Positions 1-20,000 of a DNA stretch of 20,000 nt are shown piece after piece. The DNA is taken from the IMG/VR virus record IMGVR_UViG_3300010362_000013; one strand, given 5' to 3'. The notes beneath the pieces were generated by a model that was given only the letters and a program-made list of their open reading frames with translations, made no database searches and was not told where the DNA came from. Source of the DNA: an uncultured virus (IMG/VR IMGVR_UViG_3300010362_000013) (lineage: Duplodnaviria; Heunggongvirae; Uroviricota; Caudoviricetes). The position numbers and the translations under genes were made by a program. Numbering within the stretch: position 1 is the first letter of the stretch; each line of letters starts with the position of its first letter.

Positions 1-105
1 CTCCGTTGTATAGCTGCCGACGATTTGACGCTGCCCCCATTTGTGCATGCCGCTGATGATCGGGACGATGCTGTACTCATGCTTGCTGGGATCTCGTACT
101 GTCAT
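1..105 (-). CDS. hypothetical protein, partial (runs off the window; MTVRDPSKHEYSIVPIISGMHKWGQRQIVGSYTTE...)
   Basis: Read manually: ATG at 105 follows the stop of 108..389, with an AAGGA SD; the frame is open to the window edge. Confidence 0.7.
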   Translation of the reverse strand, partial: MTVRDPSKHEYSIVPIISGMHKWGQRQIVGSYTTE

Positions 106-107
106 TA

Positions 108-389
108 TTATTCCTTATCGCCGATGTTCTTGAGACTGCCTGCGAGGAAAAGTTCATTGCCTTTGTGAGCGCGGGCGATAATTTCTTTGTTGTTGGTTAT
201 GTAGAAGTGTTCTTCGATTTTGCCGCTAGTCTTGTCACGAAGCATTTCAATGATGGCTTCGTGATTCTTGCCTTGGTCATTCTTGGTCATCTTACGTAGC
301 CAATCGGCAGCGAAGTAGATATCGCCTTCGTTAGTACCATAGGGACCGCGAATGCTGCCGCTATGTTTGCCTTGTCCATAATCAGGCAT
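108..389 (-). CDS. hypothetical protein (93 aa)
   Basis: ORF track; AGGAGG SD upstream; abuts the stop of the upstream gene. Confidence 0.8.
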   Translation of the reverse strand: MPDYGQGKHSGSIRGPYGTNEGDIYFAADWLRKMTKNDQGKNHEAIIEMLRDKTSGKIEEHFYITNNKEIIARAHKGNELFLAGSLKNIGDKE

Positions 390-391
390 GA

Positions 392-1381
392 TTACCTCCT
401 GAATTCGACAGCTTTGTCAGGATGAATGAAGGGTGCGCCTTCTGGACCTCTGATGTACGGTGCGATCCAGATCTGCCGGTAGTACGGCTTTTCGCCTTTC
501 TTGCCGTAGGGCTGATTGCGCCAGTGTCCATCAGTAATACTGCGAACTTTCATGTGCCTGCCGGTTTCCTCGCCTTTGTAGACAGACTCCTTGGCACGGC
601 GTAGCAACAGTACTTTGACCTCGCGATGACGGATACCAGTCTTGCGTTCAGCGTCACGCCAGATGCCACGGGGAATGCGTTCGGGTACGCTCACACGCTG
701 TTGACCAATGCGCCAAAATGTTTGCACCAATGCTGCTTGCTGGCGCGCACGCAGTTGTCCTGTTCCTGGTACTTCTTCGGGCGTTTCGATGGCCTGTAGT
801 TCCATTGGGTTATTGCCCCACGTCCACTGCCATTGATGTGCAAGGCTCAACGGTGCATGGCGGCGGAAGTACTCGGTTCGGTCGGTGTCAAGGAACTCCT
901 CGGTGTCATCAATGTGACTAAAGAATGAGATCCAGAAGCAACCACGCTCCATCGTCTCGTCATGCATCGATAGCCAGCCGAGCGCGCGTATTGGTACCCG
1001 CTCCTTGTACTCCTTGATCTGCTTGCCATCAAATGTGTTGATATCAGGCGCGTCGTCAAGGTAGATCGGACGGGGAAAGAGGGCGAATCCTTGGGGCACG
1101 AATGGGTCACCGGGCATCAGTGCCTCTGGTTCAAATGACCAGCGCGCGTGATCGACAATCTCAAGAATCTCGTCGCCAACGTAGATTGGATCAGCAGTCT
1201 TGACCATCTGCTTTTGCAGATAGATTAGACCTTCGACGCCAAGCCGTTCCTCGGCAATGTGCCTGCTGTTCAGATCCTCGAAGAATTCGCGTAGCGAAGC
1301 AGTGCCGGTATATGTCTCATACCATTCATGGATGCGTAGCTTGGTGAGCATTGCATCTTCATATCTTGAATAGCGCTCCAT
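392..1381 (-). CDS. conserved phage hypothetical protein (~329 aa) with a C-terminal GHWRNQ-x-YG...IWIAPYIRGP motif
   Basis: Start re-called to ATG 1381 (MERYSRYE) with AAGGAGG SD. The C-terminal motif resembles a widespread phage family of unknown function (from recall, not searched). Confidence 0.85.
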   Translation of the reverse strand: MERYSRYEDAMLTKLRIHEWYETYTGTASLREFFEDLNSRHIAEERLGVEGLIYLQKQMVKTADPIYVGDEILEIVDHARWSFEPEALMPGDPFVPQGFALFPRPIYLDDAPDINTFDGKQIKEYKERVPIRALGWLSMHDETMERGCFWISFFSHIDDTEEFLDTDRTEYFRRHAPLSLAHQWQWTWGNNPMELQAIETPEEVPGTGQLRARQQAALVQTFWRIGQQRVSVPERIPRGIWRDAERKTGIRHREVKVLLLRRAKESVYKGEETGRHMKVRSITDGHWRNQPYGKKGEKPYYRQIWIAPYIRGPEGAPFIHPDKAVEFRR

Positions 1382-1406
1382 GTTCCTCCTTGTCACACAC
1401 ACGGAA

Positions 1407-1430
1407 GAGGGGCGATTCACACCGCCCCTC
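1407..1430 (-). terminator. stem-loop (10 bp, GUGA GNRA tetraloop); weak terminator or transcript-stabilising hairpin
   Basis: Minus-strand RNA GAGGGGCGGU-GUGA-AUCGCCCCUC followed by UUCCGUGU; intergenic. Confidence 0.5.
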
Positions 1431-1462
1431 AACCATGTTGTCAACGGCGTACCTCAGACCGC

Positions 1463-1816
1463 TTATCGGGTTGCTTTGCCTTGACCGTGCTGACCGGACT
1501 CCATGCCTTCGAGATCGGCCAGTGAGCGCCAGCTTTCGTAGATCGGGAGCGGTACGTCAAGGATGCCTTCCTCGGCTTCCTCCTGTCCCTTCACTGCCAG
1601 GTACATATGGCAGCGGGCATGCAGATCGACCTCCACGCCGTTCGCCTTGTCATGAAGCATGAGAAGCGAGCAAGTGTTGATGCGATCCGGGTCAAGCTCC
1701 TTGACAAGCATTGGGATGTTGAGCTTGCGATTCAGGTCCAGCTTCTCTGCCGCTTTTGCGGCTTCGATGACTTGATGCCGGTTCATGAGCTTGGTGCTGC
1801 TCTTACTGCTGTCCAT
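1463..1816 (-). CDS. hypothetical protein (117 aa)
   Basis: ORF track; SD GACAGGAGGA; lies downstream of tandem promoters. Confidence 0.85.
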   Translation of the reverse strand: MDSSKSSTKLMNRHQVIEAAKAAEKLDLNRKLNIPMLVKELDPDRINTCSLLMLHDKANGVEVDLHARCHMYLAVKGQEEAEEGILDVPLPIYESWRSLADLEGMESGQHGQGKATR

Positions 1817-1846
1817 CGATTCCTCCTGTCGTCGGGATGACAGATC

Positions 1847-1875
1847 ACCCTACCACCCGCGCTTTGTCCTGTCAA
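1847..1875 (-). promoter_or_regulatory. sigma70/SigA-type promoter P2
   Basis: TTGACA (1875-1870), 17-nt spacer ending in TGG, then TAGGGT (1852-1847). Confidence 0.7.
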
Positions 1876-1904
1876 GTATATTTATGGAACTTTCTGTTTG
1901 TCAA
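1875..1904 (-). promoter_or_regulatory. sigma70/SigA-type promoter P1
   Basis: TTGACA (1904-1899), 18-nt spacer, TATACT (1880-1875); AT-rich intergenic region. Confidence 0.75.
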
Positions 1905-1927
1905 GTATTGCGCCGAAAAAATACGCC

Positions 1928-2110
1928 TTACTTGATAAGCGCCTTGCGTGCTGCCTGAATGCGCGCGATCTCGTCCTCGATCACCGCGATATCGACCTGA
2001 TGCTGCTTGACCTGTGCGCGCAGTAGCATTTCGCGCTGCTCAAGGTCGTGATCCATGTTCTCCACGAACTCGCCGCGCTGTGTCTCGGTGGTGTTGTTGT
2101 TACGTGCCAT
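1928..2110 (-). CDS. small coiled-coil hypothetical protein (60 aa, MARNNNTT...)
   Basis: Start re-called to ATG 2110 with GACAGGAG SD; heptad-like pattern. Confidence 0.8.
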   Translation of the reverse strand: MARNNNTTETQRGEFVENMDHDLEQREMLLRAQVKQHQVDIAVIEDEIARIQAARKALIK

Positions 2111-2225
2111 GCTGTTCTCCTGTCGTCTGTATTGATAAGTGGAACCGGGTTGCTGGATCACTTCCCCGGCCCCGATGCCCCGCGACTCTCAACCCCGTAA
2201 GGGGCAGGGACCAGAGGGCGTTGCG

Positions 2226-2234
2226 ATCATACCA
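2226..2234 (-). promoter_or_regulatory. extended -10 promoter element (TGGTATGAT)
   Basis: TGnTATGAT in an intergenic gap, about 115 nt upstream of ATG 2110; no clear -35. Confidence 0.5.
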
Positions 2235-2245
2235 TAGATCGCCGT

Positions 2246-2431
2246 TTAGACGCGCGGCCCGATTCGCCGCGCCTCAGTGCGCACGGCAAGCGTCCGCTCG
2301 ATGCTCGACAGCACCGACGCGGGGCTGCGGTTTTCCAGCGTGAGCAGCCGTTCGATGATCTCGACGTACTCCTCATCGCTGACCGGCTGTCGGATACGTG
2401 GAGCGAGCGGCCTCAGCAGTTCCGTTGTCAT
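2246..2431 (-). CDS. hypothetical protein (61 aa, MTTELLRP...)
   Basis: ATG 2431 lies immediately after the lipoprotein stop (TGAAATG), consistent with translational coupling. Confidence 0.65.
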   Translation of the reverse strand: MTTELLRPLAPRIRQPVSDEEYVEIIERLLTLENRSPASVLSSIERTLAVRTEARRIGPRV

Positions 2432-2432
2432 T

Positions 2433-3173
2433 TCAGTGGTAGGTACGGAAGACTCCGATGGTGTGCTCAGGCTTGTCGCTGAACGCATCGGCGTCGGAGA
2501 ACTGCAACACACTGAGGTTGCCATCCTTAGCGAGTCCGTCAACGTGACTGGCAGCGACCTTGAAAATCACGTCGCCCGTGGCGGTTTCGTCGGGCTGGAT
2601 CTCCTCGTAGATGAGGGGATTGTCACCATTGTTCATGGCATTGAAGTTCGGATTTGATGTCTTGCCCTCGACAGAGAGCGAGAACATATCCGACGCATCG
2701 ACCTCGACGGGATCGTCAAGCTTGTTGGTAATGCTCACGTTGGCGATGACGTACGAGCCGACAAGTGGCGACTCATACTCGCGATGGATGGAACTGACGG
2801 CCTCGATTGAATTGAGGCGGACGTTCATCTGCGGCAGTGTAAGGGCGTGGTCGCGATTAGTAATCTTGACAGACTGCCCCTGCGTGATGCAGGTACCTTC
2901 GCGTAACCCCTTCCGGTCGATGCCAAGAACCTCACAATCCTTGCTGTCGCTCTTGGTCTGAATGCCAGGATCGTTGGGATCGAAGTCATCGGCGTTGGGA
3001 GTGCCGTCGTTGTCCGAATCCGGGGGATCAGGCGTGGTCTGTGTTGGCGCAGGCGTCTGCTGCTTCTGAGCGGGCTGCTCAGTAGCCTTGACGTTGGCCG
3101 TGCTCGGGTTGTCGCTACCGCATGCGGTCACGAAAAAGGCTGCCAAAATGGCAGCCAGAACAGCGTACTTCAT
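2433..3173 (-). CDS. lipoprotein with a DUF4352-like Ig-fold domain and a DxDxDG Ca-binding (thrombospondin type 3-like) motif
   Basis: Signal peptide and lipobox VTAC-GS; P/Q/T linker; DSDNDGTPNADDFDPNDP; C-terminal V-x-ITN...EEIQPDETATGDVIFKV pattern typical of DUF4352. Confidence 0.75.
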   Translation of the reverse strand: MKYAVLAAILAAFFVTACGSDNPSTANVKATEQPAQKQQTPAPTQTTPDPPDSDNDGTPNADDFDPNDPGIQTKSDSKDCEVLGIDRKGLREGTCITQGQSVKITNRDHALTLPQMNVRLNSIEAVSSIHREYESPLVGSYVIANVSITNKLDDPVEVDASDMFSLSVEGKTSNPNFNAMNNGDNPLIYEEIQPDETATGDVIFKVAASHVDGLAKDGNLSVLQFSDADAFSDKPEHTIGVFRTYH

Positions 3174-3234
3174 GATTACTCCTGTGGGTTGGATGTGTTG
3201 TAAACGATACTGCGGTACTACACTAAACGGTGTC

Positions 3235-3432
3235 TTACTTGTTAGGCAGCAATTTCACCGTGATACGTACACGGCGCACTTCCGGCTTCTTGGACTCGCC
3301 TCCAGTGTTGTCTTCGACCCAGCGACCGAGCGAGGGAACATCCCCCTGCTCAGTTTCGGTGTCGGGCAGAAAAACGTGGCCGAAGCCGTCGATTTCCATG
3401 CGCCCTACGTACTCTCCGAAATCCTCCATCAC
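3235..3432 (-). CDS. hypothetical protein (65 aa)
   Basis: ORF track; GTGA overlap with the upstream stop. Confidence 0.7.
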   Translation of the reverse strand: MMEDFGEYVGRMEIDGFGHVFLPDTETEQGDVPSLGRWVEDNTGGESKKPEVRRVRITVKLLPNK

Positions 3433-3824
3433 GCAACCTGCTTGTCGATCTCGCGGTTGAACTGACGACGAAATTCGTCAGTAATGCTGGTCGGCGTCTT
3501 GCCAAATATGCGCTTGGTCCACTGTGTGCGCGTCTCGTCGGTGACATTGACGCGCAGGCCGATGTGGGCAAGGAACTCCTCGTTGCTCACGTACCACGGC
3601 GAACCGTCGCCATGAATGAGGAAGTGACCATGCAGCTTCTCCATGATGCGGAAGCGCGCGACCCACTCGTCAATGTTGCTGCGAGAAATCTCGCTGAGGC
3701 CAACGCTGATCGAACCGAAGATCAGCGCTTCTGTGACCGGGTTCATGCGCGTTTCGTCACCCTCCCCGATCCAGACAACCTCCTTGTAGTTGTCGATCTT
3801 CTCGAACCAGTAGTGTAAAGCCAC
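3429..3824 (-). CDS. hypothetical protein (131 aa)
   Basis: ORF track; AGGAGA SD; GTG start. Confidence 0.85.
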   Translation of the reverse strand: MALHYWFEKIDNYKEVVWIGEGDETRMNPVTEALIFGSISVGLSEISRSNIDEWVARFRIMEKLHGHFLIHGDGSPWYVSNEEFLAHIGLRVNVTDETRTQWTKRIFGKTPTSITDEFRRQFNREIDKQVA

Positions 3825-3849
3825 TTTACTTTCTCCTAGGATTATGTTG

Positions 3850-4149
3850 TCAGATACGATCTAGGGCTGTGCCCCAGACCACTTCGCCGTCGATGAGCAC
3901 GCGCTCAAGCGCGGCGTGTGGGATTGTCCAGCGGCCACGACCGGCGTTTGGTTCGCCTGCCTTCCACGCTTCCCAGGAGCGCGTTGTCTCGAAGCTGATG
4001 CCCTCGCCGTTATCCACAATGCTGATGACATTGCGGAAGTGATCGTATTGCTCACCGTTGAGCGTGTCCAGATCGAGCCGGTTGCAGGTATCCCACGACG
4101 CCTCGACGGCGACGTTCGTTGGTGGCCCGGAGTAAATGTTGCGTTCCAT
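3850..4149 (-). CDS. hypothetical protein (99 aa)
   Basis: ORF track; AAGGAG SD. Confidence 0.85.
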   Translation of the reverse strand: MERNIYSGPPTNVAVEASWDTCNRLDLDTLNGEQYDHFRNVISIVDNGEGISFETTRSWEAWKAGEPNAGRGRWTIPHAALERVLIDGEVVWGTALDRI

Positions 4150-4157
4150 GTTTCTCC

Positions 4158-4496
4158 TTAGCTCTTGCTGCCGTGCTTGTGCTGGTAAAGAACCTCGTCC
4201 AGCGCCATCCGGCAGGTGGTCGCCCAGCCCTCGTAGATGAACTCCTCACCGAGATACTTCTCGATTTCATCGTCAGGAGTATTGGCGACAATCTGTTCCT
4301 CATCATCGGTGAGCGTGCTGTCGATGTGCTCACGAAACGCATCGACAGTGAAGACCAGGCGCTCATCGATCTTGCAGACGGGATTGAGACGCGCGACGAT
4401 CTTGCGATAACCGCGTTTGGTCAGTTCACCAATAATGATCGCCATGTCAGCATCGCTGATGTCGTAGGTACGATATTCGATAGTGTTGCTGCTCAT
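4158..4496 (-). CDS. acidic hypothetical protein (112 aa)
   Basis: ORF track; ATGA overlap; AAGGAGG SD. Confidence 0.85.
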   Translation of the reverse strand: MSSNTIEYRTYDISDADMAIIIGELTKRGYRKIVARLNPVCKIDERLVFTVDAFREHIDSTLTDDEEQIVANTPDDEIEKYLGEEFIYEGWATTCRMALDEVLYQHKHGSKS

Positions 4497-4837
4497 CGGA
4501 TCTCGTAGACCTCCTTCGTGGTTTCATTTTGCACCATCCATTTCAGGAGGTGCGCTAGATGCAGTAGTGTTGCGGTGTTGGTGGGTGTGCGCGTCTGCCT
4601 GCCTTTGCCGTCGATCAATGGGATCGCAAGCGCCTCGCGTGCGGGCACACAGGACTCGTCGCTGTCCACGATCAGGCAGCGCGACGAATCCAGATACAGC
4701 ACACCGTCGTCGGTTTCCTCGGGTGTGCGTCCGCTGTCATCAGCGATGACGTATTTGATGCCATCCTCAGTCATGGTTGAGAACAGTCGGTGCCCATCGG
4801 GCAAGCGATACTCGAACTTCCAGTACCAGTTTGTCAT
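4493..4837 (-). CDS. hypothetical protein (114 aa)
   Basis: ORF track; abuts the upstream stop; GGAG SD. Confidence 0.8.
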   Translation of the reverse strand: MTNWYWKFEYRLPDGHRLFSTMTEDGIKYVIADDSGRTPEETDDGVLYLDSSRCLIVDSDESCVPAREALAIPLIDGKGRQTRTPTNTATLLHLAHLLKWMVQNETTKEVYEIR

Positions 4838-5026
4838 TTACTCCACCTCGGGCACCCAGTCCGTCACGAACTCGGTGCTGCCTTGAACGACGTTGACCTG
4901 CATGATGAAGTCGCCCAACTTGGCGTCAAGCGACTCGGCATGCTCGTCGTAGATTTGCTGGGCAACATCATTCACGTCACCGTCAGTGACATCCTTGATG
5001 TCAATGATGATGCGGTAGTCAGGCAT
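4838..5026 (-). CDS. small acidic hypothetical protein (62 aa)
   Basis: TAATG overlap with the helicase stop; GAGGA SD. Confidence 0.8.
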   Translation of the reverse strand: MPDYRIIIDIKDVTDGDVNDVAQQIYDEHAESLDAKLGDFIMQVNVVQGSTEFVTDWVPEVE

Positions 5027-6573
5027 TAGCCTTCCTCCTCGATGGTTGTGTTTTCCTTGCGGGCACGGTAGCGCTTGAGAGCGCGCGGGATCGGCTTCTC
5101 ATCGACGCGCGTGGCGAGGTGGTTGTCCACCCACGACAGCGAGCCACGGTCGAGCTTCTGCATCGCTCGCGTTACTGACACGTAGGCCAGCATGCACTCG
5201 GCACGGTTCGGTTCGGTCGGCTCCCCGGCCTCATCGGTCGGCTCTTGGAAGTCACTGTTGATGCGAACCGTATCCCATTCGCGCCCCTTGGCCTTGTGTG
5301 CGGTGCTGATGAGAATGTCCGGGTTGTACTTCTCATCGGTGGCGCGAGCGGCAACGTCAGCCATCTTGTCAACACCGTAGCTATCGACGAGCTTGACGAA
5401 CACCTTGAGTTCGGCACTGCCTTCCTCCGTCGCGTAGTCGGCGGCGTCGGTCCAGTTGTTGAAACCCATCAGTTCCGGGTGCGAGGTGCCGCGACCGGCC
5501 ATTAGATCGCGTGCTGCCTCGGCCAGCATTTGAATCGGCTTCGTGCCGCCGACGACACCGTAGCTGCGTCCGTTTTCCTCCTCGGCTACGCTCAGCGCCG
5601 CACTGATGACACCGGCATTGGTACGAGACAGGATCGCCTTCGGCTCCTCAATTGGGCCAAGCTCTGACTTGATCGGTTCAAAGCCCTTGAGGCGCAGCGG
5701 TGCGGCGATCAGTTCCAGCCACTTATTCGCCTCCTCCGCAACGGCGGGGCCGAAGCGGAAGCTTTGTGACAGCGTGAGCCGGTGGGCAGCAGCGAAGCGG
5801 CCCATCGCATCTTCCGCCCCGCGCCAGGCGTAGATCTGCTGCGCACTGTCACCAACCATGATGATCTGCGCATCCTGAATCTTGACAACGTGCTCGGTCA
5901 CGGGGTTGGCATCCTGCGCCTCATCGAACAGGATCGTGTCGAATGGCAGCTTCGGGTCCGACAGGCTCCACATCTTGAGGAACACGTCGAATGGCGAGGC
6001 AGCCCCGGCGAAGCGCAGCTTGTCGGTCGGCATAATCAGCCGCTCCCACAGCTTGCGAGCGTACGGGACAACAATGCTGCGAAGCTCGTCCATGTACTCC
6101 TCGGCACCGGCAATGAAGCGGACGTGCTGAGCGCCGATCTCGCGCTCGGCAGACTGGCAGAACTTACTGACAGCTTGCTGCGCCAGTCCGGCCAGTTTCT
6201 CGGGCGAGTAGTACACGCTCTGCTCACCGTCGCCCCACTTGATACCCTCGCGGATGTTCAATGCGTAAGCGCAGCCCTTGCGGTTGGTGAATGGCAGGTC
6301 GAGCTTGGAACGGTCCACGCCTGACATCGCGAAGGCATGGCTCGTCTTGCTTGTCGTGTTGCGCGGAAAGCTCGCCTTAGCTTCGTCAGCAATGCTGCGA
6401 TTGTAAGCGATGTAGCCGAGCTTCGCGTACTTCGGCGCAGACCTTGCGATTTGCTTGAGGCTGGTCGTCTTGCCGCACCCGGCACCGGCCTCGATTAGCA
6501 CACTCTGCCGTGTCGATGCGGCGTCAAGAATGGCGACCTGCTCGTCTGTTGGCTGAGGTTCAGTCTTGCTCAT
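5026..6573 (-). CDS. UvrD/Rep-family superfamily 1 DNA helicase
   Basis: All SF1 motifs are visible: I AGAGCGKTT, Ia AYNRSIA, II FDEAQD, III VGDSAQQIYAWRGA, IV LSQSFRF, IVa SRTNA, V STAHKAKGREWD, VI YVSVTRA. Confidence 0.95.
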   Translation of the reverse strand: MSKTEPQPTDEQVAILDAASTRQSVLIEAGAGCGKTTSLKQIARSAPKYAKLGYIAYNRSIADEAKASFPRNTTSKTSHAFAMSGVDRSKLDLPFTNRKGCAYALNIREGIKWGDGEQSVYYSPEKLAGLAQQAVSKFCQSAEREIGAQHVRFIAGAEEYMDELRSIVVPYARKLWERLIMPTDKLRFAGAASPFDVFLKMWSLSDPKLPFDTILFDEAQDANPVTEHVVKIQDAQIIMVGDSAQQIYAWRGAEDAMGRFAAAHRLTLSQSFRFGPAVAEEANKWLELIAAPLRLKGFEPIKSELGPIEEPKAILSRTNAGVISAALSVAEEENGRSYGVVGGTKPIQMLAEAARDLMAGRGTSHPELMGFNNWTDAADYATEEGSAELKVFVKLVDSYGVDKMADVAARATDEKYNPDILISTAHKAKGREWDTVRINSDFQEPTDEAGEPTEPNRAECMLAYVSVTRAMQKLDRGSLSWVDNHLATRVDEKPIPRALKRYRARKENTTIEEEG

Positions 6574-6605
6574 GGTCTGTCCTCCGGTCGGTCATGTTGG
6601 GTATG

Positions 6606-6636
6606 ATACTAGCAGATCAATCTTGCTGTTTGTCAA
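6606..6636 (-). promoter_or_regulatory. putative promoter for the helicase operon
   Basis: TTGACA (6636-6631), 19-nt spacer ending in TGC, TAGTAT (6611-6606); shares TTGACAAACAG-n-AAG with P1 at 1899. Confidence 0.55.
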
Positions 6637-7025
6637 GCCGAGATCGGCTCGAAGCTATGCAGCATTAGGCCGTCCGCAGCGTCCTCGGGATGTAGTTCGG
6701 TATCGGTGTGGATCAGCGCGCGTCGTTCCTCGCCGCAGATATTGCAAATGTCTGTTTGCGGATCATCGCCATAGCCGTAGAGCTTGGCGATGTGAGGCGG
6801 CACCATGCGGGCCATATCCCATCGACCGTGTGCGTCGTCCAGCAGCGAGTGTCCGCCGATGTCAAGCTTGACGCGATACCATGTTGTGTCGTACAGCGGC
6901 TCGCCAGTAACACCGTGCGTTTGATCGCGCGAGGTGTGACTGATGCTCTCGACAGTGCCCCACTGCATTTCATAATGCGAGAAGAATCTGTCGCCAACCT
7001 TGAATTGCGGCTCGGTCTGCATCAT
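6633..7025 (-). CDS. hypothetical protein (130 aa); SH3/KOW-like N-terminus and a C-terminal CxxC...H...H motif
   Basis: FKVGDR...WGTV pattern; CNICG...H...H; ATGA overlap. Confidence 0.8.
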   Translation of the reverse strand: MMQTEPQFKVGDRFFSHYEMQWGTVESISHTSRDQTHGVTGEPLYDTTWYRVKLDIGGHSLLDDAHGRWDMARMVPPHIAKLYGYGDDPQTDICNICGEERRALIHTDTELHPEDAADGLMLHSFEPISA

Positions 7026-7270
7026 GGCGTCACCGTCACGTCGCTATAGTGGACACCGGAAGGTGCAACCCACAGCCCGGTTATGCTATCAAGGTAAACC
7101 TTGATGTCAGCCCCTCGACCATCACAGATCATGTTGTAAATGATCGGCACGTAGTCCTCGCCCTCACCGCCTTCTGTGGCGTGGCCCAGGTCGATTGTCT
7201 CCGACGCATCGAAGTACAGCGCCGGGTGGTTTTCCTCCATTGCGGAGGACTGGCTCAGATAGAGCTTCAT
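7022..7270 (-). CDS. acidic hypothetical protein (82 aa)
   Basis: ORF track; coupled to both neighbours. Confidence 0.8.
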   Translation of the reverse strand: MKLYLSQSSAMEENHPALYFDASETIDLGHATEGGEGEDYVPIIYNMICDGRGADIKVYLDSITGLWVAPSGVHYSDVTVTP

Positions 7271-7273
7271 TAT

Positions 7274-7531
7274 TTACAGTCCTAGGATATCGCCGTAGCG
7301 AATGTCGTTTTCGACTTCTGAACAGATTGAGGAGACTTCCTCGGCCTCCACCCAGGAAAGCTCCGAGTTGTCAACAGCGGTGAGGACACGCCCGAAGTGC
7401 TGCATGTGGAACTCATCCCAACCAGTGTGATCGTCGCGGTCAGGGCGCTTGTCGCTGACAAGATCGGTGGCCTCATCGACCGCGATCTTGAGAATCCGTC
7501 CGTACTCCTCATTATCAAGTATTCTTGTCAC
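7274..7531 (-). CDS. acidic hypothetical protein (85 aa)
   Basis: ORF track; AAGGAG SD; GTGA overlap. Confidence 0.8.
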   Translation of the reverse strand: MTRILDNEEYGRILKIAVDEATDLVSDKRPDRDDHTGWDEFHMQHFGRVLTAVDNSELSWVEAEEVSSICSEVENDIRYGDILGL

Positions 7532-7701
7532 AGGATCTCCTTTACTGCGTCAGGAATGTGTTTGTCGTGGCTGTCCAGCACGGCTGCGAGCCGTATATCC
7601 AGCCACGTCCACTTGTCATTTGCTGCGTCGAAGTACTCACCAATCTCAGGTGTCTCCTGATCGGATTCGACTTCAACAGCGAAGATCATGATTTGTGTCA
7701 T
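7528..7701 (-). CDS. small acidic hypothetical protein (57 aa, MTQIMIFAVEVESDQETPEIGEYFDAANDKWTWLDIRL...), absent from the ORF track
   Basis: Read manually; AAGGAG SD; fills the gap exactly, with a GTGA overlap downstream. Confidence 0.75.
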   Translation of the reverse strand: MTQIMIFAVEVESDQETPEIGEYFDAANDKWTWLDIRLAAVLDSHDKHIPDAVKEIL

Positions 7702-7703
7702 GA

Positions 7704-8495
7704 TTACTCCTTTGTGATGATGTCGCGAGCAGCGGCGTCGGCACGCTCCTGCATTTCTGCCAGCCGTGCCTCGATAGCGTGCTCAAGTGCCTCGAAGCAA
7801 TCCTGCTCGCAGCGTTCGTGATCGCCTACGTAGCCACCGCAACCGTCGTGGTAGTCGGACTCGTCGTCGTTGACGAAGAAGCAAGCGATGTCGCCTTCCA
7901 GATAAGAGGCGTAGACCTTGACCTCGCTGCGCAGTGCCTTCTCGATGTCGTCATCACTCACGTCATCGCCCATGCACTCCTTGACATTCTCGGGCGTGTC
8001 GTAAATGAAGCCAACGAAGCTGCTGTCCCAGCCAGCCTGATCGAATGGGTAATCACCCACGCTGCCGACGTACATGGTCAGCCCGGAGTGCTCGTAAACA
8101 GTGAGGCCAAGCACGACGCGAGCGCCACGCTCCTCCTTGAAGTATGTCACCGGGTCAAGCGTCACCCAATTGTCGTAGCCGTCCTCGTCCTCGCCGCGAA
8201 TCACCTCGAAGTCGATCTTGGAAATGTCCTCGTCGCCAAGTTCATAGCCGCGATAGCTAACAGCCATCGTGCCGACATTGCCAGCCCAATCGCGCGGATT
8301 GTGGAAGTGCTGGTCGTACTCCTCATAGCCCAGCGTGGCACTCAGACCGGGAAAGGCGTCCTCATACTCGTCCGTCTCGACGTTGAACGTCGTTACCGTG
8401 AGCGTCTGCTCCGGGTGGCCTCGATCATCCTCGCGCTCGATGTCATATGTGACATCGTTGACAGTGATGGTGTCCTTCTTGGTGTCGTAGCTCAT
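7704..8495 (-). CDS. conserved acidic phage/MGE hypothetical protein (263 aa; YEHSG...WDS..VGFIY...YLEGD...GCGGY motifs)
   Basis: ORF track. The motif series resembles a widespread uncharacterised phage/ICE family (LYDHSG...WDSGQVG...DSCWGFY; from recall). Confidence 0.85.
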   Translation of the reverse strand: MSYDTKKDTITVNDVTYDIEREDDRGHPEQTLTVTTFNVETDEYEDAFPGLSATLGYEEYDQHFHNPRDWAGNVGTMAVSYRGYELGDEDISKIDFEVIRGEDEDGYDNWVTLDPVTYFKEERGARVVLGLTVYEHSGLTMYVGSVGDYPFDQAGWDSSFVGFIYDTPENVKECMGDDVSDDDIEKALRSEVKVYASYLEGDIACFFVNDDESDYHDGCGGYVGDHERCEQDCFEALEHAIEARLAEMQERADAAARDIITKE

Positions 8496-8497
8496 TG

Positions 8498-8689
8498 CTA
8501 CCTCACGTCGATCATGGTCAGAACTTCCTTGCCGATGCCAGCGGCATCGCTAATGCGATCAAGCGAGGCTTGCTGATAATGATTCAGTGCGTTAGCACTG
8601 TTGAGCAATTCCTCGCTGGCCTCGTCGAGCGCATAAAGCAGGTTCTCCATGCGCTCGATGAGGTTGGGGGCAGGATTGGGGGCGGCCAT
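8498..8689 (-). CDS. hypothetical protein (63 aa, helical)
   Basis: TAATG overlap with the upstream stop. Confidence 0.75.
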   Translation of the reverse strand: MAAPNPAPNLIERMENLLYALDEASEELLNSANALNHYQQASLDRISDAAGIGKEVLTMIDVR

Positions 8690-8982
8690 TAGATCCGCCC
8701 CACGTACATTCCGGCGCGGGTGAAGGCGTCGTACTTGGCCTCGATCTCATCCATCCGGTAGTGGCCGACGAACAGCGCCGCGTCGCCGTTGCTAGTGATA
8801 TGAACGCGGTGCGTGCCGGACTGCTCCTCATTCGTCCAGGCGACGTGGAATTGGCGCTCCCAGTAATCCTCGCGCTCGCTGGTGAATCCGCCATCAATGA
8901 TGACGAGAGTGCGAGCGTGGATGTACTGCTCAATGGCCTGCTCGACGCGAGCCATGTGATCGGTTGTGTTCTTGTCAATCAT
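8689..8982 (-). CDS. hypothetical protein (~97 aa, MIDKNTTD...)
   Basis: Start re-called to ATG 8982 with GGAGG SD, just after the upstream stop. Confidence 0.75.
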   Translation of the reverse strand: MIDKNTTDHMARVEQAIEQYIHARTLVIIDGGFTSEREDYWERQFHVAWTNEEQSGTHRVHITSNGDAALFVGHYRMDEIEAKYDAFTRAGMYVGRI

Positions 8983-8984
8983 GT

Positions 8985-9182
8985 TCAGCCCTCCATCCAC
9001 AGAACGCGCCTGGCGCTCTGTACTTGCGTGAATGATGCCTGCAAGTGGTCGTAGTCGTTTGCTGACGCGCCAGAGCCACGCGGCTCTACGTCGAGAGCAA
9101 GCTCAATCTCACCCTCGTAGGCGGCAAGTGCCTTGCGCACAGCTTCGCGCTTGGCAACCAGTTTCTTCTCGTCGTACCTCAT
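8985..9182 (-). CDS. hypothetical protein (65 aa, MRYDEKKL...)
   Basis: ATGA overlap at 9179-9182; AGGAGG SD. Confidence 0.75.
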   Translation of the reverse strand: MRYDEKKLVAKREAVRKALAAYEGEIELALDVEPRGSGASANDYDHLQASFTQVQSARRVLWMEG

Positions 9183-9481
9183 GCGGTCTTTGTCCTCCTG
9201 TGCTGCTCGATGTGGTCGCTGAGTTCGGTGTGGAAGTTGCGCAGGATTACTGCCATCTGCTTCCACGTCCGGCTCACGTTTGCAGGAATCTCGTACTGCT
9301 CGCGCAGCGCCTTGAGCGTCGGATGCTGTTTGGCGATACCGGGCAGGAAGAATCCTGTCTTGGACTTGAACTCAGCATTCTGCGTCTGGACGAGCAGAAT
9401 AATCATGTTGACAGTTTTGATATTCCCACTAGGGAATTGCACGTCGATGTCAGCGCCGGGCAGGTTGCCGATGGTAGGCAT
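9179..9481 (-). CDS. hypothetical protein (100 aa)
   Basis: ORF track; GAGGAG SD. Confidence 0.8.
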   Translation of the reverse strand: MPTIGNLPGADIDVQFPSGNIKTVNMIILLVQTQNAEFKSKTGFFLPGIAKQHPTLKALREQYEIPANVSRTWKQMAVILRNFHTELSDHIEQHRRTKTA

Positions 9482-9483
9482 AT

Positions 9484-9645
9484 TTACTCCTCGTACTCGA
9501 TTTCAATTCCGCTTATGCGCAACACGTTGGCGCAGAAGGCAATGTCCTCGACAAGTTCGTCGTCAAGATGCATTTCCCACGCTTCCATGATGGCTTCGAT
9601 GAGCGCTTCGATGCGCTCAGTCCTCGTACTCCTCGTCATCTTCAT
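9484..9645 (-). CDS. small acidic hypothetical protein (~53 aa, ...RIEALIEAIMEAWEMHLDDELVEDIAFCANVLRISGIEIEYEE), absent from the ORF track
   Basis: Read manually; fills the gap. The start is uncertain (9645 or 9639) and overlaps the upstream gene. Confidence 0.6.
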   Translation of the reverse strand: MKMTRSTRTERIEALIEAIMEAWEMHLDDELVEDIAFCANVLRISGIEIEYEE

Positions 9646-9868
9646 CGTCGTCACTACTGCGAAGATGATCTTCCACCTCCTCGCGCAGTGCGGTCAGAGT
9701 GCGCGGGATGCGCGGCTCGTCGGCGGCGTGATCCCACACATTGATGACATCGAAGGCTTGGAAGTCACCGTCGGTATCAATGACGCCGAGATCGATGTAC
9801 TCGCCGCCGTGCCAGCGGGCTACCAGCCCTGTGTCTTCGTCTTCGTACTGCATGTATGCGTCAGGCAT
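9617..9868 (-). CDS. extremely acidic hypothetical protein (83 aa)
   Basis: ORF track; AAGGAG SD; ends SSDDDEDDEEYED. Confidence 0.85.
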   Translation of the reverse strand: MPDAYMQYEDEDTGLVARWHGGEYIDLGVIDTDGDFQAFDVINVWDHAADEPRIPRTLTALREEVEDHLRSSDDDEDDEEYED

Positions 9869-9878
9869 GTTTCTCCTT

Positions 9879-10055
9879 TCAGACAGCGAGCGTGATGTCC
9901 AGATGCACGCGGTCGCCTTCGGCGGTCAGTGGTTCGACGATGTATTGCTCAGCGTCACCGCCGATCCATGAATGAGCGCGGTGCTTGGCATCCTCACGGC
10001 CACGCGCCCAAGTGACAACATTGATGTTGCCAAACTTGACGAGAAACAGGATCAT
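9879..10055 (-). CDS. hypothetical protein (58 aa, MILFLVKFGNINVVTWARGREDAKHRAHSW...), absent from the ORF track
   Basis: Read manually; TAATG overlap at 10055; AGGAG SD. Confidence 0.75.
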   Translation of the reverse strand: MILFLVKFGNINVVTWARGREDAKHRAHSWIGGDAEQYIVEPLTAEGDRVHLDITLAV

Positions 10056-10273
10056 TACTTCTCCTGTCCGAAATCAGCCATTTTGCCATCCCAAGCGACA
10101 AGGTGAATGCGCTTGCTCGGGATCGGAATGACAGCGACGGTACCGTTGCCGAGGTTGGTTTCCTCGACGCGGCAGCCATTGCGCGCGCCGGGACGCTCGG
10201 CAAGCTCACCAATGATCTTCATTTGCGACTTGCTCAGAACGATTTGAGCCTGCTTGGTGTTAGTGACAGGCAT
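10055..10273 (-). CDS. hypothetical protein (72 aa)
   Basis: ORF track; AAGGAG SD. Confidence 0.8.
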   Translation of the reverse strand: MPVTNTKQAQIVLSKSQMKIIGELAERPGARNGCRVEETNLGNGTVAVIPIPSKRIHLVAWDGKMADFGQEK

Positions 10274-10281
10274 GATTCTCC

Positions 10282-10647
10282 TTAGAGTTGGATGTTTGCT
10301 GGAACGAGAATGCGATTCGCACGCTCGTCAATGATGATGTCGGAGAGCAGTACTCCCCACCCGCAGTTGTAGTGCCATATCTTCGCCGTACGGTGGCGCG
10401 GGAAGTAGTCACCGTAAATGCTGTTGTTGCCGTCGCCGTTTACGTATTCCTGTGTGATCGGCTGCTTGCAGTGAACGCATGTTGGCGTACCGATAGCGGC
10501 CACGAACCGCTTGTAGCCAAGCGGCGTTAGGATGAACGAGATCCGATTGCGGTACCGCTTGGTGGCGGCGGGAAGGTCGTGCAAGTTGTCAACCTTCCAG
10601 TATGCCCAATTGTTGCCGGGCGAACGCGGCTTGAATACAGTCTGCAT
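10282..10647 (-). CDS. hypothetical protein with a CxxC...HxxC Zn-finger motif (121 aa, MQTVFKPR...)
   Basis: Start re-called to 10647 (GACAGGAG SD); CVHCKQPI ... WHYNC. Confidence 0.8.
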   Translation of the reverse strand: MQTVFKPRSPGNNWAYWKVDNLHDLPAATKRYRNRISFILTPLGYKRFVAAIGTPTCVHCKQPITQEYVNGDGNNSIYGDYFPRHRTAKIWHYNCGWGVLLSDIIIDERANRILVPANIQL

Positions 10648-10669
10648 GGAACTCCTGTCGTCGTTGTTG

Positions 10670-11704
10670 TCAAGCAATTGGTGCGGTCGGCACCAATCGA
10701 TTCTGCATGTACTTGCGCAGTGCTCTGCGCACAGCGTCGTAGGGCTTGCTGCCGGACGGACGGCCACCCATCGTTCCTTCCTCCGTCATATCGAGCCATA
10801 TTGCGACACCGACTGGCTGATAGCCAGCTTCGACCAGCGCATTGACGGCCAGTGACGGCACGTAGTAGTGCTCGTCCATGTGTGAGGTGAGGTGATCGCT
10901 GCCGCTGAAATCGCCCATGACAACACCCTTGTCATTCTTCATGAGGCAATACCAGCAGTCGCCACCGTTCGGCATCGGCATGCCTTGTGAAAGCTGTGCG
11001 ATGTACTCACCGATGTACTTGTCGATGGACTTCTTCACACGCTTGACTTCGGCCTCATGGCGGCGCAGCTTGGCAGGGGAGGGACCGCTTTTCCTGACAC
11101 GGGGCGCATAGCCGTCACTATTGACGACGATCCCGTCATAAAACGGGACGTGATTGCGCGCCCACCACTCGCGGTCGGCCTTGAGATACGCTTTGCGAGC
11201 GCGATGCTGGACGGCGCGCTCGGTCCGCCACACGCCAACGTTGTTGCTGAAACGCTCCATCATTTTGTCGTACTGACGTTGGCGCTTCTTAGTGTAGTAG
11301 TCAGCGTGGTAATCGAACCACGGGTTGTCACCCTGCTCGTAATCGTCCGGGCGAGCGAACGGCGCAGGAATGGCGGGCCACACAACTTCCGGCTTCGGGT
11401 CGTCCTTGCGCGGCTCGATCCGCACGTACCACTCACCCTTTTCGGAAACGAGCGTGCTCCAAACCGGTGCGTAGGTGCGCATCCGCTGTAGCGTAGTGAC
11501 GGTTCGCCAGCGACCGTCAGTGTTCAGCGTGTAGGTGCCATCGGTATTGATGACAATGATGAACGTGTTGTGCAGCTTGATTGAATAGCTGCCGTCCTCG
11601 TTGGCGAACAGCCGCGTGTTGTTGGCAAGCGGCTTGCCATTGGTCTGACTGCGGGCAGTGCGCATCTGCTGCGCAGCCCACTCGGTGTTGTAGAAATGCT
11701 GCAT
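10670..11704 (-). CDS. conserved phage hypothetical protein (344 aa)
   Basis: ORF track; GGAGG SD. The N-terminal LANNT...KLHNT...TLNT.G.W.TVTT..RM pattern is reminiscent of phage proteins; GDCWYC...H...H lies near the C-terminus. Confidence 0.9.
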   Translation of the reverse strand: MQHFYNTEWAAQQMRTARSQTNGKPLANNTRLFANEDGSYSIKLHNTFIIVINTDGTYTLNTDGRWRTVTTLQRMRTYAPVWSTLVSEKGEWYVRIEPRKDDPKPEVVWPAIPAPFARPDDYEQGDNPWFDYHADYYTKKRQRQYDKMMERFSNNVGVWRTERAVQHRARKAYLKADREWWARNHVPFYDGIVVNSDGYAPRVRKSGPSPAKLRRHEAEVKRVKKSIDKYIGEYIAQLSQGMPMPNGGDCWYCLMKNDKGVVMGDFSGSDHLTSHMDEHYYVPSLAVNALVEAGYQPVGVAIWLDMTEEGTMGGRPSGSKPYDAVRRALRKYMQNRLVPTAPIA

Positions 11705-11737
11705 GATTCCTCCGGTTGGTTTCAGTAAGTATGTTGA

Positions 11738-12271
11738 CTACGCCGGGTGGTTGGCTTCGACTGTGAAGTACCCGATTTGCAGGGGAATGTCGTCACCAGA
11801 TTGCGCGAGAAAGCGCTCGATGTGCTGTCCTTGCACACCGGCGTTGGTCAGATACTCGCGTGCTTCCTTGGTATCGAGATCCTGAACGAGCAGCTTGCCA
11901 GCGTCGGCATCGTAGACAGCAAAGATGACATCGGCATACAGTCCGAAGTCGCCATCGTTCCACTGCCACGAATAGCCCTGCGGGATCTTCGGCGGGTTGT
12001 TCTGGAACTTGATCGGGCGATCCTTGCCTTCGTTGTCACCACAGTTGAGCCAGTTCAGCGCGTCGTCGGCAAGCTCGGTCAGACCCTCATGCGGGAAGTT
12101 CTCGTCACCATCGTAGTCCTCGTACACAGCAACCGCGAACTTCTCGAATGTGCCGATGATGAAACCCCAACTCACTGCAAGCTCGATCATATCGCGGGTG
12201 ATGTAGTGACCGCGATGGTTGTCAAGATAGCAGCCGGTGTCGTTTTCGGTGAAGGTGATGCGATCTGTCAT
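11738..12271 (-). CDS. acidic hypothetical protein (177 aa)
   Basis: ORF track; GAGGAG SD; ATGA overlap. Confidence 0.85.
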   Translation of the reverse strand: MTDRITFTENDTGCYLDNHRGHYITRDMIELAVSWGFIIGTFEKFAVAVYEDYDGDENFPHEGLTELADDALNWLNCGDNEGKDRPIKFQNNPPKIPQGYSWQWNDGDFGLYADVIFAVYDADAGKLLVQDLDTKEAREYLTNAGVQGQHIERFLAQSGDDIPLQIGYFTVEANHPA

Positions 12272-12561
12272 GATTGCTCCTCTGTGTCGGTTGTGCAGAT
12301 TGCGCCGAACTTGTCGGCGTAGTCTTCAAGCGCGATTGCCGCTGCCTTGGTAGGTGTGGCAGCGTGGCCGTAGCCAACGCTCATCGGTACGATGCCGCGA
12401 TAGATCTCGTCCTCAGCGGCGCGGAGCACAAAGCTATCGTTGGCGCTGCTCATGACATATGCGCGGTAGTAGCCCATCTGCTCGTTGCACTTGTTGAACT
12501 TGCGCGGGTTGTTGACAGGGGTGATGCGGATAACGATATCCTGTGTTACGTCAAGAATCAT
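12268..12561 (-). CDS. hypothetical protein (97 aa, MILDVTQD...)
   Basis: TAATG overlap at 12561; AAGGAG SD. Confidence 0.8.
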   Translation of the reverse strand: MILDVTQDIVIRITPVNNPRKFNKCNEQMGYYRAYVMSSANDSFVLRAAEDEIYRGIVPMSVGYGHAATPTKAAAIALEDYADKFGAICTTDTEEQS

Positions 12562-12773
12562 TAGTGGTTCTCCTTGAATCCGAGGATCAATGCTGCGGTT
12601 CGCGCAGCAATCTTGTATTCGTCCGCGCCGAATTGCGCAGCGGTGTCGGAAATGAGCGGGCAATCCCACTCATCCCACATGCCTTGGCTCATGTACGCGA
12701 GCACCTTGTCGGCAAGCTCGCCATCATTGGCAAAGGCGTTGAGGATCTCTAGTGCTGTCAGGTCGCTCAACAT
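12561..12773 (-). CDS. acidic hypothetical protein (70 aa)
   Basis: ORF track; GAGGA SD. Confidence 0.8.
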   Translation of the reverse strand: MLSDLTALEILNAFANDGELADKVLAYMSQGMWDEWDCPLISDTAAQFGADEYKIAARTAALILGFKENH

Positions 12774-13087
12774 TCGTCCTCTCCGGGTCGCTCGGCGGCA
12801 CCCTCAATCGTGCGCCACTCGGCGTCCTCGTCTGTGTAAACAGTGTCAACCTCGCCGCCGCTTTTCTCCCACTGCTGTAGCGCAATCAGGATTGCGGGGT
12901 CCGGCTCAAAGCAGGCAGGGATGCCGATTTGCTCAGGATCGCTGACGCCGGGAATCTGCTTGAGTCCGTACAGCGCCTCATACGCGCCGTTACCGAGTAC
13001 CTGAAAGACGAGCGTGAGCTTGCTCTGTGTGTGACGGACGGCTAGTTGCTCGGCGTCCTCATCGACGGCAAAGACGATGTAAGCCAT
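12767..13087 (-). CDS. acidic hypothetical protein (106 aa)
   Basis: ORF track; coupled to neighbours. Confidence 0.8.
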   Translation of the reverse strand: MAYIVFAVDEDAEQLAVRHTQSKLTLVFQVLGNGAYEALYGLKQIPGVSDPEQIGIPACFEPDPAILIALQQWEKSGGEVDTVYTDEDAEWRTIEGAAERPGEDEC

Positions 13088-13089
13088 AT

Positions 13090-13311
13090 TTACCTAACCT
13101 TGTTCGCTTTGGTCTTTTTCAGCTTGGCGTCGTAACCGCTGCTTGATAATCCAATGATGCCGGTGTCGCTTAGTGCTTCGGCAACATCACGCAGCCCCTT
13201 GTCAGCGCCAGCTTTGTTGTCAGCTTTCACGTTGTATGTCAGCGTGACGGTGCCTACGAACGTTTTGTCGTACTCGAAGTAGTCACCATCGAAGCGATGA
13301 ACTATATGCAT
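13090..13311 (-). CDS. hypothetical protein (73 aa)
   Basis: ORF track; GGAGG SD. Confidence 0.75.
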   Translation of the reverse strand: MHIVHRFDGDYFEYDKTFVGTVTLTYNVKADNKAGADKGLRDVAEALSDTGIIGLSSSGYDAKLKKTKANKVR

Positions 13312-13314
13312 TGC

Positions 13315-13713
13315 TTACACCTCCGCCATCATGGCCGCGATCTTGAATGCAGCCTCGTCGTTGTCAGTAATGATCTCGACTAGCCCACTGCCGTCGCAGA
13401 CACTCTGCTTGTCGTCGTGCCACATGCAAGGCATGGTGCCCATTGCATATGGGAAGTAGTCGCCAAGCTTGTCTTGTTCCTCCTCGCTCAGCGCGTCGTA
13501 ACGTTCCCATTCTGCACGTCGCGCGATGTCCTGCTCGGTGGCGAGTCGGTGATAGTCGCGGCTGGCACCGTAGGCTGAACCGTCTGGACGCAGGCAAACG
13601 CTGTACGTACCAATGATGTCGCCATTATAGACGACATAGAAGATGTCGAAGTAGCCATCGCCTCTGGCTTGCTTGAGTTTTTGCGCGAACATTAGCTTCA
13701 CCTCATTTTCCAT
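13315..13713 (-). CDS. hypothetical protein (132 aa)
   Basis: ORF track; TAATG overlap. Confidence 0.8.
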   Translation of the reverse strand: MENEVKLMFAQKLKQARGDGYFDIFYVVYNGDIIGTYSVCLRPDGSAYGASRDYHRLATEQDIARRAEWERYDALSEEEQDKLGDYFPYAMGTMPCMWHDDKQSVCDGSGLVEIITDNDEAAFKIAAMMAEV

Positions 13714-13973
13714 TAGAAGGGGATGTCGTCAGTAGTGTCACGCGGCGGCCACTGAATGACCTGAACGAGACTCCTATCGTGGTGATAGCTGTCAACAATC
13801 CTACGCGCCTTGGCGAACAGCGGATCGTCAGCCACTCTGTAACCGTCATAAGCCGGTCCCCATTCGTAAGGGTCATATCCAAGCGAGGCAGCGCCGGAAC
13901 CGTACTCGGCGCGCTGCTCGGACTCTGCTTCGTGTGCGTGATCGATGTACTCGAACGCTTCGTCAAGTGTCAT
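13713..13973 (-). CDS. acidic hypothetical protein (86 aa) ending in DDIPF
   Basis: ORF track; AAGGA SD; C-terminus TTDDIPF. Confidence 0.8.
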   Translation of the reverse strand: MTLDEAFEYIDHAHEAESEQRAEYGSGAASLGYDPYEWGPAYDGYRVADDPLFAKARRIVDSYHHDRSLVQVIQWPPRDTTDDIPF

Positions 13974-14032
13974 TATTGTTTCCTTAGCGTCGTGATGTTA
14001 GGTATGATCCCAGCGGGATATTAGCAGGTTTG

Positions 14033-14054
14033 AAGGCGGGCCGTAGCCCGCCCC
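14033..14054 (-). terminator. GC-rich hairpin with a cUACGg tetraloop, downstream of the collagen-like gene
   Basis: Minus RNA GGGGCGGGC-UACG-GCCCGCCUU; no long U tract. Confidence 0.55.
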
Positions 14055-14066
14055 CATCCCTTGTTT

Positions 14067-14588
14067 CTAGCGACTAGCGCAAACGGCGAATGGCGTGATC
14101 GTTGCAGCCGTGTAGTCCGAGTGATTCCAGACGGAAACCGTCCATGAGGAACCGCTGTCATACGAACGACTGCCCCAGACCTCACCAACGCCGCCGGTGA
14201 TGACAGTCCAGCCGCCCGAAAGCGCCTTCGCGCCAGCGGGGCAGTTGACAGTGTAAGTGTCACCATCATTGACGCCAAGTGTGACAGTGGCACCCTCGAC
14301 GTAAGTCACCTTCGACGGATCAAAGCCGCCAGCCGGACCCTGAACGCCAATACCGGGCGCACCCTGCGGACCCTGAGCACCCTGCGGACCCTGAGCACCC
14401 TTGAGCGCGAGCTTGGCCGATGACGAAAAGTCCTTGGCCGTCAGCGTGCCGTCCTTGATGTTGGCACTGGTAATGGTGTTGCGCTTGATCTGCTTCGCAC
14501 TGGTGATGACAAAGCCGCCATTGGCGACAGCCGTTCCACCGAGAGCGAGCACCATGAGGGCCGCAAGGCCCACGATGTACTTCTTCAT
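14067..14588 (-). CDS. secreted collagen-like (Gly-X-Y) protein (173 aa)
   Basis: Start re-called to 14588 (AAGGAG SD); signal peptide MKKYIVGLAALMVLALGGTAVA; GAQGPQGAQGPQGAPG; C-terminal CPAG..ALSGG...W.V...FAVCA domain. Confidence 0.85.
   Translation of the reverse strand: MKKYIVGLAALMVLALGGTAVANGGFVITSAKQIKRNTITSANIKDGTLTAKDFSSSAKLALKGAQGPQGAQGPQGAPGIGVQGPAGGFDPSKVTYVEGATVTLGVNDGDTYTVNCPAGAKALSGGWTVITGGVGEVWGSRSYDSGSSWTVSVWNHSDYTAATITPFAVCASR
14359..14400 (+). repeat. 18-bp tandem repeat (about 2.3 copies) encoding GAQGPQ
   Basis: gcaccctgcggaccctga x2 plus gcaccc. Confidence 0.9.
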
Positions 14589-14677
14589 GCGTACTCCTTT
14601 GGTTGATTTTCCTGCTAACTGTATTGTCAGCAGCACAGACCTCACTGTGTCAACAATGAGGCTTGTGTTGCTGCCAA

Positions 14678-14971
14678 CTACGCGCAGAGGCCGCGAATCG
14701 GATCGTCTTCGGTCACATAGCGCCAGTGCAGCAGTGTGCCGGGAAGGAAGCCCATTCCCTCACGAATTGGCTCCGCACCCACGAACCACTCGTTGAGCTT
14801 GCCTGCGTAATCGATGGTGAACGATCGCAGGATTACTGTCACTTCGTTCGTCAGCTTGACATGAATATTGTAGTGAACGTCAGGGCCAAAGTGCTTTACG
14901 AGCAACCGGTTGACGAGCGCTTCCATATGCTCGATGCGCCCAGCTTTGATGATGAGTGAGTAGGTATACAT
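14678..14971 (-). CDS. hypothetical protein (97 aa, MYTYSLII...)
   Basis: Start re-called to 14971 (AAGGA SD), just after the upstream stop. Confidence 0.8.
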   Translation of the reverse strand: MYTYSLIIKAGRIEHMEALVNRLLVKHFGPDVHYNIHVKLTNEVTVILRSFTIDYAGKLNEWFVGAEPIREGMGFLPGTLLHWRYVTEDDPIRGLCA

Positions 14972-14975
14972 TTTG

Positions 14976-15263
14976 TCAGTATTCCTTCGTAACGGTGAGT
15001 CCTTCGCGCTCAGCGAAGCGCAGGAAAGTGTCACGCCACGTTCCACGCGGCTGAGTGAGTTTCTGGAAAATGCTGTAGCTGCCACGGTTCCAACCGCGCG
15101 AGCCGTACTGTGCGCGCTCGGGTGACAGCAGGTCGGTGGCGACAAGAATCGCACCGTCAGAGCGCAGTGCATAGCGGCGCTTGATTCGGTAGCCGTCCTT
15201 ATCGGTCCATTCTTTGTGCGCTTGCATCATTTTGACAGCGCCACGGGCATGTATTTTCGCCAT
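14976..15263 (-). CDS. basic hypothetical protein (95 aa)
   Basis: ORF track; GAGGA SD. Confidence 0.8.
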   Translation of the reverse strand: MAKIHARGAVKMMQAHKEWTDKDGYRIKRRYALRSDGAILVATDLLSPERAQYGSRGWNRGSYSIFQKLTQPRGTWRDTFLRFAEREGLTVTKEY

Positions 15264-15316
15264 TATTGTCAGTTTTCCTCTCTATTTTCGGGCAGGGGTA
15301 GTGTCTCACGCTCGGG

Positions 15317-15559
15317 TTAGAGGTGCCAGCCCAATCCGTGCGGATCGAGCACTTGCGGAGCAGAGCACAGGAAGCAGAATTGGAGTATGTCGTCATAGCT
15401 TCCATCGCCCAAGCGGACGGGTTCGACTGCATGCGGTTGGCCGCGATATTCCTTACCGCAGCCATCGCAGCCGAATGTGACCGTGGAGTGATAACCACGG
15501 TGTCCCGGCGCGAGGCGGCAGTTACCGCCACCGCGCACAGGTTCGTTGCATTGTGTCAA
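15317..15559 (-). CDS. small Cys/His-rich putative Zn-binding protein (80 aa)
   Basis: TTG start overlapping the upstream TGA; C-x9-C-x5-H-x3-H followed by CDGC and CFLC. Confidence 0.7.
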   Translation of the reverse strand: MTQCNEPVRGGGNCRLAPGHRGYHSTVTFGCDGCGKEYRGQPHAVEPVRLGDGSYDDILQFCFLCSAPQVLDPHGLGWHL

Positions 15560-15753
15560 AGAAGCCAATCCTTTCTCTGTTGCTCCCGCTTTTCCTTGTG
15601 CTTCCGACTCCACTGCCTAAGCAGTATGCCAACAATGATGGCAATGATGATGAAAGGCACTGGATAGAGGATCGCCAGTGCGATGAGCGGAATGATGACA
15701 AGAATTATTAGCGCGTTTCCTTCGCCATTGCTTATTGGTTTGCGTTTCGCCAT
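15556..15753 (-). CDS. small membrane protein (65 aa)
   Basis: About 32-residue hydrophobic stretch with a central Pro (possible helical hairpin) and a basic tail. Confidence 0.7.
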   Translation of the reverse strand: MAKRKPISNGEGNALIILVIIPLIALAILYPVPFIIIAIIVGILLRQWSRKHKEKREQQRKDWLL

Positions 15754-15788
15754 TACTGACAGGTTTTTGTGGTTACGTGGTTACGCGC

Positions 15789-16412
15789 TTACCACGGACA
15801 CATCGTGTCGTCACGATGCATGGTGCCGCAACCCTTGCACTGAATCAGGCGCGAGCCGATGTCCTCCACGCGCGCAGGCTTGCGGAAGTTCTCAAGCTCG
15901 TCAGCATTCTGCACTACTGTTGAGCGCTTATCGCGCTTCGGCTTGGACTTGATCTTCACCTTCTTACGCGGTTGCTCGCGCTCGACAGCCTCCCGCGCGT
16001 CAGCGACAGCTTGCTTACGCTTGCGCTTTTCCTGTGGTGTCTCGGCATCGTCCGGCGCAACCGACAGGTTCTCGCGGTTCACTGTGTCACGGTGCCAGTA
16101 CCAGAAGCAGCGCAACCGGTCGGCATCGGTCTGCTCACCCTTGCCTTCGCAGGCAAAGCAGTCGCCAGTCTTACCGATGTAGACACCGTTGACGACAGCG
16201 CCGCCGAAGTAGTATAGCCCGCTTCCGCCGCACTTCCAGCATTCGACGGTGCCAGCGACATCGACGTTGAATGTTGACAGTGGACGCCATACCTCAGCGT
16301 CGGGACCGTACACATAGACCCTCGCGCGCTTACTGTCGCGCGTGATGGCGAGCACGATTCCGGTCGTATCGTGCTTCTTACTGACAACGATGTTGCCCTT
16401 TGCGATGCTCAT
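15789..16412 (-). CDS. multi-domain protein with a DnaJ-type CxxCxGxG Zn finger, a K/R-rich linker and a C-terminal Zn ribbon (207 aa)
   Basis: CWKCGGSG and CFACEGKG; EKRKRK...KKVKIKSKPKRDKR; CKGCGTMH...C; AGGAG SD. Confidence 0.85.
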   Translation of the reverse strand: MSIAKGNIVVSKKHDTTGIVLAITRDSKRARVYVYGPDAEVWRPLSTFNVDVAGTVECWKCGGSGLYYFGGAVVNGVYIGKTGDCFACEGKGEQTDADRLRCFWYWHRDTVNRENLSVAPDDAETPQEKRKRKQAVADAREAVEREQPRKKVKIKSKPKRDKRSTVVQNADELENFRKPARVEDIGSRLIQCKGCGTMHRDDTMCPW

Positions 16413-16420
16413 ACGTTCTC

Positions 16421-16606
16421 CTAACGCTTGCAGGTATTGGTGGCAGCCTCGTACTTCCAGCCGTTGTCCTTGCAGTACGCCTTCTGATAGGCGACGGGAT
16501 CGTTGTGGTCAGCCTTGTCGATATTCGGGCTGTCGGACTTGGTGCCACCGCATGCGGCGATGGACAGCGCGGCGATTGCCGCAATGATGACAGTGATCTT
16601 TCTCAT
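16421..16606 (-). CDS. small lipoprotein (61 aa)
   Basis: Start 16606, MRKITVIIAAIAALSIAAC-GG lipobox; two further Cys; AAGGAG SD. Confidence 0.75.
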   Translation of the reverse strand: MRKITVIIAAIAALSIAACGGTKSDSPNIDKADHNDPVAYQKAYCKDNGWKYEAATNTCKR

Positions 16607-16620
16607 TTGTGTGATTCTCC

Positions 16621-16785
16621 TTAGTGAATGAGGCTTGCGAATTGCGCGCCGGTTTGCCAAAGCTCGTCAGCGGTCGTGTCGTCACCCTGCTCGGCGGCAG
16701 TGTCAGCTATGCTGAATGACACCTCAGCGAGAATGGCGGCAGCGATGAGGAAACTAGCGTTGCCAGCGGACGGATCGAACAACAT
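16621..16785 (-). CDS. small acidic protein (54 aa, MLFDPSAGNASFLIAAAILAEV...), absent from the ORF track
   Basis: Read manually; AAGGAG SD after an A/C-rich leader; fills the gap. Confidence 0.7.
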   Translation of the reverse strand: MLFDPSAGNASFLIAAAILAEVSFSIADTAAEQGDDTTADELWQTGAQFASLIH

Positions 16786-16943
16786 GCGAGTTACTCCTTG
16801 TTGTCGTCAGTGTTGTTAGGAAAGAGGGTGCCCGCCACCGTATAGGTGAGCGCTCGCATGAGCCATTCCATACGCGCGGGCTGTCGGAGTGCCTGCTGTT
16901 CTGTTGCTTCCGACCATGCTGGAAGCGTAACCGCGTAACCGGC

Positions 16944-17393
16944 TCAGACCGCTCCGTACATCATGAAGTTGCCACCCGCGCAGGAGTTCTGAAACTCGCC
17001 GAGTTCGATGATCTTGCCGTCATTTAGCATTCTTGACAGCATCGCATCGGACTCACTTTCGGGCACACCGTACTTCTCAAGTGTGCTGCGCAGATAGCTC
17101 CAACCCTTGCCGGTGCCCTTGCGGTAGCGGCCCTTGCCGCGCACCTCAAGGTGCTGCCAATCGGTGAACGGCTCGGGCGCATGCTCCTCAAGCATGACTT
17201 CACGGTAAAGCCATTCGTATTGCTCGTCCGGTGTGCCGATGTCGGCAAGTTTGAAGGGACGTAGTACCAGCCCGCCGTCGTTACCGACAAGCACGGTGAG
17301 CATATCGCTTTGGTAGGATCGACCGCGCTCGTCAATGGTGACGGCATCGATCTGCTGCTGTAGCAGCAAGCGCGAGACAGGGATTGTCTGCAT
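16944..17393 (-). CDS. hypothetical protein (149 aa)
   Basis: ORF track; same strand as neighbours, fills the gap. Confidence 0.8.
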   Translation of the reverse strand: MQTIPVSRLLLQQQIDAVTIDERGRSYQSDMLTVLVGNDGGLVLRPFKLADIGTPDEQYEWLYREVMLEEHAPEPFTDWQHLEVRGKGRYRKGTGKGWSYLRSTLEKYGVPESESDAMLSRMLNDGKIIELGEFQNSCAGGNFMMYGAV

Positions 17394-17468
17394 TGTTACT
17401 CGCTTTCTGATTGAAGTGAGAAGCTGTTTGGAGGCTGTCAGGATGTACCACCAAACCCAACAGCCTCC

Positions 17469-17497
17469 AAAAAGCCCCTCACCTTATGGTGAAGGAC
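17469..17497 (-). terminator. intrinsic terminator
   Basis: Minus RNA GUCCUUCACC-AUAA-GGUGAGGGGC-UUUUU, 6 nt after the stop of 17504..17914. Confidence 0.7.
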
Positions 17498-17503
17498 TGT
17501 TTA

Positions 17504-17914
17504 CTACTCGCCCTGCTTGAGGGAGGCGACGAGATCGGCGCGCAGTTCCTCGCGCTCACGCTCGCGCTTCTTGGCAGCCTCGTTGATTCCGAAGTGTGAG
17601 AATGTGCTGAGGACAGCAGCGACAACGCCCCAGATCCAAGCGTCAGAGAAGCCAGCAGCGCCAGCGAACGCGAAGAACAGCGCAGCGACGCCGAACACGA
17701 CGCGAGCGACCTTCGGCTTGGCGTAAACGAATGCAGCAGCGATGAACATCAACAGTGCTGCGAACATGCCGAATGCGCCAGCGGACGTTGTGGACGACGG
17801 ATCGGCCTTGTCCTCAAGGCTGTCGGAAACTGACGACAGTGTGTAGACAGCGGACGCCTGAATGCCGCTGACGATGGAGAGAACGATGCCGAGGATGAGC
17901 GTAGTGATACGCAT
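17504..17914 (-). CDS. integral membrane protein (about 4 TM, 136 aa)
   Basis: Four hydrophobic segments and a charged C-terminal helix. Confidence 0.85.
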   Translation of the reverse strand: MRITTLILGIVLSIVSGIQASAVYTLSSVSDSLEDKADPSSTTSAGAFGMFAALLMFIAAAFVYAKPKVARVVFGVAALFFAFAGAAGFSDAWIWGVVAAVLSTFSHFGINEAAKKREREREELRADLVASLKQGE

Positions 17915-17997
17915 TTGTGGTAAGACTCTTTCGATTAGCAGTGAAGCGGGGAGACTGCCGTATTATTGACAGTCTCCCCACAATCCGAACGTCTAGG

Positions 17998-18390
17998 CTA
18001 GAGCGCCTTGACGGTGATGCGCAGCCGCTCGGGCTGACCGATCTCGTTCCAGTGATCCTGCGCGAGATAGAACGGGGAGAAGCCGCGCTCGTTCTCGTCG
18101 TGGAAGCGGACGCCGCCGTTGCCCCTCGGCATCTGGGCGACGATGAACGTGCCAGTCACGCTGTCCTTGTCATTGTTGACAACCGGCTCGGCCTTTGGCG
18201 CGGCAGGCTTGCGAGTGCGCTTCGGCGCAGGCTTCGGCGTCTCGGCCTTGGCCGCACCGCGCGTCCGCTTGGTGGCGGGCTTGGTGGCCTTCTTGGTGGT
18301 CGCCTTGATCGGCGCGACCGCCGTGCCCTCAAGCGCGGCGTTGACCTCATCCACGATGGACTCGATCTTCTTGGTGCTCATACGAGCCAT
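17998..18390 (-). CDS. histone-like, K/A/P/T-rich putative DNA-binding protein (130 aa)
   Basis: Start 18390 (TAGGAGG SD); ATTKKATKPATKRTRGAAKAETPKPAPKRTRKPAAPK followed by a compact beta-rich C-terminal domain. Confidence 0.75.
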   Translation of the reverse strand: MARMSTKKIESIVDEVNAALEGTAVAPIKATTKKATKPATKRTRGAAKAETPKPAPKRTRKPAAPKAEPVVNNDKDSVTGTFIVAQMPRGNGGVRFHDENERGFSPFYLAQDHWNEIGQPERLRITVKAL

Positions 18391-18504
18391 AATCAATCCT
18401 CCTAGGATTGGTTTTGAGTGACTGACAACCATATGGTCATCAGGGAGCGAGCTTTACGCCCCGATTCCCTGCATTTGCAGGGATTTCGCGCATGCTTGCG
18501 CTTG

Positions 18505-18684
18505 TCAGTCGATGACAACAGCGATGTTGAAATCACTGTCAGGGTGAACGCCCCACTTGACACGAAACTCGTCAGCGGTAATGTCACCATTGTCGTAGGC
18601 GTGAACGTCAGCGCCGATTTCCAGCGCTACGTCAACGCTCGCGACGTTGAGCGTCGGCCAATTGCTGTCGAAAATGACAGTCAT
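18505..18684 (-). CDS. small acidic hypothetical protein (59 aa, MTVIFDSNW...)
   Basis: Start re-called to 18684; AAGGAG SD. Confidence 0.75.
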   Translation of the reverse strand: MTVIFDSNWPTLNVASVDVALEIGADVHAYDNGDITADEFRVKWGVHPDSDFNIAVVID

Positions 18685-18686
18685 AC

Positions 18687-18860
18687 TTACTCCTTGGGCT
18701 TGGGAACGTTGTTGACAACCCACTCACGGTCGGCAGGCTTGGAGATATTCGGGCACACAAACCATTTGTGGAAGTGGTACGGGATTGCGTTGACACGCAC
18801 GCGCTGCCACATACTGCCGTAGCAGACTTTGCACCACTCTTTACGGTGCGGGTGATCCAT
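18687..18860 (-). CDS. hypothetical protein (57 aa, MDHPHRKEWCKVCYGSMW...), absent from the ORF track
   Basis: Read manually; AAGGAG SD; CxxC plus His/Cys. Confidence 0.7.
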   Translation of the reverse strand: MDHPHRKEWCKVCYGSMWQRVRVNAIPYHFHKWFVCPNISKPADREWVVNNVPKPKE

Positions 18861-18901
18861 TTTTCTGCTCCTTTGCAGGGATTTTGGGCAGCGCCAGTGT
18901 C

Positions 18902-19066
18902 TTACGCGGGGGAGATTCCGGCTAGCCAGTTGGCGCGGTTGACCATTGAGAACAGTGTTCCCTCGTCAACTGTACTCCAAGTGTCACCATACAGGCGCAC
19001 TTGTACGACCCATAGGTGAGGGTTGACAGGATGCGTGACGCACCGCGTTTGCAGTGGCTCATCCAT
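18902..19066 (-). CDS. hypothetical protein (54 aa, MDEPLQTR...)
   Basis: AAGGAGG SD followed by TGTCAACA-ATG. Confidence 0.7.
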   Translation of the reverse strand: MDEPLQTRCVTHPVNPHLWVVQVRLYGDTWSTVDEGTLFSMVNRANWLAGISPA

Positions 19067-19202
19067 TGTTGACAGGCACCTCCTTGACGGTAAAGAAGCC
19101 GTCCTCGGTGATATCCGCGATGCACTGCGCGGGATCTTCACCTTCGGGGAAGGTGACAACGGCCATGCGGCGACCGTTGCGGAGAATCTCAAACTTGCGC
19201 AT
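19059..19202 (-). CDS. hypothetical protein (47 aa, MRKFEILR...)
   Basis: AGGAG SD followed by TGTCAACA-ATG. Confidence 0.7.
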   Translation of the reverse strand: MRKFEILRNGRRMAVVTFPEGEDPAQCIADITEDGFFTVKEVPVNNG

Positions 19203-19215
19203 TGTTGACACTCTC

Positions 19216-19350
19216 CTAGCGCGTTTGTGTGTGGGCGGGAACGTTCTCATGATGCGGATGGACACCGCACGCGGCTAACGTCATAGCGCCAGCGGGCATG
19301 CCTAACGTGATTGCGACGATCACGGCTAGCGGGAACTTGTGGCTACGCAT
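19216..19350 (-). CDS. very small putative lipoprotein (44 aa, MRSHKFPLAVIVAITLGMPAGAMTLAACG...)
   Basis: AAGGA SD followed by TGTCAACA-ATG; hydrophobic signal and LAAC lipobox. Confidence 0.6.
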   Translation of the reverse strand: MRSHKFPLAVIVAITLGMPAGAMTLAACGVHPHHENVPAHTQTR

Positions 19351-19388
19351 TGTTGACACATCCTTTGTTGCGTTTTGCAGGGGAAAAA

Positions 19389-19458
19389 CGCGCCGCGCGG
19401 GAATCGAACCCGCCCGATTCACTGTAAACAACAGCGAATCGTGCCATATTGGCGGCGC
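19389..19458 (-). ncRNA. tRNA-like element lacking the D-arm (possible anticodon GUU, Asn-like; no encoded CCA)
   Basis: Perfect 7-bp acceptor stem GCGCCGC/GCGGCGC, canonical T-arm GCGGG-UUCGAUU-CCCGC, 9-10-bp central stem GAUUCGCUG(U)/(A)CAGUGAAUC, and an 11-nt linker in place of the D-arm; intergenic. Confidence 0.65.
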
Positions 19459-19469
19459 AGTAATGGTGA

Positions 19470-19718
19470 CTACGCGGTGTGGACGCCGGACAGGTCGATG
19501 CCCAGTTCCTCCGCAGCGCGGAGCAGATCGTCGTCGTCGTCAACGCGAGCGACGATGCCAACGGCGTTGGCGGGGTTCACGACCTTGATTCCAAGGTCGG
19601 CAAGCGCGCGATGGCGCTTGTGGTTCGTGCGCATGGTGGACTGAGCCACTGCGCGGTCGGCACGGCGGGAAGCCGCCGCGTTCTGAGCAGCGGTGCGCCG
19701 CTCACGCTTGGACAGCAT
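19470..19718 (-). CDS. hypothetical protein (82 aa; basic N-terminus, acidic C-terminus)
   Basis: ORF track; AAAGGAG SD after an A/C-rich leader. Confidence 0.8.
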   Translation of the reverse strand: MLSKRERRTAAQNAAASRRADRAVAQSTMRTNHKRHRALADLGIKVVNPANAVGIVARVDDDDDLLRAAEELGIDLSGVHTA

Positions 19719-19843
19719 AGCTGTCGCTCCTTTGGGTTGGTTTTTGGTGGAAAGTTGCTGCGATCATCCGTAGAATGATGGGAGGATTATTGACACAGCC
19801 TATGGTGGCCGCGCAATAATCCTCCGCTCACCCTAGCCGGAGG

Positions 19844-20000
19844 CTAGTAGCGATGCGGGGAACCGCCGAGCGGATCTTTGTCGTAAATCAGCGCCTCCCA
19901 ATCGCGCAGCGCGTCAAGCGCGGCAATGGTAGCGCTACCGGTACCGGCGGCGGGATCGAACGGGTTCGTACCCTCAGCCAGTTCGTCCGTAAGGACGGGA
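19844..20000 (-). CDS. hypothetical protein, partial C-terminus (...PVLTDELAEGTNPFDPAAGTGSATIAALDALRDWEALIYDKDPLGGSPHRY)
   Basis: Read manually; the frame is open from the window edge to TAG at 19844. Confidence 0.6.
   Translation of the reverse strand, partial: PVLTDELAEGTNPFDPAAGTGSATIAALDALRDWEALIYDKDPLGGSPHRY

What the first reader, a model, noticed from the sequence alone, without database searches (positions are those of the whole stretch)
19389..19458. D-armless tRNA-like RNA with an extended anticodon stem
Seen on the minus RNA: GCGCCGC-CAAUAUGGCAC-GAUUCGCUG-UUGUUUA-CAGUGAAUC-GG-GCGGG-UUCGAUU-CCCGC-GCGGCGC-G. It has a perfect acceptor stem and T-arm, an 11-nt linker replacing the D-arm, and a 9-bp stem with a 7-nt loop. 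That loop places U33 and anticodon GUU. The discriminator is G, as in tRNA-Asn, but position 37 is U and no CCA is encoded. Established: D-armless forms with longer anticodon stems occur in animal mitochondrial tRNA-Ser(GCU), and the tmRNA tRNA-like domain also lacks a D-stem. There is no G3:U70 pair or tag ORF here, so it is not tmRNA. All stems are intact, which argues against simple decay. Inference: a non-canonical phage tRNA mimic acting as an anticodon-nuclease decoy, an RNase P/Z processing signal, or a minimal functional tRNA.
Basis: partly seen in the sequence, partly recalled or inferred. Interest (0 to 1): 0.8.

Follow-up and report, generated by a model that had tools for sequence, protein, structure and literature searches.

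The report
Rewired phage tRNA lacking a D-stem
An uncultured soil phage carries one odd transfer-RNA gene in which the usual D-arm is replaced by a lengthened anticodon helix; the structure is real and neatly built, but it has no known relatives and no expression data, so its job is unproven.

Summary
Window 19389-19458 (minus strand) is a 70-nt tRNA-derived gene. It sits in a 119-nt gap between two small genes of a phage-like soil contig. ARAGORN calls it tRNA-Asn(GTT), against 1 call in 200 shuffled windows. Rfam does not reach threshold.

There is no D-stem. The 3' D-stem strand plus position 26 (CGAUU) pairs perfectly with the variable region (AAUCG). This extends the anticodon stem to 10 bp, the length of the normal anticodon-stem/26:44/D-stem stack. 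The 10-nt linker reads as positions 8-9 plus an 8-nt D-loop with A14, G18G19 and A21 in register.

The acceptor stem, variable region and T-arm most resemble the tRNA-Asp(GUC) of Streptomyces phages. The anticodon is GUU with G73. However, G1-C72 and U37 do not fit tRNA-Asn.

No homologue was found in IMG/VR, the JGI metagenomes, GenBank phages or the closest 108-kb relative, so covariation cannot be tested.

Best reading (about 0.5): a maintained, processed tRNA-shaped RNA, probably acting in the phage-host contest over tRNAs. Main rival (about 0.33): a freshly broken tRNA relic.

This element is a more extreme form.

The parts
19389..19458 (-). whole 70-nt tRNA-derived element (element position i = window 19459 - i)
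   Evidence: Sequence read. ARAGORN tRNA-Asn(gtt). Fold. Self-match to model R1 of 105.9 bits on the minus strand against 16.1 bits on the plus strand.
19452..19458 (-). acceptor stem, 5' strand GCGCCGC (positions 1-7)
   Evidence: Seven Watson-Crick pairs with 19390-19396. The inner pair C7-G63 has probability only 0.37, because G6C7C8 can alternatively pair with G14G15C16.
19442..19451 (-). 10-nt linker CA + AUAUGGCA (equivalent to positions 8-9 plus an 8-nt D-loop with A14, G18G19, A21)
   Evidence: Direct reading. Compared with the D-loops AATCGGTA and AATGGCA of phage tRNA-Asn genes.
19432..19441 (-). 5' strand of the 10-bp helix CGAUU-CGCUG (3' D-stem strand, position 26, and anticodon stem 27-31)
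   Evidence: Pair probabilities 0.83 to 1.0.
19425..19431 (-). 7-nt anticodon loop UUGUUUA; anticodon GUU at 19427-19429; U33 present, U at position 37
   Evidence: U37 occurs in 0 of 98 reference tRNAs.
19415..19424 (-). 3' strand of the 10-bp helix CAGUG-AAUCG (anticodon stem 39-43 plus the variable region, which takes the place of D-stem strand 10-13)
   Evidence: The run of contiguous pairs is 10 here, against a maximum of 8 in 68 and in 26 reference tRNAs.
19397..19414 (-). G45 connector and T-arm GCGGG-UUCGAUU-CCCGC
   Evidence: Loop and 5' strand match Streptomyces-phage tRNA-Asp (3' strand differs at the closing base, CCCGC vs CCCGT); the whole arm matches tRNA-Gly.
19389..19396 (-). 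acceptor stem 3' strand GCGGCGC and discriminator G (19389)
19384..19388 (-). UUUUU run directly after the discriminator; no CCA encoded
   Evidence: The consensus scan reported no terminator-like site in 18800-20000.
19470..19718 (-). upstream 82-aa orphan gene (arginine-rich N-terminus); its stop codon lies 11 nt before the element
   Evidence: Translation. The only match among 5.8 billion proteins is itself. No family found.
19216..19350 (-). downstream 44-aa ORF (signal-peptide/lipobox-like); its ATG lies 38 nt after the element and is preceded by GTGTCAACA

Best explanation
The element is a tRNA gene of actinophage type whose core has been rewired.

Shown from the sequence: the 5' strand of the D-stem is absent. 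The 3' D-stem strand plus position 26 (CGAUU) pairs with the variable region (AAUCG). This makes one continuous 10-bp helix, as long as the normal anticodon-stem/26:44/D-stem stack. A complete D-loop-like linker (A14, G18G19, A21) and a canonical T-loop remain, so an elbow could still form. The top half and the variable region resemble phage tRNA-Asp. The anticodon is GUU and the discriminator is G73.

Inferred: it is transcribed with the flanking minus-strand genes, cut out by RNase P and RNase Z or exonucleases, and given CCA. It is kept by selection as a tRNA-shaped RNA and is not a dead relic.

Most likely role (inference from published phage tRNA biology): it acts in the contest over host tRNAs. 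It may be an AAY-reading tRNA that anticodon-arm nucleases cannot recognise, or a non-cleavable look-alike that competes for such enzymes. U37 and the altered 3' side of the loop remove the U36-A37-A38-U39 motif that the PARIS nuclease AriB shares among its targets, which include tRNA-Asn(GUU).
For: - Non-random tRNA signal: 1 ARAGORN call in 200 shuffles and z = -5.07.
- It lies exactly in an intergenic gap, on the strand of all genes, 11 nt after a stop codon.
- The single G.U pair means the fold is good only for the minus-strand RNA: 105.9 against 16.1 bits.
- All 22 stem pairs are intact.
- Five perfect extra pairs join CGAUU to AAUCG. Contiguous pairing from the anticodon loop is 10 here, against at most 8 in 68 tRNAs and in 26 Gilson tRNAs.
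- Linker length and the A14/G18G19/A21 register fit positions 8-9 plus an 8-nt D-loop (direct reading; compare).
- The acceptor stem shares 6 of 7 pairs with Gilson tRNA-Asp. The seventh pair differs on both sides yet still pairs. The variable region reads ATCGG against ATCAG. The complementary strand therefore appears to have been fitted to an older variable region.
- Streptomyces-phage tRNAs already show 6-7-bp anticodon stems with 3-4-nt variable loops, so this looks like the end of a trend.
- In Gilson, single tRNAs sit scattered between small ORFs, the same arrangement as here.
- Literature: E. coli HisRS, EF-Tu and the ribosome accept a D-armless tRNA (PMC11551756, abstract and section 27 read). 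Phage tRNAs carry anticodon-loop changes predicted to evade nucleases (PMC10264068, part 1 of 3 of the text read). AriB targets tRNA-Asn(GUU), shares the UAAU motif among its targets, and viral tRNAs may also act as inhibitors (PMC12409363, passages read).
Against: - It is a singleton. There were no matches in IMG/VR, only chance hits, and nothing in the JGI metagenomes.
- GenBank phages match only the generic 3' 30-34 nt.
- It is absent from the closest relative G002, although gene order is shared up to about 18723.
- The flanking gene is an orphan, so the region is variable and conservation or covariation cannot be shown.
- U37 occurs in 0 of 98 reference tRNAs and C8 in 4 of 98. Both would weaken decoding or folding.
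- G1-C72 with GUU does not match either of the 2 phage tRNA-Asn genes examined, both of which have U1-A72.
- Rfam scores it far below threshold.
- An alternative small hairpin (GCC/GGC) competes with the inner acceptor pairs.
Confidence: 0.5

Rival explanations
1. Fresh relic. A phage tRNA (Asp-like) suffered a 4-nt deletion of the D-stem 5' strand and several anticodon-loop substitutions, and is now non-functional. The rest still looks perfect only because too little time has passed.
For: - It is a singleton in a variable region of orphan genes.
- The closest relative has no tRNA at all.
- U37, C8 and the identity mismatch G1-C72 with GUU look like lesions.
- The presumed ancestral CA-AUCG-AUAUGG would allow a short repeat-mediated deletion (inference from the sequence).
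- Aberrant members occur in relatives' tRNA clusters, for example a tRNA with a 6-nt anticodon loop at L002:1357-1428.
Against: - It requires that CGAUU and AAUCG were complementary over 5 of 5 positions by chance, roughly 1 in 1000. No reference tRNA comes close: 0 of 94 reach 9 pairs.
- The deletion would have to remove exactly positions 10-13 and leave 8-9 and the D-loop intact.
- There are no lesions in 22 stem pairs or in the T-loop.
Confidence: 0.33
2. RNA-processing or 3'-end signal only. The acceptor/T-arm module serves as an RNase P/Z cut site, like a t-element, or acts with the U5 run as a terminator. It separates the upstream 82-aa gene from the downstream small genes, and the released RNA has no further role.
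For: It lies 11 nt after a stop codon, and a U5 run follows directly. No promoter-like site on the minus strand was reported in 18800-20000, so it is probably co-transcribed. Earlier scan notes describe phage tRNA look-alikes read this way (unchecked).
Against: A cut site needs only the acceptor/T minihelix. It does not explain a 7-nt loop with U33, a D-loop-like linker with GG in register, or a helix of exactly the anticodon/D stack length. The terminator scan reported nothing here.
Confidence: 0.1
3. DNA-level site. The 9-11-bp inverted repeat around a 5-7-bp spacer is a recombinase or repressor binding site (attP-like core) within a tRNA-derived segment.
For: Perfect inverted repeats flanking a 7-bp spacer resemble tyrosine-recombinase cores (established knowledge, recalled). 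Some relatives are proviruses: G003 lies in a Micromonospora genome.
Against: Both acceptor strands and a full T-arm are present, which an att core does not need. The arms differ at one position that gives G.U in the minus-strand RNA but C.A on the other strand. None of the 33 window ORFs scanned matched an integrase family. A host tRNA with U37 is implausible.
Confidence: 0.03

Closest known systems
tRNA-Asp(GUC) family of Streptomyces phages (e.g. Gilson gene 102, Comrade, Moab, Kenrey, CeilingFan, LuckySocke) and IMG/VR locus L219
   Same: Best sequence matches: 88% over 34 nt, E 5e-3. The acceptor stem shares 6 of 7 pairs with Gilson, and the seventh is changed on both sides. The variable region ends ATC(A/G)G. 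The T-arm is GCGGG-TTCGATT-CCCG(T/C). G73 is present and no CCA is encoded. This family is itself non-canonical: Gilson's copy fails Rfam's threshold and L219's has a 2-bp D-stem.
   Different: Those genes are 76-78 nt, have GUC, A37 and a conserved D region, and their anticodon stem does not extend (5 pairs). The element has GUU, U37, an unrelated linker and no D-stem.
Animal mitochondrial D-armless tRNA-Ser(GCU) (human structure, PMC9427863, passages read)
   Same: The D-arm is lost, and the replacement linker and variable region enter a stack that extends the anticodon stem.
   Different: The mitochondrial tRNA has a 4-nt linker with loose pairs, no tertiary core and a remodelled T-arm. This element has five perfect extra pairs, a full D-loop-like linker with GG, and a canonical T-loop. 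It is a phage gene, not an organellar one.
Engineered 'mini HisT' D-armless tRNA in E. coli (PMC11551756, abstract and section 27 read)
   Same: A tRNA without a D-arm in a bacterial system. That work shows the synthetase, EF-Tu and the ribosome can accept such a fold.
   Different: Mini HisT is artificial (bases 11-25 removed, 62 nt), weakly active and limited by PNPase. Its authors state that no natural bacterial tRNA lacking an arm is known.
Compact-core phage tRNAs (6-7-bp anticodon stem, 3-4-nt variable loop; tRNA-Pyl-like)
   Same: The anticodon stem is lengthened at the expense of the variable loop.
   Different: Those tRNAs keep a D-stem, and three of the four seen here (Gilson tRNA-Pro, tRNA-Trp and tRNA-Arg(tcg); StarPlatinum tRNA-Gly was not scored) pass RF00005. 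This element has no D-stem and a 10-bp helix.
Nuclease-evading phage tRNAs (mycobacteriophage C1 tRNAs, PMC10264068; T5 tRNA-Lys/Thr/Asn against PARIS AriB, PMC12409363)
   Same: A phage-borne tRNA with changes in the anticodon loop and 3' stem region, where such nucleases recognise or cut. tRNA-Asn(GUU) is a documented AriB target.
   Different: Those are canonical cloverleaf tRNAs with a few substitutions. No nuclease, host or phenotype is known for this element.
Dual-identity tRNAs of Streptomyces/Kitasatospora (tRNA-ProN: Asn anticodon in a Pro body; PMC10404621, abstract read)
   Same: An Asn anticodon sits in the body of another tRNA isotype, in an actinobacterial setting.
   Different: tRNA-ProN has an AUU anticodon and a Pro body, is encoded next to a special ProRS, and is canonical in fold. 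Here the body is Asp-like, and no charging was tested.

Membership tests
Canonical tRNA (Rfam RF00005 / cloverleaf) | 7-bp acceptor stem and a 5-bp T-stem with a T-loop of consensus TTCRANY | tested here: met
   GCGCCGC/GCGGCGC and GCGGG-UUCGAUU-CCCGC, all Watson-Crick.
Canonical tRNA (Rfam RF00005 / cloverleaf) | D-stem of 3-4 pairs | tested here: not met
   ARAGORN draws one Watson-Crick pair. The best 3-bp D-stem fold is 13.6 kcal/mol worse than the extended hairpin, and its pairs have probability 0.0. Of the 98 reference tRNAs, 71 parsed with a 3- or 4-pair D-stem; the other 27 were not parsed by my script.
Canonical tRNA (Rfam RF00005 / cloverleaf) | 7-nt anticodon loop with U33 and a purine at position 37 | tested here: not met
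   U33 is present, but position 37 is U. Among the 98 reference tRNAs, position 37 is A in 71, G in 24, C in 3 and U in 0.
Canonical tRNA (Rfam RF00005 / cloverleaf) | Score at or above the RF00005 gathering threshold (29 bits) | tested here: not met
   No match at gathering thresholds. The best tRNA-clan match is tRNA-Sec at 21.2 bits. For comparison, 24 of 26 ARAGORN-called Gilson tRNAs pass.
Bacterial/phage tRNA-Asn | GUU anticodon and G73 (AsnRS and non-discriminating AspRS identity set; PMC9976931, passages read) | tested here: met
   Direct reading and ARAGORN.
Bacterial/phage tRNA-Asn | U1-A72 (determinant for GatCAB amidation; G1-C72 is an antideterminant; PMC9976931) and A37 | tested here: not met
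   The element has G1-C72 and U37. Both phage tRNA-Asn genes examined (G003 provirus and Gilson) have U1-A72, a CUGUUAA loop, G73 and CCA. AsnRS family TIGR00457 was over its cut-off in 0 of 5 actinobacterial genomes that hold helicase relatives. One 188-bit match was left unresolved.
Streptomyces-phage tRNA-Asp(GUC) family | Shared acceptor stem, variable-region end and T-arm sequence | tested here: met
   In the top half, 33 of 38 positions are identical to Gilson (counted by eye). The exact 21-mer of variable region plus T-arm found 2 IMG/VR loci, one of them a tRNA-Asp(gtc).
Streptomyces-phage tRNA-Asp(GUC) family | GUC anticodon and the conserved D region (GGGRYTGCTAGGTTGTGGYCA) | tested here: not met
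   The anticodon is GUU, and the linker does not align with the family's D region.
Mitochondrial-type D-armless tRNA-Ser(GCU) | No D-arm; the linker and variable region stack onto an extended anticodon stem | tested here: met
   Predicted secondary structure only. Compared with PMC9427863.
Mitochondrial-type D-armless tRNA-Ser(GCU) | Loss of the tertiary core and a remodelled T-arm; organellar origin | tested here: not met
   The T-loop is canonical, GG is kept in the linker, and the context is a phage contig.
tmRNA tRNA-like domain | G3.U70, tag reading frame, tmRNA model match | tested here: not met
   The element has G3-C68. ARAGORN with its tmRNA option and Rfam both gave no tmRNA.
Non-decoding phage tRNA-like stable RNAs (T4 species 1, T5 RNA1 type) | tRNA-like top half with no usable anticodon loop; longer than a tRNA | not tested
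   Known to me only from recall and from unchecked notes of this scan. The element differs by having a regular 7-nt loop with U33 and a length of 70 nt.

The most novel reading that the evidence does not exclude
This would be a working, naturally occurring tRNA without a D-stem in a bacterial translation system. An Asp-type body carries the Asn anticodon. The host's non-discriminating AspRS charges it (GUU plus G73). GatCAB refuses it because of G1-C72. It then either supplies a nuclease-proof AAY decoder or deliberately inserts Asp at Asn codons during infection.
Probability: 0.08. Interest if true: 0.85.

Novelty: new variant of a known kind. Interest (0 to 1): 0.55.

Why it matters
Authors working on bacterial translation state that no natural tRNA lacking an arm is known to be used in bacteria (PMC11551756). 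A phage gene that drops the D-stem but rebuilds the same helix from the variable region would be a natural starting point for that question. It keeps the D-loop, T-loop and a readable anticodon. It would also widen the repertoire of phage tRNAs and tRNA look-alikes now being linked to escape from tRNA-cutting defences.

Standard tRNA models miss it. Similar genes are therefore probably under-counted in phage genomes.

If it is only a fresh relic, it is still a neat example of how one small deletion redirects a tRNA fold.

Tried and rejected
Homologue searches that found nothing:
- IMG/VR exact scans of the anticodon arm (25 nt) and of T-arm plus acceptor (24 nt): 0 hits each.
- IMG/VR scan of a loops-only pattern with fixed spacing: 28 hits, none with stems and none called by ARAGORN.
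- JGI metagenome scan linking the anticodon loop to the T-loop: 0 hits.
- JGI metagenome scan with the conserved 72-aa neighbour: 286 stretches matched a pattern, but none encoded a relative.
- IMG/VR scan with the 144-aa neighbour: none confirmed.
- blastn of 1.2 kb against GenBank phages: no match.
- My single-sequence model R1 against five relatives' whole records gave only weak hits (24 bits or less). Those I checked were ordinary tRNAs.
- R1 against five actinobacterial genomes: 24.4 bits or less.
- An architecture descriptor run over 2.14 Mb of fetched loci found only the window element.

Other steps without result:
- No whole genome is held for the window.
- Sequencing runs: one DNA holder (a soil metagenome) and no RNA holder listed.
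- Laying that run's contigs gave one identical contig at depth 4.7 and no variants.
- ORFs overlapping the element on either strand have no Pfam or PHROG family.
- The upstream orphan protein gave nothing usable in the Atlas or in Pfam at E <= 10.
- ARAGORN at lowered thresholds produces noise (57 calls in 37 kb), so I did not use it.

Rejected readings: tmRNA, YrlA and tRNA-Sec; a chance hairpin.

Full report
OBSERVATION

ARAGORN at default settings calls tRNA-Asn(gtt) at c[19388,19459]. On 200 dinucleotide-preserving shuffles of the window it made 1 call in all. The RNA folds at -40.2 kcal/mol against -26 +/- 2.8 for shuffles, z = -5.07. Rfam gives nothing at gathering thresholds. In E-value mode the best match in the tRNA clan is tRNA-Sec at 21.2 bits, with a threshold of 47. 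ARAGORN's tmRNA option found nothing.

CONTEXT

The window looks like part of a phage genome.
- Nearly all plausible genes lie head to tail on the minus strand.
- PHROG hits include a phage DNA helicase (E 5.5e-79) and several families of unknown function.
- The helicase's cluster record puts it on a 77,663-bp contig. One soil-metagenome run holds the DNA.
- Helicase relatives are large phages of Streptomyces and Arthrobacter at 34-36% identity, and IMG/VR viruses.
- All 80 best hits in the genome collection carry names of actinobacterial genera; the phylum assignment rests on my own knowledge. The host is therefore probably an actinobacterium. This is an inference.

The element sits in a 119-nt gap. 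It starts 11 nt after the stop codon of an 82-aa gene (19470-19718) and ends 38 nt before the ATG of a 44-aa ORF at 19350. No promoter-like site on the minus strand and no terminator-like site was reported in 18800-20000. ORFs that overlap the element match no protein family.

ANATOMY

The D-arm is truly missing. ARAGORN's D-stem has one Watson-Crick pair. The best cloverleaf, with a 3-bp A-U D-stem, scores -26.8 kcal/mol against -40.4 for the extended hairpin.

The long helix has 10 pairs, C18-G44 through G27-C35, with probabilities 0.83-1.0. U28-A34 may add an eleventh.

Read against standard tRNA numbering, the parts are as follows.
- C8 and A9 are the two connector bases.
- AUAUGGCA is an 8-nt D-loop with A14, G18G19 and A21 in register. 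Compare AATCGGTA and AATGGCA in the phage tRNA-Asn genes.
- CGAU is the 3' strand of the D-stem, and U is position 26.
- CGCUG / CAGUG is the 5-bp anticodon stem.
- The variable region A-AUCG pairs with U26 and CGAU.

So the D-stem helix is kept but with a different partner strand. The resulting 10-bp helix equals the usual stack of 5 + 1 + 4 pairs. The length fits too: 73 - 4 + 1 = 70 nt.

This degree of extension is exceptional. Contiguous pairing from the anticodon loop is 10 here. It was at most 8 in 68 tRNAs from the fetched loci and at most 8 in 26 tRNAs of phage Gilson. A descriptor for this architecture found only the window element in 2.14 Mb of fetched DNA.

The single G.U pair becomes C.A on the other strand. 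My model of the element scores 105.9 bits on the minus strand against 16.1 bits on the plus strand. The RNA therefore runs in the direction of the genes.

One caveat: G6C7C8 can pair with G14G15C16. This competes with the two inner acceptor pairs (centroid; probability of C7-G63 is 0.37).

ORIGIN

Only the 3' 30-34 nt find matches in GenBank phages. The best are tRNA-Asp(gtc) genes of Streptomyces phages such as Gilson (88% over 34 nt, E 5e-3). tRNA-Gly(tcc) genes of other Streptomyces phages come next.

In alignments:
- The acceptor stem shares 6 of 7 pairs with Gilson tRNA-Asp. The seventh pair is C-G instead of U-A, a change on both sides.
- The variable region ends ATCGG against ATCAG.
- The T-arm is the same apart from its closing pair.
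- G73 is shared.

An exact 21-mer of variable region plus T-arm found 2 IMG/VR loci. One is a tRNA-Asp(gtc) whose D-stem has only 2 pairs; the other was not called as a tRNA.

This phage tRNA-Asp family is itself unusual. Gilson's copy is one of only 2 of 26 ARAGORN-called tRNAs in that stretch that miss Rfam's threshold.

By contrast, the two phage tRNA-Asn genes I examined (the G003 provirus and Gilson) have U1-A72, a CUGUUAA loop, G73 and CCA. The body is therefore Asp-like, while the anticodon reads Asn. Streptomyces-phage tRNAs with 6-7-bp anticodon stems and 3-4-nt variable loops exist. The element looks like the far end of that trend.

SEARCH FOR HOMOLOGUES

None was found. Exact and degenerate pattern scans of IMG/VR gave nothing, or chance hits without stems. 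Both metagenome scans gave nothing.

The closest virus in IMG/VR is G002: 108 kb, 96% complete, 57% helicase identity. It shares gene order with the window up to about 18723. It has no RF00005 match, no match to my model, and no T-loop motif in the matching stretch.

The upstream 82-aa protein matches only itself among 5.8 billion proteins. Contigs of the one run that holds the DNA show a single identical sequence. Covariation, the test that would settle function, is therefore not available.

HOW IT MOST LIKELY WORKS

Shown: the gene is tRNA-derived, discrete, strand-specific and structurally coherent.

Inferred: it is co-transcribed with its neighbours, released by RNase P and RNase Z or exonucleases, and given CCA.

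I favour a maintained RNA over a relic, at about 0.5 against 0.33, for three reasons.
- A relic needs a 5-of-5 complementarity by chance. No reference tRNA comes near it.
- A relic needs a deletion of exactly positions 10-13.
- A relic should show lesions, yet none is seen in 22 stem pairs or in the T-loop.

The match of the variable region to the tRNA-Asp family also suggests that the 5' side was fitted to an older 3' side.

As to the role, recent work ties phage tRNAs to escape from tRNA-cutting defences.
- Mycobacteriophage tRNAs carry anticodon-loop changes at nuclease sites (PMC10264068, part 1 of 3 of the text read).
- The PARIS nuclease AriB cuts tRNA-Asn(GUU) among others. Its targets share U36-A37-A38-U39, and viral tRNAs may also act as inhibitors (PMC12409363, passages read).
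- The element reads U36-U37-A38-C39.
- A D-armless tRNA can be used by E. coli HisRS, EF-Tu and ribosomes (PMC11551756, abstract and section 27 read).

Against ordinary decoding:
- U37 is found in 0 of 98 reference tRNAs and C8 in 4 of 98.
- G1-C72 is the antideterminant for GatCAB amidation (PMC9976931, passages read).
- The AsnRS family TIGR00457 was over its cut-off in 0 of 5 actinobacterial genomes holding helicase relatives. One 188-bit match was left unresolved.

In such a host the element, if charged at all, would carry Asp and keep it. This leaves two live options inside the best explanation: a poor but nuclease-proof decoder, or a non-decoding look-alike. It also leaves one bold option, deliberate Asn-to-Asp decoding. 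The only precedent is the dual-identity tRNA-ProN of Streptomyces (PMC10404621, abstract read).

RIVALS

- A fresh relic (0.33).
- A mere RNase P/Z cut site or 3'-end signal (0.1). This does not explain the anticodon loop or the D-loop register.
- A DNA-level recombinase site (0.03). None of the 33 window ORFs scanned matched an integrase family, and the G.U asymmetry argues for an RNA.

COMPARISON AND NOVELTY

It works like a tRNA in shape. It fails membership tests for canonical tRNA (D-stem, purine 37, Rfam score), for tRNA-Asn (U1-A72, A37) and for the phage tRNA-Asp family (anticodon, D region).

Its nearest structural analogue is mitochondrial tRNA-Ser(GCU). That tRNA, however, has lost its core and its T-loop consensus (PMC9427863, passages read).

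A full-text search for 'D-armless' with 'phage' returned one paper, a mitochondrial review. The 2020 review of non-canonical tRNAs does not contain the word 'phage'. These two searches do not prove the architecture is unpublished.

I saw the milder form myself.

I rate this a new variant of a known kind, with interest 0.55. It is a striking and well-formed object, but a singleton without conservation or expression evidence.

Noticed in passing
window 19348-19359, 19200-19211, 19064-19075, 18171-18182 (minus strand) and others: The motif (G/C)TGTCAACAATG ends in the start codon of successive small genes. There are 20 matches with up to 2 mismatches, against 1.8 expected and at most 6 in 200 shuffles. 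It resembles the start-associated sequences of some actinophages (a recalled comparison). It is absent from the relative G002 (0 exact copies in L010 and L094).
   Followed up: partly
window 19470-19718 (minus strand): The 82-aa orphan protein directly upstream of the element has an arginine- and lysine-rich N-terminal half. It could be an RNA-binding partner of the element, but no family or fold was found.
   Followed up: partly
window 19216-19350 (minus strand): A 44-aa ORF has a signal-peptide-like start and an LAAC lipobox-like motif. It is followed by two more tiny ORFs (19059-19202 and 18902-19066), each with the start motif.
   Followed up: no
L002:1357-1428 (IMG/VR record G001, inside its tRNA cluster): A 72-nt tRNA-like gene has a normal cloverleaf but a 6-nt anticodon loop. 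ARAGORN calls it 'tRNA-???', and it is not among the RF00005 matches of that record.
   Followed up: partly
L214 (Streptomyces phage Gilson 50000-95000): 17623-17700 and 17240-17324: The annotated tRNA-Asp(gtc) and tRNA-Ser(tga) fail Rfam's tRNA threshold, while 24 other tRNAs pass. The tRNA-Asp type is conserved, with compensatory stem changes, across six Streptomyces phages. It has 3 bases between the acceptor stem and the D-stem and a 7-nt variable loop.
   Followed up: partly
L220:100-200 (IMG/VR contig of 37,962 bp): The exact variable-plus-T-arm 21-mer occurs in a stretch that ARAGORN does not call as a tRNA. It may be a tRNA 3' fragment, such as an attachment site.
   Followed up: no
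L089 / L175: IMG/VR provirus G003 (112 kb, helicase 45% identical) is the same DNA as a stretch of the Micromonospora costi genome. It carries an array of at least 16 tRNA genes within 2.2 kb.
   Followed up: no
window 19821-19843 (minus strand): The hairpin CCUCCG...CGGAGG, followed by AUUAUUG, lies just after the stop codon of the gene that ends at 19844. It may be a terminator, but the consensus scan did not report it.
   Followed up: no
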